This document shows, one piece after another, positions 1 to 64,000 of a stretch of DNA of 64,000 bases. The notes beneath the pieces were generated by a model, which ran no database searches, had not been told where the DNA came from, and worked only from the letters and a program-made list of their open reading frames with translations. The DNA is from a virus (taxonomy: Duplodnaviria > Heunggongvirae > Uroviricota > Caudoviricetes). Numbering within the stretch: position 1 is the first letter of the stretch; the number at the start of each line of letters is the position of its first letter. Position numbers and translations under genes: made by a program. Location: IMG/VR virus record IMGVR_UViG_2718218135_000001, positions 32,001 to 96,000 of that record; one strand, given 5' to 3'.

Positions 1-72
1 AAAAACGACTCGTGATACCACCCAAAAACAGACACGCTCAGAAGCGCTCCCGTTGCGTTATATTGGACATCT

Positions 73-86
73 AAACAAGTTGTTTT
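73..86. promoter_or_regulatory. AAACAA-N2-TTGTTT operator-like palindrome (copy 1)
   Basis: aaacaagttgtttt; same palindrome recurs at least 10 times in the window; here it precedes the A+C-rich non-coding tract. Confidence 0.45.
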
Positions 87-799
87 CAGACACAAGAAAA
101 CAAGCTAACCACACCCACAGGAAACCCAGAGACGCCATTACCCACATTCCCAAAAACAACCAACCTCTTTATGGCAGGCTACTGAAAAGACCCACCTCTT
201 CTTCCCAGGCTACCGGACAACCAACCTAACTTTCACAGGCAACTCGAAACATTCATACATGCGATACCCACTACACGCCATTCCCCAAACAGCGAATAAA
301 CACCAGAACCACTGAAACTCTAACGAAGCCTGTTACCGCAAGGACTCCCTCAATCCCCAAAGACACGAAACAGAACATTCGCGGGGAAACGCCATTACTC
401 AATACACAAATAACCACAAAAGCCTTTCACGCTCTCAAGACAAACAACTCAAATACAATAACGAAAGGAATCGCCCACCTGCCATTACTCCATACACAGA
501 GAAGAACAATCACCAAAACAACGAGAACAACCCTGACGAAAACACAGAGAAGAACCACCTCAAGAAGAACGAAACCACATATGCCGGTAGAAAGAACAAA
601 CCACCCATTTCACCCACAGGAATAGTCGCCGTATTGAGCGTTATCAGAGAGAAGGTTTATGCCCACATAAGAGAGAAAATTCGTGGGAGGTATAAGTGGG
701 AAGGGAAGGAGGGGTATCGCCACTTTCTTCGTATAAATTCAAGCCATAGTTTTCATCCCCCGTAACGTCCCTATCCACCCCTTCGGTCAGCCTTCGGGC

Positions 800-1000
800 C
801 ATCCAGGGAAAAGGCCATGTCCCTTTTCAGAAACGGGAGCGTCGCCGCAGGGAAAAGGCTGGAGGTTTTCAGGGAAACGGTGGGAATCCCGCTATACGAA
901 CCGGGAAAAGGCTGGCTGCCGGTCGGGAAACGGGTACATCCCGGTACAGAGCGAGGGACGACTGCGGGAGCGGTGCGGGAAATCTTCGGGAATGCGCCTT
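800..1000. repeat. iteron-like direct repeats
   Basis: repeated units AGGGAAAAGGC...TTTTCAG(A/G)GAAACGG at about 806, 850, 871, 903, 924, 977; the three overlapping ORFs here translate to low-complexity sequence. Confidence 0.5.
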
Positions 1001-1273
1001 GCTCTTCGCTCGCCTGAAAATCGCGAGGGAGTGTCGTTCCCTCTCGTGCAGCTGCTGAACTCCATTCTGCCAGACCATCCTCGGGTCTCAAGCGATTTCA
1101 GTAGGTTTTCGGGGAGAAGAAAATTCTGCCCACCAGCCCTGCGGCGCGCGTAGAGCAGAATATCGTAAATACTGGTTCCCGTGTCGTTCCCGGATATTCA
1201 CTGCCCAGCCTGGCTTTCACGACATAAAATCCTTTTTCGCCTTTGTCTTATTGCGACAATAACACCAACAAGT

Positions 1274-1287
1274 AAACAACATGTTTA
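1274..1287. promoter_or_regulatory. AAACAA-N2-TTGTTT operator-like palindrome
   Basis: aaacaacatgttta, 32 bp upstream of ATG 1319. Confidence 0.5.
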
Positions 1288-1318
1288 GACGTTATATAAA
1301 CGAAGTGAGGATGAAGAG

Positions 1319-1537
1319 ATGATTAAGATGCCTGTGACGGTTGAGGTGTGGGGCGTGGATTCCCTGGCTGAGTGTCTGGATGCAGTGGGGCCGGAGTTGT
1401 ACCGCAAGTTGTGGTCGTTCGTCCCGGCAGAAGGGGAATCGCCCAAAGGGAAGGATATCTGGCACCTGCTTAGTGAAGATGAAAAGCGGGAGCTGGTGGA
1501 CGCGGTACACAGCGAGTTCCCGGACGACGAAGATTAA
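1319..1537 (+). CDS. hypothetical small acidic protein (72 aa)
   Basis: ORF with GAGGA RBS and upstream operator palindrome. Confidence 0.5.
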   Translation: MIKMPVTVEVWGVDSLAECLDAVGPELYRKLWSFVPAEGESPKGKDIWHLLSEDEKRELVDAVHSEFPDDED

Positions 1538-1650
1538 GAGTGAGACCACCAGCACGGTGGCTTTTGTCGCTATTAACCTCCGGGGCAGCGCAGCACCGTA
1601 ACGATATACTTTGTGGCCGTTTTCTTACTGGTATTGTTTACGCAATTCAG

Positions 1651-1666
1651 AAAACAACATGTTTAA
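1651..1666. promoter_or_regulatory. AAACAA-N2-TTGTTT operator-like palindrome
   Basis: aaaacaacatgtttaa inside a ~60-bp promoter cassette that is duplicated at 2100-2158. Confidence 0.5.
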
Positions 1667-1676
1667 GGATTGCTTT

Positions 1677-2006
1677 ATGTTTGCAAATATCGACATCAAC
1701 CAAATCAAGAAAATGACTCAAAAAGAGTTTGACCAGTTTTATGAGTTAGAAGGTTGGTCTTCCACGCTGATCAATTCGCGCTGGGTGCTTGAGCTGATGA
1801 CTCGTGATGATGCTCCTGCTTTGATTATTTGCGACATGGGTGAAGATGCTGACTTTATGGATATGAGCGAATTTTGTGTGGACACATACAACCGCAGCCA
1901 GAAGTACTACTTCACATGCGATAGCGAGAATGACGTGATTTCTAAGCTCTATCTTCACCTTGTCCAGCATTGGGACGTGCAGGAATTCCTTGAGTTATTC
2001 GCGTAA
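1677..2006 (+). CDS. hypothetical protein (109 aa)
   Basis: in-frame ATG with AAGGA RBS 8 nt upstream; the longer track ORF start at 1611 lies inside the operator. Confidence 0.5.
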   Translation: MFANIDINQIKKMTQKEFDQFYELEGWSSTLINSRWVLELMTRDDAPALIICDMGEDADFMDMSEFCVDTYNRSQKYYFTCDSENDVISKLYLHLVQHWDVQEFLELFA

Positions 2007-2016
2007 GCCCAACCAA

Positions 2017-2037
2017 AGCCAGCACCGCCTGCTGGCT
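2017..2037 (+). terminator. hairpin after CDS (weak terminator candidate)
   Basis: agccagc-N7-gctggct stem, no clear T tract. Confidence 0.35.
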
Positions 2038-2140
2038 TAACTTCTCTGTAGCCGCAGGGAAGAACCACCTTTAGATAATTCATGTGCCTGAGCAATATGC
2101 TTTGTAGCCGTTTTTACACTGGTATTATTTACGCCATTGA

Positions 2141-2157
2141 GAAAACAATTTGTTTAC
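2141..2157. promoter_or_regulatory. AAACAA-N2-TTGTTT operator-like palindrome
   Basis: gaaaacaatttgtttac, 10 bp upstream of ATG 2167. Confidence 0.5.
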
Positions 2158-2166
2158 GGAGTGGTG

Positions 2167-2478
2167 ATGAATACTTCATTGGTGCTGGGTCTTGCTGAAG
2201 GCCAGGAGAGAAAAGAAAAACCAACCTTAATGGGGCATCTCACATTGCTGGATATCGTAGCGAATGGGACTTCTATCCGTCTGTTTCGTGAAAAAGCCAT
2301 TACCTTCGACGCGGGCAATTTTACGCGCTATGTGATGGTAGTTCGTCGCCAGCGTGGAAGAGGGTGGATGTCGGTCCAGAAAATGTGGCCAGAGGACCAG
2401 CTTGAACTGGCGCTGATGGAAGCCAACCGTGTCGCCCAACAAGAGATCCAACGAGCGTCTGTTCAGGCGGTAGCTTAA
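2167..2478 (+). CDS. hypothetical protein (103 aa)
   Basis: ATG with GGAGTGG RBS; followed by intrinsic terminator. Confidence 0.5.
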   Translation: MNTSLVLGLAEGQERKEKPTLMGHLTLLDIVANGTSIRLFREKAITFDAGNFTRYVMVVRRQRGRGWMSVQKMWPEDQLELALMEANRVAQQEIQRASVQAVA

Positions 2479-2513
2479 ACATGTGCAAGCAGTAGTTAGT
2501 CGAATGTACGACA

Positions 2514-2540
2514 GCCCCGCCAATCCTTCGGGGCTTTTTT
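2514..2540 (+). terminator. rho-independent terminator
   Basis: gccccg-loop-cggggc stem followed by TTTTTT. Confidence 0.7.
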
Positions 2541-2544
2541 GTAT

Positions 2545-2560
2545 TGTAAGTACTTACTTA
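2545..2560. promoter_or_regulatory. TAAGTA-N-TACTTA palindromic box (second motif family)
   Basis: tgtaagtacttactta immediately after the terminator and 40 bp before gene 2600. Confidence 0.5.
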
Positions 2561-2599
2561 TGATAATAAAATTAAAAATTAAACACTAAGGAGAGTGAA

Positions 2600-2995
2600 A
2601 TGACCGTTAAACGCGAAAATCTGACCCTGGATATGTATTATGCATCAGAGACGGAAAATGGAGACAAAGTTGCAAAAATTACAATTGTGCTACGCGATAA
2701 TACCTCCGGCGAAGAAGTTCACACCAGTACCTTAACTCGCACCGGCGAGGCCACAAAGGGGAAATATTCGGTGCGTTACCAAAGCATCAGTAATGCTTCT
2801 GACCCTTTACTGATAAAACTGGAAACTCATTTCCGTGGCGCGGATCAGACGTTGTTTGAAAATTTGATGAAAAAGGTCGATACGGTTTATACATCGAGTT
2901 TAAATACCAATAGTACCTGGATGGGACAACACGGTCTGCGAATAATCTCCGGCGAAAAGATCGACACCATTGTCCCTGAAAGCGTATTCGCTTAA
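2600..2995 (+). CDS. hypothetical protein (131 aa)
   Basis: strong RBS AAGGAGAG; terminator downstream. Confidence 0.55.
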   Translation: MTVKRENLTLDMYYASETENGDKVAKITIVLRDNTSGEEVHTSTLTRTGEATKGKYSVRYQSISNASDPLLIKLETHFRGADQTLFENLMKKVDTVYTSSLNTNSTWMGQHGLRIISGEKIDTIVPESVFA

Positions 2996-3007
2996 TCCTC
3001 TTTGAAT

Positions 3008-3032
3008 GGCGCGTAAACCGCGCCATTTTCTT
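3008..3032 (+). terminator. rho-independent terminator
   Basis: ggcgcg-taaac-cgcgcc hairpin followed by ATTTTCTT. Confidence 0.6.
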
Positions 3033-3041
3033 ATGCCCGAT

Positions 3042-3054
3042 AACAATTTGTTTT
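3042..3054. promoter_or_regulatory. AAACAA-N2-TTGTTT operator-like palindrome (half-degenerate)
   Basis: aacaatttgtttt upstream of gene 3113. Confidence 0.4.
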
Positions 3055-3112
3055 CTGCCTTATCTGATTTGTGAAAATGATTTCACTGAAGCAACTTAAT
3101 AAGGAAACCATC

Positions 3113-3487
3113 ATGGGACTTGATATCTATATCGAGACGCAGCCTAAAAACGATCTGAATAACGAGGCATCCAGAAAGCAGGTTGCTTACTTCCGTAAGT
3201 TCAATGCGCTCGTTGGGTGGATGGAGCGCAACGTAGGTGAAGTCGAAAATTGTGAGCTTTTAGAATTAACGATGAATGACATTTGTTTTCTGAAGGCTCA
3301 TTTGATGCACATAAACGAAAGTAATTGCGAAGAGTACTTGCCTACCCAGGAAGGTTTTTTCTTCGGCAGTCAGGAGTACGATGAAGGTTACTGGCATGAC
3401 GTGGATAAGCTGAAAAAACTTGTGGAAGACCTGATCAGGAACCACGACTTTCACAATAACAGACTGACGTTCCGTGCCTGGTGGTAA
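3113..3487 (+). CDS. hypothetical protein (124 aa)
   Basis: in-frame ATG with AAGGA RBS; the track ORF begins at GTG 3071. Confidence 0.5.
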   Translation: MGLDIYIETQPKNDLNNEASRKQVAYFRKFNALVGWMERNVGEVENCELLELTMNDICFLKAHLMHINESNCEEYLPTQEGFFFGSQEYDEGYWHDVDKLKKLVEDLIRNHDFHNNRLTFRAWW

Positions 3488-3489
3488 AT

Positions 3490-3633
3490 ATGGGCGATTT
3501 CAAGAAACGCCTGAAGGAAAGAGCCGAGATGGTCAGAAATCAAAACGCATCTTCTGTCATCAGATACGCAAGGCAGTTTAGTCGCAACAACAAATCAGTT
3601 GAGGAAAAGATCCTTAGCGCAATCGGGCGATAA
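3490..3633 (+). CDS. possible small basic protein (47 aa)
   Basis: ATG overlaps the upstream stop (TAAATATG); below the ORF-track length cutoff; hand-translated. Confidence 0.25.
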   Translation: MGDFKKRLKERAEMVRNQNASSVIRYARQFSRNNKSVEEKILSAIGR

Positions 3634-3638
3634 TTATT

Positions 3639-3662
3639 AAGGCCACCAGCAGTGGTGGCCTT
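3639..3662. terminator. 10-bp stem hairpin (terminator-like)
   Basis: aaggccacca-gcag-tggtggcctt perfect stem; no T tract. Confidence 0.35.
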
Positions 3663-3803
3663 AAATGACCATCCTGTTTCCCGCAGGCTAAAAACACCAA
3701 CCTCTTACCTCCAGGCAACCGACAAACCCACCTGTTCCCGTCCGGCTACCGCAACTTTCCACTTTGACGCCTTATTCGTACAACGATAATTAACACCAAC
3801 AAG

Positions 3804-3816
3804 AAAACAATTTGTT
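3804..3816. promoter_or_regulatory. AAACAA-N2-TTGTTT operator-like palindrome
   Basis: aaaacaatttgtt, 22 bp upstream of ATG 3838; flanking acaccaacaag element is shared with the 1260 copy. Confidence 0.5.
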
Positions 3817-3837
3817 ATTTACGATAAGGAATTAATC

Positions 3838-4320
3838 ATGAATTTTATCGCTACTGTAAACGCACCCGCACATGGCAATATCGCTGTAACGTTCTCTGAC
3901 ATTGAAAAACGAGTACTTGGTGCATGGCGCGACAATGAGACGGTAGAACTGTCAGCACAAGAAAAATGCATTATTGCACGCGACATCATTGGCAATCGTC
4001 GTTACTCGCGGGTATTTGAGAAAGCATATGTGGTAAATTCTGGATTCGGAACGTTCGTCTTTCCGGTGCGCTCCGGGCGATTCTGCCAGTCCAAGCTGAT
4101 TGAGTTCGCTACGCAGATTTCTGTCTGGATTAAAACTCAATCGTCGTTCAAATTTTCCGACGATGAAGCAGTATCGCAGGGGATGCGGATCGCCAACAAT
4201 GCAATAAAATGCAAAAACATTACGTATGCCGCTGGCGTTGACACATGGAAACTGTTTTGCGCTAACTTTATGCTGAATGTATACGCAAGCAACCGCATCC
4301 ACATCCTTGATGGCGTGTAA
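3838..4320 (+). CDS. hypothetical protein (160 aa)
   Basis: ORF with AAGGA RBS. Confidence 0.55.
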   Translation: MNFIATVNAPAHGNIAVTFSDIEKRVLGAWRDNETVELSAQEKCIIARDIIGNRRYSRVFEKAYVVNSGFGTFVFPVRSGRFCQSKLIEFATQISVWIKTQSSFKFSDDEAVSQGMRIANNAIKCKNITYAAGVDTWKLFCANFMLNVYASNRIHILDGV

Positions 4321-4328
4321 CTGAGAAG

Positions 4329-4352
4329 AGGGCCAGAAACGGCCCTTTCTCT
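4329..4352 (+). terminator. terminator-like hairpin
   Basis: agggcc-agaaac-ggccct followed by TTCTCT. Confidence 0.5.
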
Positions 4353-4368
4353 ATAGCCACCAGCTGCC

Positions 4369-4450
4369 GCAGGGAAATTTTCAGAAACGGCGAGGAACGC
4401 ATTCATGAGCCGAAGGGAAACGACCATGAAATTTTCTGGAAACGGCGGGG
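4369..4450. repeat. second cluster of iteron-like repeats
   Basis: agggaaattttcagaaacggcg and agggaaacgaccatgaaattttctggaaacggcg; same unit as at 800-1000. Confidence 0.45.
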
Positions 4451-4913
4451 GTCGCCTTTATGTAGAAAACTGAGCGGGAGAAACCCGGAATCGCGCCAGA
4501 AATTGCATAGCGGCGCTGGGTAGTTGCTGGTGGGCTTTCAGCCCCTGGGCCATCCAGATAGCTTTCGCTATGTGATTATGTGAATCCGTGGGTAAATCAC
4601 TGTAAGCGCGTACACGTTGCCCAACGTGGCAATCATATGCGAGCGGATACAAAACAACACAAAGAGCCGATCCGCGCCGACAAATAAACGCGGATCACAT
4701 AGCAAGACTAAAAGCCAATGATTAACCATACTCTATAGCGCAATATAACGCGTTTTAAGCGCGTTAATGTGTTAAGTAATGGGTATGTACTGACAAGGAT
4801 ATAAAAGCGCGTCTATGGCGTTATTTTGGTGCTTATTTTTATGTTGTTGGAGTGAGTTAAAGACAATAAAAAACGCGCCATCATTGGCGCGTTATGGTGG
4901 GAGTATTGGAAAC

Positions 4914-4950
4914 GAAAAAAGCGCCCATAGTGGGCGCTCGATTTTATTTG
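4914..4950. terminator. bidirectional intrinsic terminator
   Basis: A-run, palindrome gcgcccatagtgggcgc, then T-rich tract; identical palindrome recurs at 5194-5212. Confidence 0.55.
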
Positions 4951-5174
4951 TGTAAACTGATTTCAAATCCTATTTCTACAAACGCTTTCAACATTAAAAA
5001 GATATCAGCGTCATTCACGTCTGCTTTTTTTCGCTCCTGGTCGTTCAATAAGTCAATTTTGCGCGTTGTTTCATTTATAAACTCGACTGCGCGCCCAGCG
5101 ATCCCAGCGATCCCAGCGATGCGATTAACATAATATTCATTATGGACGTTAACGCCAGCGATAAGAACAAACAT
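4944..5174 (-). CDS. small protein (76 aa) with IAG x3 repeat
   Basis: AAGGAG RBS; contains the 9-bp tandem repeat. Confidence 0.5.
   Translation of the reverse strand: MFVLIAGVNVHNEYYVNRIAGIAGIAGRAVEFINETTRKIDLLNDQERKKADVNDADIFLMLKAFVEIGFEISLHK
5094..5120. repeat. 9-bp tandem repeat x3 (cccagcgat)
   Basis: direct reading; encodes IAGIAGIAG on the minus strand. Confidence 0.8.
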
Positions 5175-5192
5175 GATTAAGCTCCTTAAAAC

Positions 5193-5213
5193 TAGCGCCC
5201 ATAGTGGGCGCTA
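5193..5213. terminator. palindrome identical to the 4921 copy (terminator-like)
   Basis: tagcgcccatagtgggcgcta, between two minus-strand genes. Confidence 0.4.
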
Positions 5214-5224
5214 TATCCATCTAA

Positions 5225-5875
5225 TTACGCTTTGAAAGCATCAGCCAGATAGTTATAAAAATCATTTTTAACGAAGCGATATTGCTGTGATCCGTTTTTC
5301 GCTGCACCCATTCCTTTGATTTTTTCGACCAGTCCCAGACGTTCGCAAAGATTGATAAGCTGGTTGGCTTGAGTGTATCCAGCGTCTAATTTTATTTCGT
5401 TGGCTTTTTTCGCTTCATTCATTAAATCGAAAACAGCGCCATTAGTGAACGTCTCGATCTCGTCGTTAATCATATCGATTAGAGCGAATACGCGAGATCC
5501 GGACATATCAGCGACGGAATAAACGCATTTACCAGACTTAATGGATTTAACCAGATAAACCAATTTTTCCAGTGAATAACTATTAGTCATTGCTTCGCGG
5601 AAAAATGCTTCAGGTGCTTGTTTGCTTGCTTTAATCGCGTAGTAAAACACGCCAGCTAATTTTTCATCATTAACAGCGTTTAAAACGTTGTTCGTGAAAT
5701 AAGCTAATTTAGTAGACGCTGCAAGCATGTTAGCTTTATCCGCTTTTGTGTGTGTACCATTTTTATAATGATTGTTATAAGTCTGGGTAGCGTTGTTGGC
5801 TGCAACTTGTAACTCATTAGCGATAACCACAGCAGCGTCGATGATAGCTTTTTTAGAAATGGTAACGTTAGACAT
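5225..5875 (-). CDS. hypothetical protein (216 aa), AT-rich island
   Basis: ORF with AAGGA RBS; no recognisable motif. Confidence 0.55.
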   Translation of the reverse strand: MSNVTISKKAIIDAAVVIANELQVAANNATQTYNNHYKNGTHTKADKANMLAASTKLAYFTNNVLNAVNDEKLAGVFYYAIKASKQAPEAFFREAMTNSYSLEKLVYLVKSIKSGKCVYSVADMSGSRVFALIDMINDEIETFTNGAVFDLMNEAKKANEIKLDAGYTQANQLINLCERLGLVEKIKGMGAAKNGSQQYRFVKNDFYNYLADAFKA

Positions 5876-6189
5876 GATGTTAATCCTTAATAAGAGTAAA
5901 AATAAAATTCTTGTATCGTTAGCGTGTTCGCTTTCGATGTGAGTAATTATCGATATGCAGAAATTAAAATCAAGAGTTTTTTACGCGGGAGCGAAAAAAT
6001 TTTTATTCAATAAAAATCAAAGTCTTAGAAATAAAACGCGTTTTCTCGAAGGTGTTGCCTAAATAAATTCCCTATTCGGTCAATCACCCTTATATATTTA
6101 AAGTGAAATCGGGATTAGGGAAAATAAATATAACGGGAAGTGACACATAAAATAATAACCGGACTTAGCCGGTTATCACCCTTATAGAT

Positions 6190-6714
6190 TTAAAACGGTA
6201 AAATCCGTTCGACCCAATCGAAGAGAACTATCGTTCGTCCGCGCTCGCCAACTCTCATTGCGACCTGACAGGCATCAACGCCTAACGAACACCCCTCAAT
6301 TTCACGGCCATCCGCCATGTAGACCCTTATAGACTTTTGCGCCTCATGAGCTTGACGACAAATTTTGAAGAAATCGCGGCGAGATGGCCGATTGTCCACA
6401 TAGTCAGGGTGTACAGTGAGCCTACCTGTAAACATCTTGTCCACTTCGACAGGTGTAATTGTTTCTATGGTGCTAACTCGCTCCAATGGAAGACGAACAC
6501 GATGTTCTTTACTTCCTATAACGGGAGAAAGATCTAGCTTATTGCGTGCGGTAAGCAGACCAATAACGTAAAGACAAAACGTCTGACCATCATCGATCGT
6601 GACCCTTACAGGTATATTCCTTGCCCGTAGGAACTGCAAACTAAACTCCACGTTAGAGTAGTCGCGGGGCCAGACCTCTGCTGGGATGCCGTATGTAATG
6701 TCTGTGATCGTCAT
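6190..6714 (-). CDS. hypothetical protein (174 aa), translationally coupled to upstream gene
   Basis: start overlaps upstream stop (TAATG). Confidence 0.55.
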   Translation of the reverse strand: MTITDITYGIPAEVWPRDYSNVEFSLQFLRARNIPVRVTIDDGQTFCLYVIGLLTARNKLDLSPVIGSKEHRVRLPLERVSTIETITPVEVDKMFTGRLTVHPDYVDNRPSRRDFFKICRQAHEAQKSIRVYMADGREIEGCSLGVDACQVAMRVGERGRTIVLFDWVERILPF

Positions 6715-7304
6715 TAGTCTACCTTAAGTGGCGTGTCGAGAAGCCCAAACTTAAACTGCTTGCTACCTGCCACGAGGAAGGGGGCTTCGATGTAAATGGT
6801 TTTGTTGTCGATATCTGATTTTGCGGTCTTTTTGATGTCTTTTAGAAGCCTAATTGTTGCTGCGTTGTCCAGAACAAGTACTTTGCCGGTCGCATCATTG
6901 CCGATTTTGCCGTATGTCGTGAACGATTCATTACTGCCAACGCGGATATTAATCGGGCAACCGCTCTTGGCGATCTCATCACAGTACATAGTTCCATCAA
7001 TCACATTTAGTAGACCGTAGGTTGGAACAAGAGCCTTGCCAGAGTTGGTGCTTGTTCCTTCTTTGACAGCTGTACCCATGATTTGAAGGCGCATATGTTC
7101 TGATTCACCGGAAATCAGTGTTTCTTCCGCGTTATCGGAATACCTGAACCATACAGGTTGAACTGTTCCTCTGGCCTCGTATTTTACATTGTCTAGGGTA
7201 GTGAACTTGCTGTACGTTTTTTGCATGTCAGCAACCATATCTGACACTGCATTGGCAGAGAATGATAGAATATAGGTGGTTACTAAGATGGCTAAACGAG
7301 TCAT
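6714..7304 (-). CDS. hypothetical secreted protein (196 aa)
   Basis: N-terminal signal peptide MTRLAILVTTYILSFSANA; GAGGT RBS. Confidence 0.55.
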   Translation of the reverse strand: MTRLAILVTTYILSFSANAVSDMVADMQKTYSKFTTLDNVKYEARGTVQPVWFRYSDNAEETLISGESEHMRLQIMGTAVKEGTSTNSGKALVPTYGLLNVIDGTMYCDEIAKSGCPINIRVGSNESFTTYGKIGNDATGKVLVLDNAATIRLLKDIKKTAKSDIDNKTIYIEAPFLVAGSKQFKFGLLDTPLKVD

Positions 7305-7602
7305 TCTGACCTCAAATTAACGATATGCTATTTCCAACAGAAGATGCTGCTTATAAACGCCTCAAGATGAAATCTGAATAATTTGTCTTTGAAAAAATTT
7401 CTCGCCATGAGTGATTTTACGCTCTAGCGAATTAAGAATTTCGTTAATGAAAATATTCATCCACCACCTCTGGCTCAAATTCCTCGGTTGTGAAGCCTAC
7501 AAATATTCGTCAACCGATCAAGAACTTTTTTTTCAGCCGGAGGTGTGCGAAATTGTGATATAAATCACATGCTGACATCTACAGACGCCAGCATATTGAT
7601 GA

Positions 7603-8142
7603 TTATTTGTCCAGCACTTTGTACTTGTTCGTAATCAAACGCTCACCCTTTCTGGTAACTGTAAAACCAAACGGCGCTTTGCTGTTTTTACGTAACACGC
7701 TTTCAGCGAGCGCTTCATCGGTAGGTTGTATAGTTGAATTGTCTATCCAGTCGATGAGGGTAAGAAAGTTTAAAAGTTTCATGCTCGTGACGCCCATCTT
7801 ACAGGCTATGTCACGGACGGTACGAATCTGCCTGCATTTTGTTTCATGTGCTGCGATAGGTGTCTTTGAATTGTTTGGTGTCAGTAACGTATCCAGTGTA
7901 TTAAAGAACCCCCTTGCGGATTCAGACTTAATAAGACCTGAGTCGCTCATATCACACGCGATACGGTACAGAATATTGCTGTTGTTCATGAAGGGATAGT
8001 TCTCAACGAATCTGACGAATGCTTGTGCATTTTTCTCTCCGCATTTGTAATCCAGCGGATTATCTACGCGCCAGAAAAATGCACTGTTGTTTTTTGCGTC
8101 AAAGATATCAACAAATGGTAGTTCAGCTAAATAGTTCATCAT
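7603..8142 (-). CDS. hypothetical protein (179 aa)
   Basis: ORF; start codon lies inside a 12-bp inverted repeat (8137-8175). Confidence 0.5.
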   Translation of the reverse strand: MMNYLAELPFVDIFDAKNNSAFFWRVDNPLDYKCGEKNAQAFVRFVENYPFMNNSNILYRIACDMSDSGLIKSESARGFFNTLDTLLTPNNSKTPIAAHETKCRQIRTVRDIACKMGVTSMKLLNFLTLIDWIDNSTIQPTDEALAESVLRKNSKAPFGFTVTRKGERLITNKYKVLDK

Positions 8143-8204
8143 GTGCTCCTTTGTAACTTGACGAGCACATGATGAACTACGAAATAAGGGGAAAAAGTGG
8201 AAGA

Positions 8205-8483
8205 TTACGGCAGCCGTTTGAGAATATCGGCCAGATCTTCTTTGGTCATACCCGAGTTTTCGTAAATCTTCATGACCTTTTCACGAGCCTTTGCAGTAGT
8301 CTCTAATGACGTAGCTATCTTATCAAAATCACCCATCGTCATATTGGACAGCACCAGATTGATGATGTCTGCCTTTGACAGTTTTATGCTGCGTTCACGC
8401 AGTCGATTCTGAAAGGTCTCTAGTTTATCGTTTGCTTTTTCGGTTAACTTAACCTGGCAGTTAATAGCGCGTTTCTCGCTCAT
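8205..8483 (-). CDS. hypothetical protein (92 aa) coupled to helicase
   Basis: starts 3 nt after the helicase stop. Confidence 0.5.
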   Translation of the reverse strand: MSEKRAINCQVKLTEKANDKLETFQNRLRERSIKLSKADIINLVLSNMTMGDFDKIATSLETTAKAREKVMKIYENSGMTKEDLADILKRLP

Positions 8484-8485
8484 GC

Positions 8486-10045
8486 TTACTCTCTATCCAA
8501 AACAGTGAAATCGAATGTGCTGCCAACCGGCAAGACCCCCTCGGCAAACCCAGGCGTCGTGTCGATAATGTGTTTCCGCTCATATGAATGCGACATGAGG
8601 TATTTGTTGCTCACGTCGATGAAGTCGGTAATAAAGCACACGTTAGCCTGATTTTTCTTGGCTCGTAAGCCACGACCGACACGCTGTCTCATTTCAACTT
8701 CTGCTTTCCCGCCACCACCCAGAATCACCGCGCCTACGCTTGGAACGTCGACACCAACATCCAGAATGGTTGAACCAATGAGAACATCTATCTTGCCTGC
8801 CGCCAGACTATTAAGTTTTGCTTGTCGGGTAGTCTGGTTTGATTCTCCGTAGATGAAATCGACCTTGAGGCCACTCTCTTTCATCATTTCCATCAAGATC
8901 TGACCATGACGCTTCAGACGAACCAATGTCATACAGTTCAGACCGTGACTCTTGTACATTAGCGCTTCACGCACAATAGCTTCGTTGCGGCCCAGATTAT
9001 AGACGATGCCTAACTGATAGGCTTTCTGGTAAGCCGTGCTCATTCCAACCCTAAAATTCAGGTGTTTTGAAGCAAGTTCGGCTCTAATCCGCGTCTCATC
9101 TGGAGTGTACGCGATTTTATGATATAAAAAGTATGGTTTCGCTAAAATACCTCTGTCGATCAAATATTTCTCCGTTACTTTTATCTCGATGCGACCCGCA
9201 ACGGCCATGAGACGCATATTTGCTTCAGTCGAGTCCTTCATGAACGGCGTAGCTGTCAGCGCCAGACGGTAGTCGGCATTGGTACACAACCGGGCTATAT
9301 CGTAGAAGTTTGAGCCGGATGATTCGTGCGCTTCTTCCAGAATCAGCAGAGAAACGCTGGACAGGAAGCGCTTAACCAATTCCCGGCGTTTCAGGTGATA
9401 CTGTTTTTTCTCTGGAGATGCGTCGCGCGACGGCTCTTCGAGAAAACTAGCAAGGGTCTGAACCGTGGCAACGTTGATATGGCGCGATACCTGAAACTCA
9501 CCAGATCCAATCACCCCAACTTTCTGACCTTTCAGCCACGGCTCGCCATTCTTCGCGCGGTAGTCGATGGATTTCTGGAAGTTCTCTGCCATCTGGAACA
9601 TCAGAACCGAGCGCGTGGTTAAAAACAGCGTCATACGACCAATGCGAGCTGCTGCCTTACACGCTACGTTCGATTTACCGCCACCCGTCGCAATCTGGGC
9701 AATCATCATCCCTTCGCGCACCAGTGTTTCCACTGTCTGATCCTGATACGCGTAGTCCGGGTTATACGGGAATGGATTAACCACCGGATTCGGCTTACCC
9801 AGCGCGGGAGCTTTTTCCTTGCGAACATGCACGCATTTGATGCCAGCTTTCAGAAGATTGGTCGCAACTGGCTTCGCAAACCCAGCCGGGAACGCGTTTT
9901 TACTCCAGTTGAACATCGTGCTGGTCCCTTTCCAGTCACCAGCCTCCACTTCATAGCTCAACATCTCCTGAACAAGCCGTTTCACGTTGTCATCAGCGCC
10001 AGAAATCAGCGCATTGACTGCATTTGATACAATCCGAACAGTCAT
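8486..10045 (-). CDS. superfamily-2 DEAD/DEAH-box helicase
   Basis: Walker A IATGGGKS, DEAH-type box LILEEAHE, SF2 motif order; AAGGAAAGAGG RBS. Confidence 0.8.
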   Translation of the reverse strand: MTVRIVSNAVNALISGADDNVKRLVQEMLSYEVEAGDWKGTSTMFNWSKNAFPAGFAKPVATNLLKAGIKCVHVRKEKAPALGKPNPVVNPFPYNPDYAYQDQTVETLVREGMMIAQIATGGGKSNVACKAAARIGRMTLFLTTRSVLMFQMAENFQKSIDYRAKNGEPWLKGQKVGVIGSGEFQVSRHINVATVQTLASFLEEPSRDASPEKKQYHLKRRELVKRFLSSVSLLILEEAHESSGSNFYDIARLCTNADYRLALTATPFMKDSTEANMRLMAVAGRIEIKVTEKYLIDRGILAKPYFLYHKIAYTPDETRIRAELASKHLNFRVGMSTAYQKAYQLGIVYNLGRNEAIVREALMYKSHGLNCMTLVRLKRHGQILMEMMKESGLKVDFIYGESNQTTRQAKLNSLAAGKIDVLIGSTILDVGVDVPSVGAVILGGGGKAEVEMRQRVGRGLRAKKNQANVCFITDFIDVSNKYLMSHSYERKHIIDTTPGFAEGVLPVGSTFDFTVLDRE

Positions 10046-10090
10046 AAACCTCTTTCCTTCGTGCCTTTTGTATGGTAATTGGCTATTATG

Positions 10091-10106
10091 TTAAGTAAGT
10101 ACTTAC
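10091..10106. promoter_or_regulatory. TAAGTA-N-TACTTA palindromic box
   Basis: ttaagtaagtacttac in the divergent region between helicase and ParB-like operon. Confidence 0.5.
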
Positions 10107-10109
10107 ACA

Positions 10110-10808
10110 ATGGATTGTATCAAAAATATGGATGTGAAAATTACGATTCTACAGGTGGAAGTCGCGAACCTGCGTCCGAACCCCTGGAATACCAACTCCG
10201 TTGGGGCGCAAAACTTCGAAAAACTGAAAGGTTCCATCGAAAAGTTGGGCTTTTTTAAGCCAATTCTGGCGCGAGAGCTGGACGGCGGCATTTTTGAGAT
10301 TCTCGGTGGCGAACATCGCTGGCGTGCCGCGATGGAGCAGGGCATTTCAACGGTTCCCGTAATGTCGGTGGGAAAAATTAACGACCTGGTGGCCAAACAG
10401 ATGTCTCTCGTCGATAACGAGCGCTACGGCGAAGACGATCAGATCGCTTTGCAACGCTTAATCGAAGAAATTCAGTCTGAAATTGACTACCGGTTGTCTG
10501 ATATCGCCCCGTATGACGACGAAATGGCGGCAACGCTCGCCAAAGCATCCGTTATCGATCTTGAAGCGCTGGAAGCGCTCTCCCGCGGCGATGACGAGCC
10601 GGTCGGTGAGGACAAACGCGAGAAAATCGAGCGAGTCGGTGCTGAACACCAGACGATGCGCTTCAAGGTGACGTTCGATGCGTCAGATCGCGTCGCCGAT
10701 ACCATCAAAACCATCATCAAAGAGCAGGGAATCAATACCGGTAACGAAATGGAGAACGCCGGGGAAGCCTTGGTGTGGCTGGTCGACTACTACAAGGAGC
10801 GTATGTAA
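10110..10808 (+). CDS. ParB-like nuclease-domain protein 1
   Basis: ParB/Srx N-domain signature LRPNPWN ... GGEHRWRAA; start choice uncertain. Confidence 0.7.
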   Translation: MDCIKNMDVKITILQVEVANLRPNPWNTNSVGAQNFEKLKGSIEKLGFFKPILARELDGGIFEILGGEHRWRAAMEQGISTVPVMSVGKINDLVAKQMSLVDNERYGEDDQIALQRLIEEIQSEIDYRLSDIAPYDDEMAATLAKASVIDLEALEALSRGDDEPVGEDKREKIERVGAEHQTMRFKVTFDASDRVADTIKTIIKEQGINTGNEMENAGEALVWLVDYYKERM

Positions 10809-11476
10809 TGACCAAGAACTTTGAAATCGTATATCGAAACCCGGCAGAACTTATCCCGTATGAGATGAACGCCAAAAAACATGACGAACAGCAGATCCAC
10901 GACCTGGCGGCTGCCATCAAAAAGCGCGGTTTTGACCAGCCGATCACGGTCGACAAGCACGACGTCATCATTACTGGTCACGGTCGTCGCGAGGCGGCAC
11001 TTCTGGCTGGTCTGGAGCGTGTGCCTGTCATCGTTCGCGACGATCTGAGCGAAGAAGAAGTGAAGGCGAAGCGTCTTGAAGACAACCGCCTGGCCAGTAT
11101 TGACTACGACGCCATCAAATTGCAGCAGGAACTGGAGTCCCTGGTGCTGGGTGACGTTGAGGTCTTTGGTTTTGAAGAGCGAGAGCTGAACGTGCTTGTT
11201 GGCAGCATGACCGAAGAGATGGAAACAGGCTCTCTGGTGCTCGATCTGGGTGAAGAGACGGAACGCCAGAAAGAAGAGCACACCGAGATCAGTCGCGAAG
11301 TGGCCTCTGAAGAAGTCCGAGTCATCGACGTATTGGGCTTTAAAACGCTCCCTGCTGGCTCTGCCATTGTGGTTGGGGATTTGCTTGCCCACATGGAAGA
11401 AATTACGGGAGAAAGCGGGGTAGACGCTTTCGTGGCGTATGCGGAGAAAGTTTCCTCTGGGGAGCTGGCTGCATGA
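10808..11476 (+). CDS. ParB-like nuclease-domain protein 2
   Basis: HGRREAA arginine motif; start overlaps upstream stop (TAATG). Confidence 0.7.
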   Translation: MTKNFEIVYRNPAELIPYEMNAKKHDEQQIHDLAAAIKKRGFDQPITVDKHDVIITGHGRREAALLAGLERVPVIVRDDLSEEEVKAKRLEDNRLASIDYDAIKLQQELESLVLGDVEVFGFEERELNVLVGSMTEEMETGSLVLDLGEETERQKEEHTEISREVASEEVRVIDVLGFKTLPAGSAIVVGDLLAHMEEITGESGVDAFVAYAEKVSSGELAA

Positions 11477-12111
11477 GCAAATACACCATCAACGTATCGT
11501 TTCAGACCCGCGTGAACAAAACCACGCGCACGCTGGAGATTGCCGAATCGTTCGGTCTTGGCCTGGACGAAAAAGAGTGGACGCTTTACGACAATCTGGA
11601 GCTGGAAGTGAAGCAGGGCGATGTGGTGTACATCACCGGCCAATCCGGTTCCGGTAAATCCGTTGTGCTGCGCGAGCTGCAACGCCAGATGAAGGATGAA
11701 GGGCTTTCTGTAGCCTCCATCGATGACTTTGCCTTCGACAATGAGGTTAACGTCATTGACCAGCTGGGCAAAACCACCAGCGAAGCGCTGGGGCTGCTGT
11801 CTATGGCCGGATTGAATGACGCCTATCTCTTTGTGCGTAAGCCATTCGAGATGTCTGACGGCCAGAAATACCGTCTCAAGATCGCCAAGCTGATCGAGTC
11901 CGGCGCGAAAGTCTGGGCTGCCGACGAATTTGGCGCTGTTCTCGACCGTGTAACCGCCCAGGTTGTGGCGTCGAACCTCCAGCGTGCCGCCCGTAAGGTT
12001 GGTGCGACGGTAATGGTGGCGACGACCCACGAAGACCTGAAGAACGCGCTGCGCCCGGATATGCAGATCACCAAGCACTACAAAGAACGCGTGAAGGTGG
12101 AATATGCCTGA
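11473..12111 (+). CDS. compact ABC-type ATPase (212 aa)
   Basis: Walker A GQSGSGKS, signature-like SDGQKYRL, Walker B VWAADEF, H-loop TTHE; ATGA overlap with upstream gene. Confidence 0.7.
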   Translation: MSKYTINVSFQTRVNKTTRTLEIAESFGLGLDEKEWTLYDNLELEVKQGDVVYITGQSGSGKSVVLRELQRQMKDEGLSVASIDDFAFDNEVNVIDQLGKTTSEALGLLSMAGLNDAYLFVRKPFEMSDGQKYRLKIAKLIESGAKVWAADEFGAVLDRVTAQVVASNLQRAARKVGATVMVATTHEDLKNALRPDMQITKHYKERVKVEYA

Positions 12112-12358
12112 TTTGAAGATCGTAGAGCTGAAGCCATCGAAAGAGGCTGACAACAACAACGTTGAAGTCATCCGCCTGCTGGAAGAAGCACTCCAGTACG
12201 CCAGAGAAGGCAAAAGCCAGAGCCTGGCACTGCTGATGATCAACAACGACGGCAGTGTGCTGGATTGCTGGCATAACGGTGGGCGTCCATACGTCATGGT
12301 TGGGGCGATAGAATCGCTTCGCCTGGACTTCATCAATGCCAATATCGAGCGTAGGTGA
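12104..12358 (+). CDS. hypothetical protein (84 aa)
   Basis: overlaps neighbours on both sides. Confidence 0.45.
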   Translation: MPDLKIVELKPSKEADNNNVEVIRLLEEALQYAREGKSQSLALLMINNDGSVLDCWHNGGRPYVMVGAIESLRLDFINANIERR

Positions 12359-13254
12359 TCGACATGACAGGCATCATCATCAAACGCTACCGCCCGGAAG
12401 AGTTCCCGCGTCATCTGGACTTTCTGGAGCGTATGACCGTTACCAAAGGCACGGTTGAAGACTGGCACGCGCTGAAGTCGCTGCACTACAAGACGGATGG
12501 TAAGCCGTTTGCGCCAACGTATTATCGCTGCGAACTGGACGACCGGCTGGTGGGCGTCGTGGTTATGGCTTACCCGAAACTGCTGCTGGCGCCTCGCCAT
12601 CGCATGTTTCCTAAGCTGAAGCCAACCACCAATACCACCGTGGCCAACCAGTATTGGGGGCGGTACGTGAACAACAACTTTGCGGTGATCAGCCGTTCCG
12701 TTGTGGACACTCAGTACCGCGGTGTCGGCGTCTCCTATCGAATGATTAACCTGGTTAGCAGGATGCATAACCGGCCAATCATCGAGATTCAGTCGTCCAT
12801 GAGCAAATACAACCCGTTCGCCATGAAAGCAGGGTTCCAGTTCATACGTCCGGAGCGTCCGAAGAGCTATGAGAGTGCGTTGCGTGTTTTCCAGCGCCAT
12901 TTTCGCTCCGACCCTGGAGACAACGAAGCGATCGTCAAAGAGCTGTTCGCCATGAGTGAGTCTCGCCGTCGTCGTGCGCTGCGCGATCTGGTCGCGGACT
13001 ACCACAAGAACAGTTCCCTGGCCAAAGCCGGGCGTAATCGTGGCACGACGATTCAGGATATTGCCGACAGTCTGGTGGACGAGGCCAGCATCGTGAAGTT
13101 GCTCAAGGATATTCACAACCTGAGCTTCACGTCTCCGCTGTATGGCGTGTATCGAAACCCGGACTTCGGTCGTCAGTTGCCTGACACGCTGCCACTGCTG
13201 GCATTCGATAAGCAGCCTTTGAATAAACCTCTTGAAATTGCATTACCGGCATAA
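12355..13254 (+). CDS. hypothetical protein with GNAT-like Q/R-x-x-G-x-G motif (299 aa)
   Basis: QYRGVGVS resembles acetyl-CoA-binding motif A; start GTG 12355 or ATG 12364. Confidence 0.5.
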   Translation: MIDMTGIIIKRYRPEEFPRHLDFLERMTVTKGTVEDWHALKSLHYKTDGKPFAPTYYRCELDDRLVGVVVMAYPKLLLAPRHRMFPKLKPTTNTTVANQYWGRYVNNNFAVISRSVVDTQYRGVGVSYRMINLVSRMHNRPIIEIQSSMSKYNPFAMKAGFQFIRPERPKSYESALRVFQRHFRSDPGDNEAIVKELFAMSESRRRRALRDLVADYHKNSSLAKAGRNRGTTIQDIADSLVDEASIVKLLKDIHNLSFTSPLYGVYRNPDFGRQLPDTLPLLAFDKQPLNKPLEIALPA

Positions 13255-13263
13255 GGATTTGCC

Positions 13264-13530
13264 ATGACGTTGACCGATAAACAAAAAGACATCATCAAAA
13301 CCATCAATTTAGGCCATGAGCGTGGGTATCTGCTCGATCTGGACGAGCTGCTTGAGGTTCTGCCGTACAAAACGACCAAACAGAGTATGCAGTTCTCTAT
13401 CCGCGCACTGGTGAAAAAGGGGCTGGTGGAGAAGGGAATGTGCCGCCAGCGCGGCGATTCAGGTTATCACCGTCGCACGCTGGGACTGACCACGTTAGGT
13501 CGTGCAAGAGCCAAATTACTGGTGATGTAA
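13264..13530 (+). CDS. small basic protein, possible winged-helix DNA binder (88 aa)
   Basis: ORF; basic C-terminus; sits directly upstream of the perfect inverted repeat. Confidence 0.45.
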   Translation: MTLTDKQKDIIKTINLGHERGYLLDLDELLEVLPYKTTKQSMQFSIRALVKKGLVEKGMCRQRGDSGYHRRTLGLTTLGRARAKLLVM

Positions 13531-13551
13531 ACCGGTCTGGGAGCCAGATTA

Positions 13552-13615
13552 AGAACCTGCTTCCGTATATATAATTAACTAAGTGATTAATTAAATATAT
13601 ACGGAAGCAGGTTCT
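13552..13615. repeat. perfect 21-bp inverted repeat with 22-bp AT-rich spacer
   Basis: agaacctgcttccgtatatat ... atatatacggaagcaggttct; one arm repeated exactly at 43887-43908. Confidence 0.85.
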
Positions 13616-13647
13616 GAAGGCTCCCCAGCCCGATTTTAAACACCCAG

Positions 13648-13662
13648 AAAACAAATTGGTTA
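13648..13662. promoter_or_regulatory. degenerate AAACAA box
   Basis: aaaacaaattggtta. Confidence 0.35.
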
Positions 13663-13673
13663 GGCACAGAATT

Positions 13674-13687
13674 AAACAAGTTGTTTA
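13674..13687. promoter_or_regulatory. AAACAA-N2-TTGTTT operator-like palindrome
   Basis: aaacaagttgttta, 40 bp upstream of the TerS start, followed by hairpin gagcgca-agga-tgcgctc. Confidence 0.5.
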
Positions 13688-13726
13688 GGAGCGCAAGGAT
13701 GCGCTCTGAGTGTTTTAGAGGGACCT

Positions 13727-14368
13727 ATGACTGTAGAAAAAGACGAGAGCAAAACTCGCCTGACACCAGCTGAGTGGGCAGAAGCCGAAGCGAAATGGAC
13801 TTCTGGCGAATACACACTCTCCAGGCTGGAGGAAGAGTACGGCATTCGTCGTGAAACGCTCTCCAGACATTTCAAAAAGCGTGGATTAGAGAAAGGCGCG
13901 GACTCCGTTGGGAAGATGGTGCGCGAGTCGCTCAAATCCGACGCAGAGCTGCGTGCGAAGGCGCGTGCAGAGAAAATCGAAGAGCGCCGGACTCGTTACG
14001 ACGATTGGGCGTTCGCACTCGGTCGTATGGTGATGCATGAGGTGGCCATAGCCAAGAAGGACGGCAGGCCACTGGCAGCCATCGAAGATGACCTGAAGAG
14101 TCTCCAGCGTGCCAGCGGCACACTTGCTAAGTGCTTCGAAATATCGTCGAAAGCGCTCGGTATGGATCGCGTGGAGAACGAGGACGACGAAATCCCGAAC
14201 CTGGTATTTGGCGAACTTACGCCTTCCCAGGTGGCGCAGCTGCGTAAGGAAGATGATGAGCCGGATCTGATTGATGACGATCTGCTTGAGTCACTCGAAG
14301 AGGAAGCACTGAGCGAAGCTGAGGGCGATTCTGAAGCGTCTGGTGATGAAAGTGATGGGAGCGTCTGA
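13727..14368 (+). CDS. terminase small subunit (putative)
   Basis: 213 aa immediately upstream of TerL; acidic C-terminal tail. Confidence 0.55.
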   Translation: MTVEKDESKTRLTPAEWAEAEAKWTSGEYTLSRLEEEYGIRRETLSRHFKKRGLEKGADSVGKMVRESLKSDAELRAKARAEKIEERRTRYDDWAFALGRMVMHEVAIAKKDGRPLAAIEDDLKSLQRASGTLAKCFEISSKALGMDRVENEDDEIPNLVFGELTPSQVAQLRKEDDEPDLIDDDLLESLEEEALSEAEGDSEASGDESDGSV

Positions 14369-14370
14369 CT

Positions 14371-15627
14371 ATGGCCATCCCGTCGTCTCTGAGTCTCGTA
14401 CAGCTGCATTCTGGGCAGATGCAAGTCTTCCAGTCGCCACATCGTTTCAAAGTGGTGTGTGCGGGTCGACGCTGGGGTAAATCCCGGTTGTCGATCTCCA
14501 CCATCATCCGCGCGGCAGCCAAAGAGAAGAAGCAACGTGTCTGGTATGTCGCACCGACTTACCAGATGGCTCGCCAGATCTTGTGGGATGACCTGCAGGA
14601 AGTTCTGCCGCGCAAATGGGTTCGTAAGAAAAACGACACCACGATGACCATCGTGCTGAAGAACGGCTCTGAAATCGCGCTGAAAGGTGCGGATAAGCCC
14701 GATACGCTTCGTGGTGTGGCACTGCACTTTGTGGTGCTCGATGAATTTCAGGATATGAAGCCTGACACCTGGTACAAGGTACTGCGTCCGACACTGTCCT
14801 CCACCCGTGGCGGTGCGCTGATCATCGGTACGCCAAAAGGCTTCTCCGAGTTCCACAAGCTGTGGACTATCGGTCAGAACAAAGATTTGCAACGCAAGGG
14901 GCAGTGGAAGAGCTGGCAGTTCGTTACGGCCGATTCTCCGTTCGTACCGAGCGCGGAAATCGAAGCAGCGAAGAACGATATGGACCCTAAATCGTTCGCA
15001 CAGGAATACCTGGCCAGCTTCGAAAACATGTCCGGACGCGTTTACTACCCGTTCGACCGCAATGTGCATGTGAAGCCACTCCAGTTCAATCCGAAACTGC
15101 CGATCTGGGTTGGTCAGGACTTCAACATCGACCCTATGTCATCGGTCATCCTGCAACCGCAGCCAAATGGTGAACTGTGGGCTGTGGACGAATTGGTGTT
15201 GTTCTCTTCTAACACGGCTGAAGTGTGTGACGAGCTGGAGCGTCGATACTGGCGCTGGAAATCTCAGGTCACTATCTTTCCTGACCCGGCAGGTGCGTAT
15301 CGCCAGCACGCACGCGGCGAATCTGACGTCGACATCTTCAAAGAGAAAGGTTTCCTTCGAGTCGATTATCCGAAGAAGCACCCGCCGATCGCAGACCGTG
15401 TTAACGCAGTGAACCGCATGTTGATGAGTGCCTCGGGCGAAACCCGGTTGTACATCGATCCGAAGTGCAAACACCTCATCGACTCGCTGGAGAAGGTGAT
15501 CTACAAGCCAGGCTCACGCGATATGGATAAGACTGGCGGCATCGAACACAGTGCGGATGCGTTGGGTTATCCGGTTCATCGTAGGTATCCGGTGAAAAAT
15601 CGTGTTATTCTTGGTGGATCTAGATAG
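14371..15627 (+). CDS. terminase large subunit
   Basis: Walker A CAGRRWGKS, Walker B VVLDEF, C-terminal nuclease-type acidic residues. Confidence 0.85.
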   Translation: MAIPSSLSLVQLHSGQMQVFQSPHRFKVVCAGRRWGKSRLSISTIIRAAAKEKKQRVWYVAPTYQMARQILWDDLQEVLPRKWVRKKNDTTMTIVLKNGSEIALKGADKPDTLRGVALHFVVLDEFQDMKPDTWYKVLRPTLSSTRGGALIIGTPKGFSEFHKLWTIGQNKDLQRKGQWKSWQFVTADSPFVPSAEIEAAKNDMDPKSFAQEYLASFENMSGRVYYPFDRNVHVKPLQFNPKLPIWVGQDFNIDPMSSVILQPQPNGELWAVDELVLFSSNTAEVCDELERRYWRWKSQVTIFPDPAGAYRQHARGESDVDIFKEKGFLRVDYPKKHPPIADRVNAVNRMLMSASGETRLYIDPKCKHLIDSLEKVIYKPGSRDMDKTGGIEHSADALGYPVHRRYPVKNRVILGGSR

Positions 15628-15642
15628 GTAAGTACTTACCTA
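15625..15642. promoter_or_regulatory. perfect 18-bp palindrome taggtaagtacttaccta
   Basis: overlaps the TerL stop codon, 19 bp before the portal start. Confidence 0.55.
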
Positions 15643-15660
15643 AGCGGAAAGGAAAATCAA

Positions 15661-17235
15661 ATGGAATTGACTGACAAGCAAATCAAAGACCTTGTGGCAC
15701 GACGCCACCCTGAATATGAGAAGAAAAAAGAACATTGGGACTTCCTCGCCAGCACCTACGCTGGCGGGCGTGCCTGGTTCAACGACAATATCTTCCGTTA
15801 CTTCAAAGAGGGCGATCAGGAGTTCAAAGAGCGCCTGGAACGCGCTTATCGCTTCAACCATACGCGCGAAGTGGTAAACCTCATCAACAAATACCTCTTC
15901 AAAGAGGTCATTCACCGCAACACTGATGAAGCACCGGAGCAGATCCGCAATTTCTGGAAGCGAGCCACGCGCCAGAACGCCTCCATCGATGCGTTTATGG
16001 CGGCTATCGATCTGCAATCATCCATTTATGGCCGTATCTGGGTTGTCGTGGATAGCACGATGAACGTCGATGTTGAGTCTGTTGCAGACGAGAAGAAAAA
16101 TGATGCGCGTGCCTACGCTTACTGGATTTCGCCGCAGCAGCTGCTTGATGTTGCCTGGGATGAAGACGGCAATATGTTGTGGGCGCTGATTGTTGAAATC
16201 GCGCGCGACGACGAAGATCCGTTCACTTCAACCGGGCAGGAATACCAGCGTTACCGTCTGTGGACGCAAAACGAGTGGTATCTGTTCCGTGAAGAAGTGA
16301 AGAAGGGTTCCGGAAATAGCGGTCGCCGTCAGGCCAAAGTCGTTCTGGAGGATAGCGGCCAGCATAATCTGGGCGTGGTGCCGGTGTTCCCGGTGGATTG
16401 CATTGGTGAAAGCGAGTCTCCGTATTTTAGCCCGTCGTTGATTGACGATATTGCCTATCTTGATCGCGCCGTGGCCAACTACCTGTCGAACCTTGACGCG
16501 ATTATTCAGGATCAGACATTCAGCCAGTTAGCGATTCCGGTTCAGTCCCTGCTGCCGGGCGATGAAAACCACACCAAAGTGCTCGAAATGGGGACAAAAC
16601 GTGTCTTCACCTTCGATTCTGAGAGCGGTAATCAGCCATTCTATCTGTCTCCAGACCCGAAACAGGCTCAGATGATCATCACCACGATTAAGACGGTGAT
16701 TAATGAGATCTACCATTCCGTTGGTGTGGCTGGTGAGCGAACCAAGCAGGATAACGCGCAGGGTATCGACAACTCTTCGGGGGCAGCGAAGATGTACGAC
16801 TTCCAACGTATTAACAGTCTGCTGGTGACAAAAGCAGAGCGCCTCGAAAGGGCAGAACGCCAAATGATGGAGTTGGCTGCGAAATGGATGGGCATCGAAT
16901 TGGATGAAGACCACTCTCTGATCGCTTACCCGGAGAGTTTCGATATTCGTGGTCTGACTGACGAATTTGCCGTCGCTGAGAAATTGTCGCTGTTACAGGC
17001 GCCTGATTCTGTACGTCGTCATCAGATGGAAATGCTCATAGAAAAGATCTTCCCGAATATTTCCGAAGCGATGCAAAAGGAATTTAAAAAAGATCTCTTG
17101 AAATTTCCTCTAAAAAATGCTCCTGATGCCCTTGAAAATAAGTTAGTACTTACTTATGATCGCGATACAGTCCAAGGAAGCGGACAAGATCAACCCCGAG
17201 GGAATGGGGACTCATCTACTCAAGAGACCGAGTGA
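15661..17235 (+). CDS. portal protein
   Basis: 524 aa directly after TerL in canonical order. Confidence 0.75.
   Translation: MELTDKQIKDLVARRHPEYEKKKEHWDFLASTYAGGRAWFNDNIFRYFKEGDQEFKERLERAYRFNHTREVVNLINKYLFKEVIHRNTDEAPEQIRNFWKRATRQNASIDAFMAAIDLQSSIYGRIWVVVDSTMNVDVESVADEKKNDARAYAYWISPQQLLDVAWDEDGNMLWALIVEIARDDEDPFTSTGQEYQRYRLWTQNEWYLFREEVKKGSGNSGRRQAKVVLEDSGQHNLGVVPVFPVDCIGESESPYFSPSLIDDIAYLDRAVANYLSNLDAIIQDQTFSQLAIPVQSLLPGDENHTKVLEMGTKRVFTFDSESGNQPFYLSPDPKQAQMIITTIKTVINEIYHSVGVAGERTKQDNAQGIDNSSGAAKMYDFQRINSLLVTKAERLERAERQMMELAAKWMGIELDEDHSLIAYPESFDIRGLTDEFAVAEKLSLLQAPDSVRRHQMEMLIEKIFPNISEAMQKEFKKDLLKFPLKNAPDALENKLVLTYDRDTVQGSGQDQPRGNGDSSTQETE
17138..17157. promoter_or_regulatory. TAAGTA-N-TACTTA-like box inside portal coding sequence
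   Basis: ataagttagtacttacttat within the 3' end of the portal ORF. Confidence 0.35.
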
Positions 17236-17257
17236 TAAGTAACGAAAAGGTATTTCT

Positions 17258-18154
17258 ATGAATCTGTGGCAAATGCTTATGGCCCGTCGTGGCCTGATGG
17301 ATGTAGCCGAAGCGCATGAGCGCGGCGGCGCTGGTGGCGGTGCTCCTGCTGGAGACAATGAGCAGAGCATTCAAGACCCAGGCAAACAGGGCGAGCAAAA
17401 AGAGCAACCGAAGGGTGACGACGACGAGTATGCCGGTATGACTCAGGAAGAGTTGCTGGCAGAACTGCGTAAGTCTAAGAAAGCCGGTGCTGATCTGTTG
17501 AAAGAGAATATGAAGCGCAAGGAGAAAGAGCGCACATTGGCCGATCAGCTGGCTCAGTACGGTGATATTGACCCGACGCGTGCTCGTCAGCTTCTCGAAG
17601 CTGAACAAGCCGCAGAAACCGCACGTCGGGAGGCGGAGCAGGCTGAACTGGAACGTCGTGGTGAGTTCGATGCTGTGAAAAAGCAGATGATCGAAGCACA
17701 CCAGACTGAACTGGCACAGCGCGACGAACGCTACGCCGCTCTGGAGAGCGAGAACGCCGCACTGAAGGCTCAACTGGTCGAAATGACTGTTGGTGTTTCC
17801 TTCAGCAGTTCTGCTTTCCTGCGTGACAAAGTTCTGATGACTCCGGCTAAGGCACGCGTTATCTACGGCTCTCATTTCGAAGTGGGTGAAGACGGTAGTG
17901 TTGTGGGCTTTGATAAGCCAGCCGGTCAGAAAGAACGTGCAGTTCTGGTTGACGGTGAAGGCAAGCCGTTACCGTTCGAATCCGCGATTGAGCGCATTCT
18001 GCGTGCAGATCCGGAAGCTGACGCACTGTTGCGTAGCGAAGCCAAGCAGGGTGCTGGTTCCAATAGCAAACCGCCCCACAAAGTAAGCCAGCCGAAGAGC
18101 AAGTCGACTATGGATAAGTTGACCTCCGGTCTGGGAAAAATCGGACTCAAGTAA
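17258..18154 (+). CDS. capsid scaffolding protein (putative)
   Basis: E/A/Q/R-rich coiled-coil-type sequence between portal and capsid genes. Confidence 0.6.
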   Translation: MNLWQMLMARRGLMDVAEAHERGGAGGGAPAGDNEQSIQDPGKQGEQKEQPKGDDDEYAGMTQEELLAELRKSKKAGADLLKENMKRKEKERTLADQLAQYGDIDPTRARQLLEAEQAAETARREAEQAELERRGEFDAVKKQMIEAHQTELAQRDERYAALESENAALKAQLVEMTVGVSFSSSAFLRDKVLMTPAKARVIYGSHFEVGEDGSVVGFDKPAGQKERAVLVDGEGKPLPFESAIERILRADPEADALLRSEAKQGAGSNSKPPHKVSQPKSKSTMDKLTSGLGKIGLK

Positions 18155-18180
18155 CATCTTAAATCATAGGGAAATGAAAG

Positions 18181-19056
18181 ATGCCATTACTGCGTGATGA
18201 AGCTGAAAAGCTGTCTAATAACGAACTTGAGCAGGGTGTGATCGAGACCATCATCGATCGCGATGATCTGTTCGCTATTCTGCCTTTCATGAAGATTAAT
18301 TCTAAGGCATACCTTTACAACCGCGAAGCTACCCTGAGCGAAGCTACCTTCATTGATGTGAACGACACCATCACTGAAGGCGCAGCAACCTTCAGCGAAC
18401 ACGTTGCGAAGCTACGTATCCTGGCAGGCGACGTAGACGTCGACAAATTCCTGGCGACCACTATGTCCGACACCAACAACCAGCTGGCAATCCAGGTTCG
18501 TCAGAAGGTGAAAGGTCTGGCTCGCGCATTCCGCCGCAACCTGATTCTGGGCGACTCCAGCACCAACACCAAAGCGTTCGACGGTATTCCGAAACTGATG
18601 CACGACGATCAGAAGATCGACATCGAAGGCGCTTCCATGACCTTCTCCATGTTCGACGAACTGGTCGACGCGGTGAAAGATCTGGGTGCGGACTGCATCA
18701 TGATGCGCTCCGAGCATCTGCGTGCTTATCGCGCTCTGCTGCGTACCGTTAATATCGGCCCGTCCGAAATTATGATGGAAAACTTCGGTCGACCGATGTT
18801 GTGCCACAACGGTGTACCTTTCATCGTGAACGACTTCATCCCGACTGACGCGGGCAAAGCAAGCATCTATTGTCTGCACCTGTCCGAAGAGAACGGTGTG
18901 ACCGGTCTGTATGGCGGTGAAAACGCTGGTATCGTTGTTGAGAACATCGGTACTGTTCAGAACAAAGACGCAACCCGTACCCGCGTTAAGTGGTACTGCT
19001 CTCTGGCGAACAAGCACGACAAAGCTATCGCCGCGCTGACCAATGTAAAAATTTGA
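18181..19056 (+). CDS. major capsid protein
   Basis: 291 aa, position after scaffold; terminator immediately downstream. Confidence 0.7.
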   Translation: MPLLRDEAEKLSNNELEQGVIETIIDRDDLFAILPFMKINSKAYLYNREATLSEATFIDVNDTITEGAATFSEHVAKLRILAGDVDVDKFLATTMSDTNNQLAIQVRQKVKGLARAFRRNLILGDSSTNTKAFDGIPKLMHDDQKIDIEGASMTFSMFDELVDAVKDLGADCIMMRSEHLRAYRALLRTVNIGPSEIMMENFGRPMLCHNGVPFIVNDFIPTDAGKASIYCLHLSEENGVTGLYGGENAGIVVENIGTVQNKDATRTRVKWYCSLANKHDKAIAALTNVKI

Positions 19057-19065
19057 TCAGAATAC

Positions 19066-19090
19066 TAGGTAAGTAGTTATCTACTTAATA
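19066..19090. promoter_or_regulatory. TAAGTA-N-TACTTA palindromic box
   Basis: taggtaagtagttatctacttaata after the capsid stop. Confidence 0.45.
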
Positions 19091-19092
19091 TG

Positions 19093-19117
19093 GGTGGGCT
19101 ATACGCCCACCTTTTTT
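19093..19117 (+). terminator. rho-independent terminator after capsid gene
   Basis: ggtgggc-tatac-gcccacc followed by TTTTTT. Confidence 0.7.
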
Positions 19118-19130
19118 GTAGGAGCGATAA

Positions 19131-19559
19131 ATGCCAGAACAAAAGATGAAAATCATGGAGGAGACGTTTGCGGATTTCACAGGGCATATGTGCCGTGCCG
19201 GATTCACCAACTCCGTCTCCAACGAGCCTCTGAGCGAGCGCCAGCAGAACCATCTTGCGGCTTGCTTCCGGACAGTTCCGTTCACGCAGTCTGTCAGCGT
19301 GGAGTCTGTTGCTCTGACTCCTGATTCTGTCTCTGTTGAGAAGGGGAAGTCAGTCAAATTGCGAGTTGATGTGCAACCGTCAAACGCAACCAATCAAAAA
19401 GTCACCTGGACTTCTCAAAATAGCGACAAAGCGACCGTGGATCAGAACGGTAACGTAGTTGGCGTAGCCGTTGGTACGGCAACCATTGAAGTGGCTTCAC
19501 ATGATGGCAGTCACAAAGCGACTGCGACCGTTGAAGTGACCGCAGCACCGGCTGCGTAA
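19131..19559 (+). CDS. Ig-like (Big_2-type) domain protein, possible capsid decoration
   Basis: Big_2-like segment VSVEKGKSVKLRVDVQPSNATNQKVTWTSQNSDKATVDQNGNVVGVAVGTATIEV. Confidence 0.6.
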   Translation: MPEQKMKIMEETFADFTGHMCRAGFTNSVSNEPLSERQQNHLAACFRTVPFTQSVSVESVALTPDSVSVEKGKSVKLRVDVQPSNATNQKVTWTSQNSDKATVDQNGNVVGVAVGTATIEVASHDGSHKATATVEVTAAPAA

Positions 19560-19602
19560 CCAACATATGGGCAGCATAGCTGTCCATTAAGTGAGAAGAA
19601 AA

Positions 19603-20037
19603 ATGAAACCAGCAAAAATTCGTTTATTGGAGCCTCAATTTTTGGGGTACACGGGGATTCTCTGCGGTATCAAGTTTGTAGACGGTATCTCAGTTGCTGA
19701 ACTGCCATTCGTCGATCAGCAGCGGATTTGTGCTTCCATGCGTGCGACTACCGTTGAAGGTAAAAATGTATCTCCTTCTGCCGCGTACAGTAGCCGCAAT
19801 AACTTGACTGCGGAAGACATTGTCGAGACGCCAGCCCCGGATATTGTGCCAATGAAACGTGGTGCGGCTGAAACAAAGCCCAAACCGGTACAGCGCTTTA
19901 CTCGTGAAGAACTGGAGTCGATTGCGGACTGTGAAGGTATTGCGGGTCTTCGTCAGATCGGCAACCAAATTGGCGTGAAAGCCAAAGGCATCGTTGAAAT
20001 GATCGAGGGTATCCTGAAAGCACAGGGCGGTGAGTAA
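19603..20037 (+). CDS. hypothetical virion protein
   Basis: ATG with GAGAAG RBS; track ORF begins at GTG 19591. Confidence 0.45.
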   Translation: MKPAKIRLLEPQFLGYTGILCGIKFVDGISVAELPFVDQQRICASMRATTVEGKNVSPSAAYSSRNNLTAEDIVETPAPDIVPMKRGAAETKPKPVQRFTREELESIADCEGIAGLRQIGNQIGVKAKGIVEMIEGILKAQGGE

Positions 20038-20870
20038 TGGCACAGATCGACACGTACCGTAGCGGGGAAGCCGTTTCCCTGTCGTTTGCATTTAACGTTC
20101 TGGATATTGAGTCGGCAACGTATACCGTCAGAGATGGCGCGGGTTCGATCATCGTTGATAACGAACCTCTCGATATTACTGAGGGGCAGATGTCCATTCC
20201 GGTTGTCGTGTCGGCCGAACACAACCTGCTTGCCGACAAAGAGCGCGATCTGCGTTACGTCCTCGTCAAAGCGGTGGCATCCGGTCTGACGCATGAAGAG
20301 CGCAAGATGTACGTTCTGCTAAATAGCTTCGAGCTGTCTATCCCAGGCCAGTCATTCGCAACGGTCGCAGACGCCCAGATGCAAGCCATCGACATGCTGA
20401 ACGGCGACACTCTGTTGGCTGATGGTGACGGGCTGATGCGCAAACGTCTCATTGAGGCCACCAGACGCGTCAAAACGCTGCCGTTTTCAATCCGCAAAGT
20501 CCTTCGTATCGATTTCGATCGGTACGACCGTCCACAAAACATGCTGAACGTATATGACGTACCGTGGGGTGCTGACGGGGCATATCGTCACGATCTGATT
20601 GATTGGGAGAAGATGACGCAGGATAAATTCGACGAATTCCCTGACTACTTCAAACAGACATTAATGCTGGCCGTGGTTAATGAAGCCTGCGAAATCGCTA
20701 ACGGCAATGACGTAGCGGCAGCTCGCGAGGACGGCATCCTGTCTGAATCCATTGGTGAAACGACAAATATGTACCGCACCGGCAAAGCGGCAAATTTACA
20801 TGTGGCTCGCAGTACCTGGAGACTGCTGGTCAGCTACATCAACAACCGCATGATTGTTCGCCGTGCGTAA
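20037..20870 (+). CDS. hypothetical head-tail region protein (277 aa)
   Basis: ORF in structural block; ATGA-type overlap with upstream gene. Confidence 0.5.
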   Translation: MAQIDTYRSGEAVSLSFAFNVLDIESATYTVRDGAGSIIVDNEPLDITEGQMSIPVVVSAEHNLLADKERDLRYVLVKAVASGLTHEERKMYVLLNSFELSIPGQSFATVADAQMQAIDMLNGDTLLADGDGLMRKRLIEATRRVKTLPFSIRKVLRIDFDRYDRPQNMLNVYDVPWGADGAYRHDLIDWEKMTQDKFDEFPDYFKQTLMLAVVNEACEIANGNDVAAAREDGILSESIGETTNMYRTGKAANLHVARSTWRLLVSYINNRMIVRRA

Positions 20871-20967
20871 CGCCAGTCGCATTATTTACTTCTGGTCGAA
20901 AGGCTCAAGACGCACAATCGCGCCTTCGCCTGGTAATGCGTGCGGATGCCAACCACAGGGAGAGTGC

Positions 20968-21312
20968 ATGAACATTTCATGGCAAGCAGAGATGGCGATT
21001 TACCGTCTGGGTTCGAAGAATGTCTACGGTGAAGCGCAATTGCAGTTCGTCAGGAAGACGAACGTCGGTGTCGTTAAGTTTGAACAAAGTAATGAGAAGT
21101 CATCGGTACGTGCGGACAGCTCCGGCAGTCGCGGAAAAGCCAATATGGAATTGTTCGATGTCGTTCTGGTGGTCCCACTTGAGGCCGCAGTGCAACTTGA
21201 TGACGTTCTTATTCTGGAGGGGCTAAAGCTGAAGGTATCCAGTGTGCATCGTCGTTGGGGGTTACGTGGACGCCCTGGTCATCTGGAAGTAGGGGCAAAC
21301 ATATGGGCCTGA
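20968..21312 (+). CDS. hypothetical structural protein (114 aa)
   Basis: internal ATG with GGGAGAG RBS. Confidence 0.4.
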   Translation: MNISWQAEMAIYRLGSKNVYGEAQLQFVRKTNVGVVKFEQSNEKSSVRADSSGSRGKANMELFDVVLVVPLEAAVQLDDVLILEGLKLKVSSVHRRWGLRGRPGHLEVGANIWA

Positions 21313-21776
21313 AGTATGACTCGCATCAGTTTAAGCGTGCTGGCGACAGACTCAATAACAGCCAGAAAGCCTTTAAGCGTTATCTCATTCGTGACATGGA
21401 GAAGCTGGCGCGTCTGGTTGAGCGTCTGGCGCGGGCAATGGCTCCGCTGGAGACTGGCTCACTCGAAAGCGCGATTTTCGCGAGAGTTGTCAAAGAGGGC
21501 TATACGGGGCTGCGTATTGAGTTATCGGTGTCTGGGGCTAAACCGCGCGAAGGGAACCCTGGTGTTGAGGTTGGCGATTATGCGGAGTACATGGAGTTGG
21601 GCAAGTATCGTCTCGGCTATCTCTCCCGCATGAAGAGCGTCACCAACCCGCCAGTTGCTGGTGTGAAGCCACGCGTTGGGCCTTTGTTCCTTGAAAGAGC
21701 GGCACAGGTCAGTGAGAAACAGTTCGCTCAGACGATAGCTGAAGCAGCAAGGAAAGCAGGTTTTACGAGAGGTTGA
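21303..21776 (+). CDS. head-tail joining protein (putative)
   Basis: position between capsid and tail genes. Confidence 0.45.
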   Translation: MGLKYDSHQFKRAGDRLNNSQKAFKRYLIRDMEKLARLVERLARAMAPLETGSLESAIFARVVKEGYTGLRIELSVSGAKPREGNPGVEVGDYAEYMELGKYRLGYLSRMKSVTNPPVAGVKPRVGPLFLERAAQVSEKQFAQTIAEAARKAGFTRG

Positions 21777-21777
21777 T

Positions 21778-22161
21778 GTGTTTATTGAAGCATTTGCGAG
21801 CCTGATGCAGAAGGCGAAGATCGGCACACTCGGCACTGACATTTTCTGTCACTACATGCCAGCCAATGTGAAGTCCGGCATCCTGTTGGTTACTCCCAAT
21901 ACGGGGATCGCCATTGACCATGAGTTAAAAGGTTTTTATCACGACTCTTTTACCGTCATCGTGCGTAATGCGACGATCACAAAGGCGGTGGCGAAAGCCA
22001 ATAAGATCATGGACATGTTTCCGGTCGAGGAAACCGTGTCAGATGGCGTTTACTTCCGGTTGGTACGACCAATGTCGATGCCGATAACTTATCCAAAAAA
22101 CGAAGGCTCGTTGATTGAAGCGGGCATCCCGATTGAATTTGCGGGCTATTTGTTGAATTAA
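21778..22161 (+). CDS. tail completion protein (putative)
   Basis: GTG start right after upstream stop; upstream of major tail gene. Confidence 0.45.
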   Translation: MFIEAFASLMQKAKIGTLGTDIFCHYMPANVKSGILLVTPNTGIAIDHELKGFYHDSFTVIVRNATITKAVAKANKIMDMFPVEETVSDGVYFRLVRPMSMPITYPKNEGSLIEAGIPIEFAGYLLN

Positions 22162-22165
22162 CAAA

Positions 22166-22188
22166 ATAAGTAAATATATACTTACTAT
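22166..22188. promoter_or_regulatory. TAAGTA-N-TACTTA palindromic box
   Basis: ataagtaaatatatacttactat upstream of major tail gene. Confidence 0.5.
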
Positions 22189-22235
22189 TGGCGCCATGAA
22201 GGTGCTGATTTAACGGAAAAAGGAGTTTTCCAACA

Positions 22236-22982
22236 ATGTCCAATACCCATGTAAAAAACATCAAACTTGGCGCCTGCAAAGTGTCGTTTGGTGGTGTTGA
22301 TCTGGGTTACACCAAAGGCGGTGTTCAGGTTGAGGTTGCGACCGAAACTCTGAAAGTTACCGTAGACCAGCTAGGGCAAACCACCATCTCCGAGCTGGTA
22401 CAGGGCCGTAACATCACTATCACTGCGCCGCTGGCCGAGTCTGTGTTGCAGAATATGGTCGATCTGATGCCGGGTTCTACCCTGAGTGAAGAAGATAACT
22501 CTGTGACCATCACTTCCGCACAGGGCGTCAACCTGATCGACGTAGCTAAAGAGCTGGTTCTGACCCCGCAGGATACCACCGACTACGTTCTGACCATCCC
22601 GAAAGCTGCGACCGCAGGTAACTTCACCATGACCTACCAGTCTGATGATGTTCGCGTGTTCTCGGTTCAGTTCACCGCTTACCCGGATGACGACGGTATT
22701 CTGGGGAAAATGAGCGGCCCAAAGCCGGTTAAATCCGTCTCTATCTCTCCGGATTCTCCGGAAGTTAAAGCCGGTGAGAGCGTGCAGCTGGCAGCCCAGA
22801 TCACACCTGCAGATGCCGGCGACAAAACCGGTGTGTGGGAGTCCGACAATCAGGAGAAGGCTACCGTTGATCAGACTGGTCTGGTTCGCGGAGTAGCTGA
22901 AGGTTCGGCAAATATCTCCTTCACCAGCAATAGCGGCGGCAAGAAAGCGACCAAAGCTGTAACGGTTAATTCTGCCGAATAA
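22236..22982 (+). CDS. major tail protein (gpV-like) with C-terminal Ig-like domain
   Basis: C-terminal Big_2-like domain as in lambda gpV; terminator downstream. Confidence 0.75.
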   Translation: MSNTHVKNIKLGACKVSFGGVDLGYTKGGVQVEVATETLKVTVDQLGQTTISELVQGRNITITAPLAESVLQNMVDLMPGSTLSEEDNSVTITSAQGVNLIDVAKELVLTPQDTTDYVLTIPKAATAGNFTMTYQSDDVRVFSVQFTAYPDDDGILGKMSGPKPVKSVSISPDSPEVKAGESVQLAAQITPADAGDKTGVWESDNQEKATVDQTGLVRGVAEGSANISFTSNSGGKKATKAVTVNSAE

Positions 22983-23000
22983 TCGTGACGTGACTAAGCA

Positions 23001-23025
23001 GAGGCTCAGGAAGAGCCTCTCTTTT
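23001..23025 (+). terminator. terminator after major tail gene
   Basis: gaggctc-aggaa-gagcctc followed by TCTTTT. Confidence 0.6.
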
Positions 23026-23041
23026 AAAAGGATTTTAACCA

Positions 23042-23359
23042 ATGACCAAATTACTCGATCTCGACTCCATTCTACCTCCGAAGAAAAGTATCAAGTTCGG
23101 CGGTCAGGAATACCCCATCGTTGAAATGACAGTTGGTCTGTTCGTCTCCATCAAGCAGATGGAAGGCAAAGATCTTCAGAACATGTCTCCTGTAGAGCAG
23201 GTTACTGCTTACGCCGACCTGGTTCGCAAGGTCATCCCATCCGTGCCGGACGCTGTACTGGAAAAACTGACTGTTCCGCAGCTTCAGCAAATCTTCACCT
23301 TCGCTATGGAAGTGATTGATGAAGAGAACGAAAAAGCGGCTGGTGAAGGGGCAAAGTAA
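23042..23359 (+). CDS. tail assembly chaperone (gpG-like)
   Basis: 105 aa acidic protein between major tail and tape measure genes. Confidence 0.6.
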   Translation: MTKLLDLDSILPPKKSIKFGGQEYPIVEMTVGLFVSIKQMEGKDLQNMSPVEQVTAYADLVRKVIPSVPDAVLEKLTVPQLQQIFTFAMEVIDEENEKAAGEGAK

Positions 23360-23709
23360 TTTCCCGCGATGAATCCGGGGTAAAGACCGTATCGATAGAT
23401 CTCGGATTCTATTTCAGTCGTGTAGTTGCTCACTACGCCGTGTCGCCATTAGAGCTGCTGGGCGTCCCTCTAACGATGTTCTGGATGCTCAGTCGCAACA
23501 TCGACCGTCTACGTGCGGAAGAGGATGTCCGCAACCTGCAAGTCGCTCGCGCTGCCCAGGCAGATGGCGAGGGCGTGAAGGCGTTCATGGAGGGTTTGCA
23601 ACTCAGGATTGGAAGACCAGTCGTAACCGATAAAGTCTACGATCCGCGCAAGGATAAGGCAGACCCTGACGCCAAAGAGCAACTGATGCAAATTTTTGGC
23701 AGAGGATGA
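23347..23709 (+). CDS. gpT-like segment, probably expressed as G-T fusion by -1 frameshift
   Basis: -1 frame relative to G is open from 23347; GTG 23440 is the only independent start. Confidence 0.45.
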   Translation, partial: RGKVISRDESGVKTVSIDLGFYFSRVVAHYAVSPLELLGVPLTMFWMLSRNIDRLRAEEDVRNLQVARAAQADGEGVKAFMEGLQLRIGRPVVTDKVYDPRKDKADPDAKEQLMQIFGRG

Positions 23710-23716
23710 CAAGGGA

Positions 23717-26700
23717 ATGTCACAAAACGTAGAGTTTGTCCTGTCGCTGGAAGACAAGCAGTTTACAGCGTCAATCGACCGGGCGGGTAAGCTACTTACC
23801 AGATTCGGGGAGCAGGCCACAAAACCAGCTCAGAAAATTAACAATCTGGAACGCTCGTTGGGTTCGGTCTCCCGCATCATCGGCGTTCTGGAGTCCAAGC
23901 TCGATGCCACGGCAGACAAACTACAGGATGTAGCTGCCGGCTTCGAACTTGTGTCTGATGTTTCGCGCAAGACGCGAGGCAACATTACCAGCCTCAATTC
24001 AGGTCTCAAAACCCTGATTGAGCGCGTCGACACAACCACCTCTTCCGTTAATAAGCTCACCACATCGTTGCGCAAGGTTCAGTCTGAACTCAATGAGTTT
24101 TCCGATTGGGCAACGTTCGCTGGTAAGAGCGCCAGCCGCTTCGGTACGGAGGTAAAAGAAGCCTCTACATCTGTGAGTGGTATGAATACGCGCCTTAACA
24201 CCACGACGAAGCGTCTCAGTAATTGGGGTGTCACAACGAACCAGGCTGCCGAGGGGCTGAAGAAAGTCCGCGATCAGATGGATGCGGTGATTGGCCGCCA
24301 GCAGCTGATCAGCAAGCCGGTGCGTGTGCGCACCAGCGGCTACGGTGAGGGCGGTGGTAATGGCGGTGGCGGTCGACACAGCGGTTCCTATGGCCACGGC
24401 GGGCGCGGTGCTGAAAATGGCGTGTTCTCTGGTCTGCGCGGCAATATTTTCCTGCTGGGCGAGATTGGTGATGCGGCAAGAACGGTAACTGACATCCTGT
24501 TCGGCTGGCAGAAGCCAATCGTCGAAGCTGCCTCCAAAATGGAGCGTATGTGCGTCATGTTGCGCGGGCTGAACAAGGACAAGGCCAACCCTGGCAAAGC
24601 AGCCGCAGAGGATATGCAGTACATCGTGGATATGGCGCAAAACGCCCCGTTTGCGATGCAGGCGCTGACCGATTCCTTCGTTAAATTCCGCTCGGCAGGT
24701 CTCGATCCTACTGACGGATCGCTGAAAGCATTGGTGGACTCTGTTGCACGCTTCGGCGGCGATAGTGAACTGCTAAAACGCGCAGCAGTGGCCGTCCAGC
24801 AGATGTCCGGTAAGGGCGTCGTTTCGATGGAAGAACTGCGTCAGCAATTAGGTGAAGCCGTTCCTAACGCGATGAAAGCGATGGCAGACGCTGCCGGCAT
24901 TACTATGGGGGAACTGACCAAAGCAGTCTCCAGCGGTACTGTGGAAGCGAAACAGGCGTTATCGCTGATGTTCGTTGGTCTGCGTGCAGAGAACGAAAAC
25001 GCCGCCAAAGACATGATGCAAACCTACACCGGTGCGCTGGCGCAACTACAAACCTCCTTTACGTTGTTCGCCGATCGTGTCGGTCAGACGGGCTATCTGG
25101 ATTCTCTCTCTAAGGGAATGAAAGAACTAGCCTCCATCATGAATAGCGCAGAAGGGATTTCGTTTGCTAATTCTTTAGGTTCGGGGTTAACGACGGCAAT
25201 CGATGGGTTGCGTCAGCTTGCTCAATGGTTAGCAAAGAACCAAGAGCTGGTAATTAATCTTGGTAAGGTCGTGGCCGCGATGGTTGCGTTCAAACTGATG
25301 CGAGCAGGGATCATGGGGGTAGTTGGCGCTGGGAGCCAGATGGTTAGCACCTTTGCCACGATGGCGACCGCCATACAGACTCCATTTAACCTCGGCGCTA
25401 CAGCAGTAACTCGATTCAATCGTGCGGCACGTATGGGGCTGGCTCCGATCCCCTCTCTTATTTTCGCCATCCGTGGGGCGATTACGGGGCTTAAAGGCGC
25501 TTTTGCTGGATTAACGGCGTTCATTGCAGCAAATCCAATTGGCGCTGCGTTTACCGTGGCAACCGTGGCCGTGGCCGGGTTGATCACGTATATGACCATG
25601 CTTCGCAGCGAAACGTCAAAAGTCGTTGACGAGATTAGGAAAATACCAGAGGCGATGACGGCGGCCAAACGTGCACAAATGGCGGAGTATAAAGCGCGTC
25701 TTGAGCAACAAATCACGCAAAAGGAACAAGAGTTAAAATCTGGCGAAAAGGTGGTTTATGGGCCGGGTATGGCCGGAACTGCAGTAAAGATTAATCAGGA
25801 TGAACGTAAGCGTATAGAAAATGAGCTAAATGACCTTCGTGAGAAACGCGATAAAACTACTGGGGCAATTGAACGCGGAGACACTGCTGTAGCCAAACGT
25901 CTTGCAAAAGATGCGGCAGAATCACAGATAGAGAAAATACGGGAAGAGAATAGAGACTTTGCGGCAACATTCGCTAAAGCTCGTCAAGAGGCTCTGGAGA
26001 AGATCCAAAAAATCAATGATGACGATTCACTTTCTGATGACGAAAAGAACAAACTATTGGCACCGTTACGTGAAACGGTAAACAAAAGCTATCTGGAGCC
26101 TGCGCAAAAACTGGTTGATTCACTTTCTTCTCGTAAGAATGCGACCGAGAAGCAAATCGCGACTCTTAATGATCAGCTTGAAAAAGCCAAAAAAGATGGC
26201 AATACCGAGCAGATCCAGAAACTGCAAGGCAGTATTCGTGGTTATCAGGAGCATTTGGAAGCCGTTGCTCAGGAGCTGACTCAGGCAGAGTTCGAGAGAG
26301 ATAATGCGGCCAAAACTGGTAAGGGCGTAATGTCAAACCAGGGGACTGTTCTTGGGTTAGGTACAACTGATAAAGCTGCTCAGAAGGCGCTGGCGCAATA
26401 TATGCGAAACCAGATGGATTCTGCGACTTATCAGCGTACTTTGCCTGACGGCACTCCGATGATGGACTTCGAAGGTAAGCCGATTATTGGGCCTAAACAA
26501 CTCAAGACGCAGCTTAATTTGCAGAAAGCATCCAGTGCCAGCTCTCTGGAGAAAATGAGCGATGCGGAACGCGCCGCAGCCATTGCAGCGCTGACCAAAG
26601 CGCGCGAACAGGATGCCGCAGCAGCGGAAAAAGCCGGGCGACGTACAGCCAATGCTTCTCAGCGTGCGGCCAAGAAAGAACAGGCAGCGCAACAGAAACT

Positions 26701-28288
26701 GGCGGCCGGATATCAGAAGGCTCTGGATAAAGCCGATCAGCTTATGGGGCAAATGGGTGAAAGCTCTAAGGCTACGGTATCGTTTGATCAGTCTCTTCGC
26801 GATACAACGAAATCGCTGACTGATTTGGCTAATGCGGTTCCTAACGAGTTCATCACTCAAGAGATGATCGACAAGGCGAAAAAACGTCTTGAAGACCTTA
26901 AAAATGCGACACCTGAATATCGCGAGATGTTTAATCGCCGCAATGTTGAGCAGATGATCTCCACTTGGGCACCGGAGGCGGATTCCATTATTAGTGCTGG
27001 CTATACGCCGTCTCGCGAAGAGAAAGTTGCTGATTTCGAAGACACCTACAACCGCAATCTCAAAGCGTTGATAGAACTTCGTGATAAGGCGTCTGATCCT
27101 AAAGTTGTGGCGCTTTATACAAAGAAAATCAATCAACTGATTGCTGCTGGCAATACCGCGCTTATTAAAGAGACGGGGACTGCGACGCAGAAGTTGGCAC
27201 TGGAATACGAAAACCTGGCAGAGCAGATCGAAAGCACCTGGACTGATTTGTTTAGTGGCTTAACTGATGTTCTGACTGATTTCGTTATTAACGGGAAGAT
27301 GAGCTTCTCCAGCCTGTCCCAGTCCATTTTGAAAGATATCACCAATATGGTCGTGAAGTCGCAGATCACGCTGCCTCTAATGAACATGTTGGGGATGGGA
27401 ACCACCGCAGTTGGTAGTTCACAGAGTGGTAATTTGCTCACCGGGGTTGCTTCCGCAGTTGCCAATCAAGGTGTGCGCATAAGCAACACTGTTAATGGCG
27501 ACAAGTCGGTAGGAGAAGCCACGAAGGAGACGTCCAGTTCGGTAACTGGATTGGGGCAAACGACACAGCAGACCACCAGCGCAATTGGCACAGCAACAAA
27601 TGCGATTGGTAGCTGGGTATCAGGGCTATTTGATAGCACCGAAGCCAAAGATGCTGAGACAAAAGCAGTGAAGGATTCCATCTTCTCGATGCAGAACCTC
27701 AGCTCTGTTACCGGTGCTCTGTCTGCCGCGTTCGCAATGCTTGGAGCTAATGCTTCCGGCTCTGGTAATAAGTGGTTGAATTTCGGCGCGACAGTTGCAT
27801 CTGGGTTGGTTTCAGTATGGGCAGGTGGTGGTTTCGACAGCGCGACATCAAACTCTGCTAAAACCGCAACCAGCAGTGTGGCTGACGGAACTAAAGGCAT
27901 TCCTGCAATCCCGAAGTTTGCAAATGGAGGAATATTCGGAAAAGACGGCGTGATCCCGCTCCGGGCATACCAGAAAGGCGGTATTGCTAACTCGCCTCAA
28001 TTAGCGTTGTTTGGGGAAGGTTCTATGAATGAGGCGTATGTTCCATTGCCTGATGGTCGAACAATCCCTGTAACGCTCAGTACCGATGGTATGAGTGGAG
28101 GAGGAAATGTTCTTTCTCCGGTATCAATTGAGATCAACGTCCATAGTGACGGTAGCACAACTGAATCCGGCGATACAGAAAGCATATGGAACAATGCCGC
28201 TCAACGGATGAAAGCAATCGCGCTTGAGACTATCGCTCAAGAGAAACGCCCTGGCGGATCACTCAACCCAAACACTCAACGTAACTAA
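23717..28288 (+). CDS. tail tape measure protein
   Basis: 1523 aa, coiled-coil and Gly-rich segments, canonical position; ATG with AAGGGA RBS. Confidence 0.85.
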   Translation: MSQNVEFVLSLEDKQFTASIDRAGKLLTRFGEQATKPAQKINNLERSLGSVSRIIGVLESKLDATADKLQDVAAGFELVSDVSRKTRGNITSLNSGLKTLIERVDTTTSSVNKLTTSLRKVQSELNEFSDWATFAGKSASRFGTEVKEASTSVSGMNTRLNTTTKRLSNWGVTTNQAAEGLKKVRDQMDAVIGRQQLISKPVRVRTSGYGEGGGNGGGGRHSGSYGHGGRGAENGVFSGLRGNIFLLGEIGDAARTVTDILFGWQKPIVEAASKMERMCVMLRGLNKDKANPGKAAAEDMQYIVDMAQNAPFAMQALTDSFVKFRSAGLDPTDGSLKALVDSVARFGGDSELLKRAAVAVQQMSGKGVVSMEELRQQLGEAVPNAMKAMADAAGITMGELTKAVSSGTVEAKQALSLMFVGLRAENENAAKDMMQTYTGALAQLQTSFTLFADRVGQTGYLDSLSKGMKELASIMNSAEGISFANSLGSGLTTAIDGLRQLAQWLAKNQELVINLGKVVAAMVAFKLMRAGIMGVVGAGSQMVSTFATMATAIQTPFNLGATAVTRFNRAARMGLAPIPSLIFAIRGAITGLKGAFAGLTAFIAANPIGAAFTVATVAVAGLITYMTMLRSETSKVVDEIRKIPEAMTAAKRAQMAEYKARLEQQITQKEQELKSGEKVVYGPGMAGTAVKINQDERKRIENELNDLREKRDKTTGAIERGDTAVAKRLAKDAAESQIEKIREENRDFAATFAKARQEALEKIQKINDDDSLSDDEKNKLLAPLRETVNKSYLEPAQKLVDSLSSRKNATEKQIATLNDQLEKAKKDGNTEQIQKLQGSIRGYQEHLEAVAQELTQAEFERDNAAKTGKGVMSNQGTVLGLGTTDKAAQKALAQYMRNQMDSATYQRTLPDGTPMMDFEGKPIIGPKQLKTQLNLQKASSASSLEKMSDAERAAAIAALTKAREQDAAAAEKAGRRTANASQRAAKKEQAAQQKLAAGYQKALDKADQLMGQMGESSKATVSFDQSLRDTTKSLTDLANAVPNEFITQEMIDKAKKRLEDLKNATPEYREMFNRRNVEQMISTWAPEADSIISAGYTPSREEKVADFEDTYNRNLKALIELRDKASDPKVVALYTKKINQLIAAGNTALIKETGTATQKLALEYENLAEQIESTWTDLFSGLTDVLTDFVINGKMSFSSLSQSILKDITNMVVKSQITLPLMNMLGMGTTAVGSSQSGNLLTGVASAVANQGVRISNTVNGDKSVGEATKETSSSVTGLGQTTQQTTSAIGTATNAIGSWVSGLFDSTEAKDAETKAVKDSIFSMQNLSSVTGALSAAFAMLGANASGSGNKWLNFGATVASGLVSVWAGGGFDSATSNSAKTATSSVADGTKGIPAIPKFANGGIFGKDGVIPLRAYQKGGIANSPQLALFGEGSMNEAYVPLPDGRTIPVTLSTDGMSGGGNVLSPVSIEINVHSDGSTTESGDTESIWNNAAQRMKAIALETIAQEKRPGGSLNPNTQRN

Positions 28289-28330
28289 CTATCGACTGCC
28301 CCGACCGGGGCAGTCTCACAAGGATGTGAG

Positions 28331-28666
28331 ATGGAAAGACAAACGTTTAATTGGTATCCAGATTACGAATCTGAAAAAAGCGTAAAACCGAATGTAACGG
28401 TACTTAATTTTGGTGATGACTACGAGCAGCGACAGGCTCAAGGTCTTAATCGTATTAAAGAAGAATGGTCGTTAACCTTTACCAGATCATACAACGAAAT
28501 TAATGCAATCGATGACTTCCTGACTGAGCGATCAGGCGTTGAATCGTTCTATTGGGTTAATCCAAGAGGCAAGCAGATTGTAGTTGTATGTGACAGTCAT
28601 ACGGTCAAGCGATATCAGGGGTACTGTGTCTTAACTGCTACATTCAGACAAGTATTTGAGGCTTAA
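28331..28666 (+). CDS. minor tail protein (lambda gpM-like)
   Basis: 111 aa; recalled lambda M shares the FGDGY...QR...GLN pattern. Confidence 0.75.
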   Translation: MERQTFNWYPDYESEKSVKPNVTVLNFGDDYEQRQAQGLNRIKEEWSLTFTRSYNEINAIDDFLTERSGVESFYWVNPRGKQIVVVCDSHTVKRYQGYCVLTATFRQVFEA

Positions 28667-28672
28667 GTATCT

Positions 28673-28697
28673 GGATAAGTAAGTACTAATTTACTAT
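28673..28697. promoter_or_regulatory. TAAGTA-N-TACTTA palindromic box
   Basis: ggataagtaagtactaatttactat between gpM-like and gpL-like genes. Confidence 0.45.
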
Positions 28698-28748
28698 CAT
28701 TGTGGCGCTGACAGGATGTTGGCGCCTTTTTATTTCAAGGAAGAAACA

Positions 28749-29450
28749 ATGGGTATTAAAGCTGATATTCAGAGCTTGTCGCCCTCCGCGCTCATTGAAC
28801 TGTTCGAACTTGATATGTCGAACACCACCTCTGGAGGCAAGCTATATTTCCACGCTGGTACAAACGAGCTGATGGAGCCGGTTGTTTGGCAAGGCGTGTC
28901 CTACGAACCGTGGCCAATCAAAGCGTCAGGCTTTGATAAGACTGGTCAGGGTACTTTGCCTCGTCCAAAAATCCAGGTCTCCAACTTTGCCGGAACTGTC
29001 TCCGCTGAAGTTCAGGCAAACGACGATCTGGTAGGTTGCCGCATCATCCGCAAGATGACACTGGCGCGTTTTCTCGACGAGGCCAACTTCAAAGACGGTA
29101 ATCCAACCGCAGATCCAAATCAGCACTTCCCGGATGAGATGTGGTTCATCGAACAGAAGACTCTCGAAACCCATGAGGTCGTCGAGTTTGAGCTGTCGAG
29201 TGTGTTCGATCTGATGGGCGTGCAGCTGCCGTACCGCCAGATCATCAAAAACACCTGCCCGTGGAAATACCGCGGCCCAGAGTGCGGCTACACCGGCCCA
29301 TATTTCGACAAAAACAACCAGCAAACCACCATGTCTGGCGCGGATTACTGCACGAAACGCTACGACTCATGCAACGCACGGCGCAACTACTTTGCCAATG
29401 GCGTAATCCACTTTGGCGGGTTCATTGGGGCAACGCGTTATGGGCAATAG
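28749..29450 (+). CDS. minor tail protein (lambda gpL-like)
   Basis: conserved Cys cluster CPWKYRGPECGYTG as in lambda L. Confidence 0.8.
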   Translation: MGIKADIQSLSPSALIELFELDMSNTTSGGKLYFHAGTNELMEPVVWQGVSYEPWPIKASGFDKTGQGTLPRPKIQVSNFAGTVSAEVQANDDLVGCRIIRKMTLARFLDEANFKDGNPTADPNQHFPDEMWFIEQKTLETHEVVEFELSSVFDLMGVQLPYRQIIKNTCPWKYRGPECGYTGPYFDKNNQQTTMSGADYCTKRYDSCNARRNYFANGVIHFGGFIGATRYGQ

Positions 29451-29478
29451 AGTATTCCCGGAGCTTGGTTCGGACGTT

Positions 29479-30237
29479 ATGCAGGAAATCTATCTGACAG
29501 CCATTAAACGTTACCCGAACGAAGCGTGTGGCTTTCTGGTGCGTACCACTGGCGAGAAATATCGCTTCATTGAAGCCCGGAACGTGTCGGAGCACCCGGA
29601 AAACACGTTTGTTATGCACGCTGACGACATTATCACTGCGGAAGATGCGGGAGACGTGGTTGCCATCTGGCACTCCCATACTGACGAATCTGCTGATGCG
29701 TCAGACGCCGACCGCGCCGGATGTGAGGCAACGGAAGTTCCGTGGCTGATTCTGGCTGTTCGCAAGAACATCGAGGGCGATGCGCCATTTCACTTCAGTG
29801 AAATGAATGTGATCACCCCAGACGGCTTTGAGATGCCTTATCTGGGCCGACCCTATGTGTTCGGCGTCTTCGACTGCTGGATGCTTTGTCGCGACTATCT
29901 GAAACGAGAGTTTGGTGTCGAGCTGAACCCGAATGCGCATCTGCATATTCCGTTATGGTACACGGGTGATGATGACATTCTCGACCATAACTATCGAAAT
30001 GAAGGGCTTGTGCGTCTTGCGCCAGGGACGGAGCCGCAGCGCGGCGATGTCTTCTTCATCCAGTACGGGAAAATGCCTGATCACTGCGCGGTGTATATCG
30101 GAGACGGCATGATCCTGCATCACCAAATCGACCGCCTGAGTTGTCGCGCTTATTACGGCGGCATGTACCAGAAACATACGACGCACCATCTGCGTCACAG
30201 AGACTTACTCAAGGGTGATGAAAAGTGTCTGAGTTAG
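29479..30237 (+). CDS. tail assembly protein (lambda gpK-like; JAB/MPN plus NlpC/P60-type)
   Basis: HSHTDES metal motif and DCWMLCRDY Cys motif; alternative start 29440. Confidence 0.75.
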   Translation: MQEIYLTAIKRYPNEACGFLVRTTGEKYRFIEARNVSEHPENTFVMHADDIITAEDAGDVVAIWHSHTDESADASDADRAGCEATEVPWLILAVRKNIEGDAPFHFSEMNVITPDGFEMPYLGRPYVFGVFDCWMLCRDYLKREFGVELNPNAHLHIPLWYTGDDDILDHNYRNEGLVRLAPGTEPQRGDVFFIQYGKMPDHCAVYIGDGMILHHQIDRLSCRAYYGGMYQKHTTHHLRHRDLLKGDEKCLS

Positions 30238-30818
30238 TTCATGTGCAACTTGGCGGCCCTATGGCCAAACATTTTGGTCGTCACTGGCATTTGAAAGTTC
30301 GCAACACCAAGCAGGCTCTGGATTTGATTGAGGCTAATCGCCCCGGATTCAAAGCCTGGATGAAGCGAAATCTCAAAACCTACGACAAATACCACATCCA
30401 GATCACCAATAAACAGGGCTACAAGTGGTCTGTGGACGAGAGTGAATATCAGATGATGGGGCAGTCTGACAACATAGCCAAAATCCGCATTACCCCTGTT
30501 CCGCGAGGAAGCGGCGGTTCTGCTTTTGGGTGGTTTCAGACGGTAGTAGGAGCCGCTTTGTTGGTTGTATCGGCGGTAATGATGCCTGCTTTAGCACCTC
30601 TCGGTTTGTCACTGATGATGGGCGGTATAGCGCAAATCATATCTCCGCAAGCCACTAACGAAAGTGTAAGACAGGCAGATAACTCCGACTCGTTCTATTT
30701 CGACGGCCCTCAAAATACAGAAAACCAGGGCAACCCAGTACAACTTATCTATGGCGAGGAAATTCTGGTTGGCTCACAGGTTGTGAGTTCTTCAATCACG
30801 ATTGACCAGCTAATGTAA
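30225..30818 (+). CDS. tail assembly protein (lambda gpI-like)
   Basis: hydrophobic core segment; position between K-like and J-like genes. Confidence 0.7.
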   Translation: MSELVHVQLGGPMAKHFGRHWHLKVRNTKQALDLIEANRPGFKAWMKRNLKTYDKYHIQITNKQGYKWSVDESEYQMMGQSDNIAKIRITPVPRGSGGSAFGWFQTVVGAALLVVSAVMMPALAPLGLSLMMGGIAQIISPQATNESVRQADNSDSFYFDGPQNTENQGNPVQLIYGEEILVGSQVVSSSITIDQLM

Positions 30819-30835
30819 ACAAGGATTTTTTGAAC

Positions 30836-33800
30836 ATGGAACAGTTCAAGAAGAAAAAGTTACCGCTGTTTATTGCCGGTGCGGGTGGTAAAAAAAGTAG
30901 CAAAAGCTCCAGCCGTACACCGGTTGAAGCCGACGATACCGTAAATTCTCGTGCAATGGCCGCTATCCTCGATCTTCTTGGGGAAGGGGTAATTGGCGGC
31001 TTAGTAAATGGCGCAAGATCTATTTTTATCGACGATCTGCCGATTGTAAATGAAGACGGTTCCTCCAACTTCAGCGGAATCACATGGGATTTTCGCGACG
31101 GTTCACAAGACCAGACTCCAATGTCTGGCTTTGATTTCGTTGAAACGCCTAAATCCGTCAATATCCAGTTAAAAAAAACGCATTATGTAACGGTTTCAAT
31201 CGATAACGATGAAGCTGATCGGGTTCGTGTCATCATGAAGTTTCCTTCTTTGCGAAGCATAGATAAAAAAACTGGTGACACGAACGGTACGACTGTTGAG
31301 TACAAGTTCCAGATAGCAAATGGCGACTCAACATTTGTAGATGTGGTCGCGGAAGGTGAAAAAAGCGTTGGCATTAAGCTAACAGCAAAGAAGACCGGCG
31401 TTTATTACCGTAGCTATGAGCTGAAGCTGCCTAAGCCTGGACGAGCATACAAGGTTCGTGTAGTCCGTATTACCGATGATAACAGTAGCCAGTATCTCTA
31501 TAACGATACATGGGTGGATTCAATCGGGGAAATTGTCGATACACCGATGAACTATCCAAACTCTGTTTTGGTTGGATTGAAGGTAAACTCTGAGCAATTC
31601 GGCAGCACCATGCCATCTCGCTCTTATCTGGTGCGTGGCCTAAAAATTCGAGTACCTTCAAACTATAACGAGTCCAGTAACACTTACGCTGGGGTATGGG
31701 ATGGCACTTTTAAGCTGTTGTCTTCTTCGAACCCCGCGTGGATTCTCTTTGATTTGCTGACCAATGCTCGATATGGCCTTGGTCAGTATGTGTCGGAATC
31801 TATGATTGACCTTGGCCAGTTGTACCAGATTGGTCGATATTGTGACGAAGAGGTCGATGATGGCTTTGGTGGCAAAGAGAAACGCTTTGCAATCAATACG
31901 CAGATCACCAGTCGACAGGACGCATACCGGCTAATTCAGGATATTGCTGGAGCATTCCGCGGCATGGTGTTTTGGGCTGGTGGGATGGTTAACATCATGC
32001 AGGATAGCCCATCAGATCCGGTAATGATGTTTACCAACTCTAACGTCAAAGATGGATTGTTTACCTATAAAGGTTCTGCGCGTAAAGATCGCCCATCCGT
32101 TGCGCTCGTAACCTACAACAACAAGGAGGACGGTTATAAGCAAAACATCGAGTACGTTGAAGATCAGGACGCAATGCGCCGTTATGGTGAGCGTAAGACA
32201 GAAGTCGTAGCATTTGGCTGTACAAGCCGAGGGCAGGCTCACCGAGTTGGTTTGTGGCTTTTGTATACCGCCAGAATGGAGTCGGATGTAATTACATTTA
32301 CTGCCGGCTTAGACGCGTCATTTTTGATGCCTGGTGAAACCGTTCTGATTCAGAACAAATATCGCGCAGGCAAACGTAACTCAGGTCGAATTGTGGCGTT
32401 TACCAAAAACAGCGTCACACTCGATGCGCCTGTGTCGTTAGCCAAAGGCGGCTGCTTTATTCGAATACTGAATCAGGAAGGCAAAATCGTTGAACGCGAT
32501 GCTCTTGAAACTGGCGAAAATATAACAAAAGTTACGTTTTCAAAAGCCCTGTCGTCAGCGGAAACGCCTGTTTTGAACGGTGTCTGGACAATTACAGAAC
32601 CAGATCTCGAACCTATGCGCGTTCGCATCGTTAACATCGCTCAGGGGGAAACGTCGGGTAGCTTTGACATCACCGCTGTTGAAAACAATCCGTCTAAATA
32701 TGAGGCGATCGACAATGGTGCAACGCTTATCCCGCAGAATACGACGGTATTGGACCCGACTTACTCCAAGCCGTCTAATTTGCAAATCACTGAAGGGACT
32801 TATCTCTCAAGCCCGGGCAACCTGTCAGTAAAACTGACTGCAACATGGGAAGGGAAATCTCCAGAGTATTGGATCAGTTGGCGACGTTCTGATGCAAACA
32901 ATGTATCGAACTGGCAATCGACGCGTGTAACCGAAGAGCAATACGAAATCGTTAATGTCGCGGAGAATGGACGCTACGACTTCCAACTGTATGCGGTTTC
33001 ATTCAACGGTAAAAAAACAGAAATTATCAGCACCGTCTACAAAGTTCAGGGGACGATGACGCCGCCGGATGCACCGACTGCACTGACGGCCGTGGGCGAC
33101 TACCGCAACGTGATTCTGAATTGGGTTAACCCGGACTCAATCGACCTCGATCACATCAACGTGTATGCATCCCGGACCAACAACCTGGACACTGCAAAAC
33201 TAATTGCCGAAGCAGCCAGTACCACCTTTACGCACGCAGGTCTTGGAGATAGCGAAACTTGGTTCTATTGGGTTCGTGCAGCAAACAAACGCGGAATGTT
33301 GAGCCAGCCGAACTCCAATTTGGGCACTGAGGCGATGACGAAAGATGTTCTGTCTTTCCTGACCGGGAAGATCACTTCTTCGGAATTGGGGCAGGAACTG
33401 CTTGAGGAAATCGACACCAAAGCCTCGCAGGAAGCCGTCGACGCAATCAACAAGCAGATGGAAGAAAGCCTGAAAAGCCTTGATGACAAATTTACTGAGA
33501 CCGATCAACGGATTGAAGAAGCCCAAAACGTTCTTAGAACGGAAGTTTCTAATACTGCCAGCAAGGTGGAAGAGGCTCTTAAGGAGGTTGAAAACTCAAA
33601 TGCCGCATTAATTCAGTTGAAGGAAACTGTTTCAGAGCAGGACAAGGTCGTTGCTGGAGCGGTTGAGGCCGCGAATGCAGCACTGGACAATTCATCGGCT
33701 TTAGTTGCGGAGGAACGTGAGGCACGAGTCGAAGGCGACTTGGCGAACGCGAAAGAAATCGAGGCAATGAAGTCAACTGTAGATAGCAGTTTGGCCACCA

Positions 33801-35413
33801 TTGAAGAGATGAAAAAAACCGTGGCTGAAGTCGAGCACTCCAGTGCCGAAGTGACGACAAACATTGAGGCATTGGCTAAAACAAACATCGATTTAGCTTT
33901 GCGTCAGGATGAAGACCAGCACAAACAGATGGTGAGCAATTCCAGGATCGCCACAACTCAGAAGGCTTTTGCAGATGATATGTCCGCAATGGCTACGAAA
34001 ATGGAAGAGATTAGAGCTGAAATAAATGAGGATATCAGAGCTTCAATCACTGAAGAGACTACGGCTCGTGTAGATGCGGATAATGCTATTGGAAGCAGAA
34101 TCACCAAACTTGAATCAAAGATTAACGATGACATTTCTGCCGCAATTGTGAGTGAACAAGAGGCGCGAGCCAGTGCCGATGAAGCACTTTCAAAAGAAGT
34201 CCTATCGTTACAAGCCAAAGTTGAAGGCGATATTAGTGCCGCTATATCTGAAGAAAAAAACGCCCGAGCAACTGCCGACGAATCTTTGGCACAACAGATA
34301 ACTACATTGAAGAGTCAAACGGGCAAGGATATTAAGGCGGCTGTAGCTGAAGAGACGAAAGCCAGAACTGATGCTGATTCCGCTTTGGCTTCTAATATCA
34401 CTAATCTACAGGCTCAAACGAGCAAAGATATTCATGCTGCGATTACATCTGAAGCGACTGCGCGTACAAGCTCCGACAATGCACTAAGTGGGAGAGTTGA
34501 CACCTTAAAAGCATCAGTAGATGGAAATACAGCAACAATTCAACAACAGGCCACAGCTATTGCTGATACGAACAAGAAGGTATCAACAGCCTGGACGCTG
34601 AAAATGGAAACCTCCACCAGCGGAGGCCAAAAATATGTTGCCGGCATAGCGTTGGGCATCGACACAACAGGTCTATCGCAGTTTTTGGTGCAGGCAGATC
34701 GCTTTGGTTTGGTGAACTCCGTTAATGGGAAAATTACAACGCCATTCGTTATTGATGCCGGTGTGGCTTATATGAACGGAGCTTATATCAAGAACGGCAC
34801 CATTGATAACGCCAAAATAGGCAACTTTATTCAGTCCAACGATTACTCAAGCGGGATGACGGGGTGGCATATTAATAAAAACGGGAACTCAGAGTTTAAC
34901 AATGTAACTGTTAGAGGCACCGTTTACGCAACGAATGGCAAATTCACAGGAGAAATACAGGCTACCAGCGGAACATTCAGAGGCACGGTACAAGCAGATC
35001 ACTTCGTAGGCGATGTCGCTAACATGTATGTGGGCAATGACTTCTCAGTTCGTTACAGCGGCACATATACAATGACATATACAGACTCTTCTTCGTCTGC
35101 ATTGCCCAAAAATATTTATGTGGCAATAAATGTATATACGGGGGGCGTCGGCCCTGTTGCAGCCCAATTTACCTGCAATGGAGTGACGAAGACCGCAACC
35201 ACTGGTAAGGGGGCAACATACAGAGACCCTGATCTTAATTCAACAAGATCTACAGGCGTCGGTGGCACTCTTTACGCTGCTTTTAACAATGTTACCTCAA
35301 GAACTGTTGCTGTTACGGTAAAAGTGACCAGTTCATCACAGACACATATTTATTCGCCCGTGATGCTAATCAGCCGTGGAAGTGGCGCATTTTCCATGTC
35401 GGGCATCAGTTAA
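30836..35413 (+). CDS. tail tip / host-specificity protein (lambda gpJ-like) with inserted coiled-coil repeats
   Basis: 1525 aa at the J position; internal ~33-aa tandem repeats. Confidence 0.85.
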   Translation: MEQFKKKKLPLFIAGAGGKKSSKSSSRTPVEADDTVNSRAMAAILDLLGEGVIGGLVNGARSIFIDDLPIVNEDGSSNFSGITWDFRDGSQDQTPMSGFDFVETPKSVNIQLKKTHYVTVSIDNDEADRVRVIMKFPSLRSIDKKTGDTNGTTVEYKFQIANGDSTFVDVVAEGEKSVGIKLTAKKTGVYYRSYELKLPKPGRAYKVRVVRITDDNSSQYLYNDTWVDSIGEIVDTPMNYPNSVLVGLKVNSEQFGSTMPSRSYLVRGLKIRVPSNYNESSNTYAGVWDGTFKLLSSSNPAWILFDLLTNARYGLGQYVSESMIDLGQLYQIGRYCDEEVDDGFGGKEKRFAINTQITSRQDAYRLIQDIAGAFRGMVFWAGGMVNIMQDSPSDPVMMFTNSNVKDGLFTYKGSARKDRPSVALVTYNNKEDGYKQNIEYVEDQDAMRRYGERKTEVVAFGCTSRGQAHRVGLWLLYTARMESDVITFTAGLDASFLMPGETVLIQNKYRAGKRNSGRIVAFTKNSVTLDAPVSLAKGGCFIRILNQEGKIVERDALETGENITKVTFSKALSSAETPVLNGVWTITEPDLEPMRVRIVNIAQGETSGSFDITAVENNPSKYEAIDNGATLIPQNTTVLDPTYSKPSNLQITEGTYLSSPGNLSVKLTATWEGKSPEYWISWRRSDANNVSNWQSTRVTEEQYEIVNVAENGRYDFQLYAVSFNGKKTEIISTVYKVQGTMTPPDAPTALTAVGDYRNVILNWVNPDSIDLDHINVYASRTNNLDTAKLIAEAASTTFTHAGLGDSETWFYWVRAANKRGMLSQPNSNLGTEAMTKDVLSFLTGKITSSELGQELLEEIDTKASQEAVDAINKQMEESLKSLDDKFTETDQRIEEAQNVLRTEVSNTASKVEEALKEVENSNAALIQLKETVSEQDKVVAGAVEAANAALDNSSALVAEEREARVEGDLANAKEIEAMKSTVDSSLATIEEMKKTVAEVEHSSAEVTTNIEALAKTNIDLALRQDEDQHKQMVSNSRIATTQKAFADDMSAMATKMEEIRAEINEDIRASITEETTARVDADNAIGSRITKLESKINDDISAAIVSEQEARASADEALSKEVLSLQAKVEGDISAAISEEKNARATADESLAQQITTLKSQTGKDIKAAVAEETKARTDADSALASNITNLQAQTSKDIHAAITSEATARTSSDNALSGRVDTLKASVDGNTATIQQQATAIADTNKKVSTAWTLKMETSTSGGQKYVAGIALGIDTTGLSQFLVQADRFGLVNSVNGKITTPFVIDAGVAYMNGAYIKNGTIDNAKIGNFIQSNDYSSGMTGWHINKNGNSEFNNVTVRGTVYATNGKFTGEIQATSGTFRGTVQADHFVGDVANMYVGNDFSVRYSGTYTMTYTDSSSSALPKNIYVAINVYTGGVGPVAAQFTCNGVTKTATTGKGATYRDPDLNSTRSTGVGGTLYAAFNNVTSRTVAVTVKVTSSSQTHIYSPVMLISRGSGAFSMSGIS

Positions 35414-35481
35414 TTGATAGGAATAATGAGCAGCAATGTATATAGCGTGTTTTCTTAGTGCAAAAGGATTTTGTATCATGG

Positions 35482-35504
35482 ATAATAAGTAAGTATATAC
35501 CTAT
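35482..35504. promoter_or_regulatory. TAAGTA-N-TACTTA palindromic box
   Basis: ataataagtaagtatatacctat upstream of the tail fibre gene. Confidence 0.45.
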
Positions 35505-35548
35505 TTGTGTGGGCAGGGACGCCCACACTTCAAGGAGTGAAAAAGAAC

Positions 35549-38500
35549 ATGTGGTACAGGGAAGGCACTGTTACATTTACAAAAGGAAGCGACACAATAT
35601 CAGGCATCGGAACACGTTGGAATTTGACCGAAAACGGCGTGTTACCGGGCATGATTGTCATTGGTCCTGACAATAAGTTGTATGAGGTCAAGCGCGTAAC
35701 CAGTGATAAGGTCATTGTTCTCTCAGAACCTTATACCGGCGAAACTCAATCTAAAGTTCCGTGCCGAATCATTACGACCTATGAAGGCGACTTAACTCAG
35801 TTTAGTGCGCGCTTTACTGCACTAATGTCGCGTATGTCGGCTGATTCCAAGTCCATGCGCAGTTGGTTGACCGCTCTGGATGATGTGACAATCGAGCGTG
35901 AAGACGGTACAGAAGTGACCGTTAAGCCGCTAATGCAGATCGTCAACGAGCATAACGAAAACGTTGAGTGGTATAAAAATAACACCGATGCGATTGAGGC
36001 CGCTGGAGACAAAGCTCGGGAGGCGGCGGCCAGTGCTGTCGCTGCGGCAGAAAGTGCCAACACTGCTGTAGAAAAAGCCTCTCAGGCATCTCAAAGTGCA
36101 TCCGCTGCGGTATCTTCACAAAGTGCGGCGAGTGAGAGTGCAGCTGCTGCGGAAAAATCTGAAACAAACGCAGAAGCGGCAAAAGAAGCGGCAGCAGAAT
36201 CAGCATCTGTGGCGTCGACTAAAGCATCGGAGGCAGCCACATCAGCGTCCAGTGCCTCTGCATCTAAGGATGCGGCTAAATTATCAGAGACTAACGCTTC
36301 ATCGAGTGCAAACGCGGCAGCATCATCAGCTACAGAAGCTGCAAATTCATGTAAGGCAGCAAAAGCATCAGAGACAAACGCAAAAGCGTCTGAAGCTGCT
36401 GCCGAACAGAGTGCATTGTCTGCAAACAGTTCGAAATCTGCGGCAGAAACGTCAGCGAGCGCGGCCTCAGTAAGCGCGGATAGTGCTTCATCAAGTGCAA
36501 CGTCGGCAGAAAAGTCTGCGGAAAGCGCTTCGTTATCTGCGGCAAATGCCACCGCTAAAGCGACAGAGGCGACGAAACAGGCAACAGCTGCGGAAAAGTC
36601 AGCAGAGGCGGCAAAATCTTCTGAAACCAATGCAAAGACTTCAGAAGACAATGCCGCTGCTTCTAAGGAGACAGCAGCCGAATCTGCAAGCTCTGCCTCT
36701 GTTTCAGCTTCCTCGGCGTCATCTTCAAAAGATGAGGCCGCTCGCCAGGCGTCAGCGGCAGCAGAGAGTGCGACAACGGCATCAACGAAGGCGACGGAAG
36801 CGGCAGACAGTGCGACGGAGGCTGCGCAGAGCAAAAATGCGGCAGAATCCGCGGCAACACGCTCTGAGACAGCGGCAAAACGAGCTGAGGATATTGCATC
36901 CGCCGTGGCGCTTGAGGATGCGAGCACGACGAAAAAGGGGGTAGTACAGCTCAGCAGTGCGACCAACAGCACGTCTGAAACGCTGGCGGCAACGCCAAAA
37001 GCCGTTAAGGCCGCGTATGACCTGGCTAACGGGAAATACACCGCACAGGATGCAACGACAGCACAGAAAGGGATAATCCAGCTAAGCAGCGCGACCAACA
37101 GCACGTCTGAAACGCTTGCCGCGACACCAAAGGCAGTAAAAGCAGCCAATGACAATGCTGAGAAACGTCTGCAGAAAGATCAGAACGGTGCGGATATCCC
37201 TGGCAAAGATACCTTTACGAAAAATATTGGTGCCTGCCGTGCCTTCGGTGGGTCAGTAAGCACAACAACAGGAAACTGGACGACTGCACAGTTTATCGAG
37301 TGGCTGGATTCTCAGGGAGCATTTAACCATCCATACTGGATGTGCAAGGGTTCCTGGTCTTATGGCAATAATAAAATCATTACTGATACTGACTGCGGTA
37401 ATATTCATCTCGCCGGAGCTGTCATTGAAGTAATGGGGATAAAGTCAGCGATGACGATCCGCATTACCACACCGACCACCTCCACTGGTGGTGGAACAAC
37501 TAACGCCCAGTTTACCTATATTAATCACGGAACAGATTATTCACCTGGCTGGCGAAGGGACTATAACTCCAGAAATAAGCCAACGGCATCAGAGATCGGG
37601 GCGTTACCGTCAGGTGGAACAGCAGTATCATCAGTTAATCTGGCTTCAAAAGGTCGGGTAACCGCGCTGACAGACAATACGCAGGGGGCAGCAGGTCTTG
37701 AGTTATACGAGGTGTATAACAACGGATATCCAACAGCGTATGGAAATATCATTCACCTGAAAGGGATGACAGCCGTTGGCGAAGGTGAGTTACTCATCGG
37801 CTGGAGTGGTACAAGCGGTGCTCATGCTCCGGCATTTATTCGTTCACGACGGGATACGACCGACGCAAACTGGTCGCCGTGGGCGCAGCTTTACACCTCG
37901 GCTCATCCTCCTGCAGAGTTTTATCCAGTCGGTGCACCAATCCCGTGGCCATCAGATACCGTTCCGTCTGGCTATGCCCTGATGCAGGGGCAGACTTTTG
38001 ACAAATCTGCATACCCGAAACTTGCAGTTGCTTATCCGTCAGGCGTGATCCCTGATATGCGTGGCTGGACGATTAAGGGCAAGCCCGCCAGTGGTCGGGC
38101 CGTATTATCTCAGGAACAGGACGGCATTAAATCGCACACCCACAGCGCCAGCGCATCCAGTACGGATTTGGGGACGAAAACCACATCGTCGTTTGATTAC
38201 GGAACCAAATCCACGAATAACACCGGGGCGCATACCCATAGTATTAGCGGGACCGCAAATAGTGCCGGTGCGCACCAACACAAGAGTTCCGGTGCATTTG
38301 GTGGCACGAACACGAGCATTTTCCCTAATGGTTATACCGCGATTTCAAATCTAAGCGCGGGGATTATGAGCACAACAAGCGGTAGTGGCCAGACTCGTAA
38401 TGCAGGGAAGACATCATCAGATGGTGCTCATACCCACTCGCTGTCCGGCACAGCTGCATCTGCAGGTGCACACGCACATACTGTCGGTATTGGTGCTCAT

Positions 38501-38614
38501 ACGCACTCGGTTGCGATTGGCTCACATGGACACACCATCACCGTTAACGCTGCTGGTAACGCGGAAAACACCGTCAAAAACATCGCATTTAACTATATTG
38601 TGAGGCTTGCATAA
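35549..38614 (+). CDS. side tail fibre protein
   Basis: two copies of tail-fibre repeat [21 protein letters not shown]; long A/S/E-rich shaft; C-terminal HxH motifs. Confidence 0.8.
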
Positions 38615-39195
38615 TGGCATTCAGAATGAGTGAACAACCACGGACCATAAAAATTTATAATCTGCTGTCCGGAACTAATGAATTTATTGGTGAAGGTGAT
38701 GCATATATTCCGCCTCATACAGGTCTGCCAGCAAACAGTACCGATATTGCACCGCCAGATATTCCGGCAGGCTTCGTGGCTGTTTTCAACAGTGATGAGG
38801 CATCGTGGCATCTCGTTGAAGATCATCGGGGAAAAACCGTCTATGACGTGGCTTCCGGCGACGCGTTATTTATTTCTGAACTCGGTCCGTTACCGGAAAA
38901 TGTTACCTGGTTATCACCGGATGGGGAATATCAGAAGTGGGACGGCACATCCTGGGAGAAGGATGAGGAAACAGAAAAATTGTTTCAGGTACGGGAAGCG
39001 GAAGAAACAAAAAAAAGTCTGATGCAGGTAGCCAGCGAGCACATTGCGCCACTTCAGGATGCTGTAGATTTGGAGATTGCAACGGAGGAAGAAGCATCGT
39101 TGCTGACTGCATGGAAGAAGTATAGAGTTTTATTGAACCGCATTGACACATCAACGGCACCGGATATTGACTGGCCAACAATACCAGCAGAGTAA
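38614..39195 (+). CDS. tail fibre assembly protein (Tfa-like)
   Basis: 193 aa directly after fibre gene, TAATG overlap. Confidence 0.75.
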
Positions 39196-39244
39196 GGGGC
39201 AGATTATATCTGCATTATTAACAACGATTAGTTTGCAAGATATA

Positions 39245-39267
39245 TAGTAGGTAAGTACATACCTACT
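39245..39267. promoter_or_regulatory. TAAGTA-N-TACTTA palindromic box
   Basis: tagtaggtaagtacatacctact after Tfa, before lysis cassette. Confidence 0.5.
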
Positions 39268-39328
39268 GCAAATGGTTAAAATATGATATAAACACGCCAT
39301 CCCGATTTGACTTTTCATGGAGGAAAAC

Positions 39329-39652
39329 ATGTCGAACGAGATGGCGGGAGTCACAACTGAACAGGTTGAGCGCATCGTCTCAATCGTTGCTCGGGAAGTC
39401 GTAGGCAAATTAGGTAAAGAAATACGCGAGGAAATTGGTCAGGAGGTCAATGACCAGCTCAAAACCTACTTTGGCGATATGACGCCCGCACAACACAGCA
39501 TTCAGCACTCCAATCTGGACAAACTTCTTAACCGGCTCGACACCATCTCCAGTGGGTTCTTTGGCGGCATTGTTTCGAAACTAACGTCGTTCATTATTAC
39601 CGTACTGCTTTTAGGATTGGCCGCGTATGGCGTAAAAAATGGATTGCAATAA
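39329..39652 (+). CDS. small membrane protein, possible holin
   Basis: single C-terminal hydrophobic segment; GGAGGA RBS; alternative start 39317. Confidence 0.4.
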   Translation: MSNEMAGVTTEQVERIVSIVAREVVGKLGKEIREEIGQEVNDQLKTYFGDMTPAQHSIQHSNLDKLLNRLDTISSGFFGGIVSKLTSFIITVLLLGLAAYGVKNGLQ

Positions 39653-39665
39653 CAGGAGATCAAGG

Positions 39666-40358
39666 ATGAAAACTCCGAGAGGCATTCGTAATAACAACCC
39701 CGGTAATCTTGATAAAGGAGCGCCGTGGCAGGGCTTAGTCAACAACTCTTCAGAACCGCGCTTCTGCACGTTTAAAGACCCCGTGTGGGGGATTCGGGCA
39801 TTGGCAGTGACACTCATTACTTACCACGACAAGCGCCGCGCAAAAGATGGCTCCAGCATTGATACGATCCGCGAAGTCATCGAACGCTGGGCGCCTCCAC
39901 ATGAGAACAACACTTTGGCTTATGTGAACGAGGTATCCAAAGCCGTTGGAGTAGCACCAGATATGATTATCGATCTGCATGACTACGAGACCTTAAGACC
40001 GCTGGTAGAGGCGATCATTAGACATGAAAATGGCCGAGGTCCGCTGAAAACCCCCAATAGCTGGTATACACCAGAACTTATCGAAGAAGGGCTGCGACGT
40101 GCCGGCATTGTCAAACCGGTAAAGGCTGTAAAAGCCGTTCCTGTAACAAAAGAAACCACAGGTGCTACAGTCACTGCAGGTATTGGCCTTGCACAAATTG
40201 CTGACGTTATGCCTCAAGTTTCTGCCGCAATGGATAAAGCGCAAGGCAATATCTCCAGTGGAGATACGGTACGCATCATCTTTGGCGTAGCTACCATTCT
40301 TGTGGCAGCATTCATTGCCTGGTCCCAGGTTCGCAAGCACCAGAAAGGATTAGTATAA
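39666..40358 (+). CDS. lysis-cassette protein with C-terminal membrane anchor (possible cell-wall hydrolase)
   Basis: GIRNNNPGNL motif, C-terminal TM helix; function not resolved. Confidence 0.4.
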   Translation: MKTPRGIRNNNPGNLDKGAPWQGLVNNSSEPRFCTFKDPVWGIRALAVTLITYHDKRRAKDGSSIDTIREVIERWAPPHENNTLAYVNEVSKAVGVAPDMIIDLHDYETLRPLVEAIIRHENGRGPLKTPNSWYTPELIEEGLRRAGIVKPVKAVKAVPVTKETTGATVTAGIGLAQIADVMPQVSAAMDKAQGNISSGDTVRIIFGVATILVAAFIAWSQVRKHQKGLV

Positions 40359-40360
40359 GT

Positions 40361-40612
40361 ATGTTCGACGGCCTGTTGTTCAAAATGAAATCCGCTTTGT
40401 TCACTCTGGCCGCCGTCATTCTAGTCCTTGTCGGCGCATACTCCTATGGCGGGTATATGGCCAGACGCAGTATGGAAGAGAAAGAACGGCGGGAAGATAA
40501 CAAGCGTCTTCAAAGCACAGTGGAAGTGGTGAATGAGACGAACAGTGAAATACGTCAGAAAGATGCTTCTGCCATTCATCGTGAGCTGCATGATAAGTGG
40601 GTGCGTAATTAA
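40361..40612 (+). CDS. i-spanin (Rz-like)
   Basis: N-terminal TM helix plus charged coiled-coil region; embedded lipoprotein ORF. Confidence 0.5.
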   Translation: MFDGLLFKMKSALFTLAAVILVLVGAYSYGGYMARRSMEEKERREDNKRLQSTVEVVNETNSEIRQKDASAIHRELHDKWVRN

Positions 40613-40748
40613 GCCACAGACCACCAGCGTGTTGTTCTGCGATGGCGCTGAACCTATTTATATCAGCAATGACGATGTAATGACCGAAGAAACCGAACGC
40701 CAAATCCTTTTTCACAATACGATGGGAGAGAGAGTTTGCGGTTGGTGA
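40563..40748 (+). CDS. o-spanin lipoprotein (Rz1-like)
   Basis: signal peptide with lipobox ISGC; overlaps Rz-like 3' end in another frame. Confidence 0.5.
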   Translation: MLLPFIVSCMISGCVIKPQTTSVLFCDGAEPIYISNDDVMTEETERQILFHNTMGERVCGW

Positions 40749-40780
40749 TGTCGAAGTTCCCCTCAAATGAGGGGGACACA

Positions 40781-41302
40781 TTATTCTTCGAACAATTTTT
40801 CGATAGATTTTGTTGGATAGAACAAAGAACGATCGTTGTTACCAACCAGCTGGATAAAGCCCAAACTTTTATAAAACGCCCTAGCTTTATCGTTCAACGC
40901 CTCAACGAAAAGCCCATGAATGCCTACCGCAAGAGATGCATTGTACACAACACGCATTGCGTGAGTTACAAGCATTGAGCCAAACCCCTGACCTTGAAGA
41001 GATTTGTCCAAAGCCAGTCTGCCTAAAGTGATACTTGGGACATTCCGATAAGGCACTTTCTTTTGCTGACTCTTTGAAGGTAAGGTTTCTTTCTCAAAGC
41101 AGCTGCCTGACAAAGTGTAATAACCTAATACCTTTGGTATTTCTTCTTTAGTGCAAAGCACATAAGCGCGAAGAATTTTTCCTTCATGCTGTCTTTTTAA
41201 GTGGTTGGTCAAAAATGCGTTTAGTGACTCTTCGCCGCAATCAAAACCGTTTAGATCATAATCTTTCTCTCCAGAGAAAATCTCGATCGTCGTATTGCTC
41301 AC
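40781..41302 (-). CDS. GNAT-family acetyltransferase toxin (TacT-like)
   Basis: GNAT motifs; paired with upstream small antitoxin. Confidence 0.7.
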   Translation of the reverse strand: MSNTTIEIFSGEKDYDLNGFDCGEESLNAFLTNHLKRQHEGKILRAYVLCTKEEIPKVLGYYTLSGSCFEKETLPSKSQQKKVPYRNVPSITLGRLALDKSLQGQGFGSMLVTHAMRVVYNASLAVGIHGLFVEALNDKARAFYKSLGFIQLVGNNDRSLFYPTKSIEKLFEE

Positions 41303-41309
41303 GAGTAAA

Positions 41310-41579
41310 TTACTCCATGCTTTTCAGACGATTGGCAGCTCGTTTCAGCTTGTCGTTCGGTGCCGGAGGATTGCTTATAGCATCCATAACCAGATTCCAG
41401 GACTCTTCACTTAGAACCAGTCTACGGTGTTGCTCTATCACCTTCACGGCACGTTCGGATGCACTGCTAACCATGAACTGGGTAATGCTCTGGTTAGACA
41501 TTGCGGCAGCTTCCTCGATGATGCTTTTATCGTCATCGGTTAATCTCAAATCGATGCGCTGCTTTTTCAGTGCGGACAT
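41310..41579 (-). CDS. RHH antitoxin (TacA/DUF1778-like)
   Basis: 89 aa upstream partner of the GNAT toxin. Confidence 0.7.
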   Translation of the reverse strand: MSALKKQRIDLRLTDDDKSIIEEAAAMSNQSITQFMVSSASERAVKVIEQHRRLVLSEESWNLVMDAISNPPAPNDKLKRAANRLKSME

Positions 41580-41849
41580 GTGTACCCCCTGATGGCCGGT
41601 GATGTAGGAAGGCCATCATTGCTCTCTATTTAAACTGAGTTTTCGACTCAAAGGTTATTTAACTGGGCTATAGCCCATTGCGTATGTGTCATCAAATTGT
41701 GTACGGCAATTTACCGTACTCGTAATATAGAGGTGATTGTCACTTTTTTCAACAGACAAATGAAAACAGTTACTAGCAATAGGCAATAACAACCTACTAA
41801 ATAACCTTTACACCGCAGCCGTAGGCATTTAGGCTATATCGCATATAAG

Positions 41850-41863
41850 AAAACAAGTTGTTT
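41850..41863. promoter_or_regulatory. AAACAA-N2-TTGTTT operator-like palindrome
   Basis: aaaacaagttgttt, 36 bp upstream of parA-like ATG. Confidence 0.5.
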
Positions 41864-41898
41864 CATACGACAATAATTCACGCAAAGGAAACTCACCA

Positions 41899-42564
41899 AT
41901 GACCAAGATCATTGTGGTTGGCGGCACAAAAGGCGGCCCAGGCAAATCTACCGTTGCCCAGCAAATTGCGGTATGTCTCAAAGTTAAAAAGAAAAAGAAG
42001 GTTCACGTCACCGATATCGATATCCAGCGCACCACGACCAGCTGGTGTGAAGACCGTCGCCAGAACGAAGATCTTGAACTGATCCCGTTCGCTTATGTGC
42101 AGGACGACATCGTCAAACATCTTAAATCGCTTCAGGGGCGAACTGATTATGTAGTGGTAGATGCTGGTGGCTTTGACTCCGAAATTCAGCGTCTGGCGAT
42201 GCTTATGGCTGATGTAATCATCATCCCGCTGCGCCCTAAACGTCGTGATTTGAAATCTCTGCGTGATATCGACCCGATTATCGACAACGTTCGCAATGTG
42301 AACGAGAAAGTTAAGATCCGCGCGGTAATAAACCAGTGTCCGTCATTGCCTTCCCAGGTATCACGTATTCTGGCCGCGAAGGAAATTGTCGAAACTTTCG
42401 GCATCGAGGCTGCGCCGGTCAATCTGTACAACCGTAACGTTTATGACGATGCGGAAGAGGCAGGTCGTTCTATCTTTGAAATGACTGGCGCTGAACGCGA
42501 TAAGAAGGCAGAAGCCGAGTTCGAAGAGTTTGTAGATTACATCTTGAGTCTGGAGGAAGAATAA
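41899..42564 (+). CDS. parA: ParA-family partition ATPase (small, type Ib-like)
   Basis: deviant Walker A GGTKGGPGKST; 221 aa. Confidence 0.85.
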   Translation: MTKIIVVGGTKGGPGKSTVAQQIAVCLKVKKKKKVHVTDIDIQRTTTSWCEDRRQNEDLELIPFAYVQDDIVKHLKSLQGRTDYVVVDAGGFDSEIQRLAMLMADVIIIPLRPKRRDLKSLRDIDPIIDNVRNVNEKVKIRAVINQCPSLPSQVSRILAAKEIVETFGIEAAPVNLYNRNVYDDAEEAGRSIFEMTGAERDKKAEAEFEEFVDYILSLEEE

Positions 42565-42923
42565 TGTCCATGAGAATGGGAGACCTTGCAAAGCGCAATG
42601 AGCCTAAAGAACCGGCCAAAAGCAGCACTCCACTGCGCCAGCCAGTCAGACCGCAGGGGCGTCCGACTCGTGGCAAAGAGAAAATTAAAAGTCGCACAAT
42701 GTCACTGGAGGACGAATACTTCGAACTGCTGGAAATGATGAAGTTCATCCCTCGTTTCGAGAAGTTCACCCGTTCTGACGTGATTCGCGCCGCCATTTTC
42801 CATCTGGCAGAGAAGTCACCGCAGGAAATCGAGGACATCGTGAAACTTAACGAGGCGATCACAGCTGCCGATGTCACGATGCGTACCGATGAAATCAAAC
42901 GAGAGTTGATGAAGAAAGGTTAA
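42564..42923 (+). CDS. small partition/centromere-binding protein (ParG-like)
   Basis: 119 aa, basic N-terminus, ATGA overlap with parA-like gene. Confidence 0.55.
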   Translation: MSMRMGDLAKRNEPKEPAKSSTPLRQPVRPQGRPTRGKEKIKSRTMSLEDEYFELLEMMKFIPRFEKFTRSDVIRAAIFHLAEKSPQEIEDIVKLNEAITAADVTMRTDEIKRELMKKG

Positions 42924-42975
42924 AAATTATGCATTGGCGCAATGTACGCGCCAATGCATAAGTACAGTGTCAGCT

Positions 42976-43743
42976 TTATGCCGCGCTAACACTATGTTCA
43001 TTCCTAACCACCCCAACCTTCACAAAAGGGCTGCCGTAGCTTGGTGGCTTCTTGATTAATTTGCCTACATACAGTTTTCTAATATGCTCATCGGCTATTC
43101 TGCCAACAAATTCATAACGTTTTGTGTCGGGGCCAAGAGCTATATCCCTTGTAAAGTACTGCTGAGAACCGGCTTTGACCCAGCATTCAATCTGATAAAC
43201 TTCCATTATCAGGCCCCCATATGTAGCGTAGGCATATTTGAGATTCTCGTCTCTTGGAACCTTTGCCCATACGCCACGCGTAGCTTCATATAATGCCAGA
43301 GCGGACATTCCTGACTTGTAGGTGCTGTTTAGCAGGAAGGCAAGACCGGCGTGCTCAGGAGCAATTTCAGTTTCCTCTTGCAGCACTAAGTGATGGTAGG
43401 CGTCCAGTGATATTCTGCCCATCATGGAACCACTTCCTCGTACCTTATTCGTAAGCTCTCCGACACCCATAAGGTCGATGCATGTCGCCTCAACAAGTTT
43501 GGCTGTGGTTTCATCCATACCATGACGAAGAATATCTATGCCTAATTTTTTATTAGCCAAAAGTTCTTTGATCCGCATGGATTTGGGAGAGTCATCGGGA
43601 TACTTGATGTGATCGAGACAACGAGTCGATTTGCCTTTTCCTATGTAAAACGGTCTTTTCATCTTGTCTTCTGTATCATAGAGACAGTAAACATAGTATT
43701 TAGCCTTATCCAATGATCTCGCGTATACCGATAAATCGTCCAT
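42976..43743 (-). CDS. GIY-YIG nuclease-domain protein
   Basis: N-terminal YYVYCLYD ... RPFYIGKGKSTRCLDH. Confidence 0.6.
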   Translation of the reverse strand: MDDLSVYARSLDKAKYYVYCLYDTEDKMKRPFYIGKGKSTRCLDHIKYPDDSPKSMRIKELLANKKLGIDILRHGMDETTAKLVEATCIDLMGVGELTNKVRGSGSMMGRISLDAYHHLVLQEETEIAPEHAGLAFLLNSTYKSGMSALALYEATRGVWAKVPRDENLKYAYATYGGLIMEVYQIECWVKAGSQQYFTRDIALGPDTKRYEFVGRIADEHIRKLYVGKLIKKPPSYGSPFVKVGVVRNEHSVSAA

Positions 43744-43886
43744 TATTGCATCTCTTAGCTACTGACTAATGCGTTCTATTTTACACATAAGTTTTTAATC
43801 AATTTTACAGGCTCAAAGTGTAGAGCTTCTGGGTGTCTAAGACGACAAGTTATGCCTGTTTCTGTATATAAATAATAAGTAACTTA

Positions 43887-43908
43887 TTAAATATATACGG
43901 AAGCAGGT
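43887..43908. repeat. third copy of the 22-bp element ttaaatatatacggaagcaggt
   Basis: exact match to one arm of the 13.55-kb inverted repeat. Confidence 0.85.
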
Positions 43909-43990
43909 CTTTTAAAAGACACCCACCAGAACAACTCCCTTCCGTTTCCACTTCCCAAAAATATCTCCAGTCGCTATGATTCGCTCACTT

Positions 43991-44012
43991 AGATAAGTAA
44001 GTACATACCTAT
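43991..44012. promoter_or_regulatory. TAAGTA-N-TACTTA palindromic box
   Basis: agataagtaagtacatacctat upstream of gene 44026. Confidence 0.45.
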
Positions 44013-44025
44013 TAAAGGGAATCAT

Positions 44026-44751
44026 GTGAGCCAGATCTTCTTCAACACTATCGACAATGACCAGTACGATTTCATGACAGAGTGGAATACCGCTGTTATG
44101 GACAAGTGGGTCGCTGAAAACATTGGTTTGTCGCGCTGTAAAGACGAGGCTGAACTCTTCGAGACGAAGTGGTTTGATTACCGCGACATGCACCCACTTA
44201 TGGCCACATGCCTTTTCACTGAGGCATACAAGCGCCAGTACTCATACATCATGCTGTCGCATGGTCGTGAACACTATGAGACGGCTCCATTCACAACCGG
44301 TCTGAAGCGTGTGCCATATCAGGAGTTGTCGACGGTCAACAAAACGTCGCTCTGGAAAGCACGCCAGTTTGCTGACCGCTATTGCTGCTCATACGACTAC
44401 TTTATCTCCACCGTTCTTTCCGCAGCTGCACGACGGCTGTGGGACAAATTACCGCGCCCCCAGCATCTCTGGCAGCCCGAGTTGATCGAGATATTCGAAG
44501 AGAAGTTAGCCAAACGCGCTGTAACCCGTCTGGATGACTCTCTGGTGAGTTTTAAGCATCTTGGAGACATGCAGCGTGACCCGATTCAGGAACGCTATTT
44601 TGAGTGGATTCTGGAGCGTCTGCGTGGCATTACCCGAGATAAACGCATCCGTATCATCTTCTCCGCTGTCTGGTTGATGGAAATCGTGCCTGAGCGTGTG
44701 ATTTACGCGCACTTCCCGGAAGAACTGGAAGAAGCACGGCGATTCTGTTGA
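44026..44751 (+). CDS. hypothetical protein (241 aa), possible replication accessory
   Basis: GTG start; directly upstream of helicase. Confidence 0.45.
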   Translation: MSQIFFNTIDNDQYDFMTEWNTAVMDKWVAENIGLSRCKDEAELFETKWFDYRDMHPLMATCLFTEAYKRQYSYIMLSHGREHYETAPFTTGLKRVPYQELSTVNKTSLWKARQFADRYCCSYDYFISTVLSAAARRLWDKLPRPQHLWQPELIEIFEEKLAKRAVTRLDDSLVSFKHLGDMQRDPIQERYFEWILERLRGITRDKRIRIIFSAVWLMEIVPERVIYAHFPEELEEARRFC

Positions 44752-44777
44752 TCCCCTATCTGGCTTTTTTAGTATTA

Positions 44778-44793
44778 GAAAACAAATTGTTTA
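44778..44793. promoter_or_regulatory. AAACAA-N2-TTGTTT operator-like palindrome
   Basis: gaaaacaaattgttta, 19 bp upstream of helicase ATG. Confidence 0.5.
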
Positions 44794-44811
44794 AGCACCA
44801 AAGGAAAGCAC

Positions 44812-46152
44812 ATGACCGAACTTTGCCACACAGGACGAGGGTTGTCTGAAGAGTTCGACGACGACTTCCAGAATCGACTCGCAGCCTACTTCTGTCGCGA
44901 CCATGAATTTCTGACTCGCGCCGGTGATCTGGTTGCGCCAAACCAGTTCTCCAATGCGGCCAACGCCATTCTGGTGAACATGGTGTCGGGCTACTATAGA
45001 ATGTATAAGAGCGCACCATCATCATCAGCCATCCTCGACATGCTCAAACGCGCCAAACGCGATAAGACGATCCGCGAAGAGCTGTTCCCTGACGTTGTTG
45101 AGGCGTTTAAGCGCATTCTCGCTGAGAAGCTGTCAGATACGGCGTACATGGTCGACCAGGTCGCGACATTTGCTAAAAGCGTAGCGTTCGACGATGCGCT
45201 AATTAAAGCGGCTGAGATGAAAGAGAAGGGCGATTTCCAGGGCGCGATGGCAATCATGGCTAAGGTCCAGCAAATTGGCTCTAACGAAGCGACCGGCATT
45301 TACGATTACTTCGCAGAATCAGCGGAGCGTTACAAGGCCCGTGAGTACGAAGCGTCCGACGATTACGTGCCAAACAGCATCACTACCGGCCTCCCGCTGC
45401 TCGACAAACTGCTTTACCAGAAAGGCTGGGCAAAGCGTGAAATGGTGCTGTTTATGGGCTTCGCTAAGTCTGGTAAATCGACGGCGATGGGGGAGTTTTC
45501 CATCAACGCCACGCTTGCCGGTTACAACGTCCTGTATCTGTCGCTGGAAGTTCACACCTCCATTCTGTCAGATCGCTTTGACGCCCGTCTGTCTGAGACC
45601 GAAATGTCCAGGCTGGTGGAACGTCGCGATGACGTCCATCGCAAACTGGCGGAGCTGGGTGCGACGAAAGGCGTGGGAAGTTTGTGGATTGTTGAACGAC
45701 CGTCCGGAAGCATGTCGCCCGCAGATCTGGACCGTATGTTGGGCAGCATGAAAGCCAACGGTATGGTCCCCGATATGGTTGTGGTCGACTACGCTGACCT
45801 GATGCGTGCCAGCTACGACCTCCGCGACGACCGCGCTAACATTCGCAGCATCTACACTGACCTGCGTGCGCTGTACGACAAACACAACGTTGCCGGCATC
45901 ACGGCATCGCAGACTAACAGAGAAGGTGGCGCTTCTGAGGTGGCTACAATGATGCACGCAGCGGACAACATCGAGAAGGTGCGTATCGCTGATCTCGTTA
46001 TCACTATCAACAAAACGGAAGAAGAAGAAGCGAAAGGCGAAGCGCGTCTTTACTTCGCTGGTTCACGTAACCAGAAAGGCGGCGTAAGCATCCGCGTTAA
46101 GCAGAACCTCGAACAAATGCGATTCATCGAACGCATTATGGACGTCATCTAA
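44812..46152 (+). CDS. DnaB-like replicative helicase
   Basis: Walker A GFAKSGKST in a RecA-like C-terminal domain. Confidence 0.7.
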   Translation: MTELCHTGRGLSEEFDDDFQNRLAAYFCRDHEFLTRAGDLVAPNQFSNAANAILVNMVSGYYRMYKSAPSSSAILDMLKRAKRDKTIREELFPDVVEAFKRILAEKLSDTAYMVDQVATFAKSVAFDDALIKAAEMKEKGDFQGAMAIMAKVQQIGSNEATGIYDYFAESAERYKAREYEASDDYVPNSITTGLPLLDKLLYQKGWAKREMVLFMGFAKSGKSTAMGEFSINATLAGYNVLYLSLEVHTSILSDRFDARLSETEMSRLVERRDDVHRKLAELGATKGVGSLWIVERPSGSMSPADLDRMLGSMKANGMVPDMVVVDYADLMRASYDLRDDRANIRSIYTDLRALYDKHNVAGITASQTNREGGASEVATMMHAADNIEKVRIADLVITINKTEEEEAKGEARLYFAGSRNQKGGVSIRVKQNLEQMRFIERIMDVI

Positions 46153-46239
46153 AAAAGAAGGCGTGGGGAAACACTCTCCACGCCTGTCTCCAGAAGAGAA
46201 CAAATTTCTCTTTTGCCAAAACCACAAAAGAAAAAACAC

Positions 46240-47424
46240 ATGAGCCTTTATGGTATTCAAATACCGAGGCTTATCAAGATATTACCTGCAAAAAACAGGG
46301 GTAAGAACGTGAGCGACTTGAAAGAATTACTGACCGAGCTGGATTTTGAGCAATGGCTCGATATGGAAGGGATCATCTACCGTCGTGGTGGAGTCAGTAC
46401 TCGCGGACGAGAGGTCAACATTAAAGAGTGTCCGGTATGCGGCAGCTCAAACTGGAAGGTTTATTTCAACCTGACCAGTGGTGTCGGCAAATGCTTTGCA
46501 GGTGATCATCCCGAAGAGATTCAGTTCAACAAGCTGGTCTTCCTAAAGCATTACAGCGGCAAATCTCGTCGCGATTTTGAAGAGTACGTCCAGAACGCGC
46601 TGATCTCACAAGGATGGGCACCGAAGAAGGAAGAGATCGTACTGGCCAGCAAGGTTGAACTGGAAGGACCGGTAGCTCTCCCGCGCCATTACGAACTCCC
46701 CATTGACGGTCGTCTTCCTGATTATCTGGTGGAGCGCCAGATTTCCCCGGAGCTGGCCAAATACTTTGATCTGCGTTACTGCGTCGAAGGCAAGCACGCA
46801 TACGTCGATCCGTACACAGACCAGGTCAAAGGACAGGTATTCGATATGCGAATACTGATACCGGTTTACGATCTGGATGGCGTGATGAAGACCTTCCAGG
46901 GTCGTGACATTACCGGTGCAGCAGAACGCCGGTATCTGTTCCCCATGCAGCTGCCAGCATCGGGTAAATTTCTCTACAACGGCCACAATGCAGTCGGCAA
47001 ACAGACTGTAGTTGTCTGTGAGGGGGCGTTCGATGTTATGGGGGTTAAACGAGCTATTTTTGATGAAGAAACATTACGCGATTACGTGGAACCGATAGGA
47101 ACGTTCGGGATGCATCTATCTGGTAACACCACTCAGGATGCAGAAGATCAGTTGGGCGCGTTCCTGACGCTCAAGGCGCGTGGATTACGTAATGTGATTA
47201 TGATGTGGGATAGTGAAAAGCAAGCTATACGCAACACGATGGCCGCAGCCAGGCGACTGACCAGTATCGGTCTTAATGTCAAAGTAGCGTGTTTGGGCGA
47301 GGAAGGACTCGATCCCGGCGATGCGACACCGGGGCAGATTATCAAAGCCTACTATTGCGCAAAACCTTATTCACGACAGCTTGAACTTTTAAGCAAGGTA
47401 AAAGGCATAGCTGCATTAGTTTGA
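46240..47424 (+). CDS. DNA primase (zinc-binding plus TOPRIM)
   Basis: CPVCGSSNW...C zinc motif, TOPRIM-like VVVCEGAFDV; start uncertain. Confidence 0.7.
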   Translation: MSLYGIQIPRLIKILPAKNRGKNVSDLKELLTELDFEQWLDMEGIIYRRGGVSTRGREVNIKECPVCGSSNWKVYFNLTSGVGKCFAGDHPEEIQFNKLVFLKHYSGKSRRDFEEYVQNALISQGWAPKKEEIVLASKVELEGPVALPRHYELPIDGRLPDYLVERQISPELAKYFDLRYCVEGKHAYVDPYTDQVKGQVFDMRILIPVYDLDGVMKTFQGRDITGAAERRYLFPMQLPASGKFLYNGHNAVGKQTVVVCEGAFDVMGVKRAIFDEETLRDYVEPIGTFGMHLSGNTTQDAEDQLGAFLTLKARGLRNVIMMWDSEKQAIRNTMAAARRLTSIGLNVKVACLGEEGLDPGDATPGQIIKAYYCAKPYSRQLELLSKVKGIAALV

Positions 47425-47557
47425 ACCAGTATTATCAACGGCTCGGAAGTGTCTAAATTATCCGTGGCGATTCATAACCTTGCGGCTGCTCGCCCCATCA
47501 AGAAGCATCTTTAACGCGTCACGGGACAATTTGTTGTATTTGCGTACCATTAATTTA

Positions 47558-47935
47558 CTACGCCGTACCATACAATCTACGTAACGTGGCAACGACAGTA
47601 GATACGGATACCTCTCCGGTCGCAGCCCCCACAGTAAGCTCTGCCAGTTCTGGTGAATCATATACCTGCACACCGTTACGGCGCAGAAATAACAACGCAC
47701 TGTTTAGCGCGGTACGCTTATTGGCATCATTGAATATATGCCCTCTCGCAGTAGCCACCAGGTAAGTTGCGGAGACTTCGAAAAGGTCGGTAATCTCTTC
47801 ATATGCAACTCTGGCCTGGACTCTCCCGATAATAGCCTCAGCTCTTCCCGAATCTGACATGCCTGGCAGGCCGCCGTAGCGGCTTATATTCGCATCATGA
47901 ATTGCAGTAAGCTCTTCCGGTGATATATGCCTCAT
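47558..47935 (-). CDS. doc: Doc toxin (Fic family)
   Basis: near-identical to phage P1 Doc as recalled; Fic-type motif [11 protein letters not shown]. Confidence 0.9.
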
Positions 47936-48156
47936 TATCGGTTAACCAGTTTCTTATTGGTGGTGTCCAGAGTGTCAAACAGGGATGCGAATTCAGCATC
48001 CAGCGCCGCTTTTTTGTAGGCTTCGAAAGTGGCCTTGCTGACAATTACAGCTGGCTCACGGCCTCTACGGGTGATTTCAACCTCTTCTCCGGCTTCAACA
48101 TTGTTGAGCACTTCGGTAAGATTGCTGCGTGCGGTACGGAAGTTAATAGATTGCAT
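47935..48156 (-). CDS. phd: Phd antitoxin
   Basis: matches P1 Phd as recalled; stop overlaps doc start. Confidence 0.9.
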
Positions 48157-48340
48157 AAACATCTCGTGTACTCAATATGTGTACGCAATTATAGAGCTTA
48201 ATTGCCCACTACTCCATCATTTTATCCAGTGCGCCTTATACCTCCACTCTGAAGGACGGGGTTTTAGGGCGCTCTGGATAAAAACACACGTACTTTCTCT
48301 CCGAAAGTACGTGAAAAGTAGCGACTAACCACCATGCTCA

Positions 48341-49351
48341 TTAGTCGTAGGATACGGCAAATATCGCCTGGCCTTGAACTTCCCCAGGCTGTAAAGCTTC
48401 CTCTTTCACGCGAACGTATTTTGCGGTAATCGGGAAGATGTACTGTTCCTGAATAGCCGCCATTTTAGGTAATCTGTTCATCAGGGTATCGCCCAGCTTT
48501 AACGGTGTCGTTGCATTACCATTGTAAATCTGGAACCCTACACCCTTAGCACCATCGGACAATGTATTTTTCAATATTGTTCCACTATCATCCCACACAC
48601 CACGCTCAACTTTAAAAGTCACTGGATTAGTCGTGACGTTATAGACACTATCGCAATTTAGGACCAGATCTACAGAACCTGATTTTGAGTTATTGGCAGA
48701 TAGCATCTCACTTATCGTTGTTTCTGGTATTCTTATTTCGTAAGTCGGTTGCGAGAAACGACAGGTTGTGGGTTTGTGTTTAACAGTAATGGTTAGTTTT
48801 TGTTCGTAAGCATCGCCTTTATTTAACAACCCCAATAAATTGCACAATATCCATGAAAAAATATTTGAACTGCATTGATTATCAGATAAAAAGTTACCCG
48901 CTGGCTTTTTTAATTCGAATGAATCCCCCTCTACCGCTTCACCATGATCACTTCTATATGTAGTTGGTGGTATATATGAGGCCGTTAACTTCAGTTGTTT
49001 ATTATTAATGGTATCAGCAACAGAATAGGTTTTAGGCGACAGAAGCGAACCACTCGTTTCTACAGGAAATCCATCAGCCTCAAGCTTTAATTTAATAAAA
49101 ATAGACTTATTGCTGGAGCCATCTTTCATTTCAACAATATAGTCATCTAACGTTGTTGCAAAATACATCTTATCCCCCCTCGAGTTACATTCATAAGATC
49201 CTTGCAGGTTGGGATTAAAACTTACTATTGTTGAATCCCTTGTTAAGTCCAGTGTAATTGGTTGAGTTGCTGTCCAAGTTCCCTTAGGGGTACATTTCGC
49301 CTGCCCAAAAAATGGAATAATCAACAAAAACAAAAACCAATATTTCTTCAT
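48341..49351 (-). CDS. fimbrial adhesin / minor subunit
   Basis: signal peptide MKKYWFLFLLIIPFFGQA; last gene of chaperone-usher operon. Confidence 0.6.
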   Translation of the reverse strand: MKKYWFLFLLIIPFFGQAKCTPKGTWTATQPITLDLTRDSTIVSFNPNLQGSYECNSRGDKMYFATTLDDYIVEMKDGSSNKSIFIKLKLEADGFPVETSGSLLSPKTYSVADTINNKQLKLTASYIPPTTYRSDHGEAVEGDSFELKKPAGNFLSDNQCSSNIFSWILCNLLGLLNKGDAYEQKLTITVKHKPTTCRFSQPTYEIRIPETTISEMLSANNSKSGSVDLVLNCDSVYNVTTNPVTFKVERGVWDDSGTILKNTLSDGAKGVGFQIYNGNATTPLKLGDTLMNRLPKMAAIQEQYIFPITAKYVRVKEEALQPGEVQGQAIFAVSYD

Positions 49352-49361
49352 AAAAAATCCT

Positions 49362-64000: not shown

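Follow-up and report, generated by a model that had tools for sequence, protein, structure and literature searches.

The transposase gene of IS10 (Tn10) is reportedly shielded from impinging transcription by fold-back inhibition, a mechanism attributed to Davis, Simons and Kleckner in 1985, and IS50 (Tn5) is said to have an equivalent, credited to Krebs and Reznikoff in 1986 and to Schulz and Reznikoff in 1991. In these elements, an inverted repeat holds the ribosome-binding site (RBS) or the start codon in its distal arm. Their own promoter is placed such that native transcripts begin without the proximal arm, and only transcripts from outside fold and stay silent. Other stable hairpins, among them the malE-malF REP hairpin and those of the puf operon, make the cistrons of one operon differ in expression. 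In phage-plasmids, antirepressor genes can be under RNA-based control, as with c4/icd-ant in immI of P1 and CB/antC of N15. In tnpA of IS200, a stem sequestering the Shine-Dalgarno sequence (SD) strongly represses translation, a C/A-rich single strand lies upstream of the SD, and the promoter is weak; the stem is contained in the native mRNA, a separate terminator stops impinging transcription, and an antisense sRNA and Hfq are involved (PMC4513863). The principle of fold-back inhibition is restated in bioRxiv 10.1101/2025.01.24.634351.

The hairpin described here lies at the start of a 179-aa gene in a 64-kb window (the whole stretch of DNA that was analysed). It would work like the IS10/IS50 fold-back family and is not a member of it. 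Here too, the distal arm of an inverted repeat carries the RBS or start codon, and in eight of nine lineages the SD or AUG lies in this arm, overlaps it or comes directly after it. With a predicted internal transcription start site (TSS) at the end of the proximal arm, only transcripts from outside would fold and be silent. In contrast to IS10 and IS50, there is no transposase or insertion sequence; the element lies in a phage-plasmid operon, the gene encodes a predicted winged-helix protein, and the stem is much longer (18 bp, perfect). The sequestering stem, the C/A-rich single strand and a probably weak promoter are shared with IS200 tnpA, whereas the stem in the native mRNA, the separate terminator and the antisense sRNA with Hfq set IS200 apart. 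The hairpins of malE-malF and puf are likewise stable and intercistronic, with a more abundant upstream segment (the RNA drops 7-30-fold across the homologous hairpin of phage Cyrano), but the RBS of the following gene is not part of them, and they overlap no promoter. P1 and N15 are similar in that a plasmid-prophage silences a small regulatory gene via RNA structure at or near the RBS. There, a trans-acting antisense RNA is used, while no antisense RNA partner was detected here. The fold-back principle is already known from IS10/IS50 and IS200; the setting is new, and it is proposed that the same logic of protection from outside transcription appears inside a phage-plasmid operon.

By its sequence, the window belongs to the SSU5-like phage-plasmids. 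Identity of the region to non-mobilisable E. coli plasmids, mostly 108-120 kb in size, reaches 98-99%, and its relatives are found among plasmids of Enterobacter, Klebsiella, Salmonella (pHCM2) and Yersinia (pMT1) and in the phages SSU5 and Cyrano. SSU5-like phage-plasmids are common, and almost nothing is known about their regulation. S. Typhi pHCM2 and Y. pestis pMT1 are among their relatives, in E. coli and Klebsiella they carry resistance genes, and the group is medically relevant.

All features discussed below are on the minus strand. The upstream operon starts with a DEAD/ResIII helicase gene (8486..10045) and ends, 2 nt further, with a 92-aa gene (8205..8483; PHROG 1466). After a 62-nt gap comes the 179-aa gene, the family gene (7603..8142), whose ORF was confirmed from its first ATG (ATG1, MMNYLAEL...). 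Its stop codon is followed, 7 nt downstream, by a terminator-like 13-bp stem with a U-rich tail (7567..7596). The gene order is the same in every lineage examined: two ParB genes, the helicase gene, a 92-119-aa gene, the family gene, variable genes and a FljA-like gene, which in the window is at 6190-6714 (PF03614, E 6.4e-69). In SSU5, pHCM2 and pMT1, the shared DNA stops at ~8212, upstream of the conserved box described below, and the place of the hairpin and the family gene is taken by a GC-rich, U-tract-bearing terminator and, after it, a lipoprotein gene. That terminator resembles the window stem in its position directly after the 92-aa gene, where it ends the helicase operon. It differs in composition, being GC-rich with a U-tract, whereas the stem of the window is rich in AU, lacks a U-tract and includes a start codon. 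A recombination junction at the hairpin was considered and rejected; in pGS04EC-1, homology breaks off at 8130 owing to an inserted ISKpn26 and not at a module boundary.

The sequence-only reading had described the 179-aa gene as an accessory orphan. Searches of Pfam, NCBIfam and PADLOC with the 179-aa protein gave no match, and to that extent the term orphan is justified. PDB sequence searches with this protein and a second protein were uninformative. The 179-aa protein matches PHROG 13473 (E 5.6e-41), and a profile search against 1.84 billion representative proteins retrieved 18 clusters in total, seven of which are full-length lineages. With tblastn, the family was extended by Providencia and Pectobacterium plasmids, and P0037 was assigned to Moellerella plasmids. 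A scan of genome contigs found one locus, identical to the window. These comparisons indicate that the gene is a member of a family narrow in distribution yet syntenic, and neither an orphan in the strict sense nor an accessory gene.

The conserved start is probably the second ATG (ATG2, at 8139), because ATG1 is absent from the L003 clade and P0022. The spacing from the SD is 6 nt to ATG2 and 3 nt to ATG1.

A structure model of the protein built from a diverse alignment reached a pLDDT of 82.6, while the model from a shallow alignment was of no use (pLDDT 44). The N-terminal domain (residues 1-89) shows no structural match. Residues 90-103 are predicted to form a disordered linker, and the C-terminal domain (104-179) is predicted to adopt a MerR/Xis-type winged-helix fold. 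The gene product is predicted from the model to be a winged-helix DNA-binding protein. There is no transposase domain in it. Its matches to KilA-C/Ant folds are weak and no more than hint at an antirepressor function. The narrow family, with its predicted winged helix, can be flagged as a candidate regulator.

The start codon had been reported as part of a 12-bp inverted repeat. Both the quoted strings, which cover 13 nt of each arm, and the stem with the ATG are present, and the repeat is longer than claimed. It is a perfect 17-nt inverted repeat with arms at 8132-8148 and 8163-8179 and a 14-nt spacer. As sense-strand RNA it forms an 18-bp stem of -29 kcal/mol, closed by a G.U pair (G8180.U8131). 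The 3' arm (8131..8148) contains the GAG of the SD, ATG1, ATG2 and codons 3-4. With the SD AAGGAG at 8151-8146, ATG1 at 8142-8140 and ATG2 at 8139-8137, half of the SD and both ATGs are inside this arm. The 14-nt loop GUCAAGUUACAAAG (8149..8162) begins with G8162, the predicted +1, and its 3' end, AAAG, provides the first half of the SD. The 5' arm, or anti-RBS (8163..8180), coincides with a -10-like hexamer and the discriminator of the predicted promoter.

The stability of this hairpin is exceptional. The RNA folding that the sequence-only reading had proposed as a check placed the start region inside the stem, with a z-score of -8.35, and none of 200 dinucleotide shuffles folded equally well. 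The repeat at the start codon is the longest among the perfect short-loop inverted repeats of the 64-kb window. In the window, no second copy of the hairpin arm was found, and the pattern GTGCTC...GAGCAC occurs once, so it is not a repeated element. The energy needed to open the RBS (positions -15 to +12) is 23.4 kcal/mol, ranking first among 65 window genes; this ranking is based on crude gene calls, with a median of 9.2 and a standard deviation of 3.7. The antisense strand of the hairpin folds about equally well. The covariance models of Rfam 15 gave only sub-threshold matches to generic hairpins (miRNA), at most 20 bits against gathering scores of at least 66.

A hairpin is present at the equivalent place in eight of the nine lineages, down to ~20% protein identity (19-27% for the distant ones). 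Among distant lineages the stem sequences are unrelated to each other, and the SD and/or the AUG lie in the 3' arm, overlap it or come directly after it. The stem of L113 is formed by CGCUCCGUU and AACGGAGCG (z -1.95). L114 has an 8-bp inner stem and a 15-bp outer stem with the AUG inside (z -8.7), and L117 has a stem of 13 bp (z -6.1). Stems of 8-9 bp are found in L110 and L123 (z -1.6 for L110). The Providencia and Pectobacterium lineages (L120 and L121) each have a 10-bp stem, with the AUG inside in L120. The loops across distant lineages are 13-22 nt long and CA-rich. L116 is the sole lineage without a stem (z = +1.07).

Among close relatives, the core CATCATGTGCTC / GAGCACATGATG is constant, and the outer stem and one core pair covary. 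In the alignment of close relatives (A5), 86% of cells are paired, and four pairs (13 cells) have changed on both sides. The covariation score is 0.183 versus 0.097 for shuffled alignments and was reached by 0 of 500 shuffles. All pairing measures of A5 collapse once the partners are slid by 1-3 columns. For example, a G-C pair in the window is A-U in Enterobacter (L001), a change that on the 3' side falls on the third position of an Asn codon and is synonymous. In the L003/Cyrano clade, the C-G pair of the first ATG is replaced by G-C, inside the ATGATG/CATCAT core. Sense-strand G.U pairs are seen in four clades (the window, L002, L003 with two, and L055). Because the lineages are related, the shuffle statistics overstate independence. 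Template-switch (quasipalindrome) correction can keep long perfect palindromes perfect. The apparent compensation among close relatives may therefore be partly mutational rather than selected, which weakens the covariation argument there.

Upstream of the hairpin, a promoter-like layout was found when the nine lineages were aligned by anchoring on a pyrimidine box. In all nine, exactly 13 nonconserved nt separate the box xTTTTT(C/A)CCC from a hexamer; 7 nt further on, a CA-rich leader of 19-38 nt leads to the SD and the AUG. The T2 and the CCC of the box are invariant (9/9). The window has CTTTTTCCCC as its box, in the -35 region (8188..8197), and CATCAT as its -10-like hexamer (8169..8174). 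The other eight lineages have TAnnnT at the equal offset, TAnnAT in seven and TAAATT in L110. Thus, by column, the hexamer has T in 8/9, A in 9/9, two variable positions, A in 8/9 and T in 9/9. TAnnnT is at offset +23 in 8/9 lineages, and at any other offset in two at most. The hexamer of L113 and L114 lies outside any stem, and therefore pairing cannot explain it. In every lineage, the end of the 5' arm is the predicted +1 or at most 3 nt away from it.

A consensus scan of the L003/Cyrano type independently called a promoter, TTTACC-16-TATGAT. The consensus promoter scan of the window region called none, and the hexamers of the window clade, CATCAT and TTTTTC, are poor sigma-70 matches. The combination of box and hexamer occurs once in the 64-kb window, and the box alone is not enriched; a recurring phage promoter class was rejected on this ground. 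L116 serves as a natural control. There, a canonical terminator follows the upstream gene, the stem is absent, and the promoter-like layout is kept, with the hexamer, the equal spacing and a degenerate box (~7/10 positions, aligned by eye). Since this terminator lies upstream of the gene, the gene requires its own promoter. From these comparisons we infer an internal promoter of the family gene, with a TSS at about G8162.

Selection has likely kept the stem as a cis-regulatory RNA structure that occludes the RBS on transcripts containing both arms. The complete model, in which the hairpin is a fold-back anti-RBS element with an internal promoter and uncouples the family gene from the upstream operon, is put at an even chance, because the hairpin outlives the gene, template-switch correction is possible, and the window-clade hexamers are poor. 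According to this model, polymerase coming from the helicase/92-aa operon would transcribe both arms, and the 18-bp stem would hide the SD and the start codon. The family gene on read-through RNA would stay untranslated, and this RNA would probably undergo Rho termination or decay, leaving the stem to cap the upstream message at its 3' end. From the gene's own promoter (box at 8197-8188, 13 nt, CATCAT at 8174-8169), transcripts would begin at about G8162, where the loop starts. Without the 5' arm, this mRNA would have an open A/C-rich leader of 19 nt with a free SD. The terminator-like stem downstream of the gene would close the promoter-gene-terminator unit. The locus is a clearly delimited unit of predicted promoter box, anti-RBS stem, gene and terminator, with a strong comparative signal.

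The hairpin is expected on read-through RNA only, and hence the model is one of insulation and not of a switchable attenuator. Sequestration of translation or attenuator-like control had been suggested in the sequence-only reading. The burial of the SD and start codon is well backed by folding, by the window ranking and by covariation; with the predicted start in the loop, the attenuator part would not hold. Most likely, the sequestration idea is right in substance, applying to read-through RNA only, with the stem also being a transcript boundary. A further step, which is improbable on present evidence, is that the family gene is an unrecognised switch regulator of SSU5-type phage-plasmids, an antirepressor or an excisionase-like winged-helix protein. 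Its promoter would be activator-dependent and marked by the invariant TTTTTCCCC box, and the stem and Rho polarity would serve as the safety catch of a lysis-lysogeny or copy-number decision. If true, the switch regulator would have to be expressed in strict independence of the helicase operon, whose expression is constitutive.

Transcript levels are available for phage Cyrano, whose intergenic region is of the L003 type, base for base. RNA-seq data of Cyrano in E. coli LF82 (PMC9928086, S1 Table; log2(FPKM+5), ten samples, five conditions) were re-analysed. Values were 5.0-8.4 for the helicase gene (CYRAN_118), 6.3-9.9 for the homologue of the 92-aa gene (CYRAN_117) and 2.3-5.9 for the family gene (CYRAN_116), which was low in all five conditions (PMC9928086). 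In every sample, the RNA falls 7-30-fold across the homologous hairpin (PMC9928086). CYRAN_117 is listed at 12x background expression in lysogeny (PMC9928086). No active internal promoter is seen in these data under the five conditions. The intergenic regions are G-poor (8-16% G versus 25% in the window) and C-rich (20-33% C), and in this respect rut-like. The RNA fall fits polarity and decay of an untranslated cistron, and it also fits a stem that caps the upstream message at its 3' end.

The hairpin is also found in relatives without the gene. A perfect hairpin was retained after gene loss in L063/64 and L004. In L063/64 and AnCo3, the 18-bp stem is followed by a 6-codon remnant and there is no SD. 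L051-54 and L088 have a related GTGCTC...GAGCAC stem right past the stop codon of the 92-aa gene, and the loop of this stem is inverted between L051/52 and L053/54. Since the hairpin is kept in lineages lacking the gene, a 3'-end role at the upstream operon likely coexists with insulation. An intrinsic terminator at 8131-8180 was rejected, as the terminator scan was negative and no lineage has a U-tract; the tails past the stem are UUAGCUG in the window and UUAAAAG in L003.

Two alternative explanations concern the upstream message. The hairpin could be a constitutive intercistronic attenuator. There would then be no internal promoter, the gene would be made from the operon mRNA only, and the stem would set a very low level of translation, with occasional relief through ribosome standby on the open loop, an RNase III cut of the 18-bp stem or an unknown activator. 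The shortness of the intergenic region (62 nt), the lack of a consensus promoter in the window and the position of SD and AUG within the stem in most lineages would suit such an attenuator, as would the low yet detectable family-gene RNA in Cyrano. The unpaired CA-rich loops of 13-22 nt also resemble the C/A-rich enhancer/standby elements of IS200 tnpA and tisB (PMC4513863). However, the attenuator leaves unexplained why an invariant box is followed, at a constant distance of 13 nt, by a hexamer that L113 and L114 have outside their stems, why the predicted +1 is where the 5' arm ends in each case, and why L116 keeps the hexamer, the spacing and a degenerate box without a stem. A stem of -29 kcal/mol would reduce translation essentially to zero, and the 8-13-bp stems of distant lineages are too short for RNase III. 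We consider this explanation unlikely. Ranked after it, and also unlikely, is the explanation that the hairpin is primarily a 3'-end element of the helicase/92-aa operon, a boundary or a stabiliser against 3' exonucleases, its overlap with the start codon being secondary. This would agree with the RNA drop in Cyrano, where RNA of the 92-aa cistron exceeds that of the helicase cistron, with the GC-rich terminator at exactly the hairpin position in SSU5, pHCM2 and pMT1, and with the hairpin kept in the gene-less L063/64, L004, L051-54 and L088. However, a U-tract is found in no lineage and the terminator scan gave no hit, polarity on an untranslated cistron would produce the RNA drop just as well, and the 3' arm is always at or abutting the SD or AUG despite unrelated stems, which a pure 3' element does not need. 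A terminator of the upstream gene was the scenario named in the sequence-only reading as refuting its proposal; the RNA drop and the survival of the hairpin after gene loss agree with it, but the stem is not an intrinsic terminator. The 3'-end role is partly compatible with the fold-back explanation and not exclusive of it.

Two further explanations invoke binding of a protein. As DNA, the palindrome could be an operator for a dimeric protein, either the winged-helix product in autoregulation or the 92-aa protein. The predicted MerR/Xis-type winged helix and the overlap of the palindrome with the predicted -10 and +1 point in this direction, and co-evolution of a dimer with its operator would also give symmetric changes of the arms. 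An operator does not easily account for arms of 8-18 nt and spacers of 13-22 nt that vary between lineages, as do their sequences, or for perfect complementarity far beyond a protein half-site. The tolerance of G.U on the sense strand, the strand-asymmetric (CA-rich) spacer and the constant coincidence of the 3' arm with SD and AUG are also against it, and a DNA operator is very unlikely. Alternatively, the stem-loop could be an RNA operator for a nearby translational repressor, such as the FljA-like protein (6190-6714). The FljA-family gene (PF03614) is syntenic with the family gene in every lineage, and FljA-type proteins are known to block translation of fliC mRNA (PMC2652032). The FljA-like gene is, however, present in SSU5, pHCM2 and pMT1, which have neither the family gene nor the hairpin, and the stem sequences are not conserved between lineages. 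This explanation is extremely unlikely.

Several other roles of the hairpin were considered. A family-wide site of RNase III processing would call for about two helical turns (at least 20 bp) of near-perfect double-stranded RNA. The stem has 18 bp in the window, 19 bp with a bulge in the L003 type and 8-13 bp in distant lineages, with 15 bp in the outer stem of L114, and such processing could apply to some clades only. An RNA thermometer was rejected, because physiological temperatures will not open a perfect stem of -29 kcal/mol. Coupling of translation to the 92-aa gene was rejected as well; the stop codon of that gene is 25 nt upstream of the stem, and a terminating ribosome would be too far away to melt it. 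Pairing of the sRNA GcvB with the CA-rich leaders showed duplex energies no better than those of shuffled leaders and was rejected.

The palindrome creates a further ATG in the 5' arm. It opens an ORF of 15 codons, which is out of frame in the window and in frame in the L003 type. A leader peptide starting from this ATG was rejected, since it has no SD and its frame is not conserved; the ATG is a by-product of the palindrome. CYRAN_116 is annotated 11 codons too long, from the palindrome-made ATG. Gene callers can be misled by such an ATG in the 5' arm.

An IS element interrupts the region of the family gene, which encodes the predicted winged-helix protein, in two plasmids. In plasmid pGS04EC-1 (L125, 2630-3680), the IS5-like element ISKpn26 sits at TTAG in codons 5-6 of this gene, corresponding to window ~8127-8130, and separates the gene from its own ribosome-binding site, hairpin and predicted promoter. 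The region is likewise interrupted by ISKpn26 in NZ_AP027538.1 (hit H4). These interruptions indicate that the family gene is dispensable for plasmid maintenance.

Downstream of the family gene is an ORF-free gap of 300 nt (window 7304-7603). A terminator-like stem (7596-7567) lies in this gap together with a T-run (7525-7533). The homology to Enterobacter plasmids begins at ~7560-7603. Thus, the unit of the predicted promoter, the hairpin, the family gene and the terminator-like stem behaves like a cassette.

In the relatives without the family gene, L051/L052 and L053/L054, a GTGCTC...GAGCAC hairpin (~1785-1815) begins right behind the 92-aa gene's stop codon. The loops of L051/L052 and L053/L054 are exact reverse complements (TGATTAGAATCAT versus ATGATTCTAATCA): the DNA between the hairpin arms has been inverted. 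In phage Cyrano (OV696614, L119), the annotated start of CYRAN_116 (1987-2586, minus strand) is an in-frame ATG that arises in the 5' arm through the palindrome and lengthens the product from 188 to 199 aa. The start was probably mis-annotated because of the inverted repeat.

Two consecutive, overlapping ParB-N-domain genes (window 10110-10808 and 10775-11476, plus strand) are divergent from the helicase operon, an arrangement conserved across all lineages. In every SSU5-like lineage seen, the helicase locus is syntenic with a full-length FljA-family gene (window 6190-6714, minus strand; PF03614 "repressor of phase-1 flagellin", E 6.4e-69). Proteins of the FljA type prevent the translation of fliC mRNA (PMC2652032), so the phage-plasmid might repress the flagellin of its host or might bind one of its own RNAs.

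The longest inverted repeat of the window has 24-nt arms, 96% complementary, with a 22-nt spacer (13549-13572 / 13595-13618, TTAAGAACCTGCTTCCGTATATAT...), and is surrounded by short ORFs. A perfect 12-nt inverted repeat, CTGTACGAACAG-N9-CTGTTCGTACAG, is at window 62362-62373 / 62383-62394. Since each arm is in itself a CTGT...ACAG palindrome, this repeat is a possible binding site for a regulator.

Follow-up and report, generated by a model that had tools for sequence, protein, structure and literature searches.

We propose, with moderate confidence, that the two genes analysed here form a UvsW-type helicase operon of an SSU5-family phage-plasmid, in which a recombination/replication helicase is paired with a site-specific ribbon-helix-helix (RHH) regulator or adaptor as part of the element's core DNA metabolism. 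The window, a stretch of 64,000 nucleotides from a Caudoviricetes virus record (IMGVR_UViG_2718218135_000001, positions 32,001 to 96,000), comes from an E. coli SSU5-like phage-plasmid. Phage-plasmids of the SSU5 type, among them S. Typhi pHCM2-like and Y. pestis pMT1-like elements and many from Klebsiella and E. coli, carry accessory genes and are widespread, and how they control their replication has hardly been studied. The assignment of the helicase to the UvsW family and the RHH fold proposed for a PHROG of unknown function provide a first functional handle on two core genes of these elements that have been annotated as 'hypothetical' and 'helicase'.

Organization of the helicase operon

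The preliminary description of this DNA reported a 519-aa SF2 helicase with a closely trailing 92-aa gene, divergent across a palindrome from a ParB-like operon. Both minus-strand open reading frames were confirmed, as was the divergent operon, which starts at 10110. The features are as follows.

8205..8483, minus strand: 92-aa partner, most likely an RHH DNA-binding protein (open reading frame; phrog_1466)
8484..8497, minus strand: gene junction (AGAGAG 8494-8489, TAA 8488-8486, spacer 8485-8484, ATG from 8483)
8486..10045, minus strand: UvsW-family SF2 helicase, 519 aa (open reading frame; Pfam DEAD, ResIII and Helicase_C; phrog_16)
10046..10109, no strand: divergent control region of 64 bp, separating the helicase operon from the ParB-like operon
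10092-10105, no strand: palindrome TAAGTAAGTACTTA, a copy of a genome-wide 18-bp palindrome motif

Both open reading frames are real genes: the helicase has recognized domains and 1841 homologues, and the partner matches a PHROG (phrog_1466, E 2e-49; function unknown) and keeps a constant length across homologues ranging from 99% to about 25% identity. The junction reads ...GAT AGA GAG TAA GC ATG..., with a 2-nt spacer between the helicase stop and the partner start, so that the partner ATG (8483-8481) begins at the third base past the helicase TAA; the purine-rich, Shine-Dalgarno (SD)-like AGAGAG lies within the helicase 3' end. As read from the sequence, this layout is compatible with translational coupling. 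In relatives the two genes overlap by as much as 8 nt or lie up to about 100 nt apart, and tight coupling is therefore not universal.

The helicase belongs to the UvsW family

Profile searches, which the preliminary description had called for, place the helicase in the UvsW family. Its motifs I (ATGGGKS), II (EEAH), III (TATP) and VI (QRVGRGLR) are readily identified, and in the family alignment G121, G123 and K124, E237-E238-A239-H240, T264, T266 and P267, and Q454, R455, G457 and R458 are all invariant. The best PDB match of the family profile is T4 UvsW (2oca_A; hmmsearch E 2.5e-30), with profile positions 13-485 aligned to chain residues 12-464, and hhalign of the helicase against T4 UvsW spans residues 14-491 over 435 columns (probability 99.6%, E 2.6e-24). 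The N-terminal region, approximately residues 1-95, resembles the UvsW_N domain and has W38 and G40 of the WDGR-type motif. By itself the window helicase falls below the Pfam UvsW_N threshold; the domain is present in 15 of 21 relatives that are 48-52% identical to it. The next-best PDB matches, XPBII and Rad25, are confined to the C-terminal half. At the level of sequence, these alignments show a full-length homologue of T4 UvsW, a member of the A18/UvsW family (PDB 2OCA), that shares UvsW_N and both RecA-like domains and retains all ATPase motifs intact, although identity between the two proteins is only about 23%. T5 D10 and archaeal XPB/XPBII fall within the same SF2 subgroup, but their match to the window helicase spans only the motor core, without the N-terminal domain; D10 is reported to be a UvsW/XPB relative with branch-migration activity (PMC5180179).

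By family resemblance, and bearing in mind the 23% identity to UvsW, the helicase would remodel branched DNA and RNA-DNA hybrids, with fork regression, branch migration of Holliday junctions and D-loops, and R-loop unwinding as its probable activities. It would do so beside the element's gp32-like SSB and RecA/UvsX-type recombinase. Genes for gp32 (Pfam, 224.7 bits), RecA and a 5'-3' exonuclease (FEN) are present in the related phage-plasmid Cyrano, and UvsY is an annotation of its authors without a Pfam match; this company was seen in Cyrano, and the matching region of our element falls beyond the window. In combining a gp32-like SSB with a RecA-family recombinase, this type of genome, as represented by Cyrano, is also like that of T4. 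The earlier suggestion of replication/recombination machinery thus finds support in the full-length homology to UvsW and in the gp32-like SSB, RecA and FEN genes of a related phage-plasmid.

The 92-aa partner is most likely an RHH protein

The partner had been described as lacking any recognizable motif. This stands for sequence searches, as no meaningful match was found in Pfam, NCBIfam, PADLOC or PDB; it does not stand at the level of the fold, which is most likely RHH. The JGI name for this gene, 'dTDP-4-amino-4,6-dideoxygalactose transaminase', comes from a spurious weak DegT match and was rejected. A single-chain AF2 model built on a shallow alignment (pLDDT 66) was set aside in favor of one built on a deeper alignment (pLDDT 86.3), which has a beta-alpha-alpha topology and two more helices, laid out as follows.

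Residues ~5-13: predicted strand (INCQVKL; extended over 1-14 in the AF2 model)
Residues 15-30: predicted helix
Residues 37-47: predicted helix (N-cap LSKAD)
Residues 50-76: predicted long helix
Residues 81-90: predicted C-terminal helix, MTKEDLADILKRL, conserved

Across the partner family, both the strand pattern (INCQVKL) and the N-cap (LSKAD) are kept, in line with the RHH layout of an N-terminal strand of alternating polar and hydrophobic residues and two helices with a short turn between them; conservation within the family is highest in the C-terminal helix (MTKEDLxxILKRL / LSPEExxxLL). Top fold matches of the model, all of them weak, include NikR, AcaB, TraM, PcfF and Reg576, which we take to be RHH proteins; BFVD fold matches were uninformative. 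Aligned by hhalign, the partner profile gave P values of 6e-4 for CopG and 6e-5 for ParG, and of 0.24-0.54 for the controls (Cro, UvsW.1 and shuffled). A positional orthologue in a Vreelandella prophage aligns end to end with the partner family, clears the Pfam ParG gathering score and also matches PDB 1p94; a homologue search from this protein returned itself alone. Ten distant positional homologues gave no Pfam RHH match. The window partner itself differs from the named RHH families in that it has no significant match to any of them, and hence no statistically supported membership, and in an inter-helix loop about 5 residues longer than in the RHH comparison proteins.

On the strength of the model and the profile comparisons, we consider the partner most likely to be an RHH DNA-binding protein (MetJ/Arc/CopG/ParG superfamily) with a C-terminal helical extension. 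It resembles ParG (TP228) and CopG (pMV158) in its profile matches and in the predicted order of strand, helix, turn with an S/T N-cap, and helix; its fold matches to TraM (pED208) and PcfF (pCF10) add the likeness of an RHH domain joined to a C-terminal helical oligomerization/interaction domain, an arrangement also found in P22 Mnt. Such a protein would dimerize, reach into the major groove of a specific DNA site with its beta-ribbon, and be the part of the operon that binds DNA sequence-specifically.

The preliminary description had raised orthology to a known phage helicase and its accessory subunit. This applies to the helicase, through UvsW, and not to the 92-aa partner, which is unrelated to T4 UvsW.1. 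In T4, too, a small gene stands right after the helicase gene, and its product, UvsW.1, has been termed a 'potential DNA-binding partner' of UvsW (PMC7824862). The identical position of the partner, directly 3' of a UvsW homologue, could suggest a functional analogue of UvsW.1 that helps the helicase without sequence specificity, but we regard this as improbable. UvsW.1 is trihelical, its structure is absent from the partner's PDB sequence and fold matches, and direct comparison of the sequences sets its Asp/Glu-rich tail against the Lys/Arg-rich composition of the partner; moreover, the predicted RHH fold is one of sequence-specific binders. Homology between the two was rejected (hhalign probability 0.14%, no BLASTP alignment, extended-profile P 0.24).

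Linkage and conservation of the pair

The helicase/partner block has matches in 783 plasmid records, and SSU5 genes 123/124 share 94% identity with the region. An exhaustive run of the partner HMM against 1.84 billion representatives returned only 25 matches, and a partner homologue lies directly downstream of the helicase in 7 of the 7 contexts examined. When all open reading frames were searched with the profile, an RHH-like one was found downstream on the same strand in at least 48 of 79 distant viral helicase loci, or in about a quarter of distant loci if only the immediately adjacent frame is counted. The association, for which the preliminary description had proposed a co-occurrence analysis, extends over a very wide evolutionary range. 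A small membrane-protein gene lies between the helicase and RHH genes in many distant loci, with spacing of up to several hundred nt, and some helicase homologues are without a detectable RHH gene nearby.

The pair forms a syntenic core block in SSU5-like elements and in far more distant phages of ~100 kb, and adjoins packaging genes in hundreds of elements. Its orthologues in SSU5 are SSU5_123 (hypothetical; 91% identity) and SSU5_124 (DEAD/DEAH box helicase; 98%), and those in Cyrano are CYRAN_117 (57%) and CYRAN_118 ('UvsW helicase'; 92%), all in shared synteny with the ParB-ParB-ABC operon and terminase genes. Sequence divergence is much faster in the partner than in the helicase, with identities to relatives of 57% vs 92%, 26% vs 61% and 26% vs 51%, respectively; fast divergence is typical of small DNA-binding regulators. 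For the SSU5 and Cyrano gene pairs, literature searches gave only annotation and a transcriptome value for CYRAN_117, with no function described for the SSU5/pHCM2 helicase and no report linking UvsW with an RHH protein.

The profile matches raise the question of plasmid partition, with the partner as a ParG-like centromere-binding protein and its helicase neighborhood incidental. The positional orthologue that clears the Pfam ParG threshold, the presence of a small ParA on a plasmid element (in Cyrano) and the repetition of the 18-bp palindromes would all fit, yet we judge this explanation highly improbable. Genes for type Ib centromere-binding proteins directly follow parA, and the Cyrano partner gene is ~70 kb away from it; the partner also occurs in an apparently chromosomal Vreelandella prophage; its upstream neighbor is the helicase in every context examined; and the 18-bp palindromes stand scattered ahead of operons, unlike a clustered centromere.

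A proposed regulator or adaptor

Within the UvsW-type operon that we favor, the most likely role of the partner would be that of an autoregulator of the divergent helicase/ParB-like control region, with its conserved C-terminal helix free for oligomerization or contact with the helicase. Tentatively, the emphasis could be reversed: the RHH protein may bind defined DNA sites and recruit or stimulate the helicase through the C-terminal helix, autoregulation being secondary. The order of a motor gene, a small RHH gene behind it and repeats upstream of the operon is that of the parMR and parFG operons, in which ParR and ParG tether ParM and ParF, and TraM and PcfF similarly organize relaxosome motors. 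Consistent with an adaptor are the tight or overlapping junctions (2 nt here, -1 in relative L010, -8 in L007 and -4 in several distant loci), the exclusive linkage of the partner to the helicase, the conservation of the C-terminal helix motif above all other parts of the partner family, and the RHH-plus-helical-tail architecture shared by the fold matches TraM and PcfF. This is countered by the many distant loci in which a membrane-protein gene intervenes, by the helicase homologues that have no detectable RHH neighbor, and by the far quicker divergence of the RHH protein. The known systems resemble ours in placing an RHH gene behind an NTPase gene (parF-parG, parM-parR) and differ in the enzyme, which is a ParA/ParM ATPase or a relaxase there and an SF2 helicase here. 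To our knowledge, no RHH partner has been described for D10 or XPB.

Two kinds of repeat lie in or next to the control region. The 18-bp palindrome motif has 18 matches in the window, vs 1.4 expected, and its control-region copy is kept in position in SSU5, Cyrano, Xenorhabdus, Klebsiella-type and Vreelandella relatives; the motif also lies upstream of the helicase in 36 of 65 distant loci. As an RHH operator this palindrome is unsupported, being a genome-wide motif whose occurrence upstream of the helicase is uncorrelated with RHH detection (23/44 vs 13/21 loci). The second is a perfect 13-nt inverted repeat, whose arms lie within the 5' ends of both divergent genes and are the window's only two perfect copies.

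10023..10035, no strand: inverted repeat left arm TTTGATACAATCC, in helicase codons 4-8
10112..10124, no strand: inverted repeat right arm GGATTGTATCAAA, at the annotated 5' end of the ParB-like gene

Most enterobacterial SSU5-like loci keep its core, GGATTGTATC, on both sides. The right arm is non-coding in some relatives, since an in-frame stop follows it in L010. No clean covariation was seen between the GGATTGTATC repeat and the RHH beta-strand residues, a signal that is uninformative because the differences follow clades.

Expression in the plasmid state

Published lysogen RNA-seq of Cyrano (PMC9928086, Table 1 and S1 table) bears on when the operon is active; the figures are those of this relative (57% and 92% identity) and not of the window element. 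CYRAN_117 reaches 114.5 against a background of 9.8 (11.7x) and the helicase 46.1 (4.7x background), alongside 133 for RepA, 50 for ParA and 96 for a putative repressor (PMC9928086). The ParB-like operon stands at 5-9.5, and the ParB-like/terminase operon and all other lytic replication/recombination genes are silent (PMC9928086). In the Cyrano lysogen, then, the helicase operon has transcript levels like those of plasmid-maintenance genes, and among recombination genes the pair alone is expressed in the plasmid state. Partner RNA exceeds helicase RNA 2.5-fold; a simple sigma-70 consensus scan picked up no promoter either in the intergenic region or in the helicase 3' end upstream of the partner, and so does not explain the excess.

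Transcription in the Cyrano lysogen implies that the pair would also act in the plasmid state and not in the lytic cycle only, for example by restraining replication/recombination intermediates or R-loops. Unlike T4 uvsW, the operon belongs to a temperate phage-plasmid and, in Cyrano, is transcribed during lysogeny; expression of the pair in the plasmid state is an unusual feature of what looks like ordinary DNA-metabolism machinery. An unlikely but more far-reaching reading makes the RHH protein a sequence-specific targeting subunit of the UvsW-type helicase, the two forming a site-directed DNA-remodeling device that is kept on in the plasmid state. Such a device could police particular loci, for example by unwinding R-loops or D-loops at a lytic origin or at the 18-bp palindromes, and might keep recombination-dependent lytic replication off while RepA-driven plasmid replication runs. 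If so, it would give the plasmid-to-phage switch a new control point and be a helicase analogue of the adaptor-motor logic of ParR/ParM and ParG/ParF, and the targeting of the helicase to defined sites by an RHH protein would open a new route to sequence specificity for a branch-migration helicase. If the RHH protein is only an autoregulator, the outcome is an ordinary improvement of annotation.

Expression in lysogeny also bears on a helicase-based anti-phage defense or anti-defense pair, one alternative of the preliminary description; on this view the lysogen would express the genes to protect the host or the element. In Cyrano the pair is on while other replication genes are off, and the helicase bears a weak resemblance, of a generic kind, to PbeA and to helicases of type IV restriction. 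In addition, curing of the Klebsiella SSU5-like plasmid p2 increased phage plating and plasmid uptake, an effect that its authors ascribed to an RM system (PMC8969562). Our analysis lends the idea no support, and we hold it to be very unlikely: the PADLOC matches amount to a generic SF2 core (PbeA, <=79 bits; type IV REase) and the partner has none, neither protein contains a nuclease or other effector domain, the full-length homology, N-terminal domain included, is to UvsW, and the genes belong to a fixed syntenic core block by the packaging genes and not to a variable island or hotspot.

A repeat at the 3' limit of conservation

Similarity at the DNA level to SSU5 and to most of the plasmids breaks off at ~8212-8215, and a further repeat marks this 3' limit of the conserved block.

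8132..8179, minus strand: perfect inverted repeat of 17 bp, loop 14 nt, just 3' of the partner gene

Folded as RNA, this repeat would mask both the SD and the start codon of the gene that follows, a variable one of 179 aa.

Organization of the locus

The preliminary description of this locus, a 519-aa helicase followed by a 92-aa ORF, with a ParB-like operon diverging from them across a palindrome, is accurate, since the ORFs, their junction, the divergent gene and the palindrome were all located as stated.

Open reading frames of the pair, as read in the window
8486-10045, minus strand: helicase ORF, 519 aa
8205-8483, minus strand: partner ORF, 92 aa, 3' of the helicase ORF

The junction reads GAG TAA GC ATG, a spacer of 2 nt, closely preceded by a purine-rich AGAGAG inside the helicase 3' end. 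The divergent gene, which encodes a ParB_N domain, starts at 10110; the 64 bp between it and the pair contain the palindrome TAAGTAAGTACTTA (10092-10105), and both divergent genes carry, within their first codons, one arm of a perfect 13-nt inverted repeat, GGATTGTATCAAA (10023-10035; 10112-10124).

By its sequence, the window belongs to an SSU5-type phage-plasmid. SSU5_123 to SSU5_127 of Salmonella phage SSU5 are 94% identical to the region, which is matched by 783 plasmid records from Klebsiella, Escherichia, Enterobacter, Yersinia, and Salmonella, with E. coli plasmids the best matches (98-100%). DNA conservation with most relatives sets in at about 8212, precisely where the 92-aa gene has its 3' end, and the pair and the ParB-like operon therefore form a single conserved block; the gene next to the partner (7603-8142) varies among relatives. 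The ParB-like operon directly precedes the terminase genes, accompanies the helicase pair in every relative examined, and is silent in a lysogen of the SSU5-like phage-plasmid Cyrano. It is not the partition system of the plasmid.

ParB-like operon (10110-13530, plus strand), in order, and the genes beyond it
ParB-like 1, 232 aa
ParB-like 2, 233 aa
ABC-type ATPase, 212 aa
small ORF after the ABC-type ATPase, 84 aa
unannotated protein, 299 aa; Cyrano orthologue labelled MK0520-like 'ABC-type ATPase fused to a predicted acetyltransferase'
small ORF between the 299-aa protein and terS, 88 aa
13727-14368: terS
14371-15627: terL
15661-17235: portal

The helicase is a new member of the UvsW family

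The 519-aa protein contains the Pfam domains DEAD, ResIII, and Helicase_C and falls in phrog_16, 'DNA helicase'. A single-sequence search returned XPBII, Rad25, UvsW, and UvrB as top PDB matches to its C-terminal half. Homologues number 1841, many of them full-length at 45-50% identity; helicase and ATPase motifs are invariant in the family alignment, and Pfam UvsW_N is present in 15 of 21 sampled members. The 21-member profile had T4 UvsW (2OCA) as its top PDB match (E 2.5e-30) in a single stretch (profile 13-485, chain 12-464), and hhalign aligned residues 14-491 of the helicase with residues 14-485 of T4 UvsW (435 columns, 99.6% probability), a span that includes the N-terminal WDGR-type motif. 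On these profile comparisons, the helicase is assigned to the known UvsW family as a new member; its Cyrano orthologue is labelled 'UvsW helicase'. The Cyrano genome further contains genes for a gp32-type SSB (224.7 bits), a RecA-family recombinase, a 5'-3' exonuclease, and a UvsY annotated by the authors (PMC9928086), a T4-style recombination toolkit. The recombinase (CYRAN_55; 3066-5405 of the Cyrano locus) is extended to 779 aa by an intein, whose homing-endonuclease domain is of LAGLIDADG type (Pfam Intein_splicing, LAGLIDADG_3). We propose that the helicase would process branched DNA or R-loops for the recombination/replication system of the element.

The partner is probably a ribbon-helix-helix protein

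The 92-aa partner belongs to phrog_1466, a PHROG without assigned function, and had been described as carrying no recognisable motif. That description stands for Pfam, NCBIfam, PADLOC, and PDB sequences, none of which gave a match, and fails at the level of fold and profile, where the protein appears to be of ribbon-helix-helix (RHH) type. A word-indexed search recovered close relatives only (at least 59% identity), and an exhaustive HMM search gave 25 matches in 1.84 billion representatives, including relatives at 23-40% identity. The AlphaFold2 model from the deeper alignment (pLDDT 86.3) predicts four helices (15-30, 37-47, 50-76, and 81-90) after an extended N-terminal segment (1-14). In a Vreelandella prophage whose helicase is 51% identical, the gene in the partner position encodes a 93-aa protein that aligns end to end with the partner family (hhalign E 3.5e-4), clears the Pfam ParG gathering threshold (22.1 vs 21.4 bits), and matches the ParG structure 1P94. 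The extended family alignment is collinear throughout, and its profile matched two RHH cores, that of ParG (P 6.4e-5) and that of CopG (P 6.4e-4). Lambda Cro, T4 UvsW.1, and shuffled sequences, used as controls, gave P 0.24-0.54, and Arc, Mnt, and omega likewise gave no match (P 0.3-0.5). Profile and model together suggest that the partner is probably an RHH protein extended at its C terminus by helices; the last helix (MTKEDLxxILKRL) is the segment conserved best in the family.

Direct comparison with the sequence in the T4 record indicates that the partner is unrelated to UvsW.1, the small T4 protein encoded directly after uvsW. The match to a known phage helicase and its accessory subunit that the preliminary description named as counter-evidence thus applies to the helicase and not to the partner. 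That the partner acts as a UvsW.1-like non-specific helper is improbable, and a role in partition seems more improbable still, the least likely of the functions considered.

Helicase and partner form a conserved core operon

Co-occurrence bears out the pairing. In 7/7 contexts retrieved, the gene for a distant partner homologue directly follows one for a UvsW-type helicase (524-547 aa in complete copies), and a ParB-ParB-ABC operon diverges from the pair in all five contexts with sufficient sequence on that side, four of them on 100-113 kb contigs. Helicase relatives of ~50% identity keep this layout beside terL on a Vreelandella chromosome and a 99-kb metagenomic contig. A profile search of all ORFs found an RHH-like ORF downstream on the helicase strand in 48 of 79 more distant viral loci; about 8 more have one recognisable by eye, and several of the remainder are incomplete. 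The partner diverges much faster than the helicase (57% vs 92%, 26% vs 61%, and 26% vs 51% identity). Helicase and partner are thus a conserved core operon.

A small membrane-protein gene often intervenes between the helicase and the RHH-like ORF in distant loci (L101-L139 among the compared loci, and other viral contigs). The predicted product, about 60-90 aa long, combines a hydrophobic core with an acidic tail and a C-terminal '...PIGF' motif, and is missing from SSU5-like elements.

The preliminary description had left open replication/recombination machinery or a defence/anti-defence pair. UvsW-family membership and the conserved core operon favor the former; the pair matches no defence family, and we consider the latter very unlikely.

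The operon is expressed in the lysogenic state of Cyrano

Transcriptomes are available for E. coli LF82 lysogenic for Cyrano (PMC9928086), in which CYRAN_117 is the partner orthologue (57% identity).

Normalised reads in the Cyrano lysogen (PMC9928086, supplementary table)
CYRAN_117 (RHH partner): 114.5
CYRAN_118 (helicase): 46.1
RepA: 133
putative repressor: 96
ParA: 50
DnaB-type helicase: 21
primase: 11
Pol III alpha: 10
RecA: 10
gp32-like SSB: 9
ParB-like operon: 5-9.5
terminase: 7-8
median background: 9.8

These values indicate that in this relative the helicase/partner operon is transcribed in the plasmid state about as strongly as maintenance genes, and that the divergent ParB-like neighbour and the remaining replication/recombination genes are off. 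The literature searched describes neither a UvsW-type helicase/RHH pairing nor its lysogenic expression.

Control-region elements and proposed function

The control-region palindrome is kept in place in SSU5, Cyrano, Xenorhabdus, Klebsiella-type, and Vreelandella relatives as TAAGTAA-N4-TTACTTA; distant phages of about 100 kb keep a related form, TAAGTCA-N4-TGACTTA, some 60-78 nt 5' of the helicase. Its 18-bp version, TAAGTAAGT/ACTTACTTA, has 18 pattern matches in the 64-kb window with one mismatch allowed, against 1.4 expected, representing about 13 sites.

Palindrome match starts within the 18-bp motif (window positions)
2547, 10092, 15625, 17139, 22171, 28676, 35490, 39252, 43994, 54878, 58489, 61900

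Many sites shortly precede a Shine-Dalgarno sequence and start codon, and the motif looks like the operator/promoter element of a global regulator of SSU5-like phage-plasmids. Across the distant loci, its presence upstream of the helicase showed no correlation with RHH gene detection, and it is therefore not assigned to the RHH protein.

The GGATTGTATCAAA repeat is specific to the helicase/ParB-like locus and gives the two divergent mRNAs a shared 5'-end sequence. In most enterobacterial relatives its core, GGATTGTATC, is kept on both sides, and on the ParB side it is identical even in non-coding cases; among these relatives it showed no clear covariation with RHH strand residues. A looping operator is one possible function of the repeat, an mRNA element common to both transcripts another.

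We propose that the RHH protein would be the sequence-specific DNA-binding component of the operon, most likely as autoregulator of the divergent control region. It may possibly also serve as a helicase adaptor, a less likely role; it is unlikely that the switch from plasmid to lytic replication is governed by a branch-migration or R-loop helicase targeted to specific sites.

Additional features of the region

Between the 88-aa gene and terS (13549-13618) is an inverted repeat with 24-nt arms, 96% complementary and 22 nt apart. Because the SSU5 record, a linear genome, terminates near window 13592, ~8 nt from the repeat centre (about 13583), the repeat is a candidate cos/terminase cleavage site; one end of the packaged DNA would then be no more than about 3.5-5.4 kb from the helicase/RHH and ParB-like operons. 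A perfect 17-bp inverted repeat with a 14-nt loop (8132-8179) extends over the translation start (SD and start codon) of the next gene, a variable one of 179 aa (7603-8142, phrog_13473), and is a candidate translational or terminator hairpin bounding the conserved block. The 670-aa ORF at 11104-13116 (minus strand), antisense to the ParB-like/ABC genes, is low-complexity and Ser/Arg-rich, and is almost certainly a non-coding shadow ORF. The 174-aa protein at 6190-6714 (minus strand) strongly matches Pfam Flag1_repress (E 6e-69; FljA repressor of phase-1 flagellin), and thus the phage-plasmid carries a flagellin-phase regulator; homologues occupy the equivalent position in Klebsiella-type relatives (loci L008 and L010-L012).

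Follow-up and report, generated by a model that had tools for sequence, protein, structure and literature searches.

The operon considered here lies in a 64,000-nucleotide stretch of DNA (the window) from an SSU5-like phage-plasmid, which shares 96% nucleotide identity with Salmonella phage SSU5. All six ORFs described in an earlier note on this DNA were found, co-directional and on the + strand. Their products are P1 (10110..10808), an acidic ParB/Srx-fold protein of 232 aa and pI 4.6; P2 (10808..11476), a second acidic ParB/Srx-fold protein of 222 aa; P3 (11473..12111), a minimal ABC-type ATPase of 212 aa; P4 (12104..12358), a small acidic protein of 84 aa; P5 (12364..13254), a basic GNAT-fold acyltransferase; and P6 (13264..13530), a small basic protein of 88 aa and pI 10. 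The start of P2 was corrected to the ATG at 10808, and not placed earlier, TAATG giving a 1-nt overlap with P1. That of P5 is most likely the ATG at 12364, with the RBS AGGTGA just before it, which yields a protein of 296 aa, matching the lengths in SSU5 and P0001. Because of these corrections the junction figures had to be revised: in 5' to 3' order there are overlaps of 1, 4 and 8 nt, then gaps of 5 nt and 9 nt. The chain of overlapping stop and start codons that had been claimed for the whole operon thus holds at three of the five junctions and gives way to short gaps at the other two. If P5 began at the alternative GTG at 12355, the P4/P5 junction would be a GTGA overlap instead of the 5-nt gap. 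Every junction is either overlapping or no more than 9 nt wide.

The operon does sit upstream of the packaging genes, as the earlier note had said: the genes for a TerS-like acidic HTH protein (13727-14368, +; phrog_867), TerL (14371-15627, +; Pfam Terminase_6N, E 1.9e-9) and the portal (15661-17235, +) follow immediately 3'. Between the operon and the TerS-like gene there is an inverted repeat (13549..13618) with 24-nt arms, 96% complementary, around an AT-rich centre of 22 nt; a second copy is found at 43850-43912. It is at this element that the records of SSU5 and Cyrano are cut, which puts the operon in the last position before the cut. On the other side, an SF2 (DEAD/ResIII) helicase gene (8486..10045, -; Pfam DEAD, ResIII, Helicase_C) is transcribed divergently from P1, and it adjoins P1 in the relatives as well (30/30 of the loci reaching that far upstream).

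Both P1 (51.5 bits, E 1.1e-13) and P2 (35.9 bits, E 7.6e-9) score above the Pfam ParB_N (PF02195) cut-off of 26.3, and their GxxR-type arginine motifs, GGxHR in P1 and GHGR in P2, are invariant among 28 orthologues, in keeping with the ParB/Srx assignment first given to these two ORFs. P1 (phrog_723) aligns with Spo0J (1vz0) as GEHRWRAA against GERRYRAA, and has a small conserved C-terminal domain (RFKVTF…GEALVWL). P2 (charge about -24, pI 4.6; phrog_930, E 7e-115) comes closest to the ParB domain found in phage fusions of ParB and methyltransferase, although the methyltransferase domain itself is lacking: its match to phrog_498 "DNA methyltransferase" (E 1.9e-32) is confined to profile positions 29-182, and it also matches the N-terminus of PADLOC MTase_II (E 5.8e-18). 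No HTH or other DNA-binding domain was detected in either protein. Their TIGR00180 scores, 38.9 bits for P1 and 47.1 bits for P2, are below the cut-off of 58.45, the match in P2 covering the N-terminal domain only, and proteins of the P1/P2 type are acidic throughout the relatives.

P3 matches Pfam ABC_tran (PF00005) with 48.9 bits (E 1.3e-12; cut-off 25) and belongs to phrog_293. The full set of ABC-ATPase motifs that had been read in its 212 aa, namely Walker A GQSGSGKS, signature MSDGQ, Walker B VWAADEF and H-loop TTHED, is kept in 30 orthologues, and its identity between distant loci (53-65%) falls in the same range as that of TerL. P3 is also weakly similar to ABC-F ribosome-binding ATPases. 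A role as an ABC transporter was considered and rejected: the operon has no membrane protein, the equivalog scores are far under their cut-offs, and the partner is a GNAT.

The GNAT-like character claimed for the fifth ORF is well supported, since P5 has both the fold and the Q/RxxGxG/A CoA-pyrophosphate-binding loop that define the GNAT superfamily, the motif being conserved together with about 35 invariant residues; its relatives Jace gp86 and P335 Orf25 match Pfam Acetyltransf_1 above cut-off. Among solved structures, the nearest to P5 are N-acetyltransferases of small molecules and of proteins, with Mom of phage Mu no nearer than these. P5 is strongly basic (pI 9.8, charge +15), a feature shared by the GNAT-CTD halves of its relatives (mean charge +9 in split and +17 in fused forms); a search for structural relatives of its helical C-terminal domain (residues ~172-299) found none. 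P4 is the least conserved member of the operon, with no tblastn match beyond close relatives and no family besides phrog_796 (E 3.7e-46); small acidic proteins located between P2 and P3 in alphaproteobacterial relatives are possibly related to it, as a weak profile match (E 0.024) would suggest. P6 (phrog_900) had been described as a small DNA-binder. It is indeed small and basic, while the binder part of that description draws on a weak PADLOC match to the wHTH C-terminal region of a CARF protein (E 4.6e-4), which makes P6 possibly a winged-helix DNA binder. By tblastn/blastp, nearly all relatives have a small protein of weak similarity 3' of P5.

Conservation of the gene order was examined in 33 related loci, 30 of them complete across the whole region. 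All 30 have the same order, with the helicase on the opposite strand, then P1, P2, P3, P5 and P6, then the TerS-like protein, TerL and portal, down to about 40% protein identity. Since the order is identical in every locus that spans the region, the arrangement is not a matter of chance. In relatives, the operon has also taken in variable small genes, among them a DUF2829 gene. There are also TerL relatives of about 40% identity in phages without the cassette, and the cassette is therefore not a compulsory part of this terminase machine.

The motif readings of P3 and P5 in the earlier note were right, but they missed that the two proteins are halves of one widespread fused enzyme, to which ParB is sometimes fused as well. 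A P5 profile finds proteins of 450-500 aa that have ABC_tran at the N-terminus and a P5-like part at the C-terminus, and P3 and P5 together cover these single-chain ABC-GNAT proteins end to end; in the other direction, a profile built from the fused proteins finds Jace gp86 with an E value of 8e-52. The motifs of the fused family (COG2401 / MK0520-type) are also present here: FGLG, ITGxSGSGKS, SDGQKYR and ATTH are family-specific and common to P3 and the fused proteins, and HY(R/K), YRG(I/V)G, YNPF and Y..NP are shared as well. P3 is the orthologue of the N-terminal half and P5 that of the C-terminal half, and by these alignments the pair is a split version of the fused enzyme. JGI and COG label the family "ABC-type ATPase with predicted acetyltransferase domain", and JGI applies the label to members of the P5 family. 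The ParB connection is direct in some viruses: in three archaeal proteins (P0368, P0372 and P0378) an N-terminal ParB domain with the GEHR motif of P1 is fused to ABC-GNAT, P1 matching the N-terminus of P0378 by BLASTP (E 1e-8), and the same triple fusion is found in L103 and L107. Because of the split/fused alignment and these archaeal fusions, we consider P1, P3 and P5 to be functionally linked. Most archaeal ABC-GNAT genes have no ParB detectable nearby, so the core activity does not depend on ParB.

Far from occurring only as separate genes in other genomes, the combination of ParB, ABC-GNAT and terminase recurs in that order in unrelated phages of Streptococcus, Lactococcus, Gordonia, Rhodococcus and Leptospira, while in archaeal proviruses ABC-GNAT directly adjoins TerL on its 3' side. 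In this window and in at least six unrelated lineages of phages, TerS/TerL/portal come directly after the cassette. The six-gene operon is a split and expanded form of a very widespread, uncharacterised ParB–ABC–GNAT virus cassette that is usually found beside packaging genes. Fused ABC-GNAT genes adjoin TerL, DNA polymerases, DnaB, RecJ-like DHH, RNase H, gyrase and DNA methyltransferases; PolB-ABC-GNAT single ORFs occur, and one ABC domain contains an intein. Many ABC-GNAT genes are far from the terminase, in replication modules or after tail genes, and in several prophages the gene is at the very edge of the element. The cassette is found in phages isolated as lytic, in integrated proviruses and in phages that are not plasmid-like.

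The neighbourhoods also contain a recurrent set of tailoring enzymes. Formyl_trans_N is found directly 3' of ABC-GNAT in three unrelated phages (Gordonia BiggityBass, Burkholderia phiE255 and Porphyromonas phage007a); in phage Jace, ABC-GNAT is followed by aspartate decarboxylase (PanD) and a CoA-transferase, and in a Heliorestis prophage by Amidoligase_2 and GGACT. ASCH domains are seen beside ABC-GNAT in Streptococcus phage 315.4 and in archaeal viruses. In a Porphyromonas phage, a small ORF adjoining ABC-GNAT has been flagged by annotators as an Acr candidate. The cassette of the Mu-like phiE255 comes after the tail-fibre genes, a position that in Mu belongs to the DNA-modifying GNAT Mom.

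From this body of evidence we infer that the six genes specify an NTP-driven N-acyltransferase whose substrate is the nucleic acid of the phage itself, most probably its DNA, and which acts once replication is done, either ahead of packaging or in the course of it. This is our favoured reading, and we hold it tentatively, with somewhat less than even confidence. P5 would be the catalytic subunit, with its GNAT domain moving an acyl group from acyl-CoA to an amine, the most plausible acceptor being an exocyclic one on a base (N4 of cytosine, for example), and with its basic body and C-terminal domain gripping the nucleic acid. P3 would be the ATP-dependent partner, which most other viruses have fused to the GNAT; by analogy with other ABC proteins it may dimerise on ATP, and by clamping or remodelling the substrate it could bring the base to the active site, a task that in the RNA cytidine acetyltransferase TmcA/NAT10 the helicase domain performs for the GNAT. 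The acidic, NTP-binding ParB/Srx proteins P1 and P2 would by analogy be activators or regulators of the enzyme, and P4 and P6, the latter perhaps with a winged helix, would be lineage-specific accessories. On entering the next host, DNA modified in this way would be shielded from the nucleases there. The basic GNAT-CTD halves and the replication, packaging and methyltransferase neighbours argue for a nucleic-acid target, and the recurrence of formyltransferase, PanD with CoA-transferase, amidoligase and ASCH beside ABC-GNAT argues for acyl tailoring. A role in DNA modification is supported by the known ParB-like partners of DNA modifiers and by the nearness of P2 to ParB-methyltransferases; the resemblance to Mom was counted on the same side because the phiE255 cassette follows the tail-fibre genes.

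A narrower version of this reading is that the cassette is an ATP-dependent DNA base N-acylation system (making, for example, N4-acyl-deoxycytidine) that marks genomes just before packaging with acyl groups particular to each lineage, which the formyltransferase, PanD/CoA-transferase, amidoligase and ASCH enzymes encoded nearby would provide or trim. We regard it as possible but rather doubtful. If true, it would be a new, previously unrecognised class of phage DNA hypermodification in tailed viruses of bacteria and archaea, present in clinical Enterobacteriaceae phage-plasmids, Streptococcus pyogenes prophages, dairy lactococcal phages and thaumarchaeal proviruses. Several points weigh against DNA acylation. 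The GNAT fold does not reveal the acceptor; the ASCH, formyltransferase, PanD and other tailoring enzymes come from other lineages and are absent from this window, and an RNA or tRNA target would explain ASCH and formyltransferase just as well. An anti-restriction modification is not usually conserved as strictly as TerL, and neither the lack of a detected DNA-binding domain in P1 and P2 nor the archaeal copies, most of them with no detectable ParB nearby, fit easily. The literature searched gave no experimental function for the cassette and no report of a modified base in SSU5-like phages.

Among the candidates raised in the earlier note, a DNA-modification system and a packaging accessory are the two that the evidence favours, although we consider the second unlikely in itself. 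In a packaging accessory, the ParB/Srx proteins would serve, under NTP control, as nicking nucleases or as factors that bind a site, with the ABC ATPase helping the terminase to recognise, cut or finish cos and the cassette playing the role of the HNH protein found beside the terminase in HK97-type 3'-cos phages. This would account for the position directly before TerS/TerL/portal, or right after TerL in archaeal proviruses, and for the place just before the point where the records of SSU5 and Cyrano are cut; a relative has a TerL that groups with 3'-cos terminases (PMC8537276), ParB/Srx proteins are able to nick DNA (review, PMC5512222), and no HNH gene is seen beside the terminase genes here, a Pfam search of P1-P6 and the TerS-like protein giving no HNH match. 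It leaves a conserved, apparently active acyl-CoA-dependent GNAT with no obvious role in cutting or translocating DNA, and it fits poorly with the copies in replication modules or after tail genes, the cassette-free phages with 40%-identical TerL, and the ParB-free archaeal copies. A separate TerS-like protein is already present, none of the six is a recognised terminase subunit, as had been stated earlier, and no match to a characterised terminase-accessory or nuclease-inhibitor protein was found. About equally improbable, in our view, is a DNA-tethered protein acetyltransferase, in which P5 and P3 would ride the phage DNA and acetylate lysines of DNA-bound proteins (HU, H-NS, Alba, histones, or phage replication and packaging proteins), weakening their hold on DNA and clearing the way for replication and terminase, with P1 and P2 as regulators. 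The basic GNAT-CTD could serve as the tether, and the association with terminase and replication genes in bacteria and in archaea, the latter with chromatinised DNA, would be explained; the recurrent tailoring neighbours would not be, the neighbourhood has no conserved candidate substrate protein, and we know of no precedent for an ABC-ATPase-coupled protein acetyltransferase.

It is a good deal less probable that the enzyme is an RNA or tRNA N-acyltransferase retuning translation late in infection, a TmcA analogue in which the ABC ATPase replaces the helicase domain. TmcA/NAT10 offers a precedent, P3 has its weak ABC-F similarity, and Formyl_trans_N includes Met-tRNA formyltransferase. The ASCH domain is PUA-like and RNA-associated, and YqfB, an ASCH protein of E. 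coli, acts as an N4-acylcytidine amidohydrolase, hydrolysing ac4C (PMC6972931). Yet the ParB partners, PolB fusions and terminase or replication neighbourhoods point to DNA, and there is no tRNA gene or Rfam element in or adjoining the operon. We give as little weight to an accessory module for defence or anti-defence, which had also been proposed, or to a toxin-like one. Location at prophage edges, where morons accumulate, would suit such cargo, as would the Acr-candidate flag and the small genes inserted in the operon; but the PADLOC-DB search of the six proteins returned generic P-loop and methyltransferase ParB-domain matches only and no defined system, and a cassette found in every SSU5-like member examined, with P3 as conserved as TerL, is core to the lineage and not fast-turnover cargo. 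The partition reading, with two ParB_N proteins as centromere binders, an unusual ATPase and palindromes nearby, is largely refuted and very improbable. The earlier note had already set it aside and pointed to a separate parA-like locus, which MipZ/CbiA/ParA matches place at 41899-42923, 30 kb from the cassette and complete with its own partner. No ParA adjoins the cassette, P1 and P2 are highly acidic and far below the TIGR00180 cut-off with no HTH detected, a GNAT has no role in partition, and the cassette is kept in lytic isolates and integrated proviruses, always adjoining terminase or replication genes.

The preferred reading, an acyltransferase acting on phage DNA, can be set against several known systems. 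With the HK97-type HNH endonuclease the operon shares a genomic position, directly ahead of cos-TerS-TerL-portal in what is probably a 3'-cos phage; it has no HNH domain, and its ParB/Srx, ABC and GNAT chemistry is unrelated. Mom of phage Mu is a GNAT-fold DNA adenine methylcarbamoylase. It has no sequence-level relationship to P5, structural scores do not separate it from other GNATs, and P5 differs from it in retaining a canonical CoA-binding motif and in its need for, or fusion to, an ATPase. TmcA/NAT10, in which a P-loop ATPase is joined to a GNAT to make N4-acetylcytidine in RNA, is to our knowledge the sole ATPase-coupled GNAT acting on a nucleobase, and the likeness, by analogy, is one of architectural logic; TmcA has a RecD-like helicase ATPase where an ABC is found here, no ParB partner, and tRNA or rRNA as its target, and no homology apart from the shared GNAT fold was found. 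The fused ABC-GNAT (COG2401-type) family is itself uncharacterised, with no member of assigned function; compared with it, the enzyme here is split over two genes with P4 between them, and P5 has a longer helical C-terminal domain, which is absent from the ~350-aa phage forms such as Jace gp86.

The ParB-like proteins have their own parallels. The activity of thymine dioxygenases strictly requires phage ParB-like proteins that lack a DNA-binding domain, and the genes concerned are often found together with terminases (PMC13229309). DpdB is the ParB-like partner of the DNA modifier DpdA (PMC12839542), and ParB-acetyltransferase fusions exist, one of which binds GTP (PMC12704722). The Dpd 7-deazaguanine system was rejected as an identity for the operon, no TGT domain, and hence no TGT-family transglycosylase partner, being found in the six proteins by Pfam, phrog and equivalog profile searches. 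In the 5mYOX-associated ParB, DpdB, ParB-methyltransferases and DndB, as in the operon with its putative modifier, a ParB/Srx NTP-binding domain that has no evident DNA-binding domain with it is placed beside, or fused to, a nucleic-acid modifier, often near the terminase. The operon differs from these ParB-activated modifiers in having two ParB paralogues and, as their partner, an ABC-ATPase-coupled GNAT instead of a dioxygenase, transglycosylase or methyltransferase.

Across bases 10000–13594, the window shares 96.4% identity with the right end of Salmonella phage SSU5, and 82–85% with SSU5-like phage-plasmids from Klebsiella and E. coli; by these matches, the region belongs to a siphophage of SSU5 type, which lives as a plasmid prophage. 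The ORF listing of the window bore out the six plus-strand ORFs (P1 to P6, 10110–13530) reported in an earlier note. In Pfam, P1 (10110–10808) and P2 match ParB_N and P3 (11473–12111) matches ABC_tran, each with a score over the curated cut-off; for P4, P5 and P6 there was no family match in Pfam, NCBIfam or PADLOC. Each of the six falls in a large PHROG (723, 930, 293, 796, 886 and 900, in gene order). Reading of the junctions moved the start of P2 to ATG 10808 (TAATG), and that of P5 most probably to ATG 12364, which has an AGGTGA ribosome-binding site ahead of it and fits the 296-aa length of SSU5_129 and of protein cluster P0001. The genes had been described as chained by overlapping stop and start codons. 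They do form a tight operon, with overlaps of 1, 4 and 8 nt from P1 onwards, but the last two of the five junctions are gaps of 5 and 9 nt. Downstream lie the genes for a TerS-like acidic HTH protein (phrog_867), TerL (Terminase_6N) and the portal. Upstream, an SF2 DEAD/ResIII helicase with a weak XPB-like C-terminus is encoded on the minus strand (8486–10045), its start codon 64 bp from that of P1, and this divergent neighbour is found in all relatives that reach that far upstream. No sigma-70 promoter-like site was predicted in 9900–14000, the 64-bp spacer included, and no tRNA or Rfam element was found within or adjoining the operon.

The arrangement is well kept in distant relatives. Ten window proteins were used as tblastn queries against three distant phages (Pseudomonas nickie, Rhizobium RHEph10 and Stenotrophomonas BUCTxx99) and 30 genome loci from diverse Proteobacteria, mostly contigs of ~100–118 kb. 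Every complete locus had the minus-strand helicase, then P1, P2 and P3, variable small genes, P5 and a P6-like gene, followed by the TerS-like gene, TerL and the portal. Identity at that distance is 53–65% for P3, 54–65% for TerL, 35–48% for P5 and 31–49% for P1/P2. As judged from these sequences, the operon genes are part of the lineage core and not cargo. P4 is the variable member; a weak profile match (E 0.024) is only suggestive of homology to small acidic proteins of alphaproteobacterial relatives. Unrelated small genes are inserted in some relatives' operons between P2 and P3 or between P3 and P5 (locus L002, 4390–4692; L022, L024 and L032, ~6530–6950; L015, 6112–6573), including those for a DUF2829 protein, thioredoxin-like proteins and a HAD-type phosphatase, so the operon seems to tolerate moron insertion.

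An alignment of 40 P5 homologues (A1) was the input for an AlphaFold2 model of P5 with a mean pLDDT of 89.5. The QYRGVGVS motif, taken earlier to be GNAT-like, proved to be the CoA-pyrophosphate loop of P5, in which R122 and G125 are invariant. The P5 profile matched no PDB sequence even at E ≤ 10. P5 is strongly basic (pI 9.8), a property that holds family-wide, and P1 and P2 are strongly acidic throughout their families. Searching 1.8 billion representative proteins with the A1 profile found 990 relatives. Outside the ~300-aa family, most of these are 450–500 aa long, with the P5-like region as the C-terminal half and ABC_tran as the N-terminal half, and an alignment of the fused proteins (A2) revealed family-specific motifs in common with P3 and P5. 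P3 and P5 are thus a split form of a single-chain ABC-GNAT enzyme, which carries the JGI/COG label ‘ABC-type ATPase with predicted acetyltransferase domain’. Among the archaeal members, some of ~630 aa (P0368, P0372 and P0378) have an extra N-terminal ParB domain with the GEHR motif of P1; BLASTP aligned P1 with P0378 over 155 residues (E 1e-8). The ParB-ABC-GNAT triple fusion also occurs in two IMG/VR loci. ParB, ABC and GNAT are thus linked both by gene fusion and by neighbourhood.

The fused gene comes in several other forms. P0162 has an intein (LAGLIDADG/Hint) within its ABC domain, the archaeal P0155 ends in a C-terminal TFIIB repeat, and in P0175/P0191 (L069, 5580–9362; L096, 5445–9377) ABC-GNAT and a family-B DNA polymerase share a single ORF. 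In Streptococcus phage 315.4 (L130, 3989–5058) and Lactococcus P335 (L133, 3989–5043), ABC and GNAT are annotated as separate overlapping or nearby ORFs. Their tblastn coverage takes two pieces, which may reflect a natural split, a frameshift or programmed frameshifting.

The link to the terminase extends well beyond the SSU5-like phages. TerL (cluster c2, Terminase_6N/6C) is within a few genes of the fused gene in 39 of the 70 IMG/VR loci that carry it, usually directly upstream, and the fused gene is often the last on the contig. In independent proviruses (L127/L128 and L035/L036), ABC-GNAT comes 8 bp after TerL. The ~350–410-aa form of ABC-GNAT is present in 82 cultured-phage records, and five further phages have the order ParB_N, ABC-GNAT, a few small genes, TerS/TerL and portal: Streptococcus pyogenes 315.4, Lactococcus P335, Gordonia BiggityBass (genes 1–4), Rhodococcus phage Jace (gp85–86) and Leptospira LE4 (gp14–15). 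In other viruses, ABC-GNAT sits amid replication genes (Pol III alpha, DnaB, DHH, RNase H, gyrase, PolB, DNA polymerase), and in phiE255 and a Porphyromonas phage it is 3′ of tail genes. A separate ParB nearby was not found for most archaeal copies.

Several neighbours encode possible tailoring enzymes. A Formyl_trans_N protein directly follows ABC-GNAT in three unrelated phages. Jace gp87 is an aspartate decarboxylase and gp88 a family-III CoA-transferase fragment, and together they could supply a β-alanyl-CoA-type donor locally. Between ABC-GNAT and TerL, a Heliorestis prophage encodes Amidoligase_2 and GGACT, and ASCH-domain proteins (cluster c14) adjoin the cassette of ParB, ABC and GNAT genes in 315.4 and in archaeal viruses. 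The SSU5-type operon has no formyltransferase, aspartate decarboxylase, CoA-transferase, amidoligase, GGACT or ASCH partner. In the Burkholderia Mu-like phage phiE255, the ABC-GNAT and formyltransferase pair (gp29–gp30; L132, 3956–5688) comes after a tail-fibre assembly gene, where Mu has its DNA-modification gene mom.

The separate parA-like locus expected at 41.9 kb is indeed there (41899–42923). It encodes a ParA/MipZ-type ATPase of 221 aa and a 119-aa partner without a Pfam match, and is the real partition candidate of the window. It is adjoined by an ORF for a LEM-3-like GIY-YIG nuclease (42976–43743, minus strand) and by a DnaB-like helicase gene (44812–46152). ARAGORN placed a doubtful tRNA-Lys(ttt) over the start of the ParA ORF (41887–41967, minus strand) and a tRNA-Asn(gtt) at 59235–59309 (plus strand). 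A palindrome whose 24-nt arms flank an AT-rich centre lies 3′ of P6 (13549–13618), and the linear SSU5 and Cyrano records stop exactly at it. A second copy (43850–43912), its right arm identical and its left arm degenerate, lies 5′ of ORF 44026 and the DnaB-like helicase, within a divergent spacer. After each copy comes a similar stretch, ACACCCA(C)CAGAA(A)ACAA, and a plus-strand gene starts ~110 bp downstream. At the corresponding position, RHEph10 has a palindrome with 34-nt arms, and SSU5 has a further half-site after the methyltransferase gene SSU5_088 (L004, 18305–18320; SSU5 ~78304). The element could be an operator, a terminator or cos-associated; the copy at 43.9 kb and the SSU5 half-site weaken the case for a unique cos or parS site.

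What, then, does the cassette do? No functional study of it was found in the literature searched (COG2401/ABC fusion, SSU5, ParB with GNAT and terminase). The best-supported reading, which we offer tentatively and as somewhat short of probable, is that the cassette encodes an NTP-driven N-acyltransferase whose substrate, late in infection, is the nucleic acid of the phage, most likely its DNA. It draws on enzyme precedents, on the likeness of P2 to known ParB domains, on the conservation of the catalytic motifs and the basic character of the GNAT half, and on neighbours from DNA metabolism and amine tailoring. A specific chemistry such as N4-acyl-cytosine, suggested by analogy with TmcA and by the ASCH link, is less likely than this general reading. 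RNA is a possible target, and a DNA-tethered protein acetyltransferase is a rival that would account for the terminase and replication contexts, but it leaves the tailoring enzymes without explanation. A packaging accessory would fit the striking terminase linkage and the place at the end of the SSU5 record; this idea is weakened, however, by the apparently active GNAT, which is left without a role, by phages that lack the cassette despite a 40%-identical TerL, and by the many ABC-GNAT copies far from any terminase.

Defence cargo is poorly supported, and a known defence system was rejected after PADLOC found nothing. Partition is also poorly supported: a partition locus is ruled out by the separate ParA locus, by the acidic P1 and P2 without a detected HTH, and by conservation outside plasmids. 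An ABC transporter was rejected, as no permease is present and the ATPase is paired with a GNAT. Database names are misleading here, with P5 called ‘ABC transporter ATP-binding subunit’, P1 and P2 ‘partition protein’, and ParB-only orthologues of P2 ‘DNA methyltransferase’.

Should the cassette prove to modify DNA, phage genome modification would gain a new chemistry, ABC-ATPase-driven acyl transfer, and a new enzyme family, with consequences for restriction and CRISPR evasion, sequencing artefacts and enzyme tools. A function would also be assigned to genes mislabelled in hundreds of phage and plasmid records as ‘ABC transporter’, ‘partition protein’ or ‘DNA methyltransferase’, including those of the SSU5/pHCM2/pKpn phage-plasmids that spread resistance genes. 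Even with a protein target or a packaging step, this is a core gene set with terminase-level conservation, present in both bacterial and archaeal viruses, and the cassette occurs in genetically tractable phages (SSU5, P335, 315.4 and actinophages).

The components, and the theme of a ParB-fold partner plus a DNA-modifying enzyme, are already known; what appears to be undescribed so far is the ABC-GNAT enzyme, together with its fusion to ParB and its link to the terminase. In phages, thymine dioxygenases need ParB-like activators that lack a DNA-binding domain, and the genes are often found together with terminases (PMC13229309). DpdB, a ParB-like ATPase, is the partner of the DNA transglycosylase DpdA (summarised in PMC12839542), and the E. 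coli ASCH protein YqfB hydrolyses N4-acylcytidines (PMC6972931). The nucleotide bound by ParB folds is ATP, GTP or CTP; methyltransferases are frequent fusion partners of these folds, and an acetyltransferase is the partner in at least one case (PMC12704722). The cassette would extend the emerging rule that ParB-fold proteins are NTP-dependent partners of DNA-modifying enzymes, and it is exactly the ParB domain of the ParB-methyltransferases that P2 resembles.

What the first reader, a model, noticed from the sequence alone, without database searches (positions are those of the whole stretch)
13552..13615. Perfect 21-bp inverted repeat before the packaging operon, with an exact 22-bp copy of one arm at 43.9 kb
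agaacctgcttccgtatatat / atatatacggaagcaggttct flank a 22-bp AT-rich spacer directly after a small possible DNA-binding gene and before TerS. The element ttaaatatatacggaagcaggt recurs exactly at 43887-43908, beside the GIY-YIG gene. Candidate roles are a pac/packaging recognition site, a regulator site, or a nuclease target.
Basis: seen in the sequence. Interest (0 to 1): 0.55.

Follow-up and report, generated by a model that had tools for sequence, protein, structure and literature searches.

The report
Three-copy operon-boundary hairpin cassette
The inverted repeat is real and is one of three conserved copies of a hairpin cassette found at the head of each large operon in SSU5/pHCM2/pMT1-type phage-plasmids; it looks like a transcription boundary and control element, not a packaging site or a nuclease target.

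Summary
There is a 21-bp perfect inverted repeat (24 bp at 96%) at 13549-13618, and an exact 22-nt copy of its right side at 43887-43908. That second site is itself an imperfect hairpin.

The window is an SSU5-like phage-plasmid. Complete relatives (SSU5, pJN2-26, Cyrano) each carry three copies at syntenic positions:
- A, before terS
- B, before the DnaB/primase replication operon
- C, after a DNA methylase (outside this window)

The gene-proximal half (TTAAATA-N4-CGGAAGCAGG plus a CTCCCAGA box) is the conserved, directional core. In distant relatives it changes sequence together with its partner arm. It also occurs alone, 45-55 nt before the first gene.

B and C carry a T-tract after the hairpin; A never does. 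In published Cyrano lysogen RNA-seq, expression drops about 9-fold (up to about 100-fold) exactly across B.

The GIY-YIG neighbour is incidental, because the DNA left of B is a mosaic cargo slot. Nothing supports a unique pac site.

Best reading: a terminator/insulator hairpin built on a conserved promoter or operator core for the three lytic operons. The factor that recognises it is unknown and I found no description in the literature. Interest is moderate.

The parts
13534..13545 (+). Site A, outer-left box GGTCTGGGAGCC. It is the inverted copy of the CTCCCAGA box and forms the outer stem with 13619-13625.
   Evidence: Sequence; RNA fold; conserved as GGTCTGGGAG in site A and C orthologues.
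13549..13572 (+). Site A, left (gene-distal) arm of the inverted repeat. It is an inverted, less conserved copy of the core.
   Evidence: Left-arm variants are more numerous than right-arm variants.
13573..13594 (+). Site A, 22-nt AT-rich spacer. It is partly self-complementary (apical stem) and its length varies among relatives.
13591..13618 (+). Site A, right (gene-proximal) arm containing the conserved directional core U (TTAAATATATACGGAAGCAGG). No T-tract follows it.
   Evidence: The right arm is CGGAAGCAGG in 21 of 26 distinct A sites, and 0 of 26 have a T-tract. The core recurs alone in distant lineages.
13619..13630 (+). Site A, outer-right box GGCTCCCCAGCC (CTCCCAGA-type box). It is the partner of 13534-13545.
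13640..13652 (+). Site A, second CCAGA-type box (ACACCCAGAAAAC) in the leader.
   Evidence: conserved in A orthologues.
13688..13717 (+). Leader hairpin GGAGCGCAAGGATGCGCTCT followed by GAGTGTTTTA, just before the terS ribosome-binding site. It looks like an attenuator or terminator and is part of the roughly 116-nt leader between the cassette and terS (ATG at 13727).
   Evidence: Terminator-like hit. GCGC/GCGC to GCAC/GTGC changes in relatives are compensatory. The arm-to-gene distance is fixed.
43828..43838 (+). Site B, outer-left TCTGGGTGTCT. It forms the outer stem with 43917-43925.
43855..43880 (+). Site B, left arm. It is imperfect, and its three mismatches to the right arm are all G-U wobbles on the + strand.
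43882..43907 (+). Site B, right arm with core U (the exact copy, 43887-43908).
43908..43913 (+). Site B, T-tract (TCTTTT) directly after the hairpin. This is the intrinsic-terminator signature.
   Evidence: At least 5 T in the 9 nt after the arm in 38 of 41 distinct B sites. Expression drops across the orthologous site in the Cyrano lysogen.
43917..43931 (+). Site B, outer-right AGACACCCA plus a CCAGAA box.
43952..43980 (+). Sigma-70-like promoter candidate (TTCCCA-17-TATGAT) between cassette B and the first replication-operon gene (start at 44026).
   Evidence: 9 of 12 matches, not above the shuffle expectation. TATGAT/TATCAT is conserved in B orthologues.

Best explanation
The repeat at 13.55 kb is copy A of a three-copy 'operon-head cassette' that defines the SSU5/pHCM2/pMT1 phage-plasmid family. 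Each cassette lies in the intergenic gap in front of one of the three long, co-directional gene blocks: A before packaging, structure and lysis; B before replication; C before the remaining block. The functional core is the gene-proximal half. It is a directional unit of about 45 bp, made of TTAAATA-N4-CGGAAGCAGG followed 10-20 nt later by a CTCCCAGA box. I infer that this unit is the promoter, or a promoter-proximal operator, through which one phage-specific factor switches all three lytic operons. The gene-distal half is an inverted copy of the core. In transcripts arriving from upstream the two halves fold into a hairpin with a stem of more than 20 bp. At B and C the hairpin is followed by a T-tract and acts as an intrinsic terminator, or insulator. 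This keeps lysogen-expressed plasmid and cargo genes from reading into lytic genes. Copy A, the one in the finding, has the hairpin but never the T-tract. It therefore probably does not terminate efficiently and serves mainly as the regulatory core and leader of the late operon. Shown: the three-copy census, synteny, polarity, T-tract distribution, coordinated change of the arms, lone cores in distant lineages, and the RNA-seq drop at B. Inferred: promoter or operator function, and the existence of a sequence-specific trans-acting factor.
For: (1) A profile search finds exactly three full elements in SSU5 and in pJN2-26, and two in the window. Cyrano also has A, B and C. The positions are syntenic. 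(2) In protein-anchored, sequence-unbiased sets the element is present in 73 of 75 terS loci and about 78 of 80 replication-gene loci (two of the 80 automated calls at B were false matches inside the downstream gene), and 62 of 69 methylase loci scored positive, of which about 58 are the canonical element. (3) The gene-proximal arm is more conserved than the distal arm, and the TTAAATA side always faces the downstream gene. (4) The distance from the arm to the first codon is fixed: 114-117 nt at A (94-95 in one lineage) and 116-122 nt at B. (5) In distant lineages both arms change together (GCCTTGCTCCCATA / TATGGGAGCAAGGC) and the flanking box changes to CACTGCGG. The core also occurs without any partner arm, 45-55 nt upstream of terS or another first gene. 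In one lineage two cores converge on a bidirectional terminator. (6) A T-tract of at least 5 T in 9 nt follows the hairpin in 38 of 41 B sites, 19 of 24 C sites and 0 of 26 A sites. (7) In published RNA-seq of the Cyrano lysogen, CYRAN_28-30 read 50-89 while CYRAN_31, directly after hairpin B, reads 6.2. In other conditions the values are log2 about 10 against about 3. Only the hairpin and its T-tract lie between the two genes. (8) At B the sequence left of the hairpin is mosaic, while the hairpin and downstream sequence are conserved. (9) The + strand hairpin is more stable than the - strand hairpin in 36 of 41 B sites, and C-G, U-G and U-A states all occur at the same stem position.
Against: No transcription start or 3'-end map exists, so promoter or operator function is inference only. 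Within the SSU5 lineage covariation is weak: 89.6% of cells are paired against 88.5% in shuffles, and the score is 0.139 against 0.121, reached by 11 of 500 shuffles. At C the - strand is often the more stable one. The simple consensus scan calls no sigma-70 promoter at A and no terminator at either hairpin, although its stem and loop limits exclude hairpins this long. In the convergent arrangement (L472) the gene-proximal unit points away from the gene, which fits a protein-binding site better than a promoter. Sites A and C lie between genes that are all silent in the lysogen, so the RNA-seq says nothing about them. No candidate binding protein was identified.
Confidence: 0.55

Rival explanations
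1. These are plain intrinsic terminators. Their similarity is kept up only by gene conversion among three direct repeats. There is no specific trans-acting factor and no promoter or operator role.
For: T-tracts at B and C. RNA-seq drop at B. Very stable + strand hairpins. Wobble states on the + strand at B.
Against: Site A, the finding itself, never has a T-tract (0 of 26). The arm sequence is nearly invariant across Salmonella, E. coli, Klebsiella, Enterobacter and Yersinia plasmids whose flanks differ. Polarity is conserved. Lone half-elements with no hairpin keep the same sequence in distant lineages. The distance to the first codon is fixed.
Confidence: 0.12
2. It is a palindromic operator bound on duplex DNA by a dimeric or tetrameric repressor or activator that contacts both arms at once. 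On this view the hairpin potential is irrelevant.
For: There are three copies at the heads of three operons that are silent in the lysogen. The arm sequence is strongly conserved. The arms change together in distant lineages. Two candidate regulators lie nearby: a small gene of unknown function (phrog_900) directly upstream of A, and a FljA-like repressor.
Against: Half-site spacing varies from 41 to 47 bp, and reaches about 70 bp in one lineage, so helical phasing is not kept. Single halves occur. The T-tracts at B and C and the asymmetry between arms are left unexplained.
Confidence: 0.1
3. It is a packaging recognition (pac or cos) site for the TerS/TerL encoded just downstream. Either all three copies work as alternative headful start points, or only copy A is used.
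For: Copy A lies 116 nt upstream of terS. The SSU5 GenBank record is cut at the boundary between the loop and the right arm. TerL is of the T4-like Terminase_6N type, which I associate with headful packaging from general knowledge rather than from a test here; headful packaging would tolerate several start sites.
Against: There are three copies, and two are far from packaging genes. The conserved core faces the downstream gene at all three sites. B behaves as a transcription stop. Contig ends in IMG/VR often fall at these repeats, for example L168, L182 and L333, so the SSU5 start point looks like an assembly boundary. The Cyrano record starts at the same point as the SSU5 record, and the paper compares Cyrano genome-wide with SSU5, so the shared start is probably a layout convention. 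No end mapping has been published.
Confidence: 0.07
4. The cassettes are origins, or DNA-unwinding elements, for lytic replication. A T4-style R-loop origin, made of a promoter next to an AT-rich tract, is one version.
For: The centre is about 35 bp of almost pure A+T flanked by GC-richer arms. Copy B sits directly before the DnaB-like helicase and primase genes. The phage encodes UvsW, UvsY, gp32-like and RecA-like proteins.
Against: Cumulative GC skew rises monotonically, with no polarity switch at any copy. The T-tract pattern, the fixed distance to start codons and the RNA-seq stop point to transcription. Nothing tested here bears directly on replication.
Confidence: 0.08
5. It is the target or homing site of the neighbouring GIY-YIG nuclease, or a mobile palindromic element of the MITE or REP type.
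For: A GIY-YIG gene (42976-43743, minus strand; LEM-3-like GIY-YIG domain) lies about 110 nt from hairpin B in this window.
Against: SSU5 has a DUF2971 gene there instead. Only a minority of B loci share the GIY-YIG-type left flank. Copies A and C have no nuclease neighbour. There are only three copies, always at the same syntenic positions.
Confidence: 0.03

Closest known systems
Rho-independent (intrinsic) terminators used as operon insulators
   Same: A stable RNA hairpin followed by a U-tract at B and C, with a sharp drop in downstream RNA at B in vivo.
   Different: The stem is far longer (over 20 bp plus an outer stem) and its upper half is AT-rich. The stem sequence is conserved across sites and host genera. 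Copy A has no U-tract. Half of the hairpin also exists on its own in relatives.
Lambda tI/sib: a terminator embedded in a longer RNase III hairpin
   Same: The architecture is two-tier. An inner hairpin with a U-tract can be enclosed by an outer stem whose 3' strand is made only in read-through transcripts.
   Different: There is no evidence here for RNase III cleavage or retroregulation, and no sequence similarity. This comparison rests on recalled knowledge and was not tested.
Phage P1 C1 operators: asymmetric 17-bp sites scattered at lytic promoters, single or as inverted pairs
   Same: Both are plasmid-prophage systems. A directional core occurs singly or as inverted pairs in front of lytic operons that are silent in the lysogen.
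   Different: There are three sites rather than about 17. The sequence is unrelated: the C1 operator consensus gives 0 matches in the window. No C1 homologue was identified.
Lambda nut / HK022 put: conserved cis elements at the start of long operons that enable processive antitermination
   Same: A conserved sequence plus a box lies at the head of each very long operon (25-45 kb). At A a terminator-like hairpin sits in the leader, just before terS.
   Different: There is no sequence or structural similarity to boxA/boxB or put. It is unknown whether the core is transcribed from its own promoter. No N-like or Q-like gene was recognised.
pac/cos sites upstream of terS
   Same: Copy A sits immediately upstream of terS.
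   Different: The element is not unique in the genome. Its orientation and T-tract logic follow transcription. No end data exist.

Membership tests
Intrinsic (Rho-independent) terminator | Stable stem-loop in the transcribed strand | tested here: met
   Site A folds at -50.4 kcal/mol (z = -10.4) and site B at -42.6 kcal/mol (z = -8.3) as + strand RNA.
Intrinsic (Rho-independent) terminator | U-tract directly 3' of the stem | tested here: not met
   This row refers to site A, the finding. None of 26 distinct A sites has at least 5 T in the 9 nt after the arm; in the window the sequence there is GGTTCTGAAGG. The feature is met at B (38 of 41; window 43908-43913 TCTTTT) and at C (19 of 24).
Intrinsic (Rho-independent) terminator | Loss of downstream transcript in vivo | tested here: inconclusive
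   Met for the B orthologue in Cyrano: 54.6 falls to 6.2, and up to about 100-fold in other conditions. Uninformative for A and C, because the genes on both sides are at background in the lysogen.
pac/cos packaging site | Virion DNA ends or packaging series start at the site | not testable with these tools
   No end-mapping data were found. The start of the SSU5 record at the arm boundary is ambiguous.
pac/cos packaging site | Single site per genome, next to the terminase genes | tested here: not met
   Adjacency holds for A only. There are three copies per genome, and B and C are 30 kb or more from terS.
Homing-endonuclease (GIY-YIG) target | Consistent linkage of the site with the nuclease gene | tested here: not met
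   SSU5 and pJN2-26 have other genes upstream of B. The left flanks are mosaic across 80 loci. A and C have no nuclease neighbour.
Palindromic operator of a dimeric DNA-binding protein | Two half-sites at fixed spacing and helical phase | tested here: not met
   Spacing ranges from 41 to 47 bp within the lineage and is about 70 bp in L499/L501. Lone halves occur in L495, L504 and L482.
P1 C1-type operator set | Match to the C1 operator consensus ATTGCTCTAATAAATTT | tested here: not met
   0 matches with up to 3 mismatches in the window. The resemblance is architectural only.
Telomere-resolution site (N15 telRL type) | Single perfect palindrome plus a protelomerase gene and a linear prophage | tested here: not met
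   There are three copies. The pJN2-26 and pMT1 records are circular, and no protelomerase is annotated in SSU5 or pJN2-26. The gene test rests on annotation only.
Mobile palindromic repeats (REP/MITE) | Many copies at non-syntenic intergenic positions | tested here: not met
   Three copies at fixed syntenic positions in all genomes examined.
Any described RNA family (Rfam 15) | Score at or above the family gathering threshold | tested here: not met
   Nothing at either site at gathering thresholds. The only sub-threshold hits are to eukaryotic miRNA-precursor models, which simply reflect a long hairpin.

The most novel reading that the evidence does not exclude
The roughly 45-bp directional core (TTAAATA-N4-GGA(A)GC..GG followed by a CTCCCAGA or CACTGCGG box) is the recognition element of a phage-encoded factor that has not yet been identified. 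The factor could be a repressor, an activator, a sigma-like or RNAP-modifying protein, or an RNA-binding antiterminator. Through only three sites it would switch the whole lytic programme of the SSU5/pHCM2/pMT1/pKpn phage-plasmids. The hairpin form would couple termination of lysogenic read-through to control of the next operon. That would be the master lysis-lysogeny switch of a clinically widespread plasmid family, and a new cis-element class.
Probability: 0.25. Interest if true: 0.7.

Novelty: new variant of a known kind. Interest (0 to 1): 0.45.

Why it matters
SSU5-like phage-plasmids include pHCM2 of S. Typhi, pMT1 of Y. pestis and hundreds of Klebsiella, E. coli and Enterobacter plasmids; 786 PLSDB records match the site-A region. 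Some carry resistance genes. Almost nothing is known about how they keep about 100 kb of lytic genes silent or how they switch them on.

A conserved cassette present exactly three times, at the head of each large operon, gives a concrete and small target set for finding the regulator, for example by pull-down, ChIP or reporter assays. It also explains how plasmid-maintenance and cargo genes can be expressed next to lethal lytic genes.

On the practical side, the repeats break short-read assemblies and mark the boundary of the cargo-insertion slot.

Tried and rejected
- **pac/cos by record ends.** The SSU5 record is cut at the arm boundary. However, the Cyrano record starts at the same point as the SSU5 record, and IMG/VR contigs often end at these repeats. 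I read the start point as an assembly or layout artefact.
- **Literature.** No paper holds either arm sequence. Nothing was found on SSU5 termini, palindromes or terminators.
- **Y. pestis pMT1 sRNAs sR082 and sR083**. These lie in the pMT1-specific region and are unrelated to the element.
- **Rfam.** No family matches; only sub-threshold miRNA-like hairpin hits.
- **Replication origin by GC skew.** The skew is monotonic and shows no switch.
- **T4-type late-promoter regulon.** TATAAATA occurs only twice on the + strand of the window, so I rejected it.
- **P1 C1 operator consensus.** 0 matches.
- **Genome-wide enrichment of the CCAGA box.** No clustering was apparent outside the cassettes; no shuffle control was run.
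- **Sigma-70 consensus scan.** Nothing at A, and one unremarkable hit downstream of B.
- **The 88-aa upstream protein.** No Pfam family and no PDB relative. The single-sequence AlphaFold model has pLDDT 51, which is unusable, so I ran no fold search. The 241-aa first replication-operon protein also has no Pfam or PDB match.
- **Viral-contig scan with TATGGGAGCAAGGC.** This returned almost only chance matches. The degenerate pattern used worked.
- **Third weak half-site at 63397-63415.** It lies inside a coding region and no counterpart was detected at the matching position in the profile search of pJN2-26 (the SSU5 orthologous position was not checked), so I did not count it.

Full report
**Observation.** The sequence shows AGAACCTGCTTCCGTATATAT at 13552-13572 and its exact reverse complement at 13595-13615, separated by a 22-nt AT-rich spacer. 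The repeat finder extends the arms to 24 nt at 96% complementarity, 13549-13572 and 13595-13618. The 22-mer TTAAATATATACGGAAGCAGGT at 13591-13612 recurs exactly at 43887-43908. Chance does not explain this. The 20-mer gives 3 hits against 0.00 expected in shuffles, and the 17-mer gives 5 hits against 0.05 expected.

The second site is not a lone arm. It is the right arm of a second, imperfect hairpin at 43855-43880 / 43882-43907. As + strand RNA both regions fold into two-tier hairpins, with an outer stem, an internal loop, a long inner stem and an AT-rich apex. The energies are -50.4 kcal/mol (z = -10.4) and -42.6 kcal/mol (z = -8.3).

**What the window is.** The region matches Salmonella phage SSU5 at 97.6% and other SSU5-like phage-plasmids at about 82%. 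In PLSDB, 786 plasmids match it, including Y. pestis pMT1-type, Salmonella, Enterobacter, Klebsiella and E. coli plasmids. Upstream of site A lie two ParB_N proteins, an ABC-type ATPase, two unknown proteins and an 88-aa protein of unknown family (phrog_900). Downstream lie TerS (phrog_867) and a T4-like (Terminase_6N) TerL.

Site B lies between a minus-strand GIY-YIG gene and a 241-aa protein followed by a DnaB-like helicase. Nearly all genes in these genomes are on one strand.

**Copy number and position.** A profile built from the elements finds exactly three full copies in SSU5: at the record junction, at 33.45 kb and at 78.3 kb. It also finds three in pJN2-26 (38.5, 74.8 and 15.3 kb) and two in the window. 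Cyrano has the same three. The positions are syntenic:
- A lies before terS.
- B lies before the 241-aa/DnaB/primase operon.
- C lies after a DNA methylase and before a small gene. It falls outside this window.

I collected loci through the neighbouring proteins rather than through the repeat, so the sample is not biased by the repeat sequence. The element is present in 73 of 75 terS loci and about 78 of 80 replication-gene loci (two of the 80 automated calls at B were false matches inside the downstream gene). At the methylase loci 62 of 69 scored positive; a few of these were false matches or distant-lineage variants, so about 58 carry the canonical element.

**The GIY-YIG link is incidental.** In SSU5 and pJN2-26 the gene upstream of B is different. 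Across the B loci the sequence to the left of the left arm falls into many unrelated classes. The hairpin, the T-tract and the downstream leader are conserved. The cassette therefore belongs to the downstream operon and marks the edge of a cargo slot.

**Anatomy and polarity.** In gene orientation the consensus is:

GGTCTGGGAG - N5-7 - TTTnAGA - (A/G)CCTG(C/T)TTC(C/T)GTATATATAAATA(A/C)TAAGTnACTTATTAAATATATACGGAAGCAGG - N10-20 - CTCCCAGAC

Often a second CCAGAA box follows. Three further points stand out:
- The gene-proximal arm is the more conserved one. CGGAAGCAGG occurs in 21 of 26 distinct A sites and 31 of 41 distinct B sites, against 4 to 7 variants of the left arm.
- The TTAAATA side always faces the downstream gene.
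- The distance from the arm to the first codon is fixed. It is 114-117 nt at A (94-95 nt in a lineage that lacks one of two direct repeats) and 116-122 nt at B. In SSU5 it is about 118 nt at C.

**Distant relatives.** Where the methylase is only 59-73% identical, the arms differ in sequence but stay complementary: GCCTTGCTCCCATA / TATGGGAGCAAGGC, and GCCGTGTTCCCATA / TATCGGAGCACGGC. There the flanking box is CACTGCGG instead of CTCCCAGA.

In the same genomes the right half alone (TAAATACTAT[G/C]GGAGCA[C/A]GGC) occurs with no partner arm, 45-55 nt upstream of terS or another first gene (L495, L504). In other lineages it is followed by a canonical terminator (L482). In L472 and L492 two units converge on a bidirectional terminator.

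So the basic unit is a directional core of about 45 bp plus its box. The palindrome is one way of arranging two such units.

**Hairpin selection.** Within the SSU5 lineage the stem is mostly invariant, so covariation is weak. 89.6% of cells are paired against 88.5% in shuffles, and the covariation score is 0.139 against 0.121, reached by 11 of 500 shuffles. RNAalifold finds 3 of 10 pairs with changes on both sides.

Still, C-G, U-G and U-A states occur at the same stem position. pJN2-26 has fully compensated arms at site C, and partly compensated arms at B. At B the + strand hairpin is more stable than the - strand one in 36 of 41 distinct sequences. At C the picture is mixed. Half-site spacing varies from 41 to 47 bp. 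That argues against a rigid dimer on duplex DNA and is harmless for a hairpin loop.

**Terminator evidence.** A T-tract of at least 5 T in 9 nt follows the right arm in 38 of 41 B sites, 19 of 24 C sites and 0 of 26 A sites.

The supplementary RNA-seq table for the Cyrano lysogen (PMC9928086) gives CYRAN_28, 29 and 30 (ParA, a ParB-like protein and a cargo gene) at 50, 89 and 55. CYRAN_31, the first gene after hairpin B, is at 6.2, which is background. In other conditions the values are log2 about 10 against about 3. In Cyrano only the hairpin and TCTTTT lie between those genes, 24 nt after the CYRAN_30 stop codon.

Genes on both sides of A and C are silent in the lysogen, so those sites cannot be judged from these data.

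**Site A specifically.** It has the hairpin and the core but no T-tract. Its leader is about 116 nt long and is conserved. The leader holds a second CCAGA box, two 16-nt direct repeats (13649-13664 and 13674-13689), and a covarying terminator-like hairpin (13688-13707 followed by GTGTTTTA) that abuts the terS ribosome-binding site. No sigma-70 consensus promoter is found there. Late-operon transcription is therefore probably dependent on a phage factor.

**Interpretation.** The data fit a transcription-unit boundary cassette. A conserved, directional promoter or operator core serves each of the three lytic operons. In this lineage it is paired with an inverted copy, so that upstream transcripts fold into a terminator or insulator hairpin. 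This hairpin is effective at B and C and lacks the U-tract at A.

Shown:
- census
- synteny
- polarity
- spacing
- T-tract pattern
- coordinated arm change
- lone cores
- the expression drop at B

Inferred:
- promoter or operator function
- a sequence-specific factor

The rivals are plain terminators, a duplex-DNA palindromic operator, a pac site, a lytic origin, and a nuclease target or mobile repeat. They are weighed in their own section of the report. None explains the whole set of observations as well.

**pac/cos.** The SSU5 record is cut between the loop and the right arm, and the Cyrano record starts at the same point. The Cyrano paper compares that genome with SSU5 and reports no end mapping, so the shared start is probably a layout convention. 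Several IMG/VR contigs end at or inside these repeats. No paper reports end mapping. TerL is of the T4-like type, which I associate with headful packaging from general knowledge. Such a site, if any, could be near terS, but nothing singles out the hairpin.

**Comparison with known systems and novelty.** The cassette works like an intrinsic terminator at B and C. In layout it resembles lambda tI/sib, and in logic it resembles the scattered single or paired C1 operators of plasmid-prophage P1. It fails the sequence and feature tests for membership in those families. No Rfam family matches, and no paper contains the sequence. I rate it a new variant of a known kind of element, of moderate interest. 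Its value is that it gives three precise handles on the unknown lysis-lysogeny control of a very widespread phage-plasmid family.

Noticed in passing
window 60332-60351: TACTGTTTATAAATACAGTA is a near-consensus LexA (SOS) box (CTGT-N8-ACAG). It lies about 30 nt upstream of a 367-aa integrase-like gene (60379-61482). This may bear on the ciprofloxacin induction reported for the relative Cyrano.
   Followed up: partly
window 13688-13717: A terminator- or attenuator-like hairpin (GGAGCGCAAGGATGCGCTCT followed by GAGTGTTTTA) overlaps the terS ribosome-binding site. Relatives show compensatory changes in the stem (GCGC/GCGC to GCAC/GTGC).
   Followed up: partly
window 13649-13664 and 13674-13689: Two 16-nt direct repeats, AAACAA[A/G]TTG[G/T]TTAGG, lie between the hairpin and terS. 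They are conserved in relatives, and the pJN2-26 lineage has only one copy. They could be TerS or regulator binding sites.
   Followed up: no
window 42927-42961: A perfect 14-bp inverted repeat (TTATGCATTGGCGC / GCGCCAATGCATAA) sits directly after the small ParB-like gene of the parA operon. It could be a parS site or a terminator.
   Followed up: no
window 8132-8179: A perfect 17-bp inverted repeat (TAGTTCATCATGTGCTC / GAGCACATGATGAACTA) with a 14-nt spacer, at a position that by collinearity with SSU5 (about 97.8-97.9 kb) lies near the FljA-like repressor gene SSU5_121. I did not check the gene content of the window here.
   Followed up: no
window 63397-63415: A half-site resembling the core (TAAATATACAGAAGCAGGC) is followed 20 nt later by CACCCCAGAAT. 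It lies inside an acidic-repeat ORF that runs off the window. The profile hit is weak (E about 0.02) and no counterpart was detected at the matching position in the profile search of pJN2-26; the SSU5 orthologous position was not checked.
   Followed up: partly
window 38957-39155 and 59235-59306: An Rfam IS009 match (189.6 bits) and a tRNA gene (tRNA-Asn in the SSU5 annotation). Several long inverted repeats surround the tRNA (58718-59391).
   Followed up: no
window 42976-43850; loci L128-L207: The DNA between the partition genes and hairpin B is a mosaic cargo slot. It holds a GIY-YIG gene here, a DUF2971 gene in SSU5, and other genes elsewhere. The junction lies right at the left arm of the hairpin.
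   Followed up: yes
window 10775-13530: A conserved block of ParB_N protein(s), an ABC-type ATPase, an 84-aa protein, a 299-aa protein and an 88-aa protein lies directly upstream of terS. Its function is unknown, and it is silent in the Cyrano lysogen.
   Followed up: partly
L124 46897-47340 (SSU5_121): The annotated 'transcriptional repressor' belongs to the FljA family (Pfam Flag1_repress, E = 1.4e-80). From recalled knowledge, not tested here, FljA in Salmonella binds RNA. That makes it a candidate for acting on the conserved operon leaders.
   Followed up: no
Cyrano OV696614 40268-40822 (CYRAN_43), from PMC9928086 supplement: A minus-strand hypothetical gene is expressed about 700-fold above the prophage background in the lysogen. 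This could reflect an abundant regulatory RNA or an immunity gene.
   Followed up: no
IMG/VR loci L168, L182, L333, L139, L159: Contig ends fall at or within a few hundred nt of the cassettes, so the three-copy repeat appears to break short-read assemblies of these plasmids.
   Followed up: partly

What the first reader, a model, noticed from the sequence alone, without database searches (positions are those of the whole stretch)
23330..23445. G/T-like arrangement with a non-canonical shift site at the G stop codon
The -1 frame is open only from 23347, and G stops at 23357-59, so any G-T fusion must shift within GGG GCA AAG TAA. There is no XXXYYYZ heptamer; the only plausible mechanism is P-site slippage of tRNA-Lys from AAG to AAA while the stop codon sits in the A site.
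Basis: inference. Interest (0 to 1): 0.4.

Follow-up and report, generated by a model that had tools for sequence, protein, structure and literature searches.

The report
Unannotated tail-chaperone frameshift at A_AAG-stop
In this SSU5-like phage-plasmid, the two small "hypothetical" genes between the tail-tube and tape-measure genes are almost certainly a lambda-style G/GT tail-chaperone pair, joined by a -1 ribosomal slip on the four bases A_AAG just before the stop codon; this is a known kind of signal that nobody has annotated in this phage family.

Summary
G (23042-23359) ends GCA AAG TAA. The -1 frame is closed by TGA 23344-46 and then open to 23709. There is no X_XXY_YYZ heptamer in the 10-nt overlap.

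Comparative data support a real -1 shift at A_AAG (23353-56):
- In 102 related loci (23 distinct junctions, G identity 49-100%), NNA_AAG_TAR is invariant.
- The third base of codon 104 stays A although the residue switches between Ala and Val. None of the 14 conserved four-fold codons in G keeps its third base.
- The 27 aligned codons before GTG 23440 evolve under purifying selection in the -1 frame only (pN/pS 0.15-0.29 in the six divergent comparisons, against at least 0.8 in the other frames).
- GTG 23440 is not conserved.

G lies between the major tail and tape-measure genes, and its model resembles tail assembly chaperones.

Sequence cannot show that the slip happens in the P site with the stop in the A site. 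A_AAG is a recognised -1 motif class (IS1222, B. subtilis cdd), so "non-canonical" overstates it. No conserved stimulator was found apart from the abutting stop and a weakly supported hairpin 14 nt downstream.

Verdict: a new, unannotated member of two known kinds. Interest is moderate to low.

The parts
22236..22982 (+). Major tail (tube) protein with a C-terminal Big_2 Ig-like domain. This is the upstream synteny anchor.
   Evidence: phrog_1280 and major tail protein PHROGs. Pfam Big_2 at residues 164-242, E 2.8e-26.
23042..23359 (+). G-like ORF, 105 aa plus TAA. Proposed tail assembly chaperone.
23344..23346 (+). TGA in the -1 frame. It sets the 5' limit of the possible shift window.
   Evidence: It arises from GGT GAA. 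Lineages with GGC GAA lack it and have a 34-nt overlap.
23351..23359 (+). Shift cassette GCA_AAG_TAA. The slip tetramer A_AAG is 23353-23356 and the G stop is 23357-23359.
   Evidence: NNA_AAG_TAR is invariant in 102 loci and 23 distinct junctions, with G identity down to 49%. The third base of codon 104 is always A while the residue varies between Ala and Val. Lys105 is always AAG. None of the 14 conserved four-fold codons in G has an invariant third base.
23356..23709 (+). T-like segment in the -1 frame: 117 codons from GTA 23356 to GGA 23704-06, stop TGA 23707-09. The predicted fusion product is 105 + 117 = 222 aa.
   Evidence: Open frame. phrog_1131 matches only the C-terminal 84 residues. 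The 27 aligned gapless codons before GTG 23440 have pN/pS 0.15-0.29 in the -1 frame for the six comparisons with relatives of 63-74% G identity, and at least 0.8 in the other frames. Variable sites by codon position are 13:3:24 over 31 codons. Ile 23359-61 is ATT, ATC or ATA in relatives.
23440..23442 (+). GTG, the first possible start codon in the -1 frame. It is not a conserved start.
   Evidence: It is GTA in the Klebsiella lineage and ATT in L091, L093 and L095. Gene callers give T-like proteins of 69-131 aa with differing starts.
23371..23409 (+). Candidate downstream hairpin: GAAUCCGG 23371-78 pairs with UCGGAUUC 23402-09. The spacer from AAG is 14 nt.
   Evidence: Part of the minimum-free-energy fold, z -1.69. 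The 8 pairs are 100% paired in 16 diverse sequences with one compensatory U-A to G-C change, but 29 of 500 shuffles do as well. Both arms also encode conserved residues. Support is weak.
23717..28288 (+). Tape measure protein. This is the downstream synteny anchor.
   Evidence: Pfam TMP_3 E 4.6e-27 and Tape_meas_lam_C E 6.1e-13.

Best explanation
Most ribosomes translating the G-like gene terminate at TAA 23357-59 and release a 105-aa tail assembly chaperone. A minority slip back one base when tRNA-Lys (anticodon mnm5s2UUU) decoding AAG 23354-56 re-pairs with AAA 23353-55. They then read GUA 23356-58 and continue in the -1 frame to 23706. The product is a 222-aa G-T fusion (...AAGEGAK-VISRDESGVKTVSIDLGFYFSR...).

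By analogy with lambda gpG/gpGT, the G part would bind the tape measure protein encoded immediately downstream. The T part would recruit the major tail protein, at a fixed low GT:G ratio.

Shown here: the frame geometry, the conservation of the slip motif at nucleotide level, protein-coding selection in the -1 frame starting right at the stop codon, the absence of a conserved start codon, and the synteny.

Inferred: that the fusion is actually made, its ratio to G, the chaperone function, and whether the slip happens in the P site with the stop in the A site or one step earlier.
For: Geometry.

Synteny: major tail protein, then G, then T, then tape measure. The same order is seen in relatives.

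Motif conservation: G[CT]A_AAG_TA[AG] is present in all 102 loci and 23 distinct junctions, with G identity 49-100%. The C-terminal Lys is invariant. The third base of codon 104 is invariant although the amino acid changes, whereas 0 of 14 conserved four-fold codons in G keep their third base.

Coding signal in the -1 frame before any start codon: pN/pS 0.15-0.29 in the six divergent comparisons, against at least 0.8 in the other frames; codon-position variability 13:3:24; in-frame codon indels only.

No conserved start: GTG 23440 is lost in several lineages, and annotated starts are inconsistent.

Fold: the G model resembles tail assembly chaperones.

Known mechanism: A_AAG is the most shift-prone Z_ZZN tetramer in E. 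coli, and NNA_AAG is used by IS1222.

Parallel case: divergent relatives carry a second cassette of the same design, C_CCA_AAG plus a stop, which places the Big_2 domain of the major tail protein in the -1 frame.
Against: There is no experimental evidence for the fusion.

In reporter constructs, Z_ZZN tetramers without a stimulator were barely above background, about 0.15%. No convincing stimulator is conserved here. SD-like pairing upstream varies from -7.1 to -1.9 kcal/mol. The hairpin lies 14 nt away and is not statistically supported.

From my own knowledge, not checked here: UAA followed by U is an efficient terminator context in E. coli, which argues against a long pause at the stop.

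In the L080 lineage an ATG lies 11 codons after the junction, so independent initiation cannot be excluded there.
Confidence: 0.8

Rival explanations
1. There is no frameshift. The T-like protein is made on its own from GTG 23440 or ATG 23476, as every database record annotates it, and G and T are two separate proteins.
For: All records call two separate hypothetical proteins. phrog_1131 covers only the part downstream of about 23455.
Against: The 27 aligned codons upstream of GTG 23440 are under purifying selection in the -1 frame only and are among the best-conserved parts of T. GTG 23440 is GTA or ATT in other lineages. No SD-like sequence precedes GTG 23440 or ATG 23476. Annotated starts differ widely. 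The slip motif is conserved at nucleotide level.
Confidence: 0.06
2. The fusion is the same, but the slip is not a P-site event with the stop in the A site. tRNA-Lys slips while in the A site or during translocation, with tRNA-Ala (or tRNA-Val) on GCA (or GUA) in the P site. This is the hexanucleotide NNA_AAG mode. The abutting stop would then be incidental, or would serve only to minimise the overlap.
For: The review describes NNA_AAG frameshifting as dependent on the 5' codon, with higher levels for codons whose tRNAs wobble more. Here the 5' codon is restricted to GCA or GUA in all lineages. UAAU is, also from my own knowledge, an efficient termination context.
Against: The position of the stop directly after AAG is invariant in 23 distinct junctions. 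The second cassette in relatives also has its stop directly after AAG, with TAA, TAG and TGA all seen. That points to selection for stop adjacency. Neither observation settles the timing.
Confidence: 0.4
3. Termination followed by re-initiation: ribosomes stop at UAA and restart in the -1 frame at a nearby non-canonical codon such as AUU 23359-61, giving a free T protein that includes the conserved N-terminal stretch.
For: It would explain coding selection from 23359 onward without a fusion. AUU overlaps the stop (UAAUU).
Against: That codon is ATT, ATC, ATA, GTT, GAA or GTA in relatives, and most of these are not usable starts. It would not explain the invariance of the A before AAG, or of AAG over AAA.
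Confidence: 0.03
4. Translational hop: peptidyl-tRNA-Lys takes off from AAG 23354-56 at the stop and lands on the -1-frame AAG at 23383-85.
For: A matching AAG exists 29 nt downstream in the -1 frame.
Against: The landing codon is AGG in the Cyrano lineage and absent in divergent lineages. The skipped codons KVI[ST]R[DEG]E[SA]G are conserved as protein, with synonymous changes.
Confidence: 0.01

Closest known systems
Phage lambda gpG/gpGT tail assembly chaperones (Levin, Hendrix and Casjens 1993; Xu, Hendrix and Duda 2004, as cited in PMC5009743)
   Same: Two small overlapping ORFs lie between the major tail gene and the tape measure gene. The second ORF is in the -1 frame without its own conserved start. 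The slip occurs on a Lys AAG codon near the end of G. The expected result is a minor fusion product.
   Different: Lambda uses the heptamer G_GGA_AAG, where two tRNAs re-pair. Here only the tetramer A_AAG can re-pair (G_GCA_AAG), and it abuts the stop codon. G and T have no detectable sequence similarity to named chaperone families. Fold similarity is modest.
NNA_AAG / Z_ZZN single-tRNA -1 frameshift sites: IS1222 G_CGA_AAG, B. subtilis cdd A_CGA_AAG, IS3 A_AAG constructs (PMC5009743, PMC4066793)
   Same: The same slip tetramer A_AAG and the same tRNA-Lys AAG-to-AAA re-pairing. The identity of the 5' codon is constrained.
   Different: The 5' codon is GCA or GUA rather than CGA. No pseudoknot, stem-loop or SD stimulator at a standard distance could be shown. 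The zero-frame stop directly follows the motif.
'Shifty stop' frameshifting (Weiss et al. 1987; prfB CUU_UGA +1)
   Same: A re-pairing-competent codon lies immediately 5' of a stop codon, and the adjacency is conserved.
   Different: The direction is -1, not +1. The stop is UAA or UAG followed in most lineages by U, which from my own knowledge is an efficient terminator context. No conserved SD stimulator is present.
Ig-like domains appended to phage structural proteins by programmed frameshift
   Same: In relatives L093-L100 the Big_2 domain of the major tail protein lies in the -1 frame after C_CCA_AAG plus a stop. The design matches the G/T junction.
   Different: That site is a full heptamer. 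In the window itself the domain is fused in frame.

Membership tests
Lambda-type G/GT tail assembly chaperone pair | Gene pair located between the major tail protein gene and the tape measure gene | tested here: met
   Major tail protein 22236-22982 (Big_2, tail PHROGs), G 23042-23359, T to 23709, tape measure 23717-28288 (TMP_3, Tape_meas_lam_C). Relatives have the same order.
Lambda-type G/GT tail assembly chaperone pair | Second ORF overlaps the end of the first in the -1 frame and lacks its own conserved start | tested here: met
   The -1 frame is open from 23347 to 23709. The first start candidate, GTG 23440, is not conserved. Coding selection begins at the stop codon.
Lambda-type G/GT tail assembly chaperone pair | Conserved slippery sequence in the overlap | tested here: met
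   A_AAG is invariant in 102 loci and 23 distinct junctions. It is a tetramer, not a heptamer.
Lambda-type G/GT tail assembly chaperone pair | Sequence homology of G to known chaperone families (Pfam Phage_TAC families and the like) | tested here: not met
   No Pfam hit at E up to 1. No NCBIfam hit. No meaningful PDB sequence hit. PHROGs 893 and 1131 have unknown function.
Lambda-type G/GT tail assembly chaperone pair | Chaperone-like fold of G | tested here: inconclusive
Lambda-type G/GT tail assembly chaperone pair | Fusion protein made at a low fixed ratio and required for tail assembly; absent from virions | not testable with these tools
   Needs expression and genetic experiments.
Canonical X_XXY_YYZ heptamer -1 site | Both P-site and A-site tRNAs can re-pair in the -1 frame | tested here: not met
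   The heptamer is G_GCA_AAG. GCA shifted to GGC re-pairs at one position only. In relatives it is G_GCA, A_GCA, C_GUA or A_GUA.
Z_ZZN / NNA_AAG single-tRNA -1 frameshift sites | Z_ZZN tetramer in the zero frame allowing cognate re-pairing in the -1 frame | tested here: met
   A_AAG at 23353-56, with AAG as the zero-frame codon.
Z_ZZN / NNA_AAG single-tRNA -1 frameshift sites | Host decodes AAA and AAG with a single tRNA-Lys (UUU) | not tested
   The hosts are Enterobacterales: the locus is on plasmids in 231 of 5426 complete E. coli genomes. That E. coli has a single tRNA-Lys is taken from the review.
Z_ZZN / NNA_AAG single-tRNA -1 frameshift sites | Stimulatory element (downstream structure 5-9 nt away, or upstream SD 6-17 nt away) | tested here: inconclusive
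   An 8-bp hairpin is conserved, but it lies 14 nt downstream and 29 of 500 shuffles match it. SD-like pairing is not conserved.
Shifty-stop frameshift sites | Stop codon immediately 3' of the slip codon, conserved | tested here: met
   TAA or TAG directly follows AAG in all junctions. The second cassette in relatives has TAA, TAG or TGA directly after C_CCA_AAG. A functional role for the stop was not testable.

The most novel reading that the evidence does not exclude
The invariant unit NNA_AAG plus an abutting stop codon may be a self-sufficient, reusable -1 'shifty stop' cassette. Relatives use it twice in one tail module, once for major tail protein-Ig and once for G-T. Its efficiency would be set by competition between release factor and tRNA-Lys re-pairing rather than by a heptamer, pseudoknot or SD. 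The conserved hairpin 14 nt downstream could be a stimulator acting at an unusual distance. If so, the GT:G ratio, and with it tail assembly, would respond to the host's termination capacity.
Probability: 0.25. Interest if true: 0.5.

Novelty: new member of a known kind. Interest (0 to 1): 0.35.

Why it matters
It assigns a function to two genes listed as 'hypothetical' in every record examined for SSU5-like phage-plasmids. This group is common in Enterobacterales: the locus sits on plasmids in 231 of 5426 complete E. coli genomes, and the identical G protein is encoded in Yersinia pestis and Kluyvera contigs. The annotation should be a joined, ribosomal-slippage CDS.

It also gives a natural, evolutionarily validated example of a G/T shift that relies on a bare A_AAG tetramer next to a stop codon. 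That is useful as a training case for frameshift predictors, which look mainly for heptamer-like motifs. It is also a simple substrate for asking how much a 3' stop codon contributes to -1 slippage. It does not change what is understood about frameshifting or tail assembly.

Tried and rejected
- Sequence searches of G and T against Pfam, NCBIfam and the PDB found nothing.
- The T model was poor (pLDDT 64), and its fold search gave no interpretable match.
- The afdb50 fold library was not available.
- Upstream SD-like stimulator: pairing to the anti-SD is -7.1 kcal/mol in the window's lineage but only 3 nt from AAG, and it drops to -1.9 in relatives. It is not conserved.
- G_GGG or A_GGG as the slip site: GGG is GAG, GAA or GAC in relatives. 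Rejected.
- A_AAA at 23332-35 (GAA_AAA_G) as the slip site: in the window and in most divergent lineages a shift there runs into TGA 23344. It could only add to A_AAG in the lineages with a 34-nt overlap.
- Transcriptional slippage: the A run is only three bases at the site. Rejected.
- Hopping to AAG 23383: the landing site is not conserved. Rejected.
- Motif enrichment in the window: none, 17 against 15 expected.
- Literature: no paper in the library links SSU5 to a frameshift or to a tail assembly chaperone at this locus. Licznar et al. 2003 could not be obtained, so the statement that GCA and GUA are favourable 5' codons rests on the review's summary plus my own knowledge.

Full report
**What the window is.** The region 22900-23800 is 97% identical to Salmonella phage SSU5. 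It is 85-90% identical to Escherichia phages Cyrano and PhiR41_1 and to several Klebsiella phage-plasmids. It is 100% identical to plasmids of several E. coli strains, and the locus is present on plasmids in 231 of 5426 complete E. coli genomes. The window is therefore an SSU5-like phage-plasmid.

**The observation.** The G-like ORF (23042-23359, 105 aa) ends ...GAA GGG GCA AAG TAA. The -1 frame has TGA at 23344-46 and is open from 23347 to the stop at 23707-09. Its first ATG/GTG/TTG is GTG 23440. Any fusion must therefore shift inside 23347-23359. No X_XXY_YYZ heptamer exists there. Only A_AAG (23353-56) allows an anticodon to re-pair fully in the -1 frame. The description is correct. The heptamer-length string AAAGTAR is not unusual in itself, with 17 matches against 15 expected in the window.

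**Gene context.** Upstream lies the major tail protein with a C-terminal Big_2 domain (22236-22982). Downstream lies the tape measure protein (23717-28288; TMP_3 and Tape_meas_lam_C). This is the classical position of the lambda G/T pair. G and T fall in PHROGs 893 and 1131, both of unknown function. They match no Pfam, NCBIfam or PDB sequence.

**Comparative test of the shift site.** I collected 102 related loci from phage records, IMG/VR, GTDB genomes and assemblies. They give 23 distinct junction sequences, and their G proteins are 49-100% identical to the window's. Every one reads G[CT]A AAG TA[AG] at the end of G.

- The C-terminal Lys is invariant, while the three residues before it vary.
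- Among 57 distinct full-length G ORFs, only 10 of 106 codons have an invariant third base.
- None of the 14 codon columns with a conserved four-fold-degenerate amino acid keeps its third base.
- Codon 104 keeps its third base A even though the residue itself switches between Ala (GCA) and Val (GTA).
- Lys105 is always AAG, whereas most other conserved Lys columns mix AAA and AAG.

The A_AAG string is therefore selected as nucleotides, not only as protein. The GGG before it is not conserved (GAG, GAA or GAC in relatives). The -1-frame stop TGA 23344 is present in the window's lineage and in most divergent lineages. It is absent where codon 101 is GGC, and those lineages have a 34-nt overlap.

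**Is the -1 frame translated right from the junction?** The stretch between the G stop and GTG 23440 translates in the -1 frame to KVI[ST]R[DEG]E[SA]G..SID[LF]GFYFSRV.A.Y in all lineages. Only whole-codon indels occur.

- Over 31 gapless codon columns, variable sites fall 13:3:24 on codon positions 1, 2 and 3 of the -1 frame.
- Over 27 aligned codons, pN/pS against the six relatives of 63-74% G identity is 0.15-0.29 in the -1 frame and 0.8-3.4 in the other two frames.
- The codon overlapping the stop is ATT, ATC or ATA (all Ile) in different lineages.
- GTG 23440 is GTA in the Klebsiella lineage and ATT in the L091, L093 and L095 lineages.
- Gene callers have given the T-like protein lengths of 69, 74, 77, 86, 89, 108, 116 and 131 aa. 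That is what one expects when there is no real start.

No record annotates a frameshift. I found no paper linking this phage family to one.

**Mechanism.** Z_ZZN tetramers are one of the two recognised motif classes for -1 frameshifting. In E. coli, A_AAG is by far the most shift-prone tetramer: 5.6% with the IS3 pseudoknot, but barely above background without a stimulator (PMC4066793). NNA_AAG sites are used by IS1222 (G_CGA_AAG) and occur in B. subtilis cdd. Their efficiency depends on the 5' codon, with higher levels where the tRNA reading that codon wobbles more. E. coli has a single tRNA-Lys that pairs better with AAA than with AAG (PMC5009743).

The most likely event is therefore re-pairing of tRNA-Lys from AAG to AAA, followed by decoding of GUA. 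Sequence cannot show whether this happens with peptidyl-tRNA-Lys in the P site and UAA in the A site, or one step earlier on the hexanucleotide GCA_AAG. The products are identical.

Two facts favour a role for the stop. Its position directly after AAG is invariant. A second cassette in relatives is built the same way (next section). One consideration weighs against a long pause at the stop: UAA followed by U is, to my knowledge, an efficient terminator context.

**Stimulators.** SD-like pairing upstream is strong only in the window's own lineage (GAAGGGG, -7.1 kcal/mol). There it lies just 3 nt from AAG, and it is not conserved (-1.9 to -7.1 kcal/mol).

Downstream, an 8-bp hairpin (GAAUCCGG 23371-78 with UCGGAUUC 23402-09) is part of the minimum-free-energy fold (z -1.69). 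It is fully paired in 16 diverse sequences. Photorhabdus shows one compensatory change (U-A to G-C), and several other changes are wobble-compatible. However, 29 of 500 column shuffles do as well. Both arms encode conserved residues, and the 14-nt spacer is longer than the usual 5-9 nt. I treat it as a candidate only.

**A parallel case in relatives.** In lineages L093-L100 the major tail protein ORF stops at [GA]NC CCA AAG followed directly by TAA, TAG or TGA. The Big_2 domain follows in the -1 frame (PK-V[SKA]VTGVTV...). This is a canonical C_CCA_AAG heptamer abutting a stop, about 600 nt upstream of the G/T junction. In the window the same place reads GGC CCA AAG CCG, and the domain is fused in frame. 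The 'A_AAG plus stop' design is thus used twice in some members of the family. This supports its being functional.

**Rivals.**
- Independent initiation of T is contradicted by the coding selection upstream of any start, by the non-conserved GTG, and by the nucleotide-level conservation of the slip motif.
- Termination followed by re-initiation at AUU 23359 is contradicted by that codon being ATA, ATC, GTT, GAA or GTA elsewhere.
- A hop to AAG 23383 is contradicted by loss of that codon in relatives and by protein-level conservation of the skipped codons.
- Transcriptional slippage needs a longer homopolymer run than three A's.

**Comparison with what is known, and novelty.** The arrangement works like lambda G/GT and meets its positional and frame criteria. 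It fails the sequence-homology criterion, and it replaces the heptamer with a tetramer. The slip site is a member of the known A_AAG class. Both components are established. What is new is that this widespread phage-plasmid family has such a pair, unannotated, with a strictly conserved A_AAG-stop junction. I rate it a new member of a known kind, with moderate to low interest.

**Practical notes for validation.** By analogy with lambda, the chaperones are not expected in virions, so lysates must be used. Trypsin cleaves at the K-V junction, so another protease is needed.

Noticed in passing
L095 2684-2700; L093 about 2684-2700; also L094, L097, L099, L100: In divergent relatives the major tail protein ORF (163 aa) ends at C_CCA_AAG followed directly by TAA, TAG or TGA, and the Big_2 Ig-like domain lies in the -1 frame (PK-V[SKA]VTGVTV...). 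This is probably a second programmed -1 frameshift, built like the G/T junction.
   Followed up: partly
window 22718-22732: The window keeps the heptamer C_CCA_AAG inside its in-frame major tail protein-Big_2 fusion. A -1 slip there would end at TAA 22730-32 and give a tube protein without the Ig domain (...GPK-AG*). The heptamer is lost in the Cyrano lineage (CCT AAA), so it may be a relic rather than functional.
   Followed up: partly
window 23330-23336 (GAA_AAA_G): A run of five A's gives a second possible -1 site, A_AAA. In the window a shift there ends at TGA 23344-46. In lineages with GGC at codon 101 (Cyrano, Klebsiella) the -1 frame stays open for 34 nt, so a shift there would also yield a G-T fusion with a different linker (K-SGWRRGK-VISR).
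   Followed up: partly
window 23371-23409: A conserved 8-bp hairpin (GAAUCCGG/UCGGAUUC) lies 14 nt after the slip site. It is fully paired in 16 diverse sequences with one compensatory change in Photorhabdus. It is not significant against shuffles and is confounded by coding constraint.
   Followed up: yes
window 23440-23709 and relatives: Databases hold the T-like protein with at least eight different lengths (69-131 aa) and no name. Public annotation of this gene is inconsistent across hundreds of plasmids.
   Followed up: partly
L087 (Yersinia pestis NCTC5923 contig), L088 and L089 (Kluyvera), L086 and L090 (MAGs labelled Bacillota / Candidatus Fimivivens): L086-L088 encode a G protein identical to the window's, and L089 one 99% identical. 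Two loci come from metagenome bins labelled as Firmicutes (L090 is only 73% identical). Given the Enterobacterales range of the family, those labels look like binning contamination.
   Followed up: no
L012, major tail protein region: One IMG/VR relative reads GGC CCA AAG CGG TGA at the tube/Ig junction. This is an apparent deletion that truncates the tube protein right after the heptamer. It may be an assembly error or a natural variant without the Ig domain.
   Followed up: no
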